Below, in pieces: positions 1 to 64,000 of a stretch of 64,000 bases of DNA. The position numbers and the translations under genes are program-made. Numbering within the stretch: the stretch's first letter is position 1; the number at the start of each line of letters is the position of its first letter. This DNA comes from an uncultured Lentisphaeria bacterium (GTDB lineage: Bacteria > Fidelibacterota > UBA8477 > JABMPR01). Where the stretch lies: NCBI GenBank assembly GCA_964508765.1, contig CAZDVD010000007.1, forward strand, positions 13,262 to 77,261, read 5' to 3'. The notes beneath the pieces were generated by a model. That model was not told the origin of the DNA. It saw nothing but the letters and a program-made list of their open reading frames with translations, and made no database searches.

Positions 1-542
1 AGGCGGGGTACTGAGTTCTCGATAAAGTTACGGTGAGCTTCTGGAAGCTTCCCGTGCTGTTTCTTGTCCTGGGCGTACTCTGCCAATGTTTAATGCTTCC
101 CGGCAAGGGGGTTTATGAGGGGGGGAGTCATCCTGGGAGTAAAAACTCCTGTTTAGCTATCAGTTGGTTCTTCTGAAGATTCTTCTTCAGTGGTCTCAGG
201 CATTTCGCCATCGAGCTTTTGCTTTAACTTTGCTTCTTCTTTCAGTTTCTTTTTTTCTTCTTTTTTCTTCTTTTTCGCAAGGTCTCTCTGGTGTTTTGCA
301 AAAGCGTAATTTGGCTTGGCCATTAACTCTCCTTTTAATGTCGTTTCATTTAAATCTATTCAATTCCGTTGAGCACCTTAACCTAAGGACTGGTTGACCC
401 TGGACAAAACACAAAGGATAAAATTATTCGTTCCTTTTTGTCCTTTATTGCGTTGAAATAATTTTGCATTGGGTCCTCACCCTTTATTTTGATGGCCAGT
501 ATTATGTTTTTTAACAATTCGAAGTGGAAACGCTCTAAATAA

Positions 543-2780
<2,238 letters not shown>

Positions 2781-2807
2781 GCTTTCTTTATCCCAACAAA
2801 CCTTAAG

Positions 2808-2845
2808 CCCGTCATTTTGAATATATCAAATGGCGGGTTTTCTTC
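2808..2845 (+). terminator. Rho-independent terminator downstream of icd
   Basis: Stem CCCGTCATTT / AAATGGCGGG with one G-U pair, followed by TTTTCTTCTT. Confidence 0.55.
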
Positions 2846-2975
2846 TTCCTCCTCAACACTTTACATTTTCCACAACGTATCAAGCGAATGCTACGAATTG
2901 ATATTTTAGAATTAATTCCACAGGCGAATCTCGTCTTTTTCGTCCTGTTCGTTGCTAACTTTTTTCTATTTCTCT

Positions 2976-2993
2976 TTGATAACCATTAATCAA
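2976..2993 (+). promoter_or_regulatory. Imperfect palindrome TTGATAACCATTAATCAA upstream of arsR; candidate ArsR operator
   Basis: Inverted repeat TTGAT..ATCAA about 35 nt upstream of the arsR start. ArsR/SmtB repressors bind imperfect dyads that overlap their own promoter. Confidence 0.25.
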
Positions 2994-3028
2994 TCTTACA
3001 TTTCGCCAGATAACGAAATGGAGGAAAA

Positions 3029-3388
3029 ATGAGATCCACCACAAATGTATACAAAGCTCTGTCTGACACCAATCGCTTGCGGATTCTTATGATGCTCAAA
3101 GAAAAATCTCTCTGTGTGTGTGAGATGGTAGATATTCTTGAGCTGGCAAACTCCACGGTATCAAAACACTTGTCCATCCTGCGAAATGCGAACTTGATTA
3201 TGGATGAAAAAAATGGACGCTGGGTGAATTACCGTATCGCTCTGGCTGAAGAATCCAATGATATTGACTTTGTTCTTGCTCATCTAGAGCAACAATTAAA
3301 TAACGAGGCTCTTGTTATGCGTGACCGGGAAAAACTCAGGAGTGTGGATCGATATGCCATTTGCGGCCCGACCGTCAAAACAAAATAA
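3029..3388 (+). CDS. arsR: ArsR/SmtB family transcriptional repressor, As(III)-type with a CVC site
   Basis: HTH region plus the motif SLCVCEMVDIL, matching the ELCVCDL metalloid-binding site of R773 ArsR. Confidence 0.8.
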   Translation: MRSTTNVYKALSDTNRLRILMMLKEKSLCVCEMVDILELANSTVSKHLSILRNANLIMDEKNGRWVNYRIALAEESNDIDFVLAHLEQQLNNEALVMRDREKLRSVDRYAICGPTVKTK

Positions 3389-3425
3389 ACCTGTTTTTGT
3401 ATAGATGAGTTTGGGGGGAAATTGA

Positions 3426-3830
3426 ATGAGCAGGGCAATATTAATCACGGTGGTCTTGATCTTTCTTGGATTTCTAGCTGGTTGTTCAGTAGAGACAAGG
3501 GAAATCAAATCTTCAGAGCAATCGCTTGATCCTGTTGTCACGTTCATAGAGTTGGGTTCTGTCAGATGTATACCCTGTAAGAATATGCAGCCTGTGATGG
3601 CGTCCATTGAAATGAAATATCGCGGGCAAGTCGAGGTTATTTTTTATGATGTCTTGGAGGAAGATCAAAAACAATTTGCTTCCCAATATGGTATAAAGCT
3701 TATCCCCACCCAGGTCTTTCTCGATTCAACAGGGGCCGAGTTGATGCGACACGAGGGGTATTTGCCTGAAGCTGAGATTGATTCCTTTCTAGCCCGGCTT
3801 GGGTTGAGTCCTAATGGGGCAGCGGGATAA
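3426..3830 (+). CDS. Thioredoxin-fold lipoprotein, periplasmic thiol-disulfide oxidoreductase with CIPC active site
   Basis: Signal peptide with lipobox LAGC, CxxC motif CIPC, thioredoxin-like length. Confidence 0.6.
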   Translation: MSRAILITVVLIFLGFLAGCSVETREIKSSEQSLDPVVTFIELGSVRCIPCKNMQPVMASIEMKYRGQVEVIFYDVLEEDQKQFASQYGIKLIPTQVFLDSTGAELMRHEGYLPEAEIDSFLARLGLSPNGAAG

Positions 3831-3831
3831 G

Positions 3832-4437
3832 ATGATCAATCTTTTTGACACGCTCACCCAGGCCATAGAAGGTCAATTCGAGCTAGCCATGGCAGCCTCT
3901 TTTGCTTGGGGTGTCTTGAGTATTCTGTTAAGCCCCTGCCATCTAACCAGTGTACCCTTAGTCATCGGTTATATTTCCAGACAGAATGAATCAACAGGAA
4001 AGTTTAGCGTTTTATTGGCGCTGACATTTGCCCTGGGTATTCTTGCATCTATCTCACTGATTGGAATTATCACGGCCTCAATGGGACGACTCATGGGAGA
4101 TGTTGGGATATGGGGGACGTGGTTGGCAGCCATCCTGTTTGTTGTCTTTGGTTTGTACCTTATGGATGTGATAAGTCTAGCATGGCTTGGGGGTAAAACT
4201 CCACAAATAGAGCGAGCTGGATTTATGGGTGCCTTGTTTCTGGGGCTCGTTTTTGGGATCAGCCTTGGACCCTGTACATTTGCCTTTCTTGCTCCAGTTT
4301 TAACTGTGGCAATACCCATGGCTCAAGAGTCAATTTTCAAAGCCTTGCTTTTGATCTTGTCTTTTGGATTTGGGCACAGTCTGGTATATGTCGTCGGTGG
4401 AGGGGTGGCTGGAATCATAGTTCGTTATATCACCTAG
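3832..4437 (+). CDS. ccdA: CcdA/DsbD-like membrane thiol-disulfide electron transporter (DsbD_2 family)
   Basis: Polytopic membrane protein with the two conserved TM cysteines (LSPCHL and LGPCTFAFLAP). The start is probably MINLFD at 3832 rather than the ORF-track 3814. Confidence 0.65.
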   Translation: MINLFDTLTQAIEGQFELAMAASFAWGVLSILLSPCHLTSVPLVIGYISRQNESTGKFSVLLALTFALGILASISLIGIITASMGRLMGDVGIWGTWLAAILFVVFGLYLMDVISLAWLGGKTPQIERAGFMGALFLGLVFGISLGPCTFAFLAPVLTVAIPMAQESIFKALLLILSFGFGHSLVYVVGGGVAGIIVRYIT

Positions 4438-4553
4438 TCAAAAAATAATAGAGGGCCCTTATACCTTAAAAGAGGTCTGGGCTTTCTGGTTTTCTTCGGT
4501 GGTCTGTATTTTGGATATATCGCATTCTAATAATTACAGTAGAGAGAAAAAAC

Positions 4554-4928
4554 ATGAATAAACCTTCACGCAAAGATTTGAAACGAGAATACAAGGAAAA
4601 AACTCGTATTCCAGGCATCTTTCAGATCAAGAATCACAAAAATGGAAAAGTACTCCTGGGTAGTAGTCTCAATATTGATGGCCCCTTGAATGCCCACGAG
4701 TTCATGCTTTATTCTGGATCTCATCGAAATCGTGATCTTCAGTCAGACTACAAAACATTTGGTGCTGAGGCATTTTCTTTTGATGTCCTCGCTGTTGTCG
4801 AATCAAGCAATAAATCAGGTTTTAATATTGAAGCTGAATTGCAGACATTAGAGCAGCTATGGCTCGATGAACTTAAGCCCTTTGGCGAAAACGGCTATAA
4901 TGTGAACGGAAAGATTCGGCAGGCGTAG
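4554..4928 (+). CDS. Free-standing GIY-YIG nuclease domain protein
   Basis: GIFQIKN...GKVLLGSS (GIY/YIG-like), NRDLQSDY, a conserved Glu region and a terminal GYNV. About 120 aa, as in small stand-alone GIY-YIG proteins. Confidence 0.5.
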   Translation: MNKPSRKDLKREYKEKTRIPGIFQIKNHKNGKVLLGSSLNIDGPLNAHEFMLYSGSHRNRDLQSDYKTFGAEAFSFDVLAVVESSNKSGFNIEAELQTLEQLWLDELKPFGENGYNVNGKIRQA

Positions 4929-4931
4929 AAA

Positions 4932-5963
4932 TTGAAAACTGAAAATATGCTGAAGAAATATCCACTGTCAACATTTGTTTTTTTGCTGATTATCTGGATT
5001 GTGCTGTATTCCAACCTGGTCGCCTTTGCTGATTGGGTGGTTTCGATGTTACCTGTTCATTCTGATAGTCATCTTGGTGAAGCGCTTGCTTTTTTTATAT
5101 ATGACGCCCCTAAGGTTCTATTACTCCTTTCCGGGGTTGTCTTTTTTATGGGTATTATCAATACCTGGTTTACACCTGAGCGCACAAGAGCCCTTCTGGC
5201 CGGTCGTTCGCTTGGTCTGGCTAATATTCTGGCTGCCTCTCTGGGGGTTGTTACTCCTTTTTGTTCTTGCTCAGCTGTCCCGCTGTTTATAGGATTTGTT
5301 CAGGCCGGTGTACCTCTTGGGGTAACTTTTTCCTTTCTCATTGCAGCCCCCATGGTGAACGAAATTGCCCTGACACTTCTTTTTGGTTTGTTTGGCTGGA
5401 AGATCGCCATGCTATATCTGGTCCTTGGTTTGATGGTTGCCATTTTTGGTGGTTTGGTTTTGGGTCGTCTACATCTTGAAAAATATCTTGAGCAATGGGT
5501 TCAGGACATACCCAAAAAGCAGATTTCTTTCCAGGTTGAAGCTACCTCTTTTTCTCAGCGGATAGATGCTGGATATCTTGCAGTGAAAGAAATTCTTGGG
5601 AATGTCTGGATTTACATATTATTGGGTATTAGCGTTGGTGCATTTATCCATGGTTACGTCCCAGCGAATTTTATGGCTTCCTTTATGGGTAAAGATGCCT
5701 GGTGGTCTGTACCTCTTGCTGTGATCTTTGGGATACCCATGTACAGTAGCGCTGCAGGAATTATTCCTGTCGTTCAAGCGCTTCTGGCTAAAGGTGCCGC
5801 CCTTGGAACTTCCCTAGCATTTATGATGAGTGTTGTTGCTTTATCTCTTCCGGAGATGATCATTTTACGCAATGTCCTTTCCGTAAAACTAATTGGACTT
5901 TTTATCGGTATTGTTGCTACTGGTATTCTGTTTGTAGGCTTAATATTTAATATTGTTCTATAG
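4932..5963 (+). CDS. arsP: ArsP-type permease (COG0701/DUF318 family organoarsenical efflux permease)
   Basis: Eight to ten TM permease carrying the diagnostic TPFCSCS motif (VVTPFCSCSAVPLF). Confidence 0.7.
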   Translation: MKTENMLKKYPLSTFVFLLIIWIVLYSNLVAFADWVVSMLPVHSDSHLGEALAFFIYDAPKVLLLLSGVVFFMGIINTWFTPERTRALLAGRSLGLANILAASLGVVTPFCSCSAVPLFIGFVQAGVPLGVTFSFLIAAPMVNEIALTLLFGLFGWKIAMLYLVLGLMVAIFGGLVLGRLHLEKYLEQWVQDIPKKQISFQVEATSFSQRIDAGYLAVKEILGNVWIYILLGISVGAFIHGYVPANFMASFMGKDAWWSVPLAVIFGIPMYSSAAGIIPVVQALLAKGAALGTSLAFMMSVVALSLPEMIILRNVLSVKLIGLFIGIVATGILFVGLIFNIVL

Positions 5964-5975
5964 GAAAATTATTTC

Positions 5976-6215
5976 ATGATAAACATCAAAGTTTTAGGTG
6001 GTGGTTGTAATAACTGTAAAGTGACTTACAAATTAATAGAGGATATAGCTCGTGAGCAGGGGAAGCGTGTTGAGCTTGAAAAAGTGGAAGGCTTTCAAAA
6101 GATCATGTCATATGATGTGATGTCCACTCCTTGTGTGGTTATTGATGAGGTTGTTGTCCATCGTGGCGGAGTTCCATCAAGATACCAGGTTGAAAACTGG
6201 TTTAAAGAGATGTAA
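5976..6215 (+). CDS. Small thioredoxin-like protein (redox-active disulfide protein 2 type, CxxC)
   Basis: 79 aa with GGGCNNCK CxxC. This family is common at the end of ars or metal-resistance operons. Confidence 0.55.
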   Translation: MINIKVLGGGCNNCKVTYKLIEDIAREQGKRVELEKVEGFQKIMSYDVMSTPCVVIDEVVVHRGGVPSRYQVENWFKEM

Positions 6216-6384
6216 TACTGACCAGATTTATTATGCTATTTATGCTTAGGCATGTTATTTAACTGCATATGTCTGTTTTGATCTGAAAATAGCATTTTCA
6301 TCTCTAATCATCTAGATTTTGTAATTATGATTCAGCTTTTGAATAATAGCTTAAATCGAGTGGGTCTGAATCGTTCTATTTGAA

Positions 6385-6846
6385 TTATTTGGACTTTGTA
6401 TATTCAAATAGCTGATAGTTTGACTTTTCCATACCTAGTTTTGTATACACTTTTTGAGCATTAAGATTCTTTTCGTCAACATACAATCTTACACCTGCAA
6501 AATTAGAATCTTTTTCCACGAGAGTTTTAACATAATCATACATTAGTTTATATAAACCTTGTTGTCGATATTCTTTTTGAACAAAGACACTCTGGATCCA
6601 CATGTACATCCCGTTGCGCCAGTCACTCCACTCATAGGTAATCATTAAACTAGCTCTTACGGTCTGGTCTAATTCGCAAATGATGTAGAAACCATGCTTT
6701 GGATCCTGGAAAACTGCCTTTACTCCTGAGTTTAAGATCGAACGGTCTAATATCTTTTCTTCTGTCTCCAAAGCCATTGCTTCATTGAATTCTACAATGG
6801 TTGATATATCCTCGATGGTAGCCCTACGGATTTTTGTTTCAGACAT
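6385..6846 (-). CDS. GNAT family N-acetyltransferase
   Basis: GNAT-like motifs (ATIEDISTIVEFNEA ... QQGLYKLMYDYV). The start is probably MSETK, 12 codons inside the ORF. Confidence 0.55.
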   Translation of the reverse strand: MSETKIRRATIEDISTIVEFNEAMALETEEKILDRSILNSGVKAVFQDPKHGFYIICELDQTVRASLMITYEWSDWRNGMYMWIQSVFVQKEYRQQGLYKLMYDYVKTLVEKDSNFAGVRLYVDEKNLNAQKVYTKLGMEKSNYQLFEYTKSK

Positions 6847-7519
6847 TTTTATTTTTTTTTGGCTTAAAACCGATGCGATCATAAGGATTTATCACACTTG
6901 AAATAATATTCCGAAGATGTGCATTTATTCGTTTTAGATATCGGTAATACAACACGAGAACAGCCACGCTTGGAGAATCTAGTTTCTCCTCATTTTTGAC
7001 AATGAGATGTTCAATACTTTGATCGCAGGTCCGTCCGATCTCTTTAGTCTCTGAATACATTTCAAGGGCTACGTCTTCGTCACCCGTTTCAATACATTCA
7101 GGTACTTCTTTGAACATTTTTTTTATGGCTGCTTCTATTCTATGAAGTTTATCTTTTACTTCTTTTCCTTGTAGCTCTTCAGGATGCATTTCTGTGAGAT
7201 CAACTATATTCTTTATATAGTCTCCGATACGTTCAACGTCTACTATTACAGTTGATAAAACCAAACCTGCTGCTAAGCTATCGCTTCCCTGAACCGCAAG
7301 ATGAGTTATAACTTTTCTTCGAATATCCCGCTCATATTTATTAATGAGTTTATCTTTTTTGAAAATGAGCTTTTGTACTGTTTTACGATTGTCTCCCCAC
7401 AATGCATCTGTAGCATCATTAAACATCTCGGCATCAATGTTGATCGCTTCGTATGTAAGGTCCCATGCCTCAGTTAGCAAGTTGTCACTTGTCCATAGAT
7501 TTCTTATTTCTTTCCACAT
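6839..7519 (-). CDS. PhoU-domain protein (phosphate uptake regulator-like)
   Basis: Two PhoU repeats with VERIGDYIKNI-type motifs, adjacent to a Na/Pi cotransporter gene. Confidence 0.65.
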   Translation of the reverse strand: MWKEIRNLWTSDNLLTEAWDLTYEAINIDAEMFNDATDALWGDNRKTVQKLIFKKDKLINKYERDIRRKVITHLAVQGSDSLAAGLVLSTVIVDVERIGDYIKNIVDLTEMHPEELQGKEVKDKLHRIEAAIKKMFKEVPECIETGDEDVALEMYSETKEIGRTCDQSIEHLIVKNEEKLDSPSVAVLVLYYRYLKRINAHLRNIISSVINPYDRIGFKPKKNKNV

Positions 7520-7539
7520 AACAATACCCTTAGTTTTAT

Positions 7540-8637
7540 TTAACCAAATATTATAAATATGATTGGTACAATATATATCATTGAATAACCAAGTAAAAAT
7601 GTAACTAAATTCTTTCTCGAAATTGCCACGTACTCACTGACTTTCTCAGCCATCTTTATTGGAATAAACTTCAATGGATAGAATATTAAAATACCAAAGA
7701 TGTTAAAAACAAGATGGGCGAATGCAGCAGTAACAGCTACTGGATTTCCAGTTGCCAGGGCAGCAAGTAGAGCTGTTCCTGTAGTTCCAATATTTGCCCC
7801 CATTGTGTATGGAAATATCTTTCTCAAGCTAACTATACCTGCTCCTGCAAGCGGTACGATCAAAGAAGTTGTCACTGAACTGCTTTGAACCACAAAGGTC
7901 ATACCCATACCCCATGTCATACCCATAAGGTCATTTTTAAAAAGATACTTATTGATTATAATTTCAATTTTATCGACCACCAGTGAACGTATTGTTTTAA
8001 TTAAAAGACCCAGAGCTGCAAACATCCCAATGATAGAAATAATCATTAGAACGATTTCATTGTATGGGACGTTAACTATTAGTGTGTCGATAAATTTTAT
8101 TACTGGGTTCAAAATTGCCTTCAGGGGATTGAACATCTTCATACCCCCTACACCTTCGAATCTATCATTTAATAAAATGGCAACTTTTTGAATGATATGG
8201 AATTTTAATTCTATTGGAAATAGAACTATGACTGCGCATATGTTAAAGAAGTCATGGACGACTCCTGCAGCAAAGGCCCGTTTAAACTCCGCCTTCCTAC
8301 CTACATGACCTAGAGACACTAAAGTATTTGTAACTGTAGTACCTATATTCGCACCCATGATAATTGGAATTGCATTCTCCAAATTCACAACACTACCAGC
8401 TACAAGACCTACAACTATGGAAGTTGTTGTAGATGAACTTTGAATAAGGGATGTTGCTACTATACCAATTATTAAACCAGTAAATGGATTTGAGGTAGTT
8501 TGAAGCATCGCCTCAGCAAATTCTTTACCGAATAGCTTAAAACTATGTCCCAGTAGCTTTATTGTAAGAAGGAACAGATATATAGTTATAATAACTGTTA
8601 ATACTTTAATAATCTTTTGGCGTGTTTCCGGGTTCAC
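7540..8637 (-). CDS. Na+/phosphate cotransporter (NptA / Na_Pi_cotrans family)
   Basis: Duplicated QSSSTTTS...GANIGTT motifs typical of Na/Pi cotransporter II-related proteins. Confidence 0.75.
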   Translation of the reverse strand: MNPETRQKIIKVLTVIITIYLFLLTIKLLGHSFKLFGKEFAEAMLQTTSNPFTGLIIGIVATSLIQSSSTTTSIVVGLVAGSVVNLENAIPIIMGANIGTTVTNTLVSLGHVGRKAEFKRAFAAGVVHDFFNICAVIVLFPIELKFHIIQKVAILLNDRFEGVGGMKMFNPLKAILNPVIKFIDTLIVNVPYNEIVLMIISIIGMFAALGLLIKTIRSLVVDKIEIIINKYLFKNDLMGMTWGMGMTFVVQSSSVTTSLIVPLAGAGIVSLRKIFPYTMGANIGTTGTALLAALATGNPVAVTAAFAHLVFNIFGILIFYPLKFIPIKMAEKVSEYVAISRKNLVTFLLGYSMIYIVPIIFIIFG

Positions 8638-9039
8638 AATATCCCTCTAGAGGTATGAATCAGTAATGGATCATGTCAAAGACGATAATGACAAATTTTA
8701 TTGTCAATAAGGTCAAGATAATTTCACTCAACATCAAACCAATTAATTTTTCAATGTAACCACTTGAATTTCTAGTTTATTCCTGTTTTTTGATTTACAG
8801 GATTTCAAGTCATCTATATTGCGTGTTATGGCACAAAAAGCTTCAATATTTTATCTTTGAAATTCAATGATATGTCTTCCCCATGATACGGAGAAGACTT
8901 TATACGCCAAAACTATGTGCATATATTGGCACTATTATAGAAAAATACCTGAATTCATATATGACTAATTGGTCGCTTATATACTATAGTAATATTAATT
9001 TAATATAAATAGTAGTAGTAGTATAGTGTGCTAATATTG

Positions 9040-9068
9040 TTGACAACTATTGAGAAAAATATATATAA
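9040..9068 (+). promoter_or_regulatory. Near-consensus sigma70-like promoter (TTGACA-17-ATATAA) inside a long AT-rich non-coding gap
   Basis: TTGACA at 9040-9045, a 17-nt spacer, then ATATAA. No plus-strand CDS follows, so it could drive an sRNA or antisense transcript. Confidence 0.2.
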
Positions 9069-9460
9069 GGCCCATAAAAACAATATGATATACCATATAA
9101 ACCAGAGCTGTATTTTTGTTGATAATCAGATATCCAAAGTTAAGAAGTGTTTAACTGATGGTAGATAAAGTATCCTTATAAACAATTCTAAGATGGCGCG
9201 TATAAAAAGGGCTTATGTGGATAACTGAAATGTTGATATATGGAATAACCCCATTTCTTTTTCATAAGTTATTAAAAAACAGGTTCCAATCATTATCGTA
9301 TTCGAAGATGGAATGTTTATAACTAATACCAGGACTTTAAAAAAATGGGTTTTTGCCCACAAGAATGTAGATGACACATTCAGGAATGCAGAAAAAAGTA
9401 GAGATGAATCTCTCCAATAAAAGGGAGAGATAAGAATTATTTTATTTTGTGATGAGTGAG

Positions 9461-10732
9461 CTATTTGATCTGAATATACATACGATCGCGCTGATCGTCG
9501 ATCCAAGACTGATATCTGTCCCTCTTCTTGTATTCAAGGGACATATTTTCAACATCGGACCAGTTGTCATTTAAATTAACTTTCCCACCAGCAAGACGGC
9601 GATGTACCATAATCAGATGATATTGGTCACCACTAAAAACTGGCATTGAGAGACTTTCAAGAGGGATATTAAGAAGAAGTTCGTGGATATCTTCTGGCAA
9701 CAAGGATATATCAGTCATGCCCATTTGACCCTTGCGAGATTTTACATATTCATCCGTTGCATAAATTTCAACCTGTTCGGCAAGGGATGTTTTCTCAGAT
9801 AAAATATCATCTCTGATATTGCCAAGTTTCGCTGAAGTATTCTGTCTATCCTGTTCATCAGCAACAGGCATGAGAAGAATGTGTGAGATATTTACCTGTT
9901 CACCCTGTTTGTCATCCAGACGCAACAAATGCAAACCAAATTGAGTTTCAACTATATCACTCATCTCACCGACTTTCAAGGCGAAAGCCGCTTCCTCAAA
10001 GGGTTTAACAAAAACGCCTCTACCTACCAGACCGAGATTACCTCCATTTGCTGCAGAACCAGGATCCTTAGAATATTGTGTTGCAGCATCTTCAAAAGTG
10101 ATTTTGCCAGATTCCACATCTCTTTTGATGCGCAGGAGTTGGCTATGTAGTTGATCCATTTTATTGGCTCCCAACTCAACGGACATTGAGAGTATAGAAA
10201 AATCAACCTGGGGATTTTTTGCAGGAAAACTATCCTGCCATGTCTGATAAAAATCTTCAACCTCTCGCCGGCTCACCTTGATGTTGCTGAAAAGTTCCAT
10301 TTTGACTTGTTCAACCAGGAGATTGGTACGTATCTGATCTTCGTAGTAGGATTTAATTTTGTAATGATCCACACCAAAAGCCTCAGCTGCTTTTCTGAGA
10401 CTTCCATACTGTAGTTCAATATTCTCTAGAGATTGCTCAAGCTGCATCTGGACGCTTCTATCTTCCACCTCAATGGTTTCCTGTCGGGCATATTCGAGAA
10501 GAACCTGCTGGTTGAGTAATTCGTCTAGAGCTCGTACGCGAAGCTGCTGTAGAACCTCTGGTGAAGAGTAGGAGGGAAGCTGGGCCTGCATGGCAAAAAG
10601 CTGGGTGACCTGGTCAACCTCAGAATAGAGAATAGCCTTTTCTCCAACAATTGCAGCGACACCATCAATCAGTTGCTGGGCGCTGGCACTTAAAGCGATA
10701 AAGGTGGAAAAAAGGAGTATATAAAAACGCAT
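9461..10732 (-). CDS. surA: SurA-like periplasmic chaperone / parvulin PPIase
   Basis: Signal peptide, SurA N-domain (DGVAAIVGEKAILYSEV) and a parvulin domain (ISHILL...GLHLLRL). Confidence 0.7.
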   Translation of the reverse strand: MRFYILLFSTFIALSASAQQLIDGVAAIVGEKAILYSEVDQVTQLFAMQAQLPSYSSPEVLQQLRVRALDELLNQQVLLEYARQETIEVEDRSVQMQLEQSLENIELQYGSLRKAAEAFGVDHYKIKSYYEDQIRTNLLVEQVKMELFSNIKVSRREVEDFYQTWQDSFPAKNPQVDFSILSMSVELGANKMDQLHSQLLRIKRDVESGKITFEDAATQYSKDPGSAANGGNLGLVGRGVFVKPFEEAAFALKVGEMSDIVETQFGLHLLRLDDKQGEQVNISHILLMPVADEQDRQNTSAKLGNIRDDILSEKTSLAEQVEIYATDEYVKSRKGQMGMTDISLLPEDIHELLLNIPLESLSMPVFSGDQYHLIMVHRRLAGGKVNLNDNWSDVENMSLEYKKRDRYQSWIDDQRDRMYIQIK

Positions 10733-10742
10733 TGGTTATAAC

Positions 10743-11555
10743 CTATCCTGGGGAACTATTATAGAGAACACTCTTGTTGAAAAGAATACTCCCAGACTGC
10801 CGAAGGCTGTCTACAAGCTGTGTTTCAATGTGGCGTTGGCGGTTGATTGAGAGTCGGGCAGCAATTTCTTCCCAGACTTCATCTAGACTCTTCAAGGACC
10901 CACGATCGTGCCAGGTTTTGACTTCCACAAGGTGATAGCCAAGGTCGGTTTTGATGGGACCAAAAATACCAGGACGCTTCTTTTTAAGCAGGTATTCTTT
11001 TACTTCAGGAAAGAGGTTTTCAACCTTGAACAAGCCCGTTTCCTTGGGGTGCATGGCAATCAGGGATTGCTTTTTCTCAAGATCTCCACTTTCAATGGCT
11101 TTTTCAAGCTCACGGGCATCATCTCTGGAAGGCAAGAGGACATGAAAACCAAAAAACTCATTGCTTTGGCGTTTGAAAGACTCAAGATTTGTTTGGTAAT
11201 AGGCTTCGATTTCGTTGCGGGCTACACCTCCCCGATCTTTCAGGGTGACATCAAGTTGTTTGTCTGCCAGCAATCTGCGACGATAGGTTTCCACCCTGTA
11301 GTTAAACATGGGGTCCCGGTGAATCAGGTTTTTCTCTGCCTCCTGAGCTAAAAGCGTTTCCCGAATCCAATTTTCTACCAATAGAGACTTCTGAAGACTG
11401 TCCAGGGACATAAACCCCGGAAACATCAAGACCAGCTCGTCCAATGAAAGACGTTCATGGTTGACCTTGGCAATGAGGTTATCATCCTGGTCATCAGAAC
11501 AGGCAACTATGACTGCGAATAAGGAGATGACCAGAATGATTGAAATTTTACGCAT
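10743..11555 (-). CDS. Parvulin-type PPIase lipoprotein, SurA/PpiC-like paralog
   Basis: Lipobox VACS and a parvulin signature (FGFHVLL...GYHLVEVK). Confidence 0.6.
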   Translation of the reverse strand: MRKISIILVISLFAVIVACSDDQDDNLIAKVNHERLSLDELVLMFPGFMSLDSLQKSLLVENWIRETLLAQEAEKNLIHRDPMFNYRVETYRRRLLADKQLDVTLKDRGGVARNEIEAYYQTNLESFKRQSNEFFGFHVLLPSRDDARELEKAIESGDLEKKQSLIAMHPKETGLFKVENLFPEVKEYLLKKKRPGIFGPIKTDLGYHLVEVKTWHDRGSLKSLDEVWEEIAARLSINRQRHIETQLVDSLRQSGSILFNKSVLYNSSPG

Positions 11556-11565
11556 TTATAAAGAA

Positions 11566-13281
11566 CTATTTCTCGGCTGAGGCGTCATCATAAAAAGAGT
11601 ACACAGCAGAGTAGTTGATTTTAACAGGATACTCTTTTGTCAGATCATTATAGACCGTCTCGTTACGCCGGGCTCTTAAGTCACTTAAGATTTCCGTTTT
11701 AACGCGTCCCTTGACCTTTTTAAAAGGCTTTGGTCCCTCAGGAATAGTCTCCTCTAGCTTGATGATGGAATAGCCGTTACCGAGCTTTATGGGTCCATTA
11801 ATTTCACCAATTTCCATAGCGAAAGCAGTTTTACCCATAACACCATAGCGACCCTCTTGGAAAGCCGGCAATAATCCACCGTCTTTTTTGGAGGTTTTTC
11901 TTTCGGTGTAGCGAGTGGCTAGCTTGTCAAGAAGCTCACCAGCATCAATACGTTTTTTCAAAGCGACGGCAAAAAGACTGTCTTTAACAAAGATCTCGCG
12001 AACCTTCACCATCTTTTTGTCCATATATTTTTCTGTTTTGTTGTCTTCATAGAAAGCTATCAACTCATCTTCGCCGGGAGTCAGATTTGCGTTCACTTCC
12101 TTTGCTATGAATGCATCAAGAGCATAACGCTCTACCAGAGCATCAATCTTGCTGGCAAAAGCTTCGTCTTGTTCATAATTATTGCTATAGCCATAGCTGA
12201 TGATCAGGTTTTGGGTAATCATTTGATCAAGGATACTCAACATCTGGTTTTCAGAAGTGAAGCGTGGTTTCTGTCCATCGTCCACAGACTTCAATTCTTC
12301 AATCAGCCAGTCACTGCCAAGCTCTTCACCATTAAGTTTAAACAGAGGTGCTTCAAAATTCAGTTTTTTCAGAACCTCATCCATGGCGCCCTGTTTGAAA
12401 CCAGATTTGTCATAAATCATAAAAAAGTTATGGACATTTTCTGTGAGAACTTCAAAGCCAGCAGCACGTTTCTGCTCTTCCAAAAATTGATTTGCTCTCT
12501 GTGCCAACTCAGCACTCTTTTCGCGACTTGCCTGTTGTTTTAGAGAATTCTTTTCAGCTTCAAAGTCACCACGTTCTATCTCACGCTTGGCTTCTAGCTT
12601 GATGATGTGAAACCCAAAATCAGTTTCCACAACATCGGAAACTTCACCAAGCTCGAGGCTAAAAGCAGTTTCCTGGAAAGGACCAACCATCTTGCCCCAG
12701 CCAAACCAGCCGAGGTCGCCACCACTAGATTTACCTGAAGGATCGTCGGTAAACTCTGTTGCCAGATCCTCAAAAGCTTCGCCCTTGGAAAGACGATTGT
12801 TTATTTGACCCACAAGAGCCAGAGCTTCTGCCTTGGTCCTTTCGGAGCGGGAACGGGAGGTGCCCTGAAACTGAAGCAATATGTGACGGGCGTTCAGTTC
12901 GGTTCCTGAGCGGTCGTAGATTTCTCTGATATAGTCGTCGCTGATAACCTTATCAAGAATGGCCTTAGTGTAAACATACTGAAGCATCTGTCTTTTTTCG
13001 GCCTTCATTTTTTTGTCAAGAATGTCTTCTGATTCACCCAGACCGCGTTCAACGGCGACGTGTGAAAAAAGGGCTTTTCTTACATACTCGTCAATCTTGG
13101 AATCGATAAAGTCGTGATCCTTGCCAGCAAACCGTGTGGCTGGATTTTTAGATGTGAATTCTTCCAGAGGAATAGATTTTCCATCGATTGTAGCCAGTGT
13201 GTCATTATCCATGTTTGAACATGCAAAGATGAGCATGAGGAGACCCAGGATAAAAAGGGTCCTTGTAAAGCGAGCATTCAT
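11566..13281 (-). CDS. Large parvulin-type PPIase lipoprotein with two PpiC domains (SurA/PpiD-like)
   Basis: Lipobox IFACS and two parvulin domains (ARHILLQF...FGFHIIKLE, and a second GYSIIKLEE). Confidence 0.6.
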   Translation of the reverse strand: MNARFTRTLFILGLLMLIFACSNMDNDTLATIDGKSIPLEEFTSKNPATRFAGKDHDFIDSKIDEYVRKALFSHVAVERGLGESEDILDKKMKAEKRQMLQYVYTKAILDKVISDDYIREIYDRSGTELNARHILLQFQGTSRSRSERTKAEALALVGQINNRLSKGEAFEDLATEFTDDPSGKSSGGDLGWFGWGKMVGPFQETAFSLELGEVSDVVETDFGFHIIKLEAKREIERGDFEAEKNSLKQQASREKSAELAQRANQFLEEQKRAAGFEVLTENVHNFFMIYDKSGFKQGAMDEVLKKLNFEAPLFKLNGEELGSDWLIEELKSVDDGQKPRFTSENQMLSILDQMITQNLIISYGYSNNYEQDEAFASKIDALVERYALDAFIAKEVNANLTPGEDELIAFYEDNKTEKYMDKKMVKVREIFVKDSLFAVALKKRIDAGELLDKLATRYTERKTSKKDGGLLPAFQEGRYGVMGKTAFAMEIGEINGPIKLGNGYSIIKLEETIPEGPKPFKKVKGRVKTEILSDLRARRNETVYNDLTKEYPVKINYSAVYSFYDDASAEK

Positions 13282-13323
13282 TTCATTAACCTTTTAATTA
13301 TATTAAAGTTATCATTTATCATT

Positions 13324-16300
13324 CTAGTCGGAAAATTTAGACGAGCGTTGAAGGCTTTCCAAGAATATTCTAAGGGAAACCAAAAGGGATTCATCACCGG
13401 TGTTGGTCATGATAAAAGTCAGCGATTTATTGTTCATTATCTCCACCTTTTTGCTGGTCTCTCCCAGCGCTCTGGACAGAGCTTTAATGATCTCGCCCCC
13501 TTCATGTTCCACATGTTCAGGTAAAAAATCGTTTTGTGCCCGTTGCCCTTTTATAACGACAGATCGAACCCCCAGGACTTGTCCAATATTTTTTATGAGG
13601 GCAGCCTCGATGAGGTTCATGGTTTCTGGTGGGAGGAAACCAAATCGATCTCGCAGCTCTGCACGAATTCCGTGAATATCCCGGGTGGTTTCCGCTTCTG
13701 CAATTCTACGGTAGGCCGCGATACGCTCTGCCGTGTTTTCTATATAATCTGCCGGGATTTGCATCTCAACATCGATGGTCATATCGGGTGGAGGAAAGAC
13801 GACTGCCTGGTCACCCTTGATTTCTTTCAAGGTTTCCAGTGTATCTTTCAAAATACGGGTATATAGGTGATATCCAATGTTGCTGATGTGACCGCTTTGT
13901 TCGGTTCCAAAGACATTACCAGAACCCCGAATTTCCAGATCACGCATGGCAATCTCATATCCACCGCCATAATGGGCGTGTCTTTCAAGGGCATTGAGTC
14001 GCCTGATGGCATTGACGCTGAGCTTCCTGAATCCAGGAGCTACAAAGAAAGCCCAGGCCTTGCGGTGAGACCGACCCACGCGTCCTCTCAGCTGATATAG
14101 CTGTGATAAACCCATGGCATCTGCGCGATTTACTATCATTGTGTTCGCATTTGGTATGTCCAGCCCAGATTCCACAATGGTGGTGGAGAGCAGGACATCA
14201 AATTCTTTATGAAAAAAACCTAACATGATCCGCTCAAGCTCACGGGGGTTCATCTGACCATGCCCCAGCCCAAACTTTACCTCGGGCAGCAGTTTTTGCA
14301 GGCGGCTCAGCATAATACCGATAGACTCAACCCTGTTGTGCACGAAAAAGACCTGTCCACCGCGATCAACTTCCCGCAGAATGGCTTCACGAATACGGCT
14401 TTCGTCAAAATCCATGATCACCGTATCTATGGGTTGACGCTCTTTTGGTGGAGTTTTTAACATAGAGAGATCTCTAGCCCCCATAAGAGACATTTGTAGG
14501 GTGCGGGGAATGGGTGTGGCTGTCATAGCCAGAGAATCCACCGACATTTTAATTTCTTTAACTCGCTCTTTGTGCTTTACGCCAAAGCGATGCTCCTCAT
14601 CAACGATAAGCAACCCAAGCTTATTAAAAACAACATCTTTGGATAAAATTCTGTGGGTTCCAATAACCACATCAAGAACACCTTTTTTTAGATCGGCGAG
14701 GGTTTGTTTTATCTGTTTTTGGGTCCTGAAGCGGGACAAGACACCCACATTTACCGGGTAATCTGAAAACCGCTCAAGAAAGGTTTCGTAGTGTTGTTGA
14801 GCCAGAATGGTTGTCGGTACCAGAATGCCCACCTGTCTGGAGTCGTTAACGGCCTTAAAAACGGCCCGCATGGCCACTTCTGTCTTACCAAAGCCAACAT
14901 CACCACATAGCAGGCGGTCCATTGGAAAGGCAGATTCCATATCCTTCTTGATATCTTCAACAGCTTTTAGCTGATCGCTGGTCTCGTCATACATGAACGA
15001 GGCTTCCATGCGTTTCTGAAAGTCGTTATCCGGACCATAACGAAAACCCTCTACAATAAAACGGTTGGCATAGAGCTCAATAAGCTCCTTGGCATAATTA
15101 TCAACTGCCTTACGGGTCTTTATTCTGACCTGGTCCCATTCTGTGGTACGCAGACGAGTAAGCTTGGGAGGTGTTTCCAGTTGCGATTCATAGCGGTGCA
15201 CCCGGTGCATTTTTTCGACTGGTACATAAATTCTGTCGCCAGCCTCATACTCAAGAGCCAAAACCTCTCGAATTGTTTTCTGAAAGGGCATGAGTTCAAT
15301 ACCCAAATATTTTCCTACACCATAATCCAGGTGAACCACATAGTCACCTTCTTCAAACGCTTCAATACGGGTGGCAGGCTTTACAGGGAAGGACCGGGGA
15401 ACCACACTGCGCTTGCGGGTTCTTCCAAATATTTGGTGATCTGTGAGAACTGCCAGCTTGTTTTTATGATCAATAAAACCCGTGGACAATGACAGACGCA
15501 CGCTTTCAAAATGAAGAGTCTCAAACAAGACCTGTAGTCGATCGAGCTGGATATTGCTGTCAGCACAAATGAACACACGGTAGTTCTCTTCATTGAGATG
15601 ACTCAGGCGCGCACGAAAGGCATCAAGGTTGCGCTGGAAATCAGGCTGAACTTCTATATCAAAGATGTGGTTGGATAATGGCTTGGACTGATACAGCCAG
15701 GACACTTTGCCAGAACGCTCCTTACCCAAAAGATCAGCGATAGCTGTTGAGTCAGAGTCTTCAATGATAGACCGGTATTGAAGAAATGATACATCCATTG
15801 GTACCGAATTAATGAGGGGGTCAACAACCGTGTCTAGAAAAGGATTCTCCGGAAAAATAGTGATTTTTTCGTGTTCAGTGCCTGATCTCTGAGTAGCCGG
15901 GTCGAACTCGCGAATAGATTCCAGGGTGTTTCCAAAGAAATCCAGTCGTAGCGGTTTGTTTTGGTCCCCGGGAAAAACATCAAAAATACCACCCCTTGAG
16001 GCATAATAGCCAGGCTCTACCACAAAGGCATCACGGGTAAAGCCATATTCAAACAATTCTTTTTCAAGATCAGTTACTGAATAGTCCTGACCCTTCTGAA
16101 GAACGATACTTTTGAGTGCATCTTCTGATATGCTCCCAGCCAGTTCGGCAGCCTGAGTTACAAAAATACCAGGATTTCCCCCAAGCAGTCCTCGTAATGC
16201 ACGACCCGATTGGCCTGTGTCGATACCGTCTACGCGATCACTCCCCACAAAATGCACATCCATGCCAAGATTGAGGGCCACAATATCATTGAGAACCCTT

Positions 16301-16491
16301 TCGGCAGAAGGCTTGTCTGGCATGACCATGACAGTGGCCCCGGGCTTTAGGTTTGCCTGAACAAGAAAGGCTAAAAGGGGTGGCTCAACCCCCGAAATAG
16401 ATGAGTCAGGGAGAACGTAAGTCCTGTTTATATGGGAGGGAAGATCAGCGTGTTTCACGTGAAACAAATTTTTTGATAAGAATGATGAGCA
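13324..16491 (-). CDS. mfd: Transcription-repair coupling factor Mfd
   Basis: UvrB-like N-terminus, RecG-like helicase motifs ([19 protein letters not shown]) and a TRCF domain. The ORF-track start at 16707 overlaps mnmG by 260 nt. A plausible ATG at 16491 (MYLCSS...) overlaps only the mnmG 3' end. The exact start is uncertain. Confidence 0.85.
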
Positions 16492-18328
16492 AAGATACAT
16501 CGGCAGGGGAGACGCCACTGATTCTTGAGGCCTGGCCAATGGTTTCTGGCCGGATCTTGTCCAGCTTCTGGCGGGCTTCAAAGGAAACGGCCTGCATGGA
16601 AAGATAGTCAATCGAATCCGGTATAGGCATTTGTTGGTGTTTTGACAGCCGCTCAACCTGTTGGCGTTCCCGCTCAATATACCCACTATATTTTGTGTTG
16701 GTTGCAATGAGGGTGAGCAGAGCGGAAGGCAGGGCCTTTACCCAGTCTGGAAGCAGGGTTCGAATATCTTCAACCGAAACACCAGGACGTTTTAAAATGT
16801 TGGAGAGTGACTGACTTTCTTTCACCGTGGTTTGTGTTTCCACAAGGTCGTTGATTATGTCTGACTTGATATAAGTTGTTTCAAAAAAGGCTTCCGTCTT
16901 TTGAGCAAGGGCCTTTTGATTTTCAACATCTTTATGGAAGGATTCTTTTGTAAGCCCTAGGTGATATCCTTTTTCAGCGAGACGGAAATGGGCATTATCA
17001 TAACGCAGAAGTAATCGATGTTCAGCTCTTGAGGTGAACATCCGGTAAGGCTCATCAGTATCCTTGGTAATAAGGTCGTCAATCAAGACGCCGATATAGG
17101 CTTCGGATCTTTTAAGTACAAAAGGCTCGGCCTTATCAATACCCAGACAAGCATTGATACCTGCCATTAATCCCTGGGCAGCCGCTTCCTCATAACCTGA
17201 GGTGCCGTTAATCTGACCAGCAAAGAACAACCCTTTAACACGTTTGGTTTCCATGGTGGCTTTGAGTTGTGAGGGTGGAAAAAAGTCATACTCAATAGCA
17301 TAGCCAGGCTTAATAAACTCTACGTTTTCCAGGCCTGGTACAGTACGCAGACTGTTTAATTGGATTTCTTCAGGAAGTGACGAGGAGAAGCCGTTAACAT
17401 AAATCTGGTCAGCATTGCTCCATTCCGGCTCAAGAAAGAGTTGGTGAGAGGGTTTGTCTGAAAAACGCACCACCTTGTCTTCAATGGAGGGACAATAACG
17501 TGGTCCAACCCCTTGAATAACACCCGTAAAAAGTGGCGAGAACTTAATACCGCCATTAATGATGCGATGGGTCTCAGCGTTTGTGTTGGTGATATAGCAA
17601 TATTCGTTAGGCGGATCAAAGTCTTGGGTGAAAAAAGAAAAAGGCTCGGGATTGATATCTCCAGCCTGAATGGTTGTTTTGGAAAAATCAATACTGTCGC
17701 GCTTGACGCGTGGTGGCGTGCCAGTTTTGAGTCGACCCGTCTCAAAACCAAGCTCTACCAGAGATTCGGTGATACCCACGCTGGCAGACTCGCCAATACG
17801 ACCAGCTGAAAAACTTTTACTACCGATATGTATAAGCCCATTCAGGAAAGTGCCATTGGTTAAAATGAGGGCCTGGCAATTAAACGTGGAACCGCCTCGG
17901 GTTTTGACGCTAGTGATCTCTTTACCAGACTTATTGGCAACGATTGCCGTTGCCTCATCCTCAAAAATATCCAGACCTGGTTGGTTTGTGCAGACAGCTA
18001 CCATGTAAGAACTGTAGGCATTTTTATCGATTTGGGCTCGCGGCGACCAAACGGCCCGACCCTTGGATCTGTTGAGCATTTTAAACTGAATGCCAGTGTG
18101 GTCTGTGGCTTTAGCCATTTCACCGCCCAGGGCATCGATTTCACGAACGAGGTGACCTTTGGCAAGACCGCCTATTGCGGGATTACACGAGGCTCGAGCC
18201 AAGGCTGCTGTTTTCATAGTAATAAGAAGAGTGGCTTTTCCCAGCCGGCTGGCTGCGAGAGCGGCCTCTATACCGGCATGGCCACCACCGACGACGATGA
18301 TATCATATGATTCACGTGAAACAATCAA
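16445..18328 (-). CDS. mnmG: tRNA uridine 5-carboxymethylaminomethyl modification enzyme MnmG (GidA)
   Basis: FAD-binding N-terminus ([16 protein letters not shown]) and full-length GidA architecture. Confidence 0.9.
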
Positions 18329-18330
18329 AA

Positions 18331-19671
18331 CTATTTACCCACGCAAAAACCACTAAAAATTTGATTGAGTATATCGTCAGGCGTGGTTTGGCCTGTTATC
18401 TCACCTAGAATATCAAGGGCCAGCCGCAAGTCGGAAGCGACATACTCTGGTCCAAGCTCGTTTTGTATTGAAGCGATGCTGATTGAAATCTGATCTTTAA
18501 ATCGAATAAAAACATCTCTGTGGCGCTCACTATTCAACACCACGCCACCTACACCATCATTAACCATGTTGATAACTTGTTTATAAATAAGCTCTTTGAG
18601 TGTTTCCAGGCCCTTCCCTGTGGTGCAGGACAGGCTGACATCCATATTATTTGGAGCCTCAGAAACAAGATCAACCTTATTATAAACAGTTATTTGAGGA
18701 GTGTGAATGAGATCGTCTGGAAGCGATGTTTCTGTATCGGGGGCATAAACAAGAATAACCAGGTCGGCGCTGTCGATTTCACCGAGACTGCGATCAACTC
18801 CAGATAGCTCTGCCTCGCTTTTGGTTTCGCGTAAGCCGGCCGTATCAACCAAAACCACTGAATGGCCTGCAATAACGATGGTTTTCTCTATAGTGTCTCG
18901 GGTAGTACCCGCTTGAGCGGTAACAATGGCTCTGTCTTCACCCAAAAGGAGGTTGAACAGAGATGATTTGCCACTATTGGGGGCGCCAACCAAAGGGACT
19001 CGAATACCCTCTTCCAGCCTGCGTCCATAGAAAAAGGTATCTAGAAGGGCTTCTGTCGTCGCTTGAATTTTTGAAAGAGGCTCTAAGAGGGTCTGGGGTG
19101 GGGAGAAGTCAATCTCCTGGTCCGAAAAATCCAGCTCCGCCTCAAGGATGGTAAGGCTGTGTATCAATTTGTCTGAGATAGATTCCACGAGAAGCCTGAG
19201 GTTTCCCAGAAGCTGGTTCCTCGCATTTTTATGGGCCGCAGCATCCTTTGCGTGAATGAGGTCAGCCACAGCTTCTGCCCGAGAAAGATCAATTCGACCG
19301 CTTAAAAAGGAGCGAAAGGTGAACTCTCCTGCACTTGCTGATCGCAATCCGGGTGCACGAAGAAGCACCTCAAGAAGTTTCTGTTGCAAGTATGCACCAC
19401 CATGAATGGAAACCTCTACCAGATCTTCACCGGTAACAGAGTGCGGTCCCTTGAAATATGTCACCACACAATCATCAAATTCACCCTCGCTGAGGGAGGG
19501 ATGGTTCAATTTTCCAAAGGTGGCATATCGGGGTTTTAATATTTGTGTGCTAGTGAAATACTGATTGATGGTTGCCAGGGCGAGAGGGCCAGAAATTCGA
19601 ACAACCGCCAGGCCACCTATGCCAGGTGGCGTGGAGATTGCGACAATGGTATCCTCAACAAAAGGGAGCAC
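18331..19671 (-). CDS. mnmE: tRNA modification GTPase MnmE (TrmE)
   Basis: G-domain motifs ([14 protein letters not shown]) and a C-terminal CxGK (FCVGK). Confidence 0.9.
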
Positions 19672-19686
19672 AAAAAGTCCTTCCCC

Positions 19687-21456
19687 TTACTTCTTACGCT
19701 TCTTTTTGGGACGCGCTACAGGAGCTGGAGCTGTGACACTGGCAGGTAATTTCTGCACGGGAGTAAAGAACTTCTGTTGAACGATAGACATAACGTTAAA
19801 CAGAGTATAATACAGATTCAATCCTGATGGGAATGTGTAGAACATAAAGAAGAAGACTGCCGTCATAATGTAAGGCATGTTCTTCATCTGTGGATTTGCA
19901 TTGGCAGTTGGCGTCATCAATTTCTGCTGCAACATCATTGTGGCTGACATGATGATAGGTAACAGATTAATATCTATTCCAGCAATATTGCCAACAGTGT
20001 CAGGTAAAGAGAGATCGGAGATCCAAAACTCCAACCCCTTAAAAGCAGCGCCCCTCAGCTCAATGGTCGTTCTGAATAAATTAAACATGGCAATCAGAAT
20101 GGGCATCTGTATAACGAGGGGCAAACAACCACCAAGGGGATTGACACCAAGCTCCTTATATAACTTCATGGTTTCTTCATTCAGGCGCTTAGGATCATCT
20201 TTGTACTTTTCCTTAAGAGCAGTGATTTGAGGTTGAGCCTGCTGCATGCTTTGAGTGGAAGAAAACTGTTTTTTGGTAAGAGGAGCCAATAAAAGCTTAA
20301 CCAGAATAGAAAAGATAATGAGAACGATACCATAATTGGGAATGATGCTATAGAGGGACTTAAAAACCCACAAGGCACCCTTGCCTATAATGCCAAACCA
20401 GCCCCAATTCATCATTTCTTCAAAATTCAGATGGTAGCCCTTTAGAATGTCATAATCCAGAGGACCAACATAAATACGATAGTTTGATTGACTGATGTCA
20501 CTCCGACGATCAAAGGCGTCACGGACATCAAAATCAAATATTTTCTCTGAATTATCATCACCGCCAGGCGTTTGATACCGTAACATTTTGAATTCAGAGA
20601 CAGGTTTTTCAGGAATAAGAATGGCTGTGAAATACTTGGAGCGAGCGCCAACCCAGGTGGTGAGAGCTGTTTGTACTTCAGTCTCGCGATCTTCATCTGC
20701 AGAATAATCAGAAGGACTGCTATCATCACCAAGCAAGGCATACATTTCAGAATAGTATAGATCATCCTTGCGATTCTTTTCTGTTGGGGCAACGCCACCA
20801 GACCAGCTTGTGGCAAAATAACGGCCAGCATTGACCTGATCAAAATTGATTAGTTCCTGAGAAAGATCAAAGTGAAAACTGTCGGGATAAAAAGTGAAGG
20901 TTTTTACAACTCGGGCACCACCGCTAAGGGGTAACTCAAAGGAAAAGGATGCGGGTTTCCCGAAAACAGGAAAATCAAAATCATAACCTTCGCCCAGAGA
21001 ACAAACCGACAACAGGTCCTGAGTGTCAAAATCTTCGACATCATAACCAATAAACTGATTGGCCAAAACCCCTTCTGCCACATCAGAGATGAGCTGGACT
21101 CGTGAGCCGTCTTTTTTCAAATATCCGTTGAGGTAAACCTTTTCGAGGGTACCGCCACCGCGATTTGAAAAATGCATCTCATAGAGTGGCGTGCTAACAA
21201 CAATACGGGTTTCGGTTAGACTTCCCGTTTCCGGTGTATCCACCAGAACTGGATCTGGTGTAGGGGTCAACGGCTTGCTGACAGCCAAGATCTGTTCAGT
21301 CGTATCCGATTCTGTTGAAAACGATGATTCAATGTGAGGTTTCTGGGGCGCTGTACTACCAGGAGAAACCTGTTCTTGATACCAATCAGAGAAAAAAACC
21401 ATGAGGATAAGACCCATAAGAGCAATGGCAACGAGCGTTCTGTTTTGTTCGGACAT
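19687..21456 (-). CDS. yidC: Membrane protein insertase YidC
   Basis: N-terminal TM, a large periplasmic domain and a C-terminal five-TM core (PLVIQMPILIAMF...). Confidence 0.85.
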   Translation of the reverse strand: MSEQNRTLVAIALMGLILMVFFSDWYQEQVSPGSTAPQKPHIESSFSTESDTTEQILAVSKPLTPTPDPVLVDTPETGSLTETRIVVSTPLYEMHFSNRGGGTLEKVYLNGYLKKDGSRVQLISDVAEGVLANQFIGYDVEDFDTQDLLSVCSLGEGYDFDFPVFGKPASFSFELPLSGGARVVKTFTFYPDSFHFDLSQELINFDQVNAGRYFATSWSGGVAPTEKNRKDDLYYSEMYALLGDDSSPSDYSADEDRETEVQTALTTWVGARSKYFTAILIPEKPVSEFKMLRYQTPGGDDNSEKIFDFDVRDAFDRRSDISQSNYRIYVGPLDYDILKGYHLNFEEMMNWGWFGIIGKGALWVFKSLYSIIPNYGIVLIIFSILVKLLLAPLTKKQFSSTQSMQQAQPQITALKEKYKDDPKRLNEETMKLYKELGVNPLGGCLPLVIQMPILIAMFNLFRTTIELRGAAFKGLEFWISDLSLPDTVGNIAGIDINLLPIIMSATMMLQQKLMTPTANANPQMKNMPYIMTAVFFFMFYTFPSGLNLYYTLFNVMSIVQQKFFTPVQKLPASVTAPAPVARPKKKRKK

Positions 21457-21471
21457 ATTAATTAAGAATCC

Positions 21472-21699
21472 TTATTCTTTAATAACTGGATCGAAACCGC
21501 CTTTTGTGTAAGGGTTGCAACGGAGGATCCTCCAGGTGGATTTAGGTAGAGCTTTCCACAGGGGTAATTTTTCAAAAGCTTCAACGGCATAGTGTGAACA
21601 AGTCGGATAAAACCGGCAACTGTTAGGAAAGAGTGGGCTGATAGCCATCTGATAAAATTTTATCAGCAGGACAAAAGGTATATTTATCCACTTATTCAT
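21472..21699 (-). CDS. yidD: Membrane protein insertion efficiency factor YidD
   Basis: [22 protein letters not shown] motif. Confidence 0.8.
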
Positions 21700-22054
21700 T
21701 ACGAGCCAAAAGTTGGTTAATGGTGGTGAGCGTATGGGCTGTCGAGCGGGAAGCGCGATGAAAAAGAAACAGGTATCCCTGTCCCTGAGAAAAATTCAGG
21801 AAGGAATTCAAAATGAGCCCCCTGAAGAGGCGTCTCGTTTTGTTTCTTTCGACTGCATTCCCCGCCTTGCGACGAATTAAAAAACCCACTTCCAAAATGT
21901 CTGTGGGTTTTGTGTACAAAGTGATTCCCCGTATGGTGTATCGACGGCCACGCTTGAGGTAGTCATCAATACTTGACCGGCTAATTTGTTTAACCGGAAA
22001 CGGTGAGGCGTTTTCTTCCCTTGGCGCGGCGGCGGGCCAGAACTTTACGACCAT
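21692..22054 (-). CDS. rnpA: Ribonuclease P protein component RnpA
   Basis: Basic about 115-aa protein (KTRRLFRGL...) between rpmH and yidD. The 5' end of the ORF overlaps rpmH, so the true start is probably internal, near 21990. Confidence 0.7.
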
Positions 22055-22130
22055 TTTTCGTTTTCATGCGTGCGCGGAAACCGTGCTTGTTGCGACGTTT
22101 GCGCCGGCTGGGTTGATAGGTTCTTTTCAT
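21990..22130 (-). CDS. rpmH: 50S ribosomal protein L34
   Basis: Manual translation of the minus strand gives [46 protein letters not shown]. This ORF is missing from the supplied ORF track because it is under 60 aa. Confidence 0.9.
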
Positions 22131-22495
22131 TGTAAATCTTTACTCCAATAAATAACATGTTTTTTAAAAGCCGACCAATATAACAAAGAGACCAGTAAAA
22201 TCAATTTTTCAAAACAGTTAAGGCAACTTCTTTTAAAGTGGATATTGTGAAGCAAAAACGTCTCAATTCGAGTAGAAATATTCATCTAAAGACTCACAAA
22301 AAACCAATACCTGACACAACCAAAAGGCCCAAAGACGAGAATAAACCACCAGCCCACAAAAATTCGAGAGCAGGTGCATATCTGTGGCAAATAAATATTT
22401 GTACTGGAAATTCACCGCTTATTTTAATGGCGGTTTTAGAATAAACCCTGGTCGAATTAATGTTGATAACTTGTGAATATATCTTTGGGTGAGCT
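22131..22495. other. Candidate chromosomal replication origin (oriC) between divergent rpmH and dnaA
   Basis: A 365-bp AT-rich spacer lies between the conserved rpmH operon and dnaA, and genes diverge from it in both directions. Only degenerate DnaA-box-like 9-mers are present (AGTGGATAT, TGTGGCAAA, TGTGAATAT). Confidence 0.4.
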
Positions 22496-23848
22496 TTGAG
22501 CCACGAGCTTTGGGGTAATGTAAAGACTGTACTGGAAACAAGGGTAGCGAATCAGACGTTCCAGACCTGGTTTCAGCCGATGACACAACTAGCCGAAGAC
22601 CAAGAGGTATTAACCCTCAAGGTCCCGAACCAGTTTTTCTATGACTGGATGAAATCTCACTATGGTGAAATCATACAAAGCACACTGGCAGAAGTCAGTG
22701 GGAGACCCATGCGGGTTGAATACTCCATTGTGTTGGATGATAGTGTTAACATGCAGGCACCAGAACCTTTTTATGAACCGGAAAAACCCGTCCTTCGTAC
22801 CAAGGGCTTTGAAACCAACCTGAACGAACAATTCACTTTTTCAAATTTTGTCGAAGGCCCCAACAACCAGTTTGCCAAGGCAGCCGCGGAAGCCGTGGTA
22901 AACTCTAACGACAACAACATGTATAACCCTCTTGTTATTTATGGTGGTGTTGGATTGGGAAAAACCCACCTCATACATGCCATCGGGAATGCCTATCATC
23001 AGTTTAACCCCAACAAACGGGTTTTGTACATTTCATCTGAAAAATTCACAATGGACTTTATCAGCGCGATTCGTGAGAACAAAGCGGGGCTTTTCAGTCA
23101 GAGATATCGAAAAACCGACTTGCTCATCGTGGATGATGTTCAGTTCTTTAAGAAGAAAGAGCGTACCCAAGAAGAGTTTTTCCACACTTTTAATGATCTG
23201 CACATGAATGGGAAGCGTATCATTCTTTCCACGGATCGTCCCCCTGGCGAGATTGGACTCCAAAAAAGATTAACCTCAAGATTTATGGCCGGTCTCTCTG
23301 TGGACATTACCTCTCCAGACTTTGAAACCCGGGTAGCCATCCTGCGCCAAAAGTCTGAGGAAAGCGGCATTGAAATGCCTTATGATGTGATTGAATATCT
23401 GGCCACCAATATTGAAAGCAATATCCGAGAGCTTCAGGGCGCCCTGATTCGTTTGTTGGCTTACTCGTCCCTGGCAAAAAGCGACATTAATCTACAACTT
23501 GCCCATAAGGTCCTTATGGACCTCACCGGTAAGATTGCCAAACCCATCGTGAGTATGGAAGATGTTTTGAACAACTGCTCCGAATCATTTGGCGTGAAAA
23601 AAGATGATATCTATGGTAAGGGGCGCAAACAGGAAGTGGCCCTGGCCAGACAAGCTGCCATGTACCTTTCGAAAGAACTCACCCACAATTCACTTAAATC
23701 CATTGGTCTGTTTTATGGTGGCCGTGATCACTCCACGGTGATTCATGCATGTAAAACAATCAAAATAAAAATGGATGAGAACGATATTTTTAATGCCGAG
23801 ATCAAGGCGATGTTACGTCGTTTGTCTGGTCCAGTCATGCGTTCCTGA
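22496..23848 (+). CDS. dnaA: Chromosomal replication initiator DnaA
   Basis: AAA+ Walker A (GGVGLGKTHL), sensor motifs and a C-terminal DNA-binding domain. It appears to start with TTG at 22496. Confidence 0.9.
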   Translation: MSHELWGNVKTVLETRVANQTFQTWFQPMTQLAEDQEVLTLKVPNQFFYDWMKSHYGEIIQSTLAEVSGRPMRVEYSIVLDDSVNMQAPEPFYEPEKPVLRTKGFETNLNEQFTFSNFVEGPNNQFAKAAAEAVVNSNDNNMYNPLVIYGGVGLGKTHLIHAIGNAYHQFNPNKRVLYISSEKFTMDFISAIRENKAGLFSQRYRKTDLLIVDDVQFFKKKERTQEEFFHTFNDLHMNGKRIILSTDRPPGEIGLQKRLTSRFMAGLSVDITSPDFETRVAILRQKSEESGIEMPYDVIEYLATNIESNIRELQGALIRLLAYSSLAKSDINLQLAHKVLMDLTGKIAKPIVSMEDVLNNCSESFGVKKDDIYGKGRKQEVALARQAAMYLSKELTHNSLKSIGLFYGGRDHSTVIHACKTIKIKMDENDIFNAEIKAMLRRLSGPVMRS

Positions 23849-23869
23849 CCCAAACAAGGAGAACTAAAC

Positions 23870-24331
23870 ATGTTAAGTGTTGGAGATAAAGCCCCGAATT
23901 TTATGCTCAATGATCAGAATGAAAATATCGTCCAGTTGTCTGACTTTAAAGGTCAAAAGCTGGTTATCTATTTTTATCCAAAAGACCAGACTCCCGGCTG
24001 CATCAAGGAGGCCTGCAGTTTTCGTGACAATATCGAGGCCTACAAAAAACGTAACATTGCCGTTTTGGGTGTCAGTATTGATAGTGAGAAATCACATCTG
24101 AATTTTATCGCCAAACAAGAGCTGAACTTTCCACTGCTGGCTGACGTTGAAAAGGCGATGGTAAAAAACTATGAAGTCTGGGGTGAGAAATCCATGTATG
24201 GGCGTAAATATATGGGCACTTTTAGAAAAACTTTTTTGATTAATGAATCTGGATCCATCGATAAAATTTATGAGAATGTCAAAGTCGCAACCCATGCCGA
24301 GGACGTTTTAAAAGACTGGGAGCTCAGCTAA
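23870..24331 (+). CDS. bcp: Peroxiredoxin Bcp (thiol peroxidase, AhpC/TSA family)
   Basis: FYPKDQTPGCIKEACSF peroxidatic-Cys motif. Confidence 0.8.
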   Translation: MLSVGDKAPNFMLNDQNENIVQLSDFKGQKLVIYFYPKDQTPGCIKEACSFRDNIEAYKKRNIAVLGVSIDSEKSHLNFIAKQELNFPLLADVEKAMVKNYEVWGEKSMYGRKYMGTFRKTFLINESGSIDKIYENVKVATHAEDVLKDWELS

Positions 24332-24337
24332 ACCCAC

Positions 24338-25306
24338 ATGTCAATTTCTGCCAGAATCTTTTCATCGTCTGATACCTTTGTCTGGGAACACTTTGTTGCC
24401 ACAGCCAACAACGGCACCATGTTTCACGAGAGAAAGTTCCTGGGATATCATCCCGAAGGTCGTTTTAAAGACCACAGCTTGATCCTTGAAAAGAATGGGA
24501 AATTAAAGGCGCTTTTTCCTGCAGCTGAAATTCAAACAGGTGATGGTCTCGCTTTGGTCAGTCATCAGGGGTCTTCCTATGGTGGCATCATCGTTCAGCA
24601 GAACTTGAGTTTTCAGGAAAGCTATGATTTTGTAGAAGCCATTTGTGAATATGCCAAACAGGCGGGGTTTAACAGAATACAAATGACCCTGCCCCCGGCT
24701 ATCTATCAGCATACCGTCAGCAATTATCTCGACTTTTCTCTCATTACCCATGGCTTTACCTATAAAAAACGTGATGTCTCATCCATGCTTACCATCGAGT
24801 CATCTCCAGAGAAAAACCTGGAACGATTTGCCGCCTCTCACAGAACGGCGGTACGTAAGGCCATCAAACAGGATGTCACGGTCCGGGAATCTGACGACTG
24901 GGCTGATTTCTACCACTTGTTAAAAGAAAATCTAAACATTCGCCATAATGTGCAGCCCACTCACAGCCTGGATGAACTACTTCAACTGAAAGCTTTGTAC
25001 CCAGAGCGCATCAGGCTTTTTGGGGCCTATTGGGACGAAAAACTCATCGCTGGCGTGGTAAACTTTTCTGTCAACAAAGATGTGGTTCTGGCTTTTTATA
25101 TCAGCCATATCGAAGAATACCAACACCTCCGGGCAGTGAATCTCTTGTTTTATGAGATCATCACCTGGTGTCACGAGCATTGTTACAGTTATCTGGATTT
25201 TGGTATTTTCACTGTAAACATGGAACCCAATTTCGGACTGGGTCGATTTAAAGAAAATTTCGGTGCCAGCGGCGTATTCCGTGATACCTTTGAGCTTAAT
25301 TTTTGA
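24338..25306 (+). CDS. Hypothetical FemAB-like / GNAT-fold acyltransferase family protein
   Basis: 322 aa at the head of the glycan cluster, with a weak resemblance to the FemAB/BioF2-like acetyltransferase fold. No diagnostic motif, so this is a tentative call. Confidence 0.3.
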   Translation: MSISARIFSSSDTFVWEHFVATANNGTMFHERKFLGYHPEGRFKDHSLILEKNGKLKALFPAAEIQTGDGLALVSHQGSSYGGIIVQQNLSFQESYDFVEAICEYAKQAGFNRIQMTLPPAIYQHTVSNYLDFSLITHGFTYKKRDVSSMLTIESSPEKNLERFAASHRTAVRKAIKQDVTVRESDDWADFYHLLKENLNIRHNVQPTHSLDELLQLKALYPERIRLFGAYWDEKLIAGVVNFSVNKDVVLAFYISHIEEYQHLRAVNLLFYEIITWCHEHCYSYLDFGIFTVNMEPNFGLGRFKENFGASGVFRDTFELNF

Positions 25307-25364
25307 TTGAGCCCAGGAGGATAAACTGGCCATAAAACCATTCACCCGTAAGCAGCACTATCTC

Positions 25365-26924
25365 GTGCTGTTTGTCCTGTTACTCATTACCGTCGCACCA
25401 CGGCTGCAATTTCAGGGACCCTACCTTTATAATGGAGATCCCGTCGCCTATTTTTCTGGAGCTGAAAGTCTTCTGGAAGATGGTAAGTATCTCATAGACG
25501 GGAAAACACCGATCTGGCCTATTGGCACCAGCCTGACCCTGATTCCCTTTATGCAGCTAAGCAAGGCACTGGGAGGCTCTACTGAGTCTGGTGCTTTCTG
25601 GCACGGGATGTTTTTCATCTTTCTCGCAGTGGCTTTCACCTATTTATTAGGAAAAAGAGTCTTTAATCCAGCTACTGGAATCATTGCGGCCATTTTTGTT
25701 TCGCTGGCGGAGAGTCCCTTCATCAATAGCATAAACTCGGCATCTGATCCAGGCTCCCTGGCCATGCTGTTGGGTGCGATTTATCTCATGCTTTTGTTCC
25801 TGGATACACAAAGTCCCAGAGACTTGTTCCTTTCCTTCTTTATGTTGGGCCTGGCCTTTGTTTTTCGCTGGAATTATGTATTCTTTTTGCCCCTCTTTCT
25901 TGTCTATCTCGTTGGTGATCGTCGGATCTGGGCCTTTCATCTCTACCCTTCTTTCTGGCTTTTAGGATTTTTTGGATTCCTGGCTGGCATATCCATTCAA
26001 CTGGTTACCAATTATGCGCATTTCGGAAATCCATTTCAAATTGGCTACGGTCAGCTTGATTATAGCGAGCAATTTGTTTTCAATGTTTTTGTCTATATAA
26101 AGAACATCGTTCGCATCATGTATCGCATGTTATTCACATGGGATTTCTTCTCACCTCTCCTGGCTATGTTTGGTGTCTTGGCCATTATTGGCCTGTGGAA
26201 GGAAAGACGAAGAGATGTTTTCTGGCTGATTGTGCCCTGGGTTGTTTTGGGCTCACTTTCAGTAATATACTTTGGCGTCAAACCACGCCTGCTTATGCCC
26301 ATCATGCCAGCCATGTTTCTTATTGGTGCAGAAGGCATTGTTCGGGCTTTTTACTCACTTAGAAAAACACTGTTATCAAGCGGTGTGTCATCAAGAGTAA
26401 CGGTGGTGGCATTTGTCTTGATGGGAATTATTCTCTTTTCACCCATGTTTGTCCGCACACTGCTCCATTCTCACGGACACTTCCAGGATAAGGTTGTCAT
26501 GCAAAAAGCTTTTCGCTGGGCGGGTAATAACATGCCGAATCCAGAAACCAAAATCATTACTCAGCCCTACTATGCTGGACAGAACGCCGATTGGCTTCGG
26601 GCTGGCTGGGATGTCTGGGCCTCCAAACGCTATTCTGGACGCAATATAAAGTCTCTTGAATTTCCAGAGACCTGGGCAACAGGTGCTGACTGGGCCGTTG
26701 TGAATCGGTTTTGGTTTGAGGGCAGTAGTGTGCGTTTTGAAAACTCACGCGAGATGGCCACCCGCTTTGACTCCCTGTGTACTGCCCGAAACTATGAGCT
26801 AAAAAAGACTTTCGAATCTGAGTCAGAACCCCTGTTTCTGAAAAAACTCAACATGTTGACCTATTACCCCGTTGATTTTCTTGAATATCGACCCCTGTTT
26901 GAAGTTTGGGGTCCTGCTGAATGA
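25365..26924 (+). CDS. GT-C fold membrane glycosyltransferase (PMT/ArnT-like, GT39/GT83-like)
   Basis: About 11 TM helices at the N-terminus, an early periplasmic-loop acidic motif and a C-terminal soluble domain. Confidence 0.45.
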   Translation: MLFVLLLITVAPRLQFQGPYLYNGDPVAYFSGAESLLEDGKYLIDGKTPIWPIGTSLTLIPFMQLSKALGGSTESGAFWHGMFFIFLAVAFTYLLGKRVFNPATGIIAAIFVSLAESPFINSINSASDPGSLAMLLGAIYLMLLFLDTQSPRDLFLSFFMLGLAFVFRWNYVFFLPLFLVYLVGDRRIWAFHLYPSFWLLGFFGFLAGISIQLVTNYAHFGNPFQIGYGQLDYSEQFVFNVFVYIKNIVRIMYRMLFTWDFFSPLLAMFGVLAIIGLWKERRRDVFWLIVPWVVLGSLSVIYFGVKPRLLMPIMPAMFLIGAEGIVRAFYSLRKTLLSSGVSSRVTVVAFVLMGIILFSPMFVRTLLHSHGHFQDKVVMQKAFRWAGNNMPNPETKIITQPYYAGQNADWLRAGWDVWASKRYSGRNIKSLEFPETWATGADWAVVNRFWFEGSSVRFENSREMATRFDSLCTARNYELKKTFESESEPLFLKKLNMLTYYPVDFLEYRPLFEVWGPAE

Positions 26925-28378
26925 GTAAAACAGCTTCAAGCATTAAACAACTCTCCAAACACACTCTGGTTTATGGGATTGGCAATATTCTCAACAGGGG
27001 GATGACTTTTCTTCTTCTACCATTCTACACCAATCTCATTGCCACGGAAGAGTATGGTATCTACAGTCTGATTTACTCATTTATTGCTTTGGTCAATGTG
27101 TTTTTTATCCACGGCATGGATACAGCGTTTATGCGGTTTTTTATCCCTGAAAAGGACATAGAACAACGCAAACAAATTTTAAACACTGTCTATACAAGTA
27201 TTTTTGTTTCAACCTTTCTCTTATCAACAGCCGTTTATCTGCTGCTGCCCACATTCTCAGAAGGCTTTTTGTCGGTTCCCTCAGGATCAATAATACTGAC
27301 CTACCTGACCTTGATTATTCTTTTTGATGGACTAGCCTTTCTACCTATTGTTTATTATCGCGCCGTCAATAAACCAGTAAACTATGTACTCATCGTCTTT
27401 GTAGAGGTGGTTGTTAATCTATCTCTAAATATCTATTTCGTGGCCATTCAAAAAATGGGTCTTACGGGAATTCTATTATCCAACGCCATTAGTTCTGGAG
27501 CCAAGTTTTTACTCAGCTCTCCTGTGCTCTGGCGGGAGTTTCGTTTCCGGTGGGACAAGGTTATCTGGCGGGATATTCTCAAATATGGATTGCCCACTGT
27601 CCCAGCAGTGTTTTTTCTAATTCTTATTACTGTGAGTGATCGTTTTCTAATCAAGCATTTCCTGGGAGAGCATACTGTAGGTCTATACGCCTCGGGTTAC
27701 AAGATCGGTGTGGTCATGGCTTTGTTGATTACGGCCTTTCGCTTCGCTTGGCAGCCTTTTTACCTTTCAAGGGGAGAGGATCCAGACGCGCCTTATCTCT
27801 TTGCTAAAATCTTTACACTGTTTGTTGCAGTAACAGGCTTTATTTATCTGGCGGTGTCTCTTGTGTTGGTGGATTTACTGATGATACCCTGGGGAGGCAT
27901 TTATATAATTGCACCCAGTTATCATGAAGGCTTAAAAGTTGTGCCCTTTGTTTTGCTGGGGAATATGCTCTTTGGCTTATCGCAAAATTTTATCGTAGGG
28001 GCATACATCAAAAAGAAAACCATGTATATCCCCCTTTTTACAGGGGTTGGTTTCCTCGTAAATATCACCGCTAATGTGGTTTTTCTTTCTGTTTTTGAGT
28101 GGGGCTTTCTTTCTGCAGGATACGCTCTGGTGTTGACCTATATCATACAGGGCATTATCATCTATTTTACGGTCCGTCGGTTTTTCCCGATTCCCTATGA
28201 TTTTATCAAAATGATCAAGACCTTTGCCGTTTTAGCAGCCTTGTTTTTCACGCCACTTGTGACGGGGGTTGAAAACCTCTGGTTCAATCTCTTGCTTGTA
28301 GTGGTTTACTTCCCTGTCCTGGATTGGGTGGGTGTTCTCTCGCTTCGACAAATTTCAGGAGAGCTCCTTAAGCGCTAA
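26921..28378 (+). CDS. Polysaccharide biosynthesis protein / Wzx-like oligosaccharide flippase (MOP superfamily)
   Basis: A 12-14 TM protein with a typical Wzx N-terminus (LSKHTLVYGIGNILNRGMTFLLLPFYTNLI). Confidence 0.6.
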   Translation: MSKTASSIKQLSKHTLVYGIGNILNRGMTFLLLPFYTNLIATEEYGIYSLIYSFIALVNVFFIHGMDTAFMRFFIPEKDIEQRKQILNTVYTSIFVSTFLLSTAVYLLLPTFSEGFLSVPSGSIILTYLTLIILFDGLAFLPIVYYRAVNKPVNYVLIVFVEVVVNLSLNIYFVAIQKMGLTGILLSNAISSGAKFLLSSPVLWREFRFRWDKVIWRDILKYGLPTVPAVFFLILITVSDRFLIKHFLGEHTVGLYASGYKIGVVMALLITAFRFAWQPFYLSRGEDPDAPYLFAKIFTLFVAVTGFIYLAVSLVLVDLLMIPWGGIYIIAPSYHEGLKVVPFVLLGNMLFGLSQNFIVGAYIKKKTMYIPLFTGVGFLVNITANVVFLSVFEWGFLSAGYALVLTYIIQGIIIYFTVRRFFPIPYDFIKMIKTFAVLAALFFTPLVTGVENLWFNLLLVVVYFPVLDWVGVLSLRQISGELLKR

Positions 28379-28482
28379 CTGCCCCTTGCAGACCATGTGG
28401 AGGATTCATTTTTCATCTGATGCGAGGAGTTCAGTGTTTAAACAATCCTTAACCAACACACTCACGGTACTACAAAGAACCC

Positions 28483-29016
28483 TTATTCCTTTACAACCCT
28501 GGCAGGATTGCCTGCTGCAACCACATTAGCTGGAATATCTTTGGTAACTACTGAACCGGCACCAATGGCTACATTCTTACCAATGGTTACACCTGGAAGA
28601 ATCACCGCGTGAGCACCAATTCTTACATTTTCTTTGATTGTGATATCACCTACTGAACCAGCGTGCGACAAGGTGCTTTCTGTCATGGATTTGGAAAAGG
28701 AATCAGCTGTCATAAACACATCAGGTCCGATCATGACACCATTAGAAAGAGAAATTTTAGTGTCAGGTCCTGCATAGAGTCGATTATTATGATTGATAAG
28801 ACAATTTTCCCCAAGCGTAATATTTTCAGGATAGGCAAAAACAGCTGTGGGAGAGATGGTGGTATTTTTCCCAATGCCAGCAATCTTTGGGATGGCTAAA
28901 ACATTATCATGAACAAAAAAACGAAAGCGCTTGATGCTCTGAATCCAAAAGAGTGGGGAAAAAAGGACCTGAATGATTAAAAAGATAGATCGCACCACAA
29001 AAGACTCCTTCAACAA
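28483..29016 (-). CDS. Hexapeptide-repeat (left-handed beta-helix) sugar O-acetyltransferase
   Basis: Repeated [LIV]G-x-x-x-x hexapeptides, similar to WbbJ and maltose acetyltransferase. Confidence 0.7.
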   Translation of the reverse strand: MLKESFVVRSIFLIIQVLFSPLFWIQSIKRFRFFVHDNVLAIPKIAGIGKNTTISPTAVFAYPENITLGENCLINHNNRLYAGPDTKISLSNGVMIGPDVFMTADSFSKSMTESTLSHAGSVGDITIKENVRIGAHAVILPGVTIGKNVAIGAGSVVTKDIPANVVAAGNPARVVKE

Positions 29017-29105
29017 CGACTTTACGCTTAAATCATGAATTCAACCATGTAAATATTAGAGACCCAAAAAAATAGACCACATCCATTGAGACCCTAGACA
29101 ATTGA

Positions 29106-30329
29106 TCAAAAGGGGTATTCCAGCGGAACCCAGGGAATGCTTACAGATTTCCTTCCACTTTCATCTGGTGGATTCACTTGTAGCGCGACACTATCCCCAT
29201 CAACAAACACTTGTAGTAAAGCAGGCTCGTTACAATACAAACAGAGCCCCTGAAGGTCAATAGTTGATAAGGCCCGATGATCGTCGCGTCCCAGAAGAAT
29301 TTTTAATCGTCCGGAGCCGTGTTCAATGTTTAAAGTCAAATGTTGGATCAAATTTGCATAGGTCAATAACCTAGATGAAGTGGTTACCAAGAGAGACCGT
29401 CTTTGAGCAAACTCCTGCAGCCGCCGAAAAACCTCTAAGACGCGGGGTGGAAACGCCCCTCCCTCAGGCAGATTCTCATTCATATGGGTGTAAAGCAACA
29501 TAAAGCCATTGCTATTGACCAACGAGGCTAGAACGGCATCTGTGAGCTGGAGGGCAAGATCGTGAAAGTCGGTGTTTATAACCTCTCCATATCTAGAGAT
29601 AAAGCGCTGGAATTCTAAAATTTGACTCCCATCCTCCATTTTCGTTGGAATCAAAAGGCGATTAAGGGGGTCGGGAAGTGGTCGCTGGGTTTTTCGATAC
29701 TTGGTTATTAAAGCCAGCCTTTGGAGTCGTTGCTGAAACTGGTTCCCAAGTGAAAAAGTAGCATCCTGCCCAGCAACGTGGGTGGTGCGTCCTGCCCAAA
29801 AAAAACGGGTACCATATTCACGAAGAAGATCCAGGTGATAGGCCTTACTGTTTGGTTTCCCACCATGAAAATCCGGATAATTCCCGACCTTCTGATGATT
29901 CAGATCATTTCCGTGGTTTACCCAAACCGGAAGATGAACCCCATGATGTTCTAAAACCTCTATGGCCTGTTCAGCAAATCGTCGCTCAAAGCCACCGGCA
30001 TTAAAATTTCCATAACCATGTTGGGTGTCCATATGGCCGGATTGCCATAAATCACGACAAAATGGGGCAAAACGAGATTCGTTTTGTGTTAAACCTTTAA
30101 AATAACTGAGTTGATCATCATCTTCGCCATTGTAAAACCAAAAACTGTTGGAAACCTCCAGGTTTAGCCCTTTACCATAAACAGTGTTTTGATCTGTGTT
30201 GAGAAAGCGCATGAACTCCACATAGGCTGGTAGTGACACAGCATGATCTACATCGCTGCAAATAGAAAACATAGATTTATAGGGAAAAGGAAATTTTCTA
30301 AGAGAGATGTTGTTTTCTGGCTTTGACAT
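29106..30329 (-). CDS. Hypothetical protein, possibly a carbohydrate-active hydrolase or deacetylase
   Basis: 407-aa ORF with coding-like composition inside the glycan cluster. Family not recognised. Confidence 0.4.
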   Translation of the reverse strand: MSKPENNISLRKFPFPYKSMFSICSDVDHAVSLPAYVEFMRFLNTDQNTVYGKGLNLEVSNSFWFYNGEDDDQLSYFKGLTQNESRFAPFCRDLWQSGHMDTQHGYGNFNAGGFERRFAEQAIEVLEHHGVHLPVWVNHGNDLNHQKVGNYPDFHGGKPNSKAYHLDLLREYGTRFFWAGRTTHVAGQDATFSLGNQFQQRLQRLALITKYRKTQRPLPDPLNRLLIPTKMEDGSQILEFQRFISRYGEVINTDFHDLALQLTDAVLASLVNSNGFMLLYTHMNENLPEGGAFPPRVLEVFRRLQEFAQRRSLLVTTSSRLLTYANLIQHLTLNIEHGSGRLKILLGRDDHRALSTIDLQGLCLYCNEPALLQVFVDGDSVALQVNPPDESGRKSVSIPWVPLEYPF

Positions 30330-30640
30330 AATTCAACCAATCTATATGGAACAAAACCAAGACGAAAAAGGTTTTTAAAGAAAGATTGTTTTTGTCAGAC
30401 GGATTCTGATGATCAGGCCCAGAATGAAAAAAGAATTCAATCTTTTTTAACTGTGAAAAATAAAAATGACGTTCTTAATCAATGGCAAAGACAATATGTT
30501 TTGTTTAATGTGATCACAATGTACTTCATCCCGAGAGGTTTGGCTTTAATTTCTCAGGATCAACCACACGAAAGGAAAACACATTTACTTGTGAGAAGAT
30601 TCAATAATAGCCAGGCAACCCTTCTGGGTGATCAAAAATA

Positions 30641-31513
30641 ATGGTTTCTATCATACTCCCGGTTTATAAAGATCAAAAGAATCTCAATCGGATGCTCATT
30701 GAGCTTCGGGCAAATAAAACAGACCTGATATGGGAACTGATAGTTGTTGATGACGGATCCTCAACACCCCTGACTCTAGGCGACAACCCTCTGGCAAACT
30801 GGCAAATCATCCATCATAAGTCTCAGAGAGGGGCTGCTACGTCGCGGAATAGTGGTGTGAAACAGGCTGGCGGAGAGTTTCTCATTCTACTTTCTGTTTT
30901 TTTGAAAATACCCAAAGATTATCTTAGTCGAGTCTCAGCGTTCATTGAATCTAACCAGTTTGACTTTGCCCAACATCTGCTTGAGCCAGATCCCGGCTTG
31001 CCGCTCACTGAATTTCAGGTCTTTTTGTCCGGCCAAAAAGAACGACTATCCCCACAACCAGACACACTACCCATCAAAAATAGCTTGTTTACAGCCGCGA
31101 TTATCAAAAAGGAGGTGTACTGTTATGTGAAGGGGTTTGATGAAAGCATGAATCATTATGGCGGACATGAAATAGACCTGGTTTATCGTTTGGATCAAGC
31201 AGGATTCAAGAACCGAAGGATTATTCCAGATTTCCCCCTTCAGCGGGTCAAAATAGAAAACCATAAAAAGATACAGGTCCGACTTCAAGAATATGGAAAG
31301 ATTGGCTTGCCAGCGCTCCTGAAGAAACATCCCGAGCTGAAAAAGATGATTCTACTTTACCCCGGAGTATGGTCATTCATGAAAATGTTTGGACTTCCAA
31401 AATTAATCGAAGAACGATTGGCTAAACAAATCGAACAAGATATAGAGTTGTCTAAAAGACAGTATCGTCTGTATCTACACCTATTGGTAAGGAACGCATG
31501 GGACGCCCGCTAA
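30641..31513 (+). CDS. Family 2 glycosyltransferase
   Basis: N-terminal IILPVYKDQKNL ... VVDDGSS GT-A signature. Confidence 0.7.
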   Translation: MVSIILPVYKDQKNLNRMLIELRANKTDLIWELIVVDDGSSTPLTLGDNPLANWQIIHHKSQRGAATSRNSGVKQAGGEFLILLSVFLKIPKDYLSRVSAFIESNQFDFAQHLLEPDPGLPLTEFQVFLSGQKERLSPQPDTLPIKNSLFTAAIIKKEVYCYVKGFDESMNHYGGHEIDLVYRLDQAGFKNRRIIPDFPLQRVKIENHKKIQVRLQEYGKIGLPALLKKHPELKKMILLYPGVWSFMKMFGLPKLIEERLAKQIEQDIELSKRQYRLYLHLLVRNAWDAR

Positions 31514-32607
31514 AAATTCTCTATTTGCGCTCTGAAAATACCTCAGGGACCCTCCAGCTCTTTGTGGATGCCCACAGGAAACTGGGGAATGAAGCCAACT
31601 TTGTGACCCTCTTTCCTACAGCCGAGGGTTTTCCCGAAGACATTTGTTTAGACCTCCCCCTGCTACCTAAATCAGATAGCTTTAAAAAGGCCAAAAGCTT
31701 TTTGACTGATGAAAGCAAACTGTATGAGGATGCTGAGGGCTATCCGCCAGAGTGGAAACCGTCTTTCCAGAGAGCCCTCTTTTTTGCCATGCGAGACCAG
31801 CTCTGGAAACCCTTACTGAAGAAGTATTTCAAGAAACACGGCCTCCTGGATTATGACATTTACCACCTTGAAGGCGGACACGGATTTTTGAGAACATCAG
31901 CTTGGCCTTTTGATGAGTTGAAAAAGCAGGGTAAGCACATCATTGCCAACTATCATGGCGTGGACATGCGCACCCGAGGCGTTTTCCCCCGGATTGATAA
32001 GCTGGTGGATATCAACACATCGAGCGAGCTGGATCTTTTGGAAAAGCACTCCAATATGGAATATGTGTTTTTACCTTTTGAAGTGAATAACCACACGCCT
32101 CGATTTGAGCTCAACAAGCCCTTGAAAATTTGTCATGCCACCAGAGACCGCTACTGGAAAGGTTCCGATATCATTATTGAAGCATGTCAAAAACTGGAAA
32201 AGAATCACGGTGTCGAATTTGTCTTGATTGAAAACGAGCCTCACGCTGTGACACTTCAGAAGAAGGCAGCATGTGATATTTATATAGATCAAGTTGCCAA
32301 TCTTGGTGGTTGGGGTTACGGGATGAACTCGGTGGAGTCTTTTTCCATGGGCCTGGCCTGTTGCACCAACCTCATCCCACAATATGAAACCTTTCTGGGA
32401 AAACACCCTTTTGTGAATATCCACAAGGAAACGCTTTATGAAGACCTGGTAAAGTTGATCTCAGATAGGGATCTGGTTATTCAAAAAAAGAAAGCTGGTA
32501 GAGCCTGGGTAGAGCAGACCCATAGTGTTGAAGCGGTGATACGATCCGTCTATAATATTTACCTCAAGCAGAACTGGATAAAGGAATTACCTCGTGACCT
32601 GGCCTAA
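31498..32607 (+). CDS. Hypothetical protein in the glycan cluster (possible glycosyltransferase)
   Basis: 369-aa ORF, translationally coupled to its neighbours. No diagnostic motif recognised. Confidence 0.35.
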   Translation: MGRPLKILYLRSENTSGTLQLFVDAHRKLGNEANFVTLFPTAEGFPEDICLDLPLLPKSDSFKKAKSFLTDESKLYEDAEGYPPEWKPSFQRALFFAMRDQLWKPLLKKYFKKHGLLDYDIYHLEGGHGFLRTSAWPFDELKKQGKHIIANYHGVDMRTRGVFPRIDKLVDINTSSELDLLEKHSNMEYVFLPFEVNNHTPRFELNKPLKICHATRDRYWKGSDIIIEACQKLEKNHGVEFVLIENEPHAVTLQKKAACDIYIDQVANLGGWGYGMNSVESFSMGLACCTNLIPQYETFLGKHPFVNIHKETLYEDLVKLISDRDLVIQKKKAGRAWVEQTHSVEAVIRSVYNIYLKQNWIKELPRDLA

Positions 32608-33574
32608 ACTGAGCATCGTTATTTTTGCCAACGCCGACCCCGGTGGTTGTGTGCGGGTTCTGACAGATTGTGAGCGTCTAGAACATGAGGACCTGGACTT
32701 TGAAGTCATAATGGTTTTACAGGGCTTGACAGATAAGGTTAAAGCCGTTTTAAAGGAGTATCAGTTCTCTTTTGATTTAATATTTGTTTCAGTAGACGAA
32801 TCTACAAATCGAGCTAGAAGTCGCAACCTTGGTGTAGAAGCAGCCAAGAATGAGATCATTCTTTTTCTGGAAAGTGCCCTGGAAATTTCACCAGGGTTGT
32901 TGTATCGACACCTCGAAGCCTTTAAAACAGAGGCAACAGCAGCAGTAATGGGAGAAATTTACCTACCTGCCTTTGTAAAGAAAAACCGCTGGTTCCGTTT
33001 TCTGGATGGTGATTATCGCAGCACCCGGCGCTGGGCTGCCAAAACAGGCTCACATTCTTCGCCGCCCTTGCGATATGTAAATACAGCAAATTTTTCGATC
33101 CGCAAGAATGTGTATGAAGCGTGTGGTGGATATGCGGAACACATCGACCATCCCGAAGCCGAAGATATCGATCTGGCCCACCGTATTAGTGCTCAACAAC
33201 AAAACCAGATTCACTATGAGCCAGAAGCCGTAGCCTATTGTCTCCACTATTCCTTGCGAGCCAGCCTGGCTTTGAAGTATGCGTTTGGGAAAGAGGGTGT
33301 TCCAAAGTTATTGGAAGACTACCCAGAGCTTTACCCTGTTTTGCCCAGCCGCTTTGTAAAAATGGCTGGATTTCCTGATGTTTCACCCCTTTACAGGACC
33401 TTCATGAATCTTCTTTTTGTAAGACCTGTTTTTTTTCTGGCCAGGAGTATCCGTCTTTTCGGTCCAGAGTTTATTGCTTTCCGCATGATGCGTTATATGC
33501 TTCAGGCTGAGAGTGTTAGGGGTTTAAAAGCGGCGATAAAGGAGCAGCGCTCACACCTTCGCAAAAAAACCTAA
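32594..33574 (+). CDS. Family 2-like glycosyltransferase
   Basis: N-terminal LSIVIFANAD ... and a downstream acidic motif. GT-A-like. Confidence 0.45.
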   Translation: MTWPKLSIVIFANADPGGCVRVLTDCERLEHEDLDFEVIMVLQGLTDKVKAVLKEYQFSFDLIFVSVDESTNRARSRNLGVEAAKNEIILFLESALEISPGLLYRHLEAFKTEATAAVMGEIYLPAFVKKNRWFRFLDGDYRSTRRWAAKTGSHSSPPLRYVNTANFSIRKNVYEACGGYAEHIDHPEAEDIDLAHRISAQQQNQIHYEPEAVAYCLHYSLRASLALKYAFGKEGVPKLLEDYPELYPVLPSRFVKMAGFPDVSPLYRTFMNLLFVRPVFFLARSIRLFGPEFIAFRMMRYMLQAESVRGLKAAIKEQRSHLRKKT

Positions 33575-33906
33575 TATCCCCAGGAATGACTTTTTTTTGA
33601 GGGTTCATCCGAGGATTTATTCACGGCCTTAACCGGTTTTGTCGCTTTTTTGGCGGGGGCTCCACTCTTTTCTGCGTTCAGAGCCAGACCAAAAGGCTCC
33701 AACAGTTTGAACACACGCAATACCTGGAGCATGGTTGAAAACTGGACAGAACTCCCTGCTTCAATACGCTCAACCGTGCGCTTGGAAACACTGGCCTTTT
33801 TGGCCAATCCTGCCTGGGTGAGTTTTGCATGAACACGCTGCTGGGTCAATCGCGCGCCAATTTCATTAAGTACAACATCTATGTTTGTTGAATTTTTGAT
33901 TTTCAT
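33571..33906 (-). CDS. XRE-family helix-turn-helix transcriptional regulator
   Basis: LTQAGLAKKASVSKRTVERIEAG HTH motif. Confidence 0.7.
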   Translation of the reverse strand: MKIKNSTNIDVVLNEIGARLTQQRVHAKLTQAGLAKKASVSKRTVERIEAGSSVQFSTMLQVLRVFKLLEPFGLALNAEKSGAPAKKATKPVKAVNKSSDEPSKKSHSWGY

Positions 33907-33915
33907 GGAAGAATA

Positions 33916-33950
33916 TAACCTTGCGAAGGTTTAAAACCTTCGCAAGGTTA
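33916..33950. promoter_or_regulatory. Perfect 35-nt palindrome TAACCTTGCGAAGGTTT-A-AAACCTTCGCAAGGTTA
   Basis: Two exact 17-nt arms lie 10 nt upstream of the XRE regulator start and 14 nt downstream of the pepF stop. It is a candidate operator and/or a bidirectional terminator hairpin. Confidence 0.5.
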
Positions 33951-33963
33951 AGATAAAGCCCAA

Positions 33964-35751
33964 TTAGTCTACCAGTGTTTCCAGTTGATCCACCAGCGTT
34001 TCGATGTACTTCAGGCTTTTCCGCCAGAAATCAGGATGATTAATATCGGCATCGACAAGGGCAGTTAAATCAGCTGGGCTGGCTGAGCTGCCCATGGAGA
34101 GGAACTTTTTATATTTAGGGATAAAGGAGTCGCCTTCTTCCAGGTATTTCTGATATAGGGCGAAGACCAACAGGTTGCCAAAATTGTAGGCATAAACGTA
34201 AAAAGGCACATTGAAAATATGGGGGATTGAAGACCATTCCCAGGCATACTCCGGGGTGATATTCACACTGTCACCGAACATCTTTTGCAATTCCACAGTA
34301 TAGAGTTCACACAGTGCCTGTGGGCTTTGCAACTCCTCATTGATGGCTTTGTGTGAGGCGACCTCAAAGCTACTGAACATGTTTTGACGATGTGAGCTGG
34401 CAAAAATATCTTCCAGCTTGCCGGTGAGCATGGATTTTTTGACCTCTACATCAGTCTCTTTCTTTAAGAGAGAATCTGTGAGGACCATTTCTGAGAAAAT
34501 GGAGGCGGTTTCAGCCAGCGGTAAAATAGAATGGTAATTCATCAATTTCTGTTTGCTGGATAACATGGCATGGATGGCGTGTCCTAATTCATGGGCCATG
34601 GTAGAAACATCGCGAACCTTGCCGGTGTAGTTCAAGAGAACATAAGGCTTCAGATCTGGAGTAGAGCTGGCACAGAAGGCGCCACCGCGTTTTTTAGGTT
34701 CTACGGGTGCATCAATACGGTTCTCATCGAACATGGTTTTGGCCATTTCATAAAAATCATTATCGAAGGACTTGAAGCCATCCAAAACCAGGGTCTTGGC
34801 TTCTTCGAAGGGGTAGGCCTTTGATGACTGTGGCAGGGGAGCATAGATATCAGCCAGGGTCATCTCATCCATGCCGAGCATCTTGGCTTTCAGCTTGTAA
34901 TAGCGGTTCACCAGAGAATAGGATTCAGTGGTTACATCGTTGAGCGCCTGAATAGCCTCATCGCTCAAATCGTTATGGGTGTTCATGGTGCTGATGGGTT
35001 GATCAAAACCGCGCAGAGCTATTTCAATGCCATGGTCTTTAACAAGACTGTTGTAGAGGTGATTGATTACAAGAGAGTTGTCTTCATAACGGGAGAAAAA
35101 CAGTTTCATGGCTCTTTGACGAACATCGGCATCTGGATGCTGTCTCATGGCCCGCAGTTGATCCCCGTTAAGCGTTTTGGTTTCACCATCCAATTCGAAC
35201 TCGAAAGAAAATGAAGCCGTAAGTTCACCATAAAGTTTTTGATGAGCATTGCTACCATTCAAATCTTTAAGGTTCATAACCTGCTCTTCTTTTTCAGAGA
35301 GGTTGTAGTGGGCATTCCTCCGCATTTTAGCGACTTTATATTCAAAATCTTTCAAAACTTCCGCGCCATCAAACTTGGCAAATTGATCATCAGAAAGATT
35401 GCCTAACTCAAGGGAGAAAAAGACCAGGAGGTTTGAAGTGGTTGAAGAGGATTGTTCGATTTTTCCCAGAAGGGCTTTGATTTTGTCATCAGCGGTGTCA
35501 ACAGCATATTCAAGATTTACAAACATGCCGAGACGATAGAGGGGACCACTGATGTCCTCCAATTCGTTATAGGCCATTGCTAGGGATTCAGGGGAGAGGT
35601 CTCCCAGTTTACCCCGGTATTGTTCAACAAAACATTCAGCTTTTTGACGGCTTTCATTTAAAACAGTTTCAATTTTTGGATCATCCAGGCCTGAAAAAAG
35701 TTCACTCAAATCCCAGCGGATGTTTTCTGCTCCAGTTGTTTGTGTGCTCAT
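33964..35751 (-). CDS. pepF: Oligoendopeptidase F (M3B family)
   Basis: HELGHAIH zinc-binding motif at a length of about 595 aa. Confidence 0.85.
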   Translation of the reverse strand: MSTQTTGAENIRWDLSELFSGLDDPKIETVLNESRQKAECFVEQYRGKLGDLSPESLAMAYNELEDISGPLYRLGMFVNLEYAVDTADDKIKALLGKIEQSSSTTSNLLVFFSLELGNLSDDQFAKFDGAEVLKDFEYKVAKMRRNAHYNLSEKEEQVMNLKDLNGSNAHQKLYGELTASFSFEFELDGETKTLNGDQLRAMRQHPDADVRQRAMKLFFSRYEDNSLVINHLYNSLVKDHGIEIALRGFDQPISTMNTHNDLSDEAIQALNDVTTESYSLVNRYYKLKAKMLGMDEMTLADIYAPLPQSSKAYPFEEAKTLVLDGFKSFDNDFYEMAKTMFDENRIDAPVEPKKRGGAFCASSTPDLKPYVLLNYTGKVRDVSTMAHELGHAIHAMLSSKQKLMNYHSILPLAETASIFSEMVLTDSLLKKETDVEVKKSMLTGKLEDIFASSHRQNMFSSFEVASHKAINEELQSPQALCELYTVELQKMFGDSVNITPEYAWEWSSIPHIFNVPFYVYAYNFGNLLVFALYQKYLEEGDSFIPKYKKFLSMGSSASPADLTALVDADINHPDFWRKSLKYIETLVDQLETLVD

Positions 35752-35968
35752 TTATATCTCCCAATTATTCATTATTCAATTTTTTGCATCAAACTAATCG
35801 TTGACGTAGCTGTTGTTAAGAAAATTCAACCTGTAACAAATATGCCCTTTTTTACCACAGATTACACCGGGTTTCCACGGAAGCTCAAGTCAACAGCTTA
35901 CAAGGGGCTACCCCTGAACTCCCTGTGAGTAAGCACGAAGAGCAACACCGATAACAAAATTCGTCTTC

Positions 35969-36053
35969 TTCGTAGATTTAGCCTGCCTGCGCCTGTCCGC
36001 CGTACTTCGTACTAAGGAAGGCGGGCGTAGCCGTTTCGGCGAAGGCAGATTGT
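35969..36053 (+). repeat. GC-rich imperfect-palindromic intergenic repeat element (copy A)
   Basis: It shares CGTAGA..AGCCTGCCTGC..TCGTACTAAG..GGCGGG..TCGAAGG with the reverse complement of 63795-63930. By eye, identity is roughly 60-70% over about 85 nt, interrupted by one gap of about 10 nt. It is internally self-complementary. Confidence 0.4.
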
Positions 36054-36123
36054 AGAAAAAAAGGTTCACCACAAACAGGTAGAGGCATATTAGTTTATGG
36101 CGCAATTAGAATAGGAAAATGAT

Positions 36124-36513
36124 ATGACAAAAAATCTAGATAAACTCAAAGTTATTGGTGATCGGGTGCTCATTTACCCCGATTCAGGCCAGGATCGCAC
36201 CTCCTCCGGTCTGTATTTACCACCCACCGTTACTGAGAAAGAGTCGGTTCAGGGTGGCTTTGTTGTGGCTGTAGGACCGGGAACGCCATTGGCCAGCACC
36301 GAGGGCGATGAGGATGTTTGGCAGACATCAGATTCCAGCAAGGTGAAATACATTCCCCTGGAGATTGAAGTGGGAGACTATGCCCTGTATTTGAAGAAGT
36401 TCGCCATTGATATAAAATATCAGGATGAAAAGTATATTATTGTGCCCATGTCGGGAATTCTCGTCGTAGAGCGGGATGATGACAGTATTGACCTTAGTCA
36501 GATTTTAAAATAG
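36124..36513 (+). CDS. GroES/Cpn10-like protein (orphan, 129 aa, with an internal insertion)
   Basis: GDRVLIYP...SGLYLP...GFVVAVGPG...VGDYALY...ILVVERDD follows the GroES pattern. No groEL lies downstream. Confidence 0.5.
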   Translation: MTKNLDKLKVIGDRVLIYPDSGQDRTSSGLYLPPTVTEKESVQGGFVVAVGPGTPLASTEGDEDVWQTSDSSKVKYIPLEIEVGDYALYLKKFAIDIKYQDEKYIIVPMSGILVVERDDDSIDLSQILK

Positions 36514-36529
36514 AAATGAGAGTATAAAC

Positions 36530-36799
36530 ATGGCGAGCAATCAGATAAAACATCAACAACTCTTTTCCTTGCTGGTGAATCAACTTAGTGCAGGAGCCTG
36601 GTCACAATTGGGCAAAACGCCGAACCCCTTAACAGGCAAACCAGAAAAAAACCTGGAGGCTGCGGCTGTCAGTGTTGGTATTCTGGAAGCATTGCTCTTC
36701 AAAACAGCTGGCAACCTGACCCGACAAGAAGATGTATTGTTATCGGATAAGGTTCGAGAGCTGAAACTAAGCCTGATAGAAGAATCAAATAAAAGGTAG
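36530..36799 (+). CDS. DUF1844-like small protein
   Basis: 89-aa conserved-looking ORF of a type seen in the FCB group. This is a call from memory. Confidence 0.4.
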   Translation: MASNQIKHQQLFSLLVNQLSAGAWSQLGKTPNPLTGKPEKNLEAAAVSVGILEALLFKTAGNLTRQEDVLLSDKVRELKLSLIEESNKR

Positions 36800-36820
36800 G
36801 TCAATTGGTCAAAACACAAC

Positions 36821-37999
36821 CTAATCGGCATAGATGTTCAGCAGATCAGCCTTTGAATAATAGTGCTTGAGAATCTGGTCAAAGGTGTGACCCAGGGTAG
36901 CCTGGGCTACAGCACCGCTTTGACACATACCCACACCGTGTCCCCAGCCAGCACCATGCAATACAACTTTAGCACCCTCTCGCTTTACATAAAAAGCAGA
37001 ACTCATCAACGAAGGACTGAATAACTGTCGAATAGTGAGTTCTCCATCTATGTTTAGCTTGCCCTTCTCAAAAATAACGCGGGCCTTATAAATGCGACCA
37101 GAGGATCCGCGTTTTAACACACGAATTTTTTTAAACAAGCCGAGTTCGTTGTCATTTGTGAGCATATCAGTAAGCTCTTGAACACTGAACTCACGTGACC
37201 AGCGGAAGTTTTTCTTACTCCAGTTGGGCAAAAATGTGTTTGAGTCAGGATTACAATAGACACTGGGAGAGGCGTTAATCCAGCGCCTGGCTCGCCAGTT
37301 CCTTTTTAGATTAGGACCTTTCCGCCCCTCATTATCTGGCAGGGAAACCTGGTAGCTTTCCAGTCGATTCCGACCGGGCCAGACATTCTTAATCAACTCA
37401 GCCCGGCCGCCACAGTTTGAGGCATAGTAGGCATTCATGGGTTGTCCACCTTCGCTGATAATCAGTCCAGCAGTTTCTTGAACGGCTTGATCAGAGCGTT
37501 CCGTGCGCTTCTTGTTGCCGCTGAAGACCTGACATTCCACATCAGAAGTCAGGTCGTAGAATTCACCACTATATAGTTTTGAGGTGAGAGCAATCACGGC
37601 TTCCGATCGGGCTGCTACTGCCTGAGCCTTGAGCGCCTCCAGAGGTGAGGTGCCGCCAATTTCATAGGGTACGACACCTTTTAAATAGGTTTCGAGGGGC
37701 AATTGAACGATGACGTTCATTTCTTGGTTCGTGCCAAGGTAGATATGAAAATTACCCTCATAAATCCGGTTTTCCACACCGGCCCACCACCAGCCTACCC
37801 CATAGGGGACAGATTCAACTTCTATGGTTGATGTGTCGCTATTTGATCGAAACATAAACGAGGGGGTTTTAGCGAGCAGAGCGCCACTGGTATCAAAAAC
37901 GGAGATCTGTCCGCCTTCTTTGATAAGCCGAATCTTAGCGTTTGCAGGCAGGGTCATCTTTGCTGCCGCAGTGTTGCGAAAGGACCATTTTCCCTGCAA
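36821..37999 (-). CDS. SpoIID/LytB domain protein (mature domain)
   Basis: C-terminal GHGVGMCQSGA motif. A 21-codon signal-peptide ORF (ATG at 38119) lies upstream in the same frame, separated by a TAA. See findings. Confidence 0.65.
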   Translation of the reverse strand: MQGKWSFRNTAAAKMTLPANAKIRLIKEGGQISVFDTSGALLAKTPSFMFRSNSDTSTIEVESVPYGVGWWWAGVENRIYEGNFHIYLGTNQEMNVIVQLPLETYLKGVVPYEIGGTSPLEALKAQAVAARSEAVIALTSKLYSGEFYDLTSDVECQVFSGNKKRTERSDQAVQETAGLIISEGGQPMNAYYASNCGGRAELIKNVWPGRNRLESYQVSLPDNEGRKGPNLKRNWRARRWINASPSVYCNPDSNTFLPNWSKKNFRWSREFSVQELTDMLTNDNELGLFKKIRVLKRGSSGRIYKARVIFEKGKLNIDGELTIRQLFSPSLMSSAFYVKREGAKVVLHGAGWGHGVGMCQSGAVAQATLGHTFDQILKHYYSKADLLNIYAD

Positions 38000-38153
38000 A
38001 GAGATGTTGAGTGTATCAAGGGTGTTAATGATTCGAACCCGAACCTCTGGCTCTTAATTAAATAGAGGCTGAGCCATGGCGGAACATACAAGAATAAAAA
38101 GGAGGATAAGTTTTTTCATTTGTAGAGATTTCTCTTTAAATGATGAGGTGTTA

Positions 38154-38519
38154 CTAAAAGTTTTCGTCAAGAATATTGCGGATGCGCTCAATACTGACCG
38201 GTTTCACGAGATAACCAAGGGGGTTCAAGGCGTTGATTTTCTCGATAATCTCATCATCTTGATATCCCGTGAGGAAAATAATTTTACTGTCTGATGTTTT
38301 CAGGATGGCTTGAGCTGTTTCAATTCCATTCAAACCACCAGGCAGGTTGACATCCATTAAAATGACATCAGGGTGTTCCAGGGCGGCAATTTTAATGGCT
38401 TTTTCTCCACGGGTAGCCAGGGGGCAGACACTATATCCGGCGCTCTCAAGACCCATTTTGAGAGAAGATGCTGTAATAACCTCGTCCTCAACCAGAAGGA
38501 TGCGTGTTTGGTTTGCCAT
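38154..38519 (-). CDS. Stand-alone response regulator receiver domain (CheY-like)
   Basis: LLVEDE...D...MDVNLPG...K receiver motifs. Confidence 0.8.
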   Translation of the reverse strand: MANQTRILLVEDEVITASSLKMGLESAGYSVCPLATRGEKAIKIAALEHPDVILMDVNLPGGLNGIETAQAILKTSDSKIIFLTGYQDDEIIEKINALNPLGYLVKPVSIERIRNILDENF

Positions 38520-38577
38520 ATAGAAATCTCCCTGGAAAAATTACAGCCAAAGCTGAACTGTTAAGTCAGTCCGGCTG

Positions 38578-41500
38578 TTAATCTAACTTCAGGTTGGGAA
38601 TTGTGATAAAATACTTTACCCCTTCGCGGGTTGATGTTTCAAGCTCACCAAAAAGCTGGAGATCAACGATATCATGTATGATCTGCATACCCAGCGTCTC
38701 AAAAGTACTGAGGTCAACACTCTCAGGCATGCCCACACCATTGTCTCCGATTTCGATAGTGAGACCCCCTTCTCCATAAGGCTGAGTTCGGATGAGGATT
38801 TTACCATCTCGCTGGTCTGGGAAGGCGTATTTCAAGGCATTGCTGACGATTTCATTTATCACAAGCCCCAGAGGAATGGCAGTTTGAATATTTACTGGAA
38901 TAGTAGCGGATTGACAATCAAGTATGATTTCACCCAGGGTTGTTTTGTAGGCGAGAACGAGACGATCAACCAGCTTTTCGAGATAGGTGTCCAGCATGAT
39001 CTCAGCCAGGTTTCTGGAGCGATACAGGAGGTCGTGCACCATGCCCATGCTGTAGATCCGGTTGGTCATTTCATCCACGACGGCCTGGGTTTCAGTGTTC
39101 TTGGTTTTCATGCCCTGCATCTCAAGTAACCCAACAATGACCTGCATGTTGTTCTTGGTGCGGTGATAGACTTCCTTGAGGAGAACTTCTTTTTCTTGCA
39201 CGCTGGCCTGAAGCTGGAGCTCGCGGTCTTTTAACTCGCTGGTTTGTTTTTGAATCAACTCATCAGCTTGAGCTCTCACTAATGCTCCACCAATCTGATT
39301 GGCAAAAATTTTCAACTTAGGCAAGTCGTCTTCTTCGAACTTTTCAGGTGTATAACTTTGAAGCGTGAACAACCCGATTTGGACACCTTCCCAGAAAATG
39401 GGAACAAAAACCAACGACTGACTATGTCGTGAATTATCTCCAAAAGGAGAAATAGAATATTTTGCTTCGAATTCTTTACGGTTAAACAAAACGGGTGTTG
39501 GCAAGACGAGGGTTGTCGCTTCGTTTTTTATGTCCAGGGCAATTGCTTCTGTCTCGACCTCAATCGGTTTATCCTCTCCGGCAAACGTGTCTTGTAAAAA
39601 CAACCCGACAGCTAGATTTTTGTCGAGATCGATTTTATATAAGGCGAAGGCGTCATACCCAAAAAGGTTGTGAAGCAGAGAAGCAGCGATTATTCCAACC
39701 TCGCGCGGCTCCAGTGAGACGGTGAGGTTACGGGCAAGCCGACGAAGTGAATCCCGAAAAACCTCCTCCTCTTTTTTTTCAGTTACGTCCTGAAGAGATG
39801 TTAGAAAGGCCTTCGGCTTATTGTTTTTGTCAAAATGAGGAAGGTTGCGGATGTCCAGAATATGGTCTCGACCATCGGGTCCCCTCAGCGTTTGCATATA
39901 AGAAAGTTGCTCACCCGCGGGGATTTTTGCAAGATAGGGTTTCATCTCCTGATAGATATCAGGCGGAATGATTTGAGCAAAAGATTTGCCAATAACATCA
40001 GACTTTTTGTAGCCATACCAGTTAGCATAGGTCTCATTTACATAAAGATATTTTTCATTCATGTCGGTATAAGAGAATAAGCCGGGAATCGTATCAACAA
40101 TCAGTTCAAGGAGTTCTTTGTTTTCAGCAATTTCCTTGCGCGCTGACTCGATCTCGCTCACGTTATCCATCTGCACCAGAATAGCCAGGGTCTGGCCATC
40201 ATCACCTCTCACTGGAATCATGGTGATGATAAAGTCCATTTCGCCCAGCCTTGAGGAAATATAGTGATGGGAAAAATTGCAAACCTCACCCTTTAATAGT
40301 TTTGGTAGATATTTTGACCCCAGGGCAAGTTCCTTGGAGGGGATGATCTTTTTAAGGGGTGGTCCGATCAGATTGGTGCTGTCGGTGCCCATCAGTTTTG
40401 CTGTAGCCTGATTGACATATAAGACGGATAAATCGAGATCAAGCAGGAAGAGGTAGCTGGTTAAATGTCCGGTGATAACTTCAAGTTGTTGCTGACTTTT
40501 TTCCAGCTGTTCGCGGGCAGTCACTCTATCATGAATATCATTAAAAGAGAGTAGGATAAGGGTTTTATCGGCCTGTTTAACAGGAACTCCACTGCCCTCA
40601 ACCCACCGTTCCTCCCCAAGCAGGGTGAGGTATTTATGCTCTCGAACCCCTTCAATTGGCGTCCCTGTTTCCAACAGGTGCTCAAGTCCCTCAAAAACCG
40701 CCTCGCGGAAATCGGGGTGGACCAAACGAAAAAGATCCATACCCAGGACTTCATCCAGGGTTTTGGCTCCTGCAAAATCAAGAGCAGCTTGATTGGCATC
40801 CAACAAGACACCTTTGTCGTGGAGCACCATGGCTGTTGGTGAATACTTAAAGGCTCTCCGATATCTTTCTTCACTATTTAGCAAAGCTTCGCGTGTCATC
40901 AGCTCGCTGGTTACATCCCGAAAGGAAGTCATAATTACGACCTCATCCTGGTGTTTGATTGGCACTGCCATGACTTCCACATCGCGAACCTCGCCAGTGG
41001 CAATAATGAATTTCTGTTTCATCAACTCATTTTGGACATTAGATGTCAGAAGTTCATTTATGCGAAGACGCGAGTCCTCAATTGAAGAGGGATGAATAAA
41101 TTCAGAAAGAGAAATGTTCAGGTATTTATCAGGATTGTCTGCCTTGAAAAACCTGATGGCAGCCTGGTTGGCAGCAAGAACGACTTTCCCGTCATGAACG
41201 ACAATAGGGTCAGGCGAATTGTTAAATAGGGTTTCATAGCGATCCTCGGCGGCTTTTAGGTCAGAATAATCCATTAAGGTGCCAACAAAGCCAGCGGGCT
41301 CTCCTTGAGCATCCAGGTAGCGTGCTTTGCGAATCAGAACTTGTCGTATTTCCCCAGAAGCGTGGAGATATTCTGAAGCATAATACTGTCGGTCGTTACT
41401 CTGGAGAAGCTTCTCATCTTCTCGAGCTACCTGTTTTGAGGTTTTTGAATTCCATACCTCTGTCACTGTTTTGCCAAGCATTTCTTCCCGGGTTTTTCCG

Positions 41501-42528
41501 AAAAATTTCAAGTAGGCATCATTGAGCATGGTGTAGCGACCCTCTTGATCCTTGGCATACATTGGGGTTGGCGTGGCATCAAAAAGGGCTGTGATCTGGT
41601 TTTTCTGATCAAGGAGCAATTCATTTGTGACATTCCTTTCAGAGAGATCGCGAACAATACTCACGAGAGTCCCGTCAGAAAGCTTTCTGGAATTCATCTC
41701 GATGGGGAGATGATGACCGTCTTTTGTTCGGAAAATGCGTTCAGCCAATATGGTCAAGCCCGCTTCCATGAGATCGTAACGGAGGGGCTTTTTTATTAAA
41801 ATATCGGGCTCAAACAATTCCGACAAATTCATCTGGAGGAGTTCTTTGTTGGAATATCCAAGTAAACGTGTAGCCGCGACATTCGCTTGAATTATCTGAC
41901 CCTGAAGATCTGCTTTCAGGATGATGTCGGCTGCTTGATCGATCAGTTCACGATGGTTTCTTTCGCTTGCCTCCAGGGCAGCCTCTTTTTGTTTCAGGCT
42001 GTCATGTAGCTGGGCGTGAAAAAGGGCTAGAGAGAGCCTGGCTGACAGAAGGTAAATGATTTCCTGTGTTTCAGGTAAAACACCATCCAGTTGACGAGAA
42101 CCAATATTGAGGGAACCGACAACCTCATCACCAATAACCAAGGGAACACCATAAAAAGACTGAATGCCAGCATCGATCAGGGCGGTTACCACTGAAGTTG
42201 GGTTGGGCAGGCTGGAAATATCGGCTACATATTTTGGCTTTATATTTTGTTGCTGCTTTTGCCCGGATGGGGCTGGAATAGAGTGTTTATCTCCTGATGA
42301 AAGGTGGGGAATAGAGGTGTCTTTTGTAAAAACTTCCAGAGACTGGTTGAAAATGTCATTAAAAGTGATGGAGACACGTTCAAGTGTTAAATGGGCATCG
42401 AAAAAAGACAGGGCTTTATTCGTGACGCTTTTTATTTCTGGCCATGAGATGGCCTGGTCGAAATCCAGGAGCAGGCGAACAGAACGTTGGTTATCAGACA
42501 TAAATATTTTCTCCACAGTAAGGGACAA
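38578..42528 (-). CDS. Multi-sensor histidine kinase with GAF and multiple PAS domains and a HisKA_2-type kinase core
   Basis: 1316 aa with repeated PAS-like segments and GAF. The H-box HRTKNNMQVIVGLLEMQ (HisKA_2) is followed by HATPase motifs (EIVSNALKYAF, GDNGVG). Confidence 0.8.
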   Translation of the reverse strand: MSLTVEKIFMSDNQRSVRLLLDFDQAISWPEIKSVTNKALSFFDAHLTLERVSITFNDIFNQSLEVFTKDTSIPHLSSGDKHSIPAPSGQKQQQNIKPKYVADISSLPNPTSVVTALIDAGIQSFYGVPLVIGDEVVGSLNIGSRQLDGVLPETQEIIYLLSARLSLALFHAQLHDSLKQKEAALEASERNHRELIDQAADIILKADLQGQIIQANVAATRLLGYSNKELLQMNLSELFEPDILIKKPLRYDLMEAGLTILAERIFRTKDGHHLPIEMNSRKLSDGTLVSIVRDLSERNVTNELLLDQKNQITALFDATPTPMYAKDQEGRYTMLNDAYLKFFGKTREEMLGKTVTEVWNSKTSKQVAREDEKLLQSNDRQYYASEYLHASGEIRQVLIRKARYLDAQGEPAGFVGTLMDYSDLKAAEDRYETLFNNSPDPIVVHDGKVVLAANQAAIRFFKADNPDKYLNISLSEFIHPSSIEDSRLRINELLTSNVQNELMKQKFIIATGEVRDVEVMAVPIKHQDEVVIMTSFRDVTSELMTREALLNSEERYRRAFKYSPTAMVLHDKGVLLDANQAALDFAGAKTLDEVLGMDLFRLVHPDFREAVFEGLEHLLETGTPIEGVREHKYLTLLGEERWVEGSGVPVKQADKTLILLSFNDIHDRVTAREQLEKSQQQLEVITGHLTSYLFLLDLDLSVLYVNQATAKLMGTDSTNLIGPPLKKIIPSKELALGSKYLPKLLKGEVCNFSHHYISSRLGEMDFIITMIPVRGDDGQTLAILVQMDNVSEIESARKEIAENKELLELIVDTIPGLFSYTDMNEKYLYVNETYANWYGYKKSDVIGKSFAQIIPPDIYQEMKPYLAKIPAGEQLSYMQTLRGPDGRDHILDIRNLPHFDKNNKPKAFLTSLQDVTEKKEEEVFRDSLRRLARNLTVSLEPREVGIIAASLLHNLFGYDAFALYKIDLDKNLAVGLFLQDTFAGEDKPIEVETEAIALDIKNEATTLVLPTPVLFNRKEFEAKYSISPFGDNSRHSQSLVFVPIFWEGVQIGLFTLQSYTPEKFEEDDLPKLKIFANQIGGALVRAQADELIQKQTSELKDRELQLQASVQEKEVLLKEVYHRTKNNMQVIVGLLEMQGMKTKNTETQAVVDEMTNRIYSMGMVHDLLYRSRNLAEIMLDTYLEKLVDRLVLAYKTTLGEIILDCQSATIPVNIQTAIPLGLVINEIVSNALKYAFPDQRDGKILIRTQPYGEGGLTIEIGDNGVGMPESVDLSTFETLGMQIIHDIVDLQLFGELETSTREGVKYFITIPNLKLD

Positions 42529-42658
42529 ATTTCACTCTGGGGCTGAATTAATGCAAACCAATAAGCACAGTATTGTCAGGAATGGGAGATGCTTGTTTAA
42601 GCTTGAATAAGAGCATTTTCGTCCTTAATTGGGTGAGAATTTTAAGAAGAGGGAAAAT

Positions 42659-43504
42659 ATGAAAACATTACTGAAAGCAACACTCACACTCACTGTTATA
42701 CTGGCCAGCCTGGTTATGGCCCAAGAAGAAGCTCCTGCTACCTGGGAAAAGTCTGTTCTTGGGGGTCTAAACCTGACCCAAACCGGTTTTGATAACTGGA
42801 CAGCAGGCGGGGAAAATGCATATGCCTGGCAAATGAACCTGAATTATAAATTTATTCAGGACCTGCAGAAGACCAAATGGTCCAATACGGGAAAATTCCT
42901 TTACGGCGCCACCAAAACAGGTGATGCTGACATGCGTAAGTCTGCAGATGAAATCAAGCTGGAAAGTGTTCTGACTTATAAGTTGGGATCTAAGATCAAT
43001 CCATTTATCGCAGTAACGGGCGAAACTCAATTCGCTGCTGGCATGGATTACAGTACGGATTCTTCGTTTCAGATTTCGGCCTTTCTTGATCCAGGTTATT
43101 TCAGAGAGAGTTTTGGAGCTGGTTATGATATCAGCGAAGGGTTGGCTACGCGTCTGGGCTTATCATTTAAACAGACCGTGACGACTGACTATACATCACC
43201 CTATACTGATGATCCAGCTACCACCAAGATTGAAACCATGAAAAGCGAGTTTGGTGCAGAGTCTGTTACGGATCTCACTTACAATATTTCAGAGACAGCA
43301 GTGTATGTTTCCAAGCTGGAATTGTTTTCTGCTTTTTCTGCCTTCGATGAAATTGATGCAAACTGGGACAACACAATTACAGTAAAAGTATCTGATTACA
43401 TCAATATGAATGTGAACTTCAAGATGGTGTATGACAAAGATATTTCTGTGAAACGGCAGATAAAACAATCCATGGCATTTGGTTTAAACTACACCTTTAT
43501 ATAA
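42659..43504 (+). CDS. Outer-membrane beta-barrel protein (DUF3078-like)
   Basis: Signal peptide, alternating beta-strand pattern, aromatic C-terminus (YTFI). The start is probably MKTLL at 42659. Confidence 0.5.
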   Translation: MKTLLKATLTLTVILASLVMAQEEAPATWEKSVLGGLNLTQTGFDNWTAGGENAYAWQMNLNYKFIQDLQKTKWSNTGKFLYGATKTGDADMRKSADEIKLESVLTYKLGSKINPFIAVTGETQFAAGMDYSTDSSFQISAFLDPGYFRESFGAGYDISEGLATRLGLSFKQTVTTDYTSPYTDDPATTKIETMKSEFGAESVTDLTYNISETAVYVSKLELFSAFSAFDEIDANWDNTITVKVSDYINMNVNFKMVYDKDISVKRQIKQSMAFGLNYTFI

Positions 43505-43525
43505 AACCAAAATACATTTTAAGAA

Positions 43526-43556
43526 AAGCCCGCCTTTATGGTGGGCTTTTTTATTT
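43526..43556 (+). terminator. Rho-independent terminator
   Basis: AAAGCCCGCC-TTTAT-GGTGGGCTTT followed by a T-run. Confidence 0.6.
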
Positions 43557-43811
43557 GCATCTCAGAGAGTTTTCGATTAACATAGCTTCGTCGAGAGGCA
43601 ACCATCTTCAAACAAACTATCCGAAGAACATCAGAGTTGTGTAGCTACAAACCAGTTGTTGGTTTATGGTAAATTGTTCCACCGTGTGGACCAAGGAGCC
43701 TCTTTATACAAAACAAGACTCCATCAATCAAAATGGGGTAAACAATCAAAAAGCGAACAGGGTAGAGTTTTATCGTAAAGAATAAACTCACCCAAAAAGA
43801 AAGGGACGATT

Positions 43812-44045
43812 ATGAATCGTTTTAGAAGTATCCTTTTAAGTGGGCTGGTGGCGCTTTTGATGGTAGGAATGGTAAGTGCAGCTGAGGATCAAGGAGTCAT
43901 TGCAGAAAATGATGAAATTGATTCGTTCATAGGTGTATATATGGGTGGCTGGGCCGGCGATGTTTGTGTTGATGAGTTAGAGGGGGGCTGTGTCAAAATC
44001 TGGATCAGTTTTGATTTAGAGTGGATCAAGAGACTGTTGTTCTAA
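43812..44045 (+). CDS. Small secreted protein (77 aa) with Sec signal peptide and a CVDELEGGC motif
   Basis: N-terminal signal MNRFRSILLSGLVALLMVGMVSA. The mature 50-aa acidic peptide has two Cys and an amphipathic C-terminus. Confidence 0.4.
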   Translation: MNRFRSILLSGLVALLMVGMVSAAEDQGVIAENDEIDSFIGVYMGGWAGDVCVDELEGGCVKIWISFDLEWIKRLLF

Positions 44046-44055
44046 ATAATAGGAG

Positions 44056-44081
44056 GCGGGGTGGCATTCATGTCACCCCGC
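44056..44081 (+). other. Strong GC stem-loop (GCGGGGTG ... CACCCCGC) between the small peptide gene and the next ORF
   Basis: Perfect 8-bp GC-rich stem with a 10-nt loop and no U-tract. It looks like a processing or stability or attenuator hairpin. Confidence 0.4.
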
Positions 44082-44094
44082 TGAAAAGCGAATA

Positions 44095-45255
44095 ATGAAA
44101 AGTTTAATTGTTGTTTTCCTGGTAACATGCTCACTTTATGGAAAGATAGAAATAATTGAGTTGTCAGAAGAATTAAGTGAAAGCGTTATTAACAAGCGGT
44201 GGACAAGCATGGCGAGTGGCGGTTTATACCTAGACAGCTTGTCGTTATACATTTCAGATAAAAATATGATTTACATTCAATCACGAGACAGGCATAGCGG
44301 GGTTAAAGTTTTAAATGTTTCAATGAATGGATCCGAAGCATTTAAAGTGATCAGAATATTGCCGACGAGGAAAAGTTTTTATTTGACTCTCTTCATGGGC
44401 AACGGAAGGCTTTATCTCTCCCATGTAGCAAGGGACGGTCTAACCACAAAGCGGGTGATTGAAAAACATGGTTATGCAGGAAAAATGACCTGGTTTAATG
44501 AGCGAGTTTATGTTGGTGGATTGTATTGGCCGGAATATGCTCGATACTTAGATAAATTTAAAGCTCAAAGGGGAAACAAAATTTCAGAAATGAATCGTCG
44601 AAATTACGAGGAGTTATTTCAAACAAAAAGGGGCTTTACGCTAACAGTATATGACAATGCTCTAACGGGGGTTGATTCTGTTAACGAGCTCTCCAGGACA
44701 GGCGAGGATGCACACGGATTTATGTTATTGTATGTGCCGCAACCATACGACATAACCACTAAAGGTGACATCTTTCTCATAGATAATGAAAAAGGCTATG
44801 TTGTAGAGAAGTATCGCACAAATCAAGGAGTGGTCTCTGAATTCAAAATTGAAAACCAAAATTATATAGTGTTGCCTGAAATACTCACGAATACTAGCGC
44901 GAAGCAATTGAAGGTATCTGATAAAGGCTATTCTGTCGCTTATGGGTTATATGAGAAAAATGATTTTATTTTGAGCTGCTTTTATCAGTCTTCTCCTCCG
45001 CCGAGCATGCCAGAACCACCTTTCTATTATGATGTAAGCACAAAAACGGGCGCGCTTGTCAAAACCGGGGTGCTTCCTTATCCTATCGTAGGCGAAGACA
45101 AAAAAGAAAAAGTGTTCTTTTACAAAAAGATAGAAGGCGGTTGGTTTGGGAGCGATAGGGTTTTTCTTATCGGGATGACTATATCAGATATCATTGACGG
45201 GAAAGCCACAACAGCCAACATAGATGCCGCAGTGATTAAATACATCAGTGGTTAA
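44095..45255 (+). CDS. Hypothetical secreted protein (386 aa)
   Basis: Signal peptide MKSLIVVFLVTCSLYG. Low-GC ORF, no recognisable family. Confidence 0.5.
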   Translation: MKSLIVVFLVTCSLYGKIEIIELSEELSESVINKRWTSMASGGLYLDSLSLYISDKNMIYIQSRDRHSGVKVLNVSMNGSEAFKVIRILPTRKSFYLTLFMGNGRLYLSHVARDGLTTKRVIEKHGYAGKMTWFNERVYVGGLYWPEYARYLDKFKAQRGNKISEMNRRNYEELFQTKRGFTLTVYDNALTGVDSVNELSRTGEDAHGFMLLYVPQPYDITTKGDIFLIDNEKGYVVEKYRTNQGVVSEFKIENQNYIVLPEILTNTSAKQLKVSDKGYSVAYGLYEKNDFILSCFYQSSPPPSMPEPPFYYDVSTKTGALVKTGVLPYPIVGEDKKEKVFFYKKIEGGWFGSDRVFLIGMTISDIIDGKATTANIDAAVIKYISG

Positions 45256-45715
45256 GGGGAAACGAGAAATGTTGTCCTTAACGCTCAAGCATAGAGTAGT
45301 CTGGATATTACGCTTGTCAATTTCTGTTATCTTTCTGTTGCTAGGGACTGTTAAAACCGTTGTTCTTCTTAAATTCGGTTTAGAGCCCTATAGAGAAATT
45401 GTTTTTGCTGCTGGTTTGCCTGGAATAGTTAAATATTATGGATTGGTTGCAGTTCTGGTCGAGTTTTATTTGGCCGTCGGTCTCTGGACAAGTAGACATT
45501 ATTATTCGGCGATCATTCTGACGTTGATAATGACTGTTGCAGGATCAATAATTAATATCGCCTTGCTTATTTTTAAAATTAACTCTGAATGTGGCTGTGG
45601 ATTATTGGGAGACAATGAAGGCTGGCTGCTTGTGCAAAAGGGTGTCATTGCTATAGCCCTGGTTTTCCTGTACAAAAAGAAGTCAATCTTCTTTAAGCGG
45701 CCAATGCACTTATAA
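45248..45715 (+). CDS. MauE/DoxX-like small membrane protein with a CGCG motif
   Basis: Four TM helices and a conserved-looking NSECGCGLLG motif reminiscent of the MauE (methylamine utilisation) / DoxX family. Confidence 0.4.
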   Translation: MVKGKREMLSLTLKHRVVWILRLSISVIFLLLGTVKTVVLLKFGLEPYREIVFAAGLPGIVKYYGLVAVLVEFYLAVGLWTSRHYYSAIILTLIMTVAGSIINIALLIFKINSECGCGLLGDNEGWLLVQKGVIAIALVFLYKKKSIFFKRPMHL

Positions 45716-45862
45716 ACAGTTAATATTCACATAATAACATGCGGTATTATAGTGTTTCGTTCGATGCCTGGGTTAGCCGGCAACAGGAAAAGCTGCTGAC
45801 AAGCGGCCGAAAGAGTACCTGGGTGGGACAGTGATGAATCAAGCCCTAATGATATGAACCTT

Positions 45863-48832
45863 CTAATCCAGGGTGATCAGCTTTTCGAATAGTTTTTCAT
45901 TCTGTTTTAATTTGTCTTCATTACCGTACACACATATTGGACTATTTCCTAAAATATCGGATACCATTCTCTCATAAGACTTCACATCTTCAAGAGATGT
46001 AGATAAAACTGCGGCTCTTTCAGCCTGTAGCTTCTCATGCGTTAATTTAGTGAAGTAACGAGCCACAGCAGTATTGCCTCGTTGTGATGGAGTTTGGGGT
46101 CGATCCATGCCAGAAATGGTTCCAATGATAAAACGTGTCATTTCATTTTGGTCCACATCAAGTGTCTCTAAAAAGCCAGGTGTATTGGCATAGTTCTCCA
46201 GCGTGCTGGACAGATTCGGATCACGATATGATCCAAAGTACACTTGACCCGTCGGAGAGAAACGCGCAAAACCGCCATAGGCTCCACCAATTACGCGAAC
46301 CTGATTCTTGAGCCATTCCCGGGATATGATTTGGTTGAGGACACGAATCTTACCGTCCCACTCATAACCAAGATCAGTGAAGTCTGCTCCCTGAAGAACA
46401 TAATTAACCTTTGAGGCTGCCATGAGACCTTCGTTTCTGACTGCTGACTCAAGCTTCCACTCCTGAAATTCAAGCTTTTGTTTTCCAAGACCTTTCGAGA
46501 AACCCTTGAGCTCTTTTCTGAAAACACTCATTGCATCATCAGAACATGTAGTGGAGGCGATCAGATTCTTTTTATTGAAGAGTAAATAAGAAACATTCTT
46601 CAACTCCTTTATTACATCCCCATGCTTACTTTCGAAATTCTCTACCAGGTCACTGATGAACCAATAGTATTCCAGACCACCAGTGAGCTCATTAAGCATG
46701 CCTGCCTTGGTCGTGTATGAAAAAAGGCGCGTCCTGGCATAGCCCAGACCATCCCGTTTCACGTTGGCAGATAAGCGCGAATGATGTCGCGTCAACACGT
46801 CTTCAATGCGCTCGATATCATCAAGTTGAGAATGCCTCAGAATCTCCTCTGAAAAATCAAAAACCTTGGACTGATCTGAGGAGATGGCTTTCGTGGATAG
46901 AACAAACTTTGGGATCAGCTTATCATCATCACGGTTTTCAAGATAGCTTGATAAATACGTGCTAAACCCACCAAGGTGTGTATCCAGGGCATTGTCAAGC
47001 TCACCAAAGGTATAGTTTTCAGTGCTTATAGAACCCAGCAAGGTGGCCAGGAGAGAAGCGTACGGAAGTTGCTCCTCAGTCAAAACACGAAGATCAAAAA
47101 ATAATCTGATGTAACTGATATCATTGGTGAAGGTATCATAATGCAAATAGGGTATACGTGAAACGCGTGATTCATCTGCCACAAACCAGTCAGCATCTGG
47201 ATTAATATCTTCGAGATCCAGGAGGGGGATGGTTGCCAGGGCTTCAGGTGTGTCCTCTGATTTTTGATATTTTACCAGCATGGCGGTATGCTCAACCAGT
47301 TGGGTTACTTCATCAGTCGAAAGGCTTGCTTTATAAGCCGCCAACTCTGCATTGGTACGACTATCATTTTCGCCCTCAAGACCAGGTTGAGGATTTAAAG
47401 TGAAGAGCTGGGCATGGGGGTTGTTGACTATTTGCTGGGTAATAAGGTTTTCTAGATAACCTGCTGGAAGCGCTGCTTTGAATGCTGCAAGTGGCTTTTC
47501 GTATTCCAGGCCACTAAAGGGTTCGTCAGCCCAGAACCAGCTGGTCAGAGCTTTGCGGTTGTAGTAAAGCCCTTTTTGGGGCGTGTTTCCTTCACGGAGA
47601 TTGAATTCCATACGGTTCAAAATTCCAGTCACTGCCTCTTTATCAAGTCCGTCCCTGGCTACTTTCTCCAGGGTTTCGAAAACGATCTGTTTGAATTTTT
47701 CTGCTTCATCAGGGTTGGCATTTTGAACCTGCACGTGCAAAACATTCTGCTTTAAATCATCCACCCAGGCCCCCACATCTTTACCGATTTCGGCTTCCTG
47801 GAGAGCCAGGCGGACTGGGGCAGATTCATTGTTGAAAAGCGCTTGCGTTAAGACCCTTAAACCCAGACTAAGCTGTTGATCTGTACTCAGACCAATGACG
47901 AAAGAAAGTGAGAGATAAGTGTTACCCTCCAGTTCAGAATCTTCTGTAGCGGAATAGACGCCACTCCCTGTTCGCATTGCTTCAAAGGCTTGCTGTAACG
48001 GAATATCAATAACTTGATCAGATTTCGTATAGTTGGAGAGGTAATGCTCATCGATAAAGGCCAGCTCTGACTTAGTATCACCATCACCATACAGAAAAAT
48101 ATATGAATTGGAAGGATGATAATATTTACGGTGAAAATTTATAAAGTCGTCATAGGTCAACGTGGGGATTGAATCAGGATACCCGCCTGACGAAAACCGG
48201 TAGGGTGTATCTGGAAAAAGCTGTTGGTCTACGAGGTAACCCAGTTCCCGGGTTGGGCTTGAAAAGGCGCCCTTCATCTCATTATATACCACACCCTTAT
48301 AAGTCATGTTCGAATCGGCATGTTCAAGATCGTGGTGCCAGCCCTCCTGTTCCAGAATACGGGAATCTTCATAAATAAGGGGATTGAACACGGCATCGAG
48401 ATAGATATGCATGAGGGAGCGGAAATCTTTATCATTCATACTGGATACAGGATAGAGTGTAATATCGCTGCCCGTCATGGCGTTGAGAAACGTGTTTAGA
48501 GAACCCTTGGACAAAATATCAAAAGGACTCTTTACAGGAAAATTTTTGGAGCCATTTAGAACAGAGTGTTCCATAATATGGGGCGTTCCAGCATCTGACT
48601 CAGTAACGGTTTTAAAGGTTATGCAGAAGGTCTTGTTCAAATCATCATTTGAAATTTTTAGCAAACGAGCACCTGAACGCTCGTGTTGAAACAACAGGCA
48701 TTCTGCATCAACTTCTTTCACGAAGCGTTTTTCAATAAGCTTAAAACCTGACATGTTGTCTCCTGTGTGTGTTTGAGCCACTAGGGAAATACCTATCAAT
48801 GTTACAATGAGCAAAGTAATGATTCTGGGCAT
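45863..48832 (-). CDS. M16C family zinc metalloprotease (insulinase/PreP-like, about 990 aa)
   Basis: Inverted zinc motif HIMEH (GTPHIMEHSVLNGS) and length typical of M16C. The start is probably MPRIITLL (signal peptide) at 48832. Confidence 0.8.
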   Translation of the reverse strand: MPRIITLLIVTLIGISLVAQTHTGDNMSGFKLIEKRFVKEVDAECLLFQHERSGARLLKISNDDLNKTFCITFKTVTESDAGTPHIMEHSVLNGSKNFPVKSPFDILSKGSLNTFLNAMTGSDITLYPVSSMNDKDFRSLMHIYLDAVFNPLIYEDSRILEQEGWHHDLEHADSNMTYKGVVYNEMKGAFSSPTRELGYLVDQQLFPDTPYRFSSGGYPDSIPTLTYDDFINFHRKYYHPSNSYIFLYGDGDTKSELAFIDEHYLSNYTKSDQVIDIPLQQAFEAMRTGSGVYSATEDSELEGNTYLSLSFVIGLSTDQQLSLGLRVLTQALFNNESAPVRLALQEAEIGKDVGAWVDDLKQNVLHVQVQNANPDEAEKFKQIVFETLEKVARDGLDKEAVTGILNRMEFNLREGNTPQKGLYYNRKALTSWFWADEPFSGLEYEKPLAAFKAALPAGYLENLITQQIVNNPHAQLFTLNPQPGLEGENDSRTNAELAAYKASLSTDEVTQLVEHTAMLVKYQKSEDTPEALATIPLLDLEDINPDADWFVADESRVSRIPYLHYDTFTNDISYIRLFFDLRVLTEEQLPYASLLATLLGSISTENYTFGELDNALDTHLGGFSTYLSSYLENRDDDKLIPKFVLSTKAISSDQSKVFDFSEEILRHSQLDDIERIEDVLTRHHSRLSANVKRDGLGYARTRLFSYTTKAGMLNELTGGLEYYWFISDLVENFESKHGDVIKELKNVSYLLFNKKNLIASTTCSDDAMSVFRKELKGFSKGLGKQKLEFQEWKLESAVRNEGLMAASKVNYVLQGADFTDLGYEWDGKIRVLNQIISREWLKNQVRVIGGAYGGFARFSPTGQVYFGSYRDPNLSSTLENYANTPGFLETLDVDQNEMTRFIIGTISGMDRPQTPSQRGNTAVARYFTKLTHEKLQAERAAVLSTSLEDVKSYERMVSDILGNSPICVYGNEDKLKQNEKLFEKLITLD

Positions 48833-48902
48833 GTTTATTCCCTTTATGTAATGTGTTGATACTTTCATGCTAGCCCCGGTATGGTGGTGATATCTTGGGT
48901 AG

Positions 48903-51900
48903 CTAATCAACCACAACCCTGAAGCTTAAAGTCTTTTGGTCATTACCGTCAGGGTCAGAAGCCAAATCTGTCGTGAGTTCATACCTGATACCTGTGACGG
49001 GAGCCGTCTGGGATGAATTGTATTCATTAACGGTTTCGTGTTGAAAAGTGATGGTCATTCCTGTACCTGCCGCTGAGTTCTCGACGTAGGTCGTCTGGAC
49101 GGGAATAGCTTCATCAATAACCACACTTTTTGCTATACCTACACCTGAGTTCCAATAATAAACGGTGTATGTCAGAGTGTCCCCCGGAGCGGAAACAGTC
49201 CCCTCCTCCCCATTCACATAAAGTATCATTTCAAGTAAAGGTTCGGGCATGGGAAGTGCGGTTCCGCTAATGCTGAAGGTATAGGGGTTATCATCTTCGT
49301 CATCTGAGGCAATACTTATCGTGGCCGTCCGTACACCCTCACCACTAGGAGTAAATTTGATGGTAAAGTCAGTGGTTCCGCCACCCGCAGAGATCGTCGC
49401 TTGTGGCACAAGGGTGAGCGTAAAATCACTGGCGTGGGCACCAGATACGAAAATATAAGGAGATCCACCTGTCAGCGTAAGGACGGCGCTTCCCGTATTT
49501 TCAATCGTATAGCTAACCCAGCTGGATGAGTCAAGAATAGTATCCTCAAAGATCGTGCTGTCGGCAACGCTAGGTGCTACATCTTCATTGGCGATGGACA
49601 CGCCATTGCCAAGAATATTTAGTTCAGGACTAGCAATACCGGTACCCTGAATGCTGAAATCAAATGGGTTTTCATCATCGTCATCATTAGCAATACTCAA
49701 ACTGGCTGTTCTTAAACCAACAGCTGTGGGATTAAACGTGATCGTAAAGGCGACTGAATCACCAGGTGCCACCGATGATGCGGCGGGTTGGCTGCTAACC
49801 AGGAAATCTCCTGCATGGGTACCGCTAAGGACCACAAGTGGAGTGCCGCTTAGAGTTAACACTCCACTACCGGTATTTTTCAGATAGAAAGTGTTTTCTT
49901 GTGTGGCAGCCAGAATATCCTTACTGTCGAAGTCAGTATTATCAGTACTGATTGGAGCATTATCTCCATCGGCAATGGACTCACCATTTCCAAAGACAGA
50001 TATTTCTGGAGTCGCCAGACCAAGACCCTGAATCGTAAAGGAGTATGGATCTTCATCAAGATCGTTGTTGGCGATTGACACAATCGCTTGTCTTAGACCA
50101 TCCCCATTAGGATCAAAAGTGATAGTAAAAGAGGTAGAGTTGTTTGTAGCAATGGGCGTAGCCGGTACGCTTGTAACGGCAAAGTCAGCAGCATTGTCGC
50201 CTGTGATACTCACATAGGTTGATGGGTTCGACAGAACCAGGTCAGCATTACCCGTGTTGAGGATACTGAAAATCTGAGCCTGACTACCCGTTAGAATATC
50301 TTCTGACCCAAAATCAGTAAAATCAGTCGCAGCAGGAGTATTGTCTCCAGTGACGATCACATTGTCATTACCTTTAACCTCAATCTCTGAAGCAAGCCCG
50401 TTACCCCGAATATCGAAGGTAAATGGATTTTCATCAGAATCCGTGTTGTAAATTGTGACGGTTGCCGCTTTCAATCCTTCAGTATCTGGAATAAAACAGA
50501 TTTCAAAACTGGTGCTGTCATTTGAAGGCACGGTTTCTGAGGGCTCCGTTAAGACATAAAAATCACTGGCATTGGTTCCCGAGAGAGACACCTTTGGGGT
50601 GCCATTCAAGGTCAATGTAGCGCCATTGCCATTATATATCTTGAAGGAATGGATGACTGAGTCGACCTGGGCATCCGTTGAACCAAAATCAGTAAAATCA
50701 GAAGCAGATGGTGTGTTATCACCATCAACAATAAGAACGCCATTCCCTCGAATACTTATTTCAGGCTCAGCTTGTTGATACACACCGACATCAATGCTGG
50801 AGGTAAAAATGTTTGAGCTAATCACCAAGGCATCTGATTCACCAGTAGAGGAGTTAATATCACTGTCTATAAAATCATCAGCACCAGCATCCTGGGTTGT
50901 AAAGACATAACCTGCAGCCAGTCCTGTGAAATAAAGCCGATAGGTTTGAGGCGTGAGTCCTGTGAAGGAGAAATACCCCGCAGCGTCAGTGGTTGTGGTT
51001 GCCACACTGGCACCACCATCGATCTTGATCTCAACATCAATTCCAGGAACACCGCTTTCACCAACGTCTTGTAGACCATCTTCATCAGAATCAAGCCAGA
51101 CAAAATCTCCAATACCAGTGGCTATAAATCCAGCATCTCTAGTATTGTCTGTGGCGCTAATGCCCAGAGAAAAGGTAGCTGTTTTGCCACTGTTGGCAGG
51201 ATCAGCATCACTATCAAGGGCATTATCTCCACCTTGATCCATTTGAGTAAGCGAAAAACCTGTGGGTGGATTTGTAAAGGTGAGGTAATAGTCACCTGAA
51301 GCAAGACCCTCGAAGGCATAGGACCCATCAGACCCACTCAAAACAGAACCGATTGAATTGTCTCCAGAGTCAAACAGAGAAACAGTAATACCAGCCATGG
51401 CATCCTCGCCGGCATCCTGGACTCCATCACCATCGTTATCCAGCCAGACCATATTGCCAATAACACCGTCTGATGGACTGGTGCCATTACCCTGAATATC
51501 GAAAACATAGGGGTTTTCGTCTGGATCGTTATTGGCGATAGAAATCGTGGCCGTTCGGACACCAATACTGGAAGGATCAAATTGAATAACAAACGGTGCA
51601 CTATTTCCCGTGGCTATTGAAGATACAGGGGCCGATGTTACTGAAAAATCTGCTGCGTGCACACCAGAAAAGGATATGCTGTCAATGGTAACTCGCAGGT
51701 CGGTATTACCGCTATTGTTAATAGTATAGGTCACAAACTGCAATCCTGTGGTGATATCCACATCGCCAAAGTTAGTGCTGTCAGATACACCCGGAGAGGC
51801 GTCGCCGTTGGTGATGGTTACACCATTGCCAGAAACACTCATTTCCGGCGTCGTGACCCCGATCCCCTGAATAGCAAAGGTGTAGGGGTCTCTGCCTGCG

Positions 51901-54900
51901 GTCTGGTCGCTGTTGCCAATACTGACGATAGCTTTACGAGCTCCTGTTCCAAAGGGATTAAACTCAACAGTGAAGGCTACCGAACTATAGGGGGCCACTA
52001 GTGTAGCCGGGTTGGCGATAACAGTAAAATCACCTGGGTGATCTTCTAGTGGAGTAGCTAGTGGATCACTTGTAATTAAGATTGTGGGGTTGTGGCCAAG
52101 TACCAAATCATCACTACCCGTATTATACACCACAAATTCTTGGGTGGCAGTAAGGCCACCGATAACTTCAACATTACCGAAATCAGTACCATCAGCACTT
52201 GATGGCGAAGGGTCTCCATCGGAAATCACTTGCATATTTCCCTTAACACTCATCTCAGATTGAGAGGTTGGATCATATATACCCGTTCCCTCGATGGTAA
52301 ATGTATAGGGATTTTCATCAGCATCATTGTTTTGGATGGTCAACGTGGCCGTGCGGATTCCCAGAGCAAAGGGTGTAAAGGTGACCTCAAAACTGGTTGT
52401 CGCACTATCAATAGCAATAGAATTAGATGGTATCGAAGTAATGGTGAATTCAGAGGCATTTGTGCCTGAAAAGTCGACATAAGGAGGTGGTCCCGTCAAA
52501 CTCAAGGCAGCATAGCCAATATTTCGAATAACAAAAGTAGCCGTGGCTGGCACGCCTGAAATTTCAGCTGTCCCCATATCCGTAAAGTCGCCACTCATGG
52601 GGAAAATGTCCCCGGATTCAATGACCAGGTTATTTCCCAAAACCTCAATTTCTTCATCGAGGGTTGAGGTGCCAACACCTTGAACAGCAAAACTAAAGGG
52701 GCTCTCGTCAGTATCATCACTGGCAATAAGCACGATGGCCTGTCTTACCCCAGTAGTTGTTGGGTCAAAAGAAACCTGAAAAGTGACCGATCCAGCTGGT
52801 GTTACTGTCGAGCTCCCAGGCTGCTGTGAAACAACAAAGTCACCAGCGTTGGCGCCGGATATCTGGACGATGGGCAAACCAGTTAGAGACAGGGCGCCAG
52901 AACCGACATTCCAAATGGTGAATGAATGGGCGAGAGGTGCAGCAAAAATATCTCTATTCCCAAAGTCTGTCAGATCGCTGGTCGAAGGCGAATCGTTACC
53001 ATCGGCTATATTGTTCAAATTTCCCTGCAAGACAATTTCAGGCACAGACGTTCCTGTTCCCTGGACATCAAAAGTGAAGGGGTTCTCGTCTGGATCACTA
53101 TTTGAAATTGAAATCGTGGCAACTCGCAATCCAACAGCAGTCGGGTCAAATTGAACCGTAAACGTGGTAGAGCCACTTGAAGCTACTGGTGTTGCTGGAG
53201 CCGAAGTGATGGAGAAATCACCAGGGTTGGTGCCGCCAATAATAACTAGGGGTCCTCCCGTTAAGTTGAGAGTTGCTGCCCCTGTGTTCTGTATGGTGAA
53301 CACAGTACTGTTAGTGCCCGTATCAATATCATAACTGCCAAAGTCTGTATCATCTGAAGCAGATGGCGTGTTGTCACCAGAGACGATGTTTTGTCCGTTG
53401 CCCTGAATTGCAATTTCGGGCGCAATTCCGGTTCCCTGAATATCAAAATCATAGGGGTTCTCACCGGGGTCATTGCTTGATATGGAGACAATGGCTGACC
53501 GGAGTCCGTTGTCGCTTGGATCAAAAGTGATCGTAAAGGTTGTGGGGCTACCGGAGGAAATTGTTGTGGCCGGTGCCGAGGTAACGATAAAATCTGAAGC
53601 ATGTGTTCCAGAAATTTCAACAATGGGCGAGCCGTTTAAGGTCAGAACTGCTGCACCAGAAGTGTTTGCAACGGTGAAGGTTACCGTCACATCGCCACTA
53701 GCAGCGGACACTGAGCCAAAATCTGTAGAGTCAGATGTACTTGGAGATGTATCACCATCCACAATTTCAGTACTATTGCCTGAAACACTGATATCAGGTG
53801 TGGCAGTTTGAGTCATACCAGCATCAATAGAAGTATTAAAGGTGTTGGTGCTTACTGTGAATTGATCAGAGATTCCAGTTGTTGCGTTCACATCACTGTC
53901 AACATCATCATTGGCGCCGGAGTTTTGGGAGACAAACTGATAACCTCCGGGCAGGTTGCTAACTATGATTCTGTAGTTAGCAGGAGAAACAAACTTGAAG
54001 CAATATTTACCATAAGCATCTGATGTGGTTGCATCAATCACGTTGCTGGTATTGGCGGCATCAACGAGTTGGACCGTGACACCAGGAACTCCAGGCTCCC
54101 CATAATCCTGATCACCATTGTTGTTGAGATCGTCCCAAATAAAATCACCTACTCCTGTTGACTTATAACCGGCGTCCTGGCCTTCTTCAATGAGACCAAC
54201 ACCAACAAAGAAATTTGCAGTCTTGCCAGTGGTAGGATCTGGATCACTGTCATTTACATCATCTCCGCCCTGATTTTGGAGTGTGAGTGTACAACCTGCC
54301 GGGGCATTGGTGAAATGGAGATAGTATTCAGAAGGCTCTAAACTGGTAAAGGAGTATGCTCCATTTTGGTCTGTGACCGTAGAGGCAATTAAGGAATTAT
54401 CAATACCGTACAAATCAATTGTAATACCGGGTGCGCCAGGCTCATTTGCATCCTGAATTCCATCTGCATCGCTATCAACCCAGACAAAGTCACCGATACT
54501 ACCCGTGGAAGGAAGGGGCGCCGGAACCAAAGGACAAGATGCACCGTCAGATTTGTTTAAGTCAGCTTCACCCTGACCTACATAGATACTTAATCCAGAA
54601 GGGTCAATCTTGTACATTTTTCCGCTTTGACTATTGGTAGTAAACAGATAACCATCGCTTGCGGTCCACGCAGCGCCATAGTAGGCGCTATTAATATTAT
54701 TGATGAAATCGTCACTTAACCTTCCAGTAATGGGAGTGACGGTTACGGCGTTGGTGTTCGGGTTATACTGATAAAGGTCGGCATTTTGTATCCCGTAAAA
54801 ATTTCCATCTGCATCCAGATAGGCCATGTCGATAGGCAGCCAGGTAGCACCGGAAGTTGTCTGGGTTGTTATAATGCCCGTGCTGGCATCAAAAATACCT

Positions 54901-57900
54901 ATTGTACCACCAGAGGCATCCCAGAAATACATATTACCCAGAACATCAAAATCGGCTCTCCAGGACAAAAATGGTATGGTTACCGACAATACCTCAATAT
55001 TATAATTGCCATCAATACGGACAATATTATCTCCTGGTACATCACCATCCTGCTCAAAAGCATAGAGCATCCCATCTTCAAGGTTGTAGCCAACGCCATT
55101 GATAGAATATGTAGCACTGGTGGCGATGTTATAAACATATGGGTTAACCGTTGCGTCCATGGCGGCGATATCACCTTCATTACCCCAGATATGGAAAAAT
55201 CGGGATATACAAGGGAAAGGCGTTCCCTCTGTCTTTCCATATCCTGTCAGCCAAAACGTATAGGGGTCCTCATTGATGTCGTTATTCGCAATGGAAACGG
55301 AGACATTGCGGACACCTGTCTGGGCTGGATCAAACTCTATGGTGAAATCAGAACTGCCTCCAGCGGGAATGGAAGATGATGGCATGCTCGTAACCGTGAA
55401 TTCTCCAGTGGCATCGCCACCCAATGCTACGCCGCTGGATAGATCCAGCGTTGAATCACCAGTATTGTATATAGTGTAAGTCGCATATGCTTTCACCAAA
55501 ACAGGATGAACATCCCCAAAATCAGTACTGTCTGAAAGACTGGGTGTGGTGTCGCCACTATAAATGATTTGGTTGTTGCCTCGAACCTCTATTTCTGGAT
55601 AGGACAAACCAAAACCCACAATATCAAAAGTATATGGGTTTTCATCACCATCGTTGTTTTCAATATTTACCACAGCTGTCCGCAATCCTGCAGCAGAAGG
55701 ATTGAAAGAAAAATTAAAAGGCACACTGCCGGAAGGAGCAACGGGTGAGCTTGGTTGAAGCGTAATTGAAAAGTCTGAAGCATTAGGACCAGAAAGCGTT
55801 ACCAGGGGTAAACTGGTTAAAATTAAATCCTCGGTGCCTGTGTTGCTTATCATAAAAGTTTGGGAAAGCGTGCCGCTTGTAATAGAAGTTGACCCAAAAT
55901 CAGTTCCGTCTGAGTTTTCTGGGTTGCTATCACCATTGCTAATACTAATCAAATTTCCTTGCACATCAATCTCATTGAGGGAGGCACCACTACTAATTCC
56001 TGTACCTTGAATTGCAAAGGCATAAATCCCCTCATCCAGATCATCATTTAGAATAGTCAAGGTGGCTGAACGCGTGCCTGAAGTGAGTGGATCGAATGCA
56101 ACCTGAAAGCTTGTGCTTCCACTAGAGGCGATGGGAGTGCTGGGAGCGCTCGCGAGACTAAAGTCACCTGCATGGGTGCCACTGATGGCCACCAGTGGCC
56201 AGGAGTCGGTGAGATTTAGTGGAGCGGGACCTGTATTCTCAATGGTGTAGGTTACGATGTGTGTTGTGCCACCAACCAGGGCGGATCCAAATTCCGTGGA
56301 ATCACTGGTTGAAGGTGATGAAGCTCCATTGGCGATGGAACGACCACTACCCTGAATATCAATTTCAGGGTTGATTGTTCCTGTTCCTCGTATCGCAAAA
56401 GTATAAGGACTCTCGTCGGCATCATCATTGGTTATGGAAACCGATGCCTGGCGTAATCCAGTTGTAGGCGGATCAAAAGTGATCTGGAAAGTTTGTGTTC
56501 CACCCTGAGCAGCAACCGTCGCCGATGCAGGTTGTTGGCTTACAGTAAAGTCCGAGGCTTGGGTTCCAAAAACGGTAACATAGGGAGGTCCAGTGAGGGT
56601 TAAATCTCCAGATCCAGAATTGGCAATAGTAAAAGTGCTTACCGTGAAACCACCATTGTTAACATCTGTGTCTCCAAAATCAGAATGGTTGACCAGTGAA
56701 GTTGATGTGGTTCCGTCAGCAATTGAGACGCTATTTCCAGACACATCCATTTCAGGTGTTACTGATCCAGTTCCTTGAATGGCAAAAGTATAGGGGTTTT
56801 CATCATCATCATTATTGTCTATTGAAACCACGGCATTACGATTCCCGGCGATACTGGGATCAAACTGGATGACAAAATCATCAGAACTAGAAATGCCTAT
56901 GGTTGCACTGGGTTGCGTTGTAACGGTGAAGTCTGATACTGCGTCTCCAGAAATTAAAACGGTGCCCAGGTATAGATTGCCGCCACCAGTGTTGCTGATT
57001 GTAAAGGTATGATTAACGCTTCCCGTGACAATATCTGCACTGCCAAAGTAAGAGTTATCTGAAACACTGGGAGTGCTGTCATTACTATAGATTGTGTTGC
57101 CATTGCCAATCAGGCTCATTTCTGGTGGCGGGACACCTTCGCCCTGAATCGAAAAGGTGTAAGGGTTTTCATTGGAATCATTGTTGTCAATTGTTACCAG
57201 GGCTGATCGAGAGCCAATGGCTGACGGATCGAACTCGATAACAAAGGTGCTGATTCCACCGCCGGCAACAGGACTTGAGGGTTGTGATGTCACAGTAAAG
57301 TCTGAAGCGTGGGTGCCGCTAATGGCTACAGCAGGAGAACCGCTGAGCACCAGGTTTGGATCACCATCATTGAATATGGTAAATGTATGGGAGCTTGTAC
57401 CTGAGGTATAGGAAAGACTATCAAAATCAGTATCGTCAGTGGTTGTGGGAGTGGCATCTCCATTTGGAATAGAGTTGCTATTCCCTTGAATGTCAATTTC
57501 AACTGGCAGGTAAATACCAGCATCGACGTGGGTAATGGTAGTATTTCTTGTGGTGGTGTAAGCGATGGTGGCACCCGTGGAAGGGTTGGCATCACTATCG
57601 ATATTGTCATTTGTCCCTTGATCTTGAGGACTAAAGAGGTATCCAGAAGATAAACCGCTGAAAGTTGCGCTGTAGGTTTTATTCTGTCTTAGGTCGGCGC
57701 TTATCCAGGAGCCATCACTGGCAGTGGTTGTAGTTGCGTTGTACGTGATACTCACGCCAATAATCGTTACAGTAATTCCCGAGACAGCGACTTCGCCGGC
57801 ATCCTGTATTCCATTTGCATTTGAATCAATCCAAACATTTCCACCCAGGTATTCTGCTGCCTGAACGGCCCCGGGAAAAAACAGGGAAAACAATACCACA

Positions 57901-57998
57901 AAAAGCAGTGGTATCCCCTTTTTTGCATTAAACACACTGGACAAAACTCTCAATGAAAGTGCTGTCTTGGTAGAATGATTAGCTTGATAAAACGTCAT
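48903..57998 (-). CDS. Giant secreted repeat protein (3031 aa), adhesin-like
   Basis: Signal peptide, five SdrD-B/CnaB-like domains, 16 Ig-like modules of about 125 aa, a unique central domain and a C-terminal DUF11-like domain. Confidence 0.85.
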   Translation of the reverse strand: MTFYQANHSTKTALSLRVLSSVFNAKKGIPLLFVVLFSLFFPGAVQAAEYLGGNVWIDSNANGIQDAGEVAVSGITVTIIGVSITYNATTTTASDGSWISADLRQNKTYSATFSGLSSGYLFSPQDQGTNDNIDSDANPSTGATIAYTTTRNTTITHVDAGIYLPVEIDIQGNSNSIPNGDATPTTTDDTDFDSLSYTSGTSSHTFTIFNDGDPNLVLSGSPAVAISGTHASDFTVTSQPSSPVAGGGISTFVIEFDPSAIGSRSALVTIDNNDSNENPYTFSIQGEGVPPPEMSLIGNGNTIYSNDSTPSVSDNSYFGSADIVTGSVNHTFTISNTGGGNLYLGTVLISGDAVSDFTVTTQPSATIGISSSDDFVIQFDPSIAGNRNAVVSIDNNDDDENPYTFAIQGTGSVTPEMDVSGNSVSIADGTTSTSLVNHSDFGDTDVNNGGFTVSTFTIANSGSGDLTLTGPPYVTVFGTQASDFTVSQQPASATVAAQGGTQTFQITFDPPTTGLRQASVSITNDDADESPYTFAIRGTGTINPEIDIQGSGRSIANGASSPSTSDSTEFGSALVGGTTHIVTYTIENTGPAPLNLTDSWPLVAISGTHAGDFSLASAPSTPIASSGSTSFQVAFDPLTSGTRSATLTILNDDLDEGIYAFAIQGTGISSGASLNEIDVQGNLISISNGDSNPENSDGTDFGSTSITSGTLSQTFMISNTGTEDLILTSLPLVTLSGPNASDFSITLQPSSPVAPSGSVPFNFSFNPSAAGLRTAVVNIENNDGDENPYTFDIVGFGLSYPEIEVRGNNQIIYSGDTTPSLSDSTDFGDVHPVLVKAYATYTIYNTGDSTLDLSSGVALGGDATGEFTVTSMPSSSIPAGGSSDFTIEFDPAQTGVRNVSVSIANNDINEDPYTFWLTGYGKTEGTPFPCISRFFHIWGNEGDIAAMDATVNPYVYNIATSATYSINGVGYNLEDGMLYAFEQDGDVPGDNIVRIDGNYNIEVLSVTIPFLSWRADFDVLGNMYFWDASGGTIGIFDASTGIITTQTTSGATWLPIDMAYLDADGNFYGIQNADLYQYNPNTNAVTVTPITGRLSDDFINNINSAYYGAAWTASDGYLFTTNSQSGKMYKIDPSGLSIYVGQGEADLNKSDGASCPLVPAPLPSTGSIGDFVWVDSDADGIQDANEPGAPGITIDLYGIDNSLIASTVTDQNGAYSFTSLEPSEYYLHFTNAPAGCTLTLQNQGGDDVNDSDPDPTTGKTANFFVGVGLIEEGQDAGYKSTGVGDFIWDDLNNNGDQDYGEPGVPGVTVQLVDAANTSNVIDATTSDAYGKYCFKFVSPANYRIIVSNLPGGYQFVSQNSGANDDVDSDVNATTGISDQFTVSTNTFNTSIDAGMTQTATPDISVSGNSTEIVDGDTSPSTSDSTDFGSVSAASGDVTVTFTVANTSGAAVLTLNGSPIVEISGTHASDFIVTSAPATTISSGSPTTFTITFDPSDNGLRSAIVSISSNDPGENPYDFDIQGTGIAPEIAIQGNGQNIVSGDNTPSASDDTDFGSYDIDTGTNSTVFTIQNTGAATLNLTGGPLVIIGGTNPGDFSITSAPATPVASSGSTTFTVQFDPTAVGLRVATISISNSDPDENPFTFDVQGTGTSVPEIVLQGNLNNIADGNDSPSTSDLTDFGNRDIFAAPLAHSFTIWNVGSGALSLTGLPIVQISGANAGDFVVSQQPGSSTVTPAGSVTFQVSFDPTTTGVRQAIVLIASDDTDESPFSFAVQGVGTSTLDEEIEVLGNNLVIESGDIFPMSGDFTDMGTAEISGVPATATFVIRNIGYAALSLTGPPPYVDFSGTNASEFTITSIPSNSIAIDSATTSFEVTFTPFALGIRTATLTIQNNDADENPYTFTIEGTGIYDPTSQSEMSVKGNMQVISDGDPSPSSADGTDFGNVEVIGGLTATQEFVVYNTGSDDLVLGHNPTILITSDPLATPLEDHPGDFTVIANPATLVAPYSSVAFTVEFNPFGTGARKAIVSIGNSDQTAGRDPYTFAIQGIGVTTPEMSVSGNGVTITNGDASPGVSDSTNFGDVDITTGLQFVTYTINNSGNTDLRVTIDSISFSGVHAADFSVTSAPVSSIATGNSAPFVIQFDPSSIGVRTATISIANNDPDENPYVFDIQGNGTSPSDGVIGNMVWLDNDGDGVQDAGEDAMAGITVSLFDSGDNSIGSVLSGSDGSYAFEGLASGDYYLTFTNPPTGFSLTQMDQGGDNALDSDADPANSGKTATFSLGISATDNTRDAGFIATGIGDFVWLDSDEDGLQDVGESGVPGIDVEIKIDGGASVATTTTDAAGYFSFTGLTPQTYRLYFTGLAAGYVFTTQDAGADDFIDSDINSSTGESDALVISSNIFTSSIDVGVYQQAEPEISIRGNGVLIVDGDNTPSASDFTDFGSTDAQVDSVIHSFKIYNGNGATLTLNGTPKVSLSGTNASDFYVLTEPSETVPSNDSTSFEICFIPDTEGLKAATVTIYNTDSDENPFTFDIRGNGLASEIEVKGNDNVIVTGDNTPAATDFTDFGSEDILTGSQAQIFSILNTGNADLVLSNPSTYVSITGDNAADFAVTSVPATPIATNNSTSFTITFDPNGDGLRQAIVSIANNDLDEDPYSFTIQGLGLATPEISVFGNGESIADGDNAPISTDNTDFDSKDILAATQENTFYLKNTGSGVLTLSGTPLVVLSGTHAGDFLVSSQPAASSVAPGDSVAFTITFNPTAVGLRTASLSIANDDDDENPFDFSIQGTGIASPELNILGNGVSIANEDVAPSVADSTIFEDTILDSSSWVSYTIENTGSAVLTLTGGSPYIFVSGAHASDFTLTLVPQATISAGGGTTDFTIKFTPSGEGVRTATISIASDDEDDNPYTFSISGTALPMPEPLLEMILYVNGEEGTVSAPGDTLTYTVYYWNSGVGIAKSVVIDEAIPVQTTYVENSAAGTGMTITFQHETVNEYNSSQTAPVTGIRYELTTDLASDPDGNDQKTLSFRVVVD
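49265..50770 (-). repeat. Tandem repeat block 3: four copies of the same roughly 125-aa module
   Basis: Copies begin at EPEISIRGN, SEIEVKGN, TPEISVFGN and SPELNILGN. A DUF11-like C-terminal domain follows (APGDTLTYTVYYWNSG...). Confidence 0.7.
51485..53815 (-). repeat. Tandem repeat block 2: six copies of the same roughly 125-aa module
   Basis: Copies begin at TPDISVSGN, APEIAIQGN, VPEIVLQGN, DEEIEVLGN, SEMSVKGN and TPEMSVSGN. Confidence 0.7.
55225..57505 (-). repeat. Tandem repeat block 1: six copies of the roughly 125-aa Ig-like module (ASH / choice-of-anchor-D-like, tentative)
   Basis: Module consensus PE[IM]x[VI]xGNxxxIxxGDxxPSxSDxTDFG...FTIxNTGxxxLxL...ISGxxASDFxVTSxP...FxIxFDPxxxGxRxAxVxIxNNDxDENPYTFxIQGTG. 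Copies begin at PVEIDIQGN, PPEMSLIGN, TPEMDVSGN, NPEIDIQGS, LNEIDVQGN and YPEIEVRGN. Confidence 0.7.
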
Positions 57999-58453
57999 AT
58001 TATTCAGGATCCAGTTTCGTTGCTGAGGGTAAATTTTTGTTTGGTATGGCTATGCGATAAGCTGGGAGCATCATGTTTATAGATTGGCACAACAGCAGGA
58101 AAAATAAAAACAATTTTGTTAAATATTCTCTTCATAACTTCCTTTATATATGTCAAAGGTCATGCCAGTGGAATACTAGCGAGTTAAAACTATAATAATA
58201 TATACGTTAGGTGGTGTTATTATAGCGTCACACAAAAGGGTTGTGGCAGGAAAATCTGACGTGTTTTTTCGATTTGTAATATTATGGAGACAGTAAATGA
58301 CAAAAGCAATCAACGGAAGAGAGGTGATGTTTACCAGGCAACTTGATAAATAGGGCAGAGAGTTAAAGCTATTGACAGGGAAATGATTGTAGGAATTCAA
58401 ACGTGGCCATGGGAAAACAGGTGGTTGAATTATACGGTGTCTTCTACCAAAAG

Positions 58454-58813
58454 TCAGCTGATCCCAAGACGCTTCTGCTCTTTTTTACTCATGCTCTTCA
58501 CCACCAGAAGATAGGAATCATCAATGAGTTTTTTTACGAGATCAACCTCTAGACTTCCATCAAGAATGACCGTATTCCAGTGGTCTTTGTTCATGTGATA
58601 ACCTGGGATGATTGCTTTGAAATGAGACCGCAAAATTTGAGCATCATCAGGATCACATTTGAGATTTATTGAAAGAGGGTTTGCATGCAGACTCACTAGG
58701 GCAAACATCTTTTTCACCACCTTGAATACTGGCGTTTTATCATCAAAGGGAAAGCTTAAAGAAGCTTCGTTAAAAGCCAACAGGACGGCTTCAAGTTCTT
58801 CATATTTCATCAA
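58454..58813 (-). CDS. MmcQ/YjbR family DNA-binding protein
   Basis: 119 aa matching the YjbR-like pattern (FPFDDKTPVFKV..KMFALVS...KCDPD...NKDHWNTV). Confidence 0.55.
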   Translation of the reverse strand: MMKYEELEAVLLAFNEASLSFPFDDKTPVFKVVKKMFALVSLHANPLSINLKCDPDDAQILRSHFKAIIPGYHMNKDHWNTVILDGSLEVDLVKKLIDDSYLLVVKSMSKKEQKRLGIS

Positions 58814-59478
58814 GTGGATTCCTTTTCGTGATGAACGAGATACATGAAGCGATCCAGCTTTCGCTTGTCCAGTTTTCCCTTTGTACGAACCCCGCTACAG
58901 AGATCGTATCCGCTGGGTCGAACTGCACGCATGGCAGCAATTATATTATCTGGATTCAGCCCACCTGCCAGCAACACAGGGGTTGCATTCGGGTCACAAA
59001 TTTTTCGACTGATACGCCAGTCATGTGTTTGGCCAGTGCCCCCCAAGGTCTTTATTTTTGCCCCAGGATTTCCAGAGTCTAGCAAGATGGTGTTAACCAG
59101 AGATTCAAAAAACAAGGCCTGTGAAATGGCGCCACTGTCCTGCACGTGAACAACCTGAAGGAGGTGTGTATCTGGGAGTGTTTTGCGGAGTTGTTGTAGC
59201 TCTTTCAGGGGGATATTATCTACCAACTGAATTCCCCAGGTTTTGACCAAATCATGCTGGTGTAAAATGTCACGACAAGACCGCTTACTGGAAAGCAAAA
59301 CTGTCCTGGTCATTTTTGGAAGCGCCTTGACAATTCTGGCAATATCACTCAGGGAGATTACACCTGGTCCACTGGGCATTTCAGAGACCAGGCCCAACAG
59401 GTCAGCACCAGCGGTAAGCGCCATTTTTGCCTCAGTTAAAGAACTGATGCAACACACTTTAACCAGGGGGCGTATCAT
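58810..59478 (-). CDS. trpF: N-(5'-phosphoribosyl)anthranilate isomerase
   Basis: VKVCCISS(L)TEA N-terminus and TIM-barrel length. The start is probably MIRPLVKV at 59478. Confidence 0.65.
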   Translation of the reverse strand: MIRPLVKVCCISSLTEAKMALTAGADLLGLVSEMPSGPGVISLSDIARIVKALPKMTRTVLLSSKRSCRDILHQHDLVKTWGIQLVDNIPLKELQQLRKTLPDTHLLQVVHVQDSGAISQALFFESLVNTILLDSGNPGAKIKTLGGTGQTHDWRISRKICDPNATPVLLAGGLNPDNIIAAMRAVRPSGYDLCSGVRTKGKLDKRKLDRFMYLVHHEKEST

Positions 59479-59628
59479 ATAAAAGTGCTCCACGTAAAAA
59501 ATGACTGCATTTTTGCTAATTGCCCAATAAGGGCATGTAATAAAGTAATATATACGCACTATTCATGTAATATTAAGGCCTAATGTACATATTATGGAAC
59601 CTAAATTTCATGAGAGAAAAGGTATTTT

Positions 59629-60621
59629 TTAGTTAAAGTGTTGCTTTAGGTGGTCTAAGAGTGGTTCTGGAAGCGTCGTTTTTACCTGGATATAATAGAT
59701 ATTCTGCGCTTCGCAAAAACCAGGATCCAGCTTGATAAAATCCTTTTGTGTGGTGATCCAATAATCACATGAATTGTTCTGAATTTCAGCTCGTTGTAAG
59801 GCTGAATATTCAGCATGATCGGGAAATGATATTTTGACGCTGGCAGCTTGATGAATGGCCTCTATATCAAAGAAAAAATGCCCTGGTTTTCCCAGGCCAG
59901 CGAAGAGTCCAAAAACGCCTTTGAGGTCACTCAGAGAATGTCTGTTTCCCCCATGATCTTGAACGTCACGATCCAGCTCAAAGAGCAGGTTGTTTTCAGT
60001 GTCCTTCTGCAGTCCGTTTTTACTGAAGACGACCATATCAGCGCGTGAAATATTGCGGGTGCTTTCTCTTAAAAAACCCCATGGCAGGAGATGTGGTTTT
60101 TGTGAGAATTGAAAATCTATGATGAGGATGTCAAGGTCACGATGCAAACGCCGATGCTGAAATCCATCATCCAGGATGATCACATCTGGTTCAAAATCAT
60201 CCTCAATAAACTGAGCGCCCCTGACCCGGTTTTCAGAGACAACCACGGGTACACCAGGAAAATTTATGGCAATCAAAAAAGGTTCATCTCCAGAATTATT
60301 GAGAGGTGTTTTTGGACCATTTTTATCTGCCACAACAACGACACCACTGGATGATCTTCCATAACCCCGGGATAAAACAGCAGGCTTTTTATCCTCGCTC
60401 AAAAAGTGTTCAAGAAGGGCTTGAACCAAGATGGTTTTGCCACTGCCTCCAGCTGAGATATTGCCCACAGAAATAACAGGAGTTTTAACCTTGTGAGTTT
60501 TAAAAAGCCCTACATCATAGCAGCGATTTCTCAACCAGATGATGAAGCCATATTTGATGGATAGCGCAACACGGAAAGGTAAAAACCAGGAGGCGCGATG
60601 GAGGTAATTTAATAGACTCAT
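59629..60621 (-). CDS. lpxK: Tetraacyldisaccharide 4'-kinase
   Basis: P-loop VISVGNISAGGSGKT and LpxK length. Confidence 0.8.
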   Translation of the reverse strand: MSLLNYLHRASWFLPFRVALSIKYGFIIWLRNRCYDVGLFKTHKVKTPVISVGNISAGGSGKTILVQALLEHFLSEDKKPAVLSRGYGRSSSGVVVVADKNGPKTPLNNSGDEPFLIAINFPGVPVVVSENRVRGAQFIEDDFEPDVIILDDGFQHRRLHRDLDILIIDFQFSQKPHLLPWGFLRESTRNISRADMVVFSKNGLQKDTENNLLFELDRDVQDHGGNRHSLSDLKGVFGLFAGLGKPGHFFFDIEAIHQAASVKISFPDHAEYSALQRAEIQNNSCDYWITTQKDFIKLDPGFCEAQNIYYIQVKTTLPEPLLDHLKQHFN

Positions 60622-60630
60622 GAGAATGGG

Positions 60631-61296
60631 TTAAAACGAGTTATCCAGATCTTCCTGGTGTTCTTTACAGAGCAGGCTGGCCTGCTTGAGGGCCTTGTCC
60701 AATTCTTTTCCTCGGAGTTTAGGGTTCACTTTTATGGGTTCACCGAAACTTGCAATGGCTTTTGAGAATGGCAGGGGGATGGCAAATTTATCCCAGCCTC
60801 TAGCCCGCAGTGTCCATTTGGAAGCTGTCGCCGTAGGAATGATATATCCATCAAGATGCTGAGCCGCTACAAAAGTTCCCGGTTTCATTTCACGGCGGGG
60901 ACCCCGGGGACCATCAGAGGCAAAGGCTGAAATCTTGATGTCTTGTTTCCGTAAATAGCGAATCATGCCTTTGTAGGCTTTTTGACCACCTCTCGTGCTG
61001 GAACCACGAAAAGTCACGTAGTTCAAACTTTCCAGGACAGCACTGGCAATGTCGCCATCACCGGCCTGGCTGACAATGGCTGCTGGCTTTAGGGGTGCCG
61101 TCAAATACCAGGCGATGAACATGTCACCATGCCAGAATTGAAAAACCAGAGGGGAGCCGTTCTTCGCGAGATATTGAAAACGAGACCATCCCCGAACTTC
61201 CAGCCTCAGACTTTTGCCGATGATATTGACTATGCTTCCACCAATCCGATTGGCGATACGTGAAATACGTGTCTGGGTTTTTCGGTTTAAACCCAT
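60631..61296 (-). CDS. DUF374 / lysophospholipid-acyltransferase-like protein
   Basis: A 221-aa protein of the DUF374-like type, in an lpxB-lpxK context. Confidence 0.5.
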   Translation of the reverse strand: MGLNRKTQTRISRIANRIGGSIVNIIGKSLRLEVRGWSRFQYLAKNGSPLVFQFWHGDMFIAWYLTAPLKPAAIVSQAGDGDIASAVLESLNYVTFRGSSTRGGQKAYKGMIRYLRKQDIKISAFASDGPRGPRREMKPGTFVAAQHLDGYIIPTATASKWTLRARGWDKFAIPLPFSKAIASFGEPIKVNPKLRGKELDKALKQASLLCKEHQEDLDNSF

Positions 61297-61299
61297 GAC

Positions 61300-62364
61300 T
61301 TAATCTAAATCCTTTTGAATTTCTGCAGCAATGATCTTTGCGCAACCCGGTTGACCTAGCAGTTTCTTCAGCGTGTCCAGCTTGGCCAGCATGTCAGTTC
61401 TAACGGAAGCATCTTTTAGTAGTAGTAAGGCTTCACGCGCAATGGTTTGCCCGTTACACTCACTTTGGATGAGTTCTGGTACAGCTCGATCCCCAATGAT
61501 GAGATTTGGCATAGCGATATGTTCAATGTCCACCAGGAGCTTGCCAATGAGGTATGAAACGGGTGCAATTTTATAAATAGCTACCAGGGGCGTTCCAAGA
61601 TAGGCTGTTTCCAGGGTCGCCGTACCTGAGGCCACAATAGCCACATCAGCATGGGCCGTCATGGGGTAGGGTTCATCCCTGATAATTTTGACATTGTCTA
61701 TCCTGGAAAAGGGAACATAGTAAGACTCGGAGAGTGAGGATAGACCCGCTAACACAAATTGAAGCCCAGGTTGTTGCTGACTAAGTATTGAGATGGCATC
61801 CAACAGGGGTTGAGTATGCCTTTCCATCTCATTGCGCCGACTGCCAGGCAGTAAGGCTATCAGGGGCTTGTTTTGGTCCAGACCATGCTGTGTATAAAAT
61901 TCTGATTTCTCGGACAGATGAAAATTCCGCTCAACGACAGGGTGCCCAGCAAAGGTGACGGGGATACCCTGTTCCTTGTAAAAAGCCTCCTCAAAGGGGA
62001 AGATCACAAAGATGCGCTTGATGAATTGCCGCATCGTTTTAACACGACCTTTTTTCCAGGCCCAGACCTGAGGTGAAATATAGTAATAGACGGGGATACC
62101 TAGAGCCTTGAGTTTCATTCCCAGGCGTATGTTAAAGCCGGGGTAATCCAGCAGGATGGCAGCATCAGGCTTGCGGATCACACATTCGCTGACCAAATCC
62201 GCCATGACCTTCTTAAAAAAGGAGAGATGTTTAATAACTTCAATAAAGCCTGTGACAGACAAAGCTCTGACATGGTAAAGACCTTCGAGACCTTCAGATT
62301 CCATCAAATCACCACCGAGCCCCCAGAATACATGTTCGGAATTCTGAGCTTGTAAGGCCGCCAT
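61300..62364 (-). CDS. lpxB: Lipid-A-disaccharide synthase
   Basis: GT19 family (FWGLGGDLMESEGLE ... conserved C-terminal half). The coordinates run from the first ATG. The conserved N-terminal motif (FLIVAGEISGD) is encoded upstream, 62365-62436, with no canonical start codon. See findings. Confidence 0.8.
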   Translation of the reverse strand: MAALQAQNSEHVFWGLGGDLMESEGLEGLYHVRALSVTGFIEVIKHLSFFKKVMADLVSECVIRKPDAAILLDYPGFNIRLGMKLKALGIPVYYYISPQVWAWKKGRVKTMRQFIKRIFVIFPFEEAFYKEQGIPVTFAGHPVVERNFHLSEKSEFYTQHGLDQNKPLIALLPGSRRNEMERHTQPLLDAISILSQQQPGLQFVLAGLSSLSESYYVPFSRIDNVKIIRDEPYPMTAHADVAIVASGTATLETAYLGTPLVAIYKIAPVSYLIGKLLVDIEHIAMPNLIIGDRAVPELIQSECNGQTIAREALLLLKDASVRTDMLAKLDTLKKLLGQPGCAKIIAAEIQKDLD

Positions 62365-62438
62365 AAGTGGAGCAGCATGATGATCGCCGGAGATCTCACC
62401 AGCGACAATGAGGAAGTTTTTGGCTGAAGGGACTATGG

Positions 62439-63413
62439 TTAACCCAGAAGTTGCTGGTTGATCAATTCTGCGATACGCAGGGCTTCCAAACCATCTCGGC
62501 CACTCACAACGGGCGTTTTCTGAAGCCTGATGGACCTCGCGAAAGCAGCCTGTTCAGCATACATGGCATCCAGTTGTGGTAATTCACGATTGGTGTAGAC
62601 GATGGCTTTGCCCGAGCCTTCCAGGGGAATTACCCGATCTCCTGACACTTCTGAGTCCTGATTTTTCAATGCATACATTTCCGTTGAGCCCTTCTGGAAA
62701 TCAATGGTGATATAGTGCTCATGCTGAAAAATGCGCATTTTCCGCATGGGGTTCAGAGAAATACGGCTGGCCGTGACGTTGGCAACACAACCATTCTCAA
62801 AAGTAAGTCGGGCATTGGCGATATCAGCCAAATCGGAAACCACAGCCAGACCATTGGCTTGAATATCAGTTACAGGACTTTTCACCAGCGAAAGAATGAT
62901 GTCAATATCATGAATCATATTCTCATGCACCACAGGATTATCAATGCCACGAGGGACAAAACTCACCAGTCGGTGTGCTTCAATGAAGCGTGGTTCCAGG
63001 ATAACATCATCCAGGGCTGCCAGAGCCGGGTTAAAGCGCTCGACATGTCCAACCTGAATATTAACGTTTTGTTTGTCCGCCAGGGCAACCAATTCCTCAG
63101 CTTCTTCCAGGGTCACCGAAATAGGCTTCTCAATGAAGACATGCTTTCCAGCCTCTAGGGCAGTTTTTGCATAGGAGAAGTGGAATTTTGTTGGACAGGT
63201 GATAAATAGAGCATCGCAAGCATCAATGAGAGCGAGATGATCAAGGGCAATCGGGACATTAAATTCCCTGGCCACCAGTTCAGCTCTATCCGTATCTGTG
63301 TCAAAAATGCCGTGACAATCCCAGTCAGCATGTTGGCTGAGATGTCTCGTGTGAAAGCGGCCGATATGGCCCGCGCCGATCAAGCCGGCCTTGAGTTTTT
63401 GTGAGTTTGTCAT
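62439..63413 (-). CDS. Gfo/Idh/MocA family NAD(P)-dependent oxidoreductase (possible GnnA-like UDP-GlcNAc 3-dehydrogenase)
   Basis: Rossmann N-terminus KLKAGLIGAGHIGRFH with ATG at 63413. Its stop abuts lpxB. Confidence 0.75.
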   Translation of the reverse strand: MTNSQKLKAGLIGAGHIGRFHTRHLSQHADWDCHGIFDTDTDRAELVAREFNVPIALDHLALIDACDALFITCPTKFHFSYAKTALEAGKHVFIEKPISVTLEEAEELVALADKQNVNIQVGHVERFNPALAALDDVILEPRFIEAHRLVSFVPRGIDNPVVHENMIHDIDIILSLVKSPVTDIQANGLAVVSDLADIANARLTFENGCVANVTASRISLNPMRKMRIFQHEHYITIDFQKGSTEMYALKNQDSEVSGDRVIPLEGSGKAIVYTNRELPQLDAMYAEQAAFARSIRLQKTPVVSGRDGLEALRIAELINQQLLG

Positions 63414-63539
63414 ATCATCAAAAATAAGGCAAAACCATAACAGTGAAAGGGTAAACCCTTCAGAACTTACACCGGTATTCAAATAAGGTTATACGAACCA
63501 AAGGTTACCCAGTCATCGTGAACGCTTCGGTTTTCTCAG

Positions 63540-63940
63540 TACAGGCTCCGTGCGGCGATCTCGGGATATTGGTTATTCTGGGGTTCCGGGATTGTCCGCC
63601 TACAGGGCTTTTGTACCTCGTCCAACGACTCAGGTTTTCGCTCCAGAGGAGCTACGCCCCCGGCACTCGGGATCACACAAGCTCTGTATGACATGTCAAG
63701 GACCCGTACGACGAGCCAGGCGAAAGGAGGAAATTCAAAAAAAATTCTTTTTATTCGTCTTCTTCGTGAAATTCATTATAAAAAAATGAATCATTCACAC
63801 GTCGTCCTTCGACCAGTCTTTGCTCCACCCGCCGCATTTGGCGGGGCTTAGTACGACCTGGCAGGCAGGCTTTAGTCTACGCTCTTTGAGCTACGACTTA
63901 GCAGGCAGGATGACGTGCTCAGTATGACAAGTCATATCAA
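63540..63940. repeat. GC-rich intergenic repeat region (copies B2 and B of the element seen at 35969-36053)
   Basis: GC about 58% against about 45% in the flanks. 63795-63930 (reverse complement) aligns with 35969-36053. 63600-63720 shares GAGCTACG and TATGACA(T/A)GTCA with 63880-63930. Confidence 0.35.
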
Positions 63941-64000
63941 TTCATTCATGGCAAAAAATGGTTTTAAAGTTATTTTATCCCATATTCCCAAAGAATAGAG

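Follow-up and report, generated by a model that had tools for sequence, protein, structure and literature searches.

The window analysed here is a stretch of 64,000 nucleotides (64 kb) from a marine Marinimicrobia genome. It carries six consecutive open reading frames at positions 3029-6215, all on the forward strand and separated by gaps of only 1-37 nt when ccdA is counted to its ancestral stop. Together they form a single, closely packed operon behind a conserved palindromic operator. Start codons retained among orthologs move the ccdA start to 3832 and the permease start to 4947. The original prediction had described these genes as an atypical ArsR-ArsP cluster wired to a periplasmic thiol-disulfide relay and lacking arsB, acr3, arsC and arsM. 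All six reading frames were recovered in place, although the assignment of one of them as a GIY-YIG nuclease proved weaker than claimed. The reported absence was confirmed and extended, as no homolog of ACR3, ArsB, either ArsC type, ArsA, ArsD or ArsM was found in the entire window. In this genome, the operon is a stand-alone module without ArsC, ACR3 or ArsM.

The first gene (3029..3388, + strand) encodes an ArsR/SmtB-family repressor of 119 aa (HTH_5, 57.9 bits; NF033788, 87.1 against a cutoff of 55), which is matched by Escherichia coli ArsR at 9e-15. It carries a CVC pair at the alpha-3 position (SLCVCEM) and a C-terminal cysteine, and the CVC pair is present in 13 of 14 ArsRs encoded upstream of orthologous permeases. 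A CVC site alone is insufficient to fix the effector. An inverted-repeat search located a candidate operator, the palindrome TTACATTTCG-CCAGATAA-CGAAATG (2996..3020), which occurs once in the window and stops 8 nt upstream of the start codon of arsR. This 25-nt element is nearly invariant in four Marinimicrobia upstream regions with diverged flanks, one of which (L006) differs at a single spacer base. The core ATTTCG-N8-CGAAAT also precedes arsR by 5-15 nt at 16 loci, those of distant ArsR orthologs among them. Judged from these sequences, ArsR probably binds the palindrome.

The next two genes encode the components of the proposed periplasmic relay. The first of them (3426..3830, + strand) specifies an exported thioredoxin-fold lipoprotein of 134 aa with a CIPC active site (Pfam Thioredoxin_2, 39.4; Thioredoxin, 35.9 versus 23.5; both above cutoffs), and its N-terminus, MSRAILITVVLIFLGFLAGC, reads directly as a signal peptide with an LAGC lipobox. 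CIPC is found in 47 of the 76 thioredoxin orthologs that adjoin CcdA. The abutting ccdA (3832..4437, + strand; start at 3814 in the reading-frame list) encodes a CcdA/DsbD_TM-type membrane thiol-disulfide transporter (PF02683, 33.5 versus 27.1). The ortholog alignment shows invariant Pro-Cys (PC) motifs in TM1 and TM4, and Thermus thermophilus CcdA (5VKV) matches an intact ortholog with an E value of 2.6e-6. However, the product measures only 201 aa from the conserved start, compared with 232-233 aa in orthologs. A TAG nonsense codon at 4435-4437 (codon 202; TGG in L003 and L006) removes the last ~25 codons, which specify the sixth and final membrane helix present in all aligned orthologs. Downstream lies the former 3' end of ccdA, now untranslated (4438..4530, + strand), which continues in frame to the ancestral TAA at 4528-4530 and contains neither a further stop nor an internal start codon. 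This remnant aligns with the C-terminal GGLYFGY helix of orthologs at ~63% residue identity, as counted by hand from the compared sequences.

Owing to this premature stop, the genome of the window has probably lost the periplasmic branch or retains it in weakened form. We consider it an even call whether the branch is a decaying relic here, with the relay inactivated and the wiring no longer operating while ArsR, the permease, the small thioredoxin-like protein Trx3 and the GIY-YIG-like gene continue to function. The loss of a helix that every aligned ortholog keeps argues for this, as does the occurrence of the TAG allele in three assemblies, counting L001, which carries 11 SNPs elsewhere, and L002. 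Moreover, Trx and CcdA are missing from some related Marinimicrobia operons (L093, L182), and the branch is therefore dispensable. Conversely, the uninterrupted remnant implies that the mutation is recent or that some read-through occurs, the thioredoxin gene upstream is intact, and a five-helix CcdA might retain partial activity.

Between ccdA and the permease gene lies a frame for a small GIY-YIG-like protein of 124 aa (4554..4928, + strand), which scores below both curated cutoffs (Pfam, 18.5 versus 22.6; TIGR01453, 42.7 versus 56). Its match to phrog_7168 (7e-11 over positions 3-94 of 284) identifies it, at the level of sequence, as a catalytic-domain-only relative of phage homing endonucleases. 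The gene occurs in several Marinimicrobia operon architectures and is missing from others; it is a lineage-specific, long-standing operon member found only within Marinimicrobia. The gene cannot be counted as a general part of the module, being sub-threshold for the family and restricted to the Marinimicrobia versions.

The fifth gene (4947..5963, + strand; the frame opens at TTG 4932) encodes a permease of 338 aa from its conserved ATG. Its predicted membership in the ArsP family was borne out by PF03773 (ArsP_1, 235.5 bits versus 32.3) and by the TPFCSCS motif, which is invariant among orthologs and places a membrane-embedded CSC thiol pair within VTPFCSCSAV. Identity to proteobacterial orthologs ranges from 61% to 70%. 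The protein falls below both NCBIfam equivalogs of the family (SaoE, 130 versus 325 bits; SO_0444, 97 versus 300). PF03773 also covers proposed exporters of Cu/Zn and of unknown metals. Efflux by ArsP covers MAs(III) and trivalent roxarsone, whereas arsenite is not exported (PMC6205960), and all ArsP homologs carry the C(S/T)C motif (PMC4435449). Among the closest known systems is Campylobacter jejuni ArsP (TCDB Organo-Arsenical Exporter family, PF03773), with which the window permease shares the Pfam family far over threshold, a size class of ~300-340 aa, a membrane C(S/T)C pair in a "tPF" context like that of ArsP cluster 2 (PMC4435449), ArsR control and orthologs located in ars operons. It is the family name alone that would suggest organoarsenical specificity for this permease.

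The operon closes with Trx3 (5976..6215, + strand), a cytoplasmic MTH895/ArsE-family thioredoxin-like protein (Thioredoxin_3) of 79 aa with a CNNC motif (TIGR00412, 83.8 versus 62; PF13192, 87.2) that matches the MTH895 structure 1ILO. Among 80 genomes carrying an orthologous permease (61-81% identity), Trx3 lies within 4 kb of it in 77 and directly adjacent in 57. Two independent fusions join Trx3 to the permease C-terminus through 5-aa linkers (P0029 and P0057). A structure model reached a pLDDT of 70.7, too weak to show where Trx3 lies with respect to the CSC site; a model of the Trx3 domain could be superposed on ArsD (3KGK, TMt 0.54) and likewise on many thioredoxins.

The wider setting was examined from both ends of the operon. 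Within 5 kb of the 80 permease orthologs we found ACR3 (23), ArsC (16), ArsD (6) and ArsA (5), together with ECF sigma factors (36), CDF (22), MBL-fold (14), OsmC (12) and rhodanese (10) proteins. In 48 metagenome loci of at least 4 kb centred on a CcdA ortholog, the neighbours, nearly all on the same strand, were Trx (44), Trx3 (39), ArsR (30), an ArsP-family permease (28), ACR3 (17), ArsM-like proteins (10) and ArsC (10). The arrangement ArsR-permease-Trx3-Trx-CcdA is common in metagenomes, and dozens of unrelated contigs carry the gene combination, a recurrence beyond chance. Both ArsP sequence clusters accompany the redox trio of Trx, CcdA and Trx3 (TPFCSCS 7 times, LAVCSCT 19 times), which argues that the link is functional rather than historical. 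Two isolate plasmids carry these proteins within complete ars islands. On a Comamonas plasmid (NZ_CP101745), the order is ArsR-ArsC-ArsD-ArsA-ArsC-ACR3-sigma-permease (66% identity)-Trx3. Sulfuricella pSCD encodes, on one strand, ArsR, rhodanese, ArsC, ACR3, the permease (62%), ArsM, Trx3 (58%) and ArsC, followed further on by Trx (37%, with RCIPCK kept) and CcdA (43%). Given the counts on the permease and CcdA sides, the wiring is real and the module is arsenic-linked. The original relay claim therefore holds for the permease/CcdA-thioredoxin link, conserved far beyond this genome, whereas the relay itself is probably impaired here. Other parts of that prediction need revision. The combination is not atypical, being widespread, often within ordinary ars islands, and the trio was reported in 2010 (PMC2963123); nor does it generally replace an arsenate reductase or arsenite pump, since elsewhere the same genes adjoin ArsC, ACR3 and ArsM.

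[quoted passage not shown] It listed eight instances, seven with arsC, proposed a role in arsenate reduction and counted 61 arsP genes in ars operons (PMC2963123). In contrast, the window lacks arsC, and in the present loci ArsP-family permeases (28/48) accompany the trio no less often than ArsC does (10/48). In the SAO locus of Clostridioides difficile, SaoE-SaoT, proposed to handle thiophilic metal species (Haft, bioRxiv 10.1101/2022.07.06.499078), likewise place an ArsP-family CSC permease beside a small thioredoxin-like protein, SaoT having a CxxC variant. However, the window permease falls short of SaoE, the other SAO genes (ABC importer, MerB-like SaoL) are absent from the window, and SaoT belongs with MJ0307, not with MTH895. 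The ArsD-ArsA pair also sets a small thioredoxin-fold protein with clustered cysteines beside the arsenical exporter it serves. It shows no specific sequence relationship, and the protein partnered here is no ATPase but a secondary permease; a comparable hand-off by Trx3 is thus suggested by analogy only. ArsEFG of Shewanella putrefaciens 200 (Chen, Zhang, Rosen 2019, Environ Sci Technol 53:6182; cited in PMC9144182) reportedly links thioredoxin-like and DsbD-like genes to organoarsenical resistance. NCBIfam names the family of Trx3 "MTH895/ArsE" and a DsbD_TM-type family "ArsG aromatic aminobenzylarsenical efflux permease". The window CcdA was rejected as ArsG, since its score (43.9) is far below the cutoff of 200; the intact ortholog gave no match at 1e-5. 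By sequence it resembles a classical CcdA whose partner is a periplasmic thioredoxin. It shares with the CcdA-ResA/TlpA-type and DsbD pathways a DsbD_TM core of six helices, the first and fourth of which carry Pro-Cys motifs, a gene translationally abutted to an exported CxxC thioredoxin, and an available cytoplasmic thioredoxin-fold donor. It differs in that the module sits in metalloid-resistance operons, not cytochrome c maturation or sporulation loci, and that the window copy lacks helix 6.

Several observations run against an arsenical reading. The window contains no arsenic-specific enzyme or second pump, the permease meets no curated equivalog, and the CDF, ECF sigma, MBL-fold, OsmC and rhodanese neighbours fit general soft-metal or sulfur-stress roles equally. 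General soft-metal (Cd/Zn/Cu/Hg-type) efflux, in which the substrate of the CSC permease would be a thiophilic cation, ArsR/SmtB would sense that metal and the thioredoxin-fold proteins would serve as metallochaperones or in the repair of metal-damaged thiols, is nevertheless unlikely. The nearest curated NCBIfam families are those of SaoE (proposed metal efflux) and SO_0444 (Cu/Zn efflux) (bioRxiv 10.1101/2022.07.06.499078), yet their scores are far under cutoff. CDF transporters flank 22 of the 80 permease orthologs, and the Sulfuricella island has an RND system, a CDF and a Trx3 with a Cys-rich tail (ESCCGCCGKE); however, the most specific recurrent neighbours on both sides are ACR3, ArsC, ArsM and ArsD/ArsA. 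Cd/Pb sensors of the CadC type carry N-terminal cysteines, which the window ArsR lacks.

Slightly less probable still is a reactive-sulfur or thiol-stress module, with the permease moving sulfite, thiosulfate or a persulfide carrier, ArsR acting as a BigR-like thiol/persulfide sensor, and the thioredoxin proteins and CcdA restoring envelope thiols. Proteobacterial orthologs often lie in permease-MBL-Trx3-rhodanese-Trx-CcdA or permease-Trx3-rhodanese-OsmC arrays, and TauE/SafE and OsmC follow CcdA in Sulfuricella. However, ars operons also contain rhodanese-fold proteins, the Marinimicrobia versions lack rhodanese, MBL and OsmC genes, and arsenic neighbours outnumber sulfur ones at CcdA loci (ACR3 17/48, rhodanese 2/48). 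The similarity of ArsR to BigR is weak, at 34 bits against a cutoff of 155. Coincidental adjacency to ordinary cytochrome c maturation genes is very improbable: that pathway classically draws its reductant from CcdA paired with a membrane-anchored thioredoxin, in line with the 5VKV match, but the same-strand synteny counts contradict such a coincidence, and genes such as ResB/ResC were not seen beside CcdA in annotated examples.

From the observed gene identities, operon structure, conserved operator and synteny, association with ars genes and fusions, we consider the locus to be, with reasonable probability, an ArsR-repressed operon, built on a module that recurs widely in bacteria, for resistance to a metalloid that reacts with thiols. 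Trivalent arsenic species (arsenite and/or methyl-/aryl-arsenite) are the most likely candidates. In the mechanism we infer, along with the substrate, the transport direction and the thiol chemistry throughout, ArsR would occupy the palindrome overlapping the promoter and leader until a trivalent arsenical bound at the CVC pair released it. The permease would then export the compound through its membrane-embedded Cys-Ser-Cys pair, and the CNNC Trx3 may act on it directly, keeping that pair reduced or passing on a dithiol-bound substrate. CcdA would transfer reductant from one side of the membrane to the CIPC lipoprotein on the other, and this lipoprotein could hold periplasm-facing thiols reduced, either in itself or in the outward-facing permease. 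With ccdA truncated, this organism may lack the complete mechanism. The operon thus represents a pared-down copy of a known, poorly understood module rather than a new kind of system.

The locus at 3029–6215 most likely belongs to a widespread module associated with arsenic and is not an idiosyncratic cluster. Its six ORFs follow one another on the plus strand, beginning with an ArsR/SmtB regulator (3029–3388) that passes the thresholds of both the winged-helix model HTH_5 (PF01022, 57.9 vs 22 bits) and NF033788 (87.1 vs 55). The second gene encodes a thioredoxin with a CIPC site (3426–3830), whose N-terminus, MSRAILITVVLIFLGFLAGC, was read directly as a lipoprotein signal with an LAGC lipobox. 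Downstream lie genes for a DsbD_TM/CcdA-type membrane protein (3832–4437), a GIY-YIG-like protein (4554–4928), a permease (4947–5963), and a 79-aa Thioredoxin_3 protein of the "MTH895/ArsE family" (5976–6215), here termed Trx3. Pfam and NCBIfam profile searches bore out five of the six family assignments made in the original prediction. Alignment with the closest related operons, L003 and L006, shifted the ccdA start to 3832, one base past the thioredoxin stop, and the permease start to the ATG at 4947, giving 338 aa, the same length as the ortholog P0001. The names of matched proteins place the window in Candidatus Marinimicrobia. The window and related contigs share their flanks, with an isocitrate dehydrogenase gene upstream and GNAT, PhoU, and Na/Pi cotransporter genes downstream. 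No Rfam family or tRNA was detected in the window, and promoter and terminator scans gave counts not above those of shuffled sequences; promoters of other types may operate in this lineage. An AT-rich, ORF-poor gap of about 0.8 kb (8638–9460, GC about 0.31), likewise without an Rfam or tRNA match, separates the Na/Pi cotransporter from SurA-like genes and has a similar counterpart in relatives. Additionally, a lysine/glutamate-rich ORF of 56 aa (153–323, minus strand) neighbors a Ni-superoxide dismutase and a nucleotidyltransferase-like gene, and an ORF was called at the equivalent position in L003, L006, and L093.

The permease belongs to the ArsP family, as originally proposed: its match to PF03773 (ArsP_1) spans profile positions 1–293 of 294 and scores 235.5 vs 32.3 bits. 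The transmembrane C(S/T)C pair, universal among ArsP homologs (PMC4435449), occurs here as VTPFCSCSAV and is invariant in sets of 9 and of 28 aligned orthologs; its context corresponds to the "tPF" of cluster 2, one of the two ArsP sequence clusters that Yang et al. distinguished (PMC4435449). Searching by sequence for a structure of a PF03773 protein found none. Methylarsenite and trivalent roxarsone, but not arsenite, are exported by the C. jejuni ArsP (summarised in PMC6205960); that protein has PF03773 in common with the window permease, a likeness drawn from secondary sources and NCBIfam model names. The predicted organoarsenical specificity derives solely from the family name, and the substrate may be broader and thiophilic. 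The permease reaches neither curated equivalog of its own family, scoring 130 vs 325 bits against SaoE (NF040736) and 97.1 vs 300 bits against the SO_0444 Cu/Zn efflux model (NF033936). Since genes for metals and sulfur stress also populate the neighborhoods of permease orthologs, a broader range of thiophilic substrates is a possibility to be kept alongside organoarsenicals.

Two reciprocal surveys indicated that the gene combination is meaningful. The permease-side scan, restricted to one genome per species, covered 80 loci among the matches listed, mostly from Betaproteobacteria, with orthologs 61–81% identical. Trx3 adjoined the permease in 57 of these loci and lay no more than 4 kb away in 77; of the three lacking it, two are truncated contigs. 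Neighbors up to 5 kb from the 80 orthologs included ACR3 (23), LMW-type ArsC (16), ArsD (6), and ArsA (5), together with ECF sigma factors (36), CDF transporters (22), MBL-fold proteins (14), OsmC (12), and rhodanese (10). From the CcdA side, a four-sequence CcdA alignment was used to query metagenomes, yielding 80 loci among the matches listed (44–79% identical), and counts were made on the 48 of at least 4 kb. These encoded a thioredoxin (44), Trx3 (39), ArsR (30), an ArsP-family permease (28), ACR3 (17), ArsM-like proteins (10), and ArsC (10), nearly all on the same strand as ccdA, with ArsR-permease-Trx3-Trx-CcdA as the most frequent order. Both ArsP sequence clusters occur beside the Trx3-Trx-CcdA trio in the CcdA-centered metagenome loci (L102–L181), the window type TPFCSCS (about 340 aa) 7 times and LAVCSCT (about 430–470 aa) 19 times; the partners are thus shared by two branches of the family that have diverged from each other.

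Two plasmids illustrate how the module is embedded in arsenic islands. On the Comamonas sp. C11 plasmid NZ_CP101745, the order is ArsR-ArsC-phosphatase-ArsD-ArsA-ArsC-ACR3-sigma factor-permease (66% identical)-Trx3-rhodanese-OsmC-DUF2789-CDF. In Sulfuricella denitrificans, one strand of plasmid pSCD encodes ArsR, rhodanese, ArsC, ACR3, a GDCCVxC protein, permease (62%), ArsM, Trx3 (58%), ArsC, a sigma factor, and an RND system, followed by a thioredoxin (37%, RCIPCK conserved), CcdA (43%), OsmC, TauE, and CDF. With at least 570 CcdA-type and at least 580 permease-type matches, the module is very common and present in many arsenic islands. The description of the cluster as atypical did not hold: the combination is common in nature and already in the literature. 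The nomenclature of the organoarsenical system ArsEFG (cited in PMC9144182) also fits: in NCBIfam, the Trx3 family takes its name from ArsE, and a family of DsbD-like proteins takes its name from ArsG. By the NCBI criterion, the CcdA of the window falls outside ArsG, since it scores 43.9 vs 200 bits against the equivalog NF040495 (aromatic aminobenzylarsenical efflux permease) and the intact ortholog from L003 gave no match at 1e-5. The absence of arsB, acr3, arsC, and arsM was confirmed across the 64-kb window, as distinct from the whole genome, and extends to ArsA and ArsD; ArsR is the only ars gene accompanying the permease there.

Trx3 matches the MTH895/ArsE family model TIGR00412 at 83.8 vs 62 bits, its GGGCNNC fits the GxGCxxC site, and the structure of MTH895 (1ILO) matches it with an E-value of 1.4e-5. 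In two database proteins, the permease and Trx3 are naturally fused through 5-residue linkers, which places Trx3 on the C-terminal side of the permease and argues for a direct interaction between the two. An AlphaFold2 model of one fusion, P0029, reached a pLDDT of 70.7 (second-half core below 50), too low to position Trx3 relative to the CSC pair, and a Foldseek search of that model against the PDB matched the thioredoxin domain only. A division of Trx3 into a CxNC permease partner and a CxKC CcdA partner was discarded because CxKC proteins also follow LAVCSCT-type permeases; in the CcdA-centered metagenome loci (L102–L181), the two subtypes track permease type only in part. The Trx3 of the window genome, alone among those aligned, has a third cysteine near CNNC, Cys53 (6132–6134, "STPCVV"), which adjoins the cis-proline and is glycine in 11 of 11 aligned orthologs. 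The ortholog on Sulfuricella plasmid pSCD (L101, 476–745, minus strand) has a C-terminal tail rich in cysteine, ESCCGCCGKE, a hint that proteins of the Trx3 family may bind metal(loid)s directly.

The wiring of the permease to a thiol relay, also part of the original prediction, proved real and arsenic-linked across the surveyed loci. PF02683 is matched by the window CcdA above its gathering score (33.5 vs 27.1), and T. thermophilus CcdA (5VKV) is matched by an intact ortholog with an E-value of 2.6e-6. The Pro-Cys motifs SPC and GPC of helices 1 and 4 are invariant in nine aligned orthologs and kept in the window; of the 82 CcdA-like ORFs that the 80 metagenome loci contained, 79 have the two motifs. 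The thioredoxin abuts ccdA (stop 3830, start 3832), a pairing repeated in 44 of the 48 loci, and classical electron conduits are marked by just such a CcdA abutting an exported thioredoxin. In the window genome itself, however, the relay is probably impaired because of a nonsense codon in ccdA. Positions 4435–4437 read TAG where L003 and L006 have TGG, and the following 93 nt (4438–4530), which close with the ancestral TAA at 4528–4530, preserve the reading frame and align with the last transmembrane helix of the orthologs. This remnant contains no start codon. The six-helix core of the window protein lacks helix 6, which 9 of 9 aligned orthologs retain. An assembly error is excluded by the presence of the TAG allele in two more assemblies, one of which shows 11 further differences from the window across 8.1 kb. 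Furthermore, the Marinimicrobia operons L093 and L182 do without the thioredoxin and CcdA, which makes the relay branch dispensable.

For the GIY-YIG-like gene, the predicted homology stood, whereas the domain assignment fell under the curated cutoffs (PF01541, 18.5 vs 22.6; TIGR01453, 42.7 vs 56.05). The match to phrog_7168 (7e-11) indicates homology to the N-terminal, catalytic domain of phage homing endonucleases, and the 124-aa protein covers only profile positions 3–94 of 284, without their DNA-binding domain. Proteins of this roughly 122-aa family are 55–60% identical across phyla in contexts unrelated to one another. At the positions that would correspond to Tyr6, Tyr17, and Arg27 of I-TevI, the family has Phe, Leu, and Pro; the presumed equivalents of the active-site Glu and Asn are invariant. 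A phage-borne mobile gene was dismissed, as viral contigs contributed just two distant matches (34–38% identity). The alignment with L003 and L006 had suggested a strain-specific insertion, which was rejected upon finding homologs 66–72% identical in the same operon of several other Marinimicrobia. Wherever a contig includes the upstream flank, the Marinimicrobia operon lies 3' of the isocitrate dehydrogenase gene, and it takes six forms: ArsR-Trx-CcdA-GIY-perm-Trx3 in the window; ArsR-Trx3-Trx-CcdA-GIY-perm-Trx3 in L091, L092, and L104; ArsR-GIY-Trx3-Trx-CcdA-perm-Trx3 in L183; ArsR-GIY-perm::Trx3 in L093; GIY-perm-Trx3 in L182, where the GIY-YIG-like gene takes the place of arsR; and ArsR-Trx-CcdA-perm-Trx3, with no GIY gene, in L003, L004, L006, L008, and L102. 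The GIY-YIG-like gene thereby persists through several rearrangements. In a neighbor-joining tree of the permeases, GIY-positive lineages are basal and GIY-negative ones nested, which suggests early gain and later loss within Marinimicrobia. Outside that lineage, the gene is not part of the module, being present in 1 of 80 CcdA-centered and 0 of 79 proteobacterial loci. At 5377–7041 of L093, the permease::Trx3 fusion gene is followed by a gene for a 107-aa glyoxalase-domain protein; this has no NCBIfam match that would tie it to ArsI-type C-As lyases.

The regulator retains the Cys-x-Cys pair in alpha-3: its SLCVCEM stands opposite ELCVCDL in an alignment with the E. coli/R773 ArsR, a sensor of As(III); the third site Cys of the E. 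coli protein is Val in the window. The CVC pair is kept in 13 of 14 ArsRs upstream of orthologous permeases. A candidate operator palindrome, TTACATTTCG-CCAGATAA-CGAAATG, lies at 2996–3020, with the arsR start 8 nt further on, and occurs once in the window. Four Marinimicrobia upstream regions with diverged flanks preserve it almost unchanged, the exception being a single spacer base in L006, and its core, ATTTCG-N8-CGAAAT, was located 5–15 nt 5' of arsR in 16 of the loci compared, including some with more distant ArsR orthologs and other gene orders. The core was not found in L182, the sole operon without arsR. This conservation near arsR amid diverging flanks is good comparative evidence for the candidate operator of an autoregulated ArsR, to which the repressor would bind. 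In 36 of 80 genomes (proteobacterial loci L009–L087), the permease-Trx3 pair is preceded not by ArsR but by an ECF sigma factor that most resembles SigZ models, so that the regulation of this core differs there.

The identity of the genes, the operon structure, the conserved operator, the synteny, and the fusion are shown; the whole mechanism built on them we infer. A trivalent arsenical would derepress ArsR and leave through the CSC permease, which Trx3 would serve from the cytoplasmic side, while CcdA would feed the CIPC lipoprotein in the periplasm. A more elaborate but unlikely reading makes the four thiol proteins a trans-envelope dithiol chain that hands on the metalloid like a bucket brigade. 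A trivalent (organo)arsenical would be bound by Trx3 (CxNC) and passed to the CSC pair of the permease, from which it would reach the periplasmic CIPC lipoprotein as acceptor, kept reduced by CcdA; for arsenic, this chaperone-pump-chaperone cascade would be comparable to the routes of copper. The same reading would make the module the sole arsenic defence of Marinimicrobia in oxygen-deficient waters, tuned to methylarsenite, and the GIY-YIG-like gene a domesticated, non-nucleolytic operon accessory.

The original observation is confirmed, with corrected coordinates and with the truncated ccdA and the lineage-specific GIY-like gene as additions, and its interpretation is supported in part. The locus offers a well-defined entry point to a very common, uncharacterised accessory set of arsenic islands. 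Experiments could start from the defined operator, the naturally occurring permease::Trx3 fusion, the operon variants that have or lack the relay, and the naturally occurring ccdA nonsense allele. For annotation, "permease", "thioredoxin family protein", and "cytochrome c biogenesis protein CcdA" beside ArsR should be read as a single arsenic-associated unit. If the module exports methylarsenite, its occurrence as the sole ars-type locus seen in this window, from a marine lineage that is abundant, would matter for the cycling of arsenic in oxygen-deficient waters.
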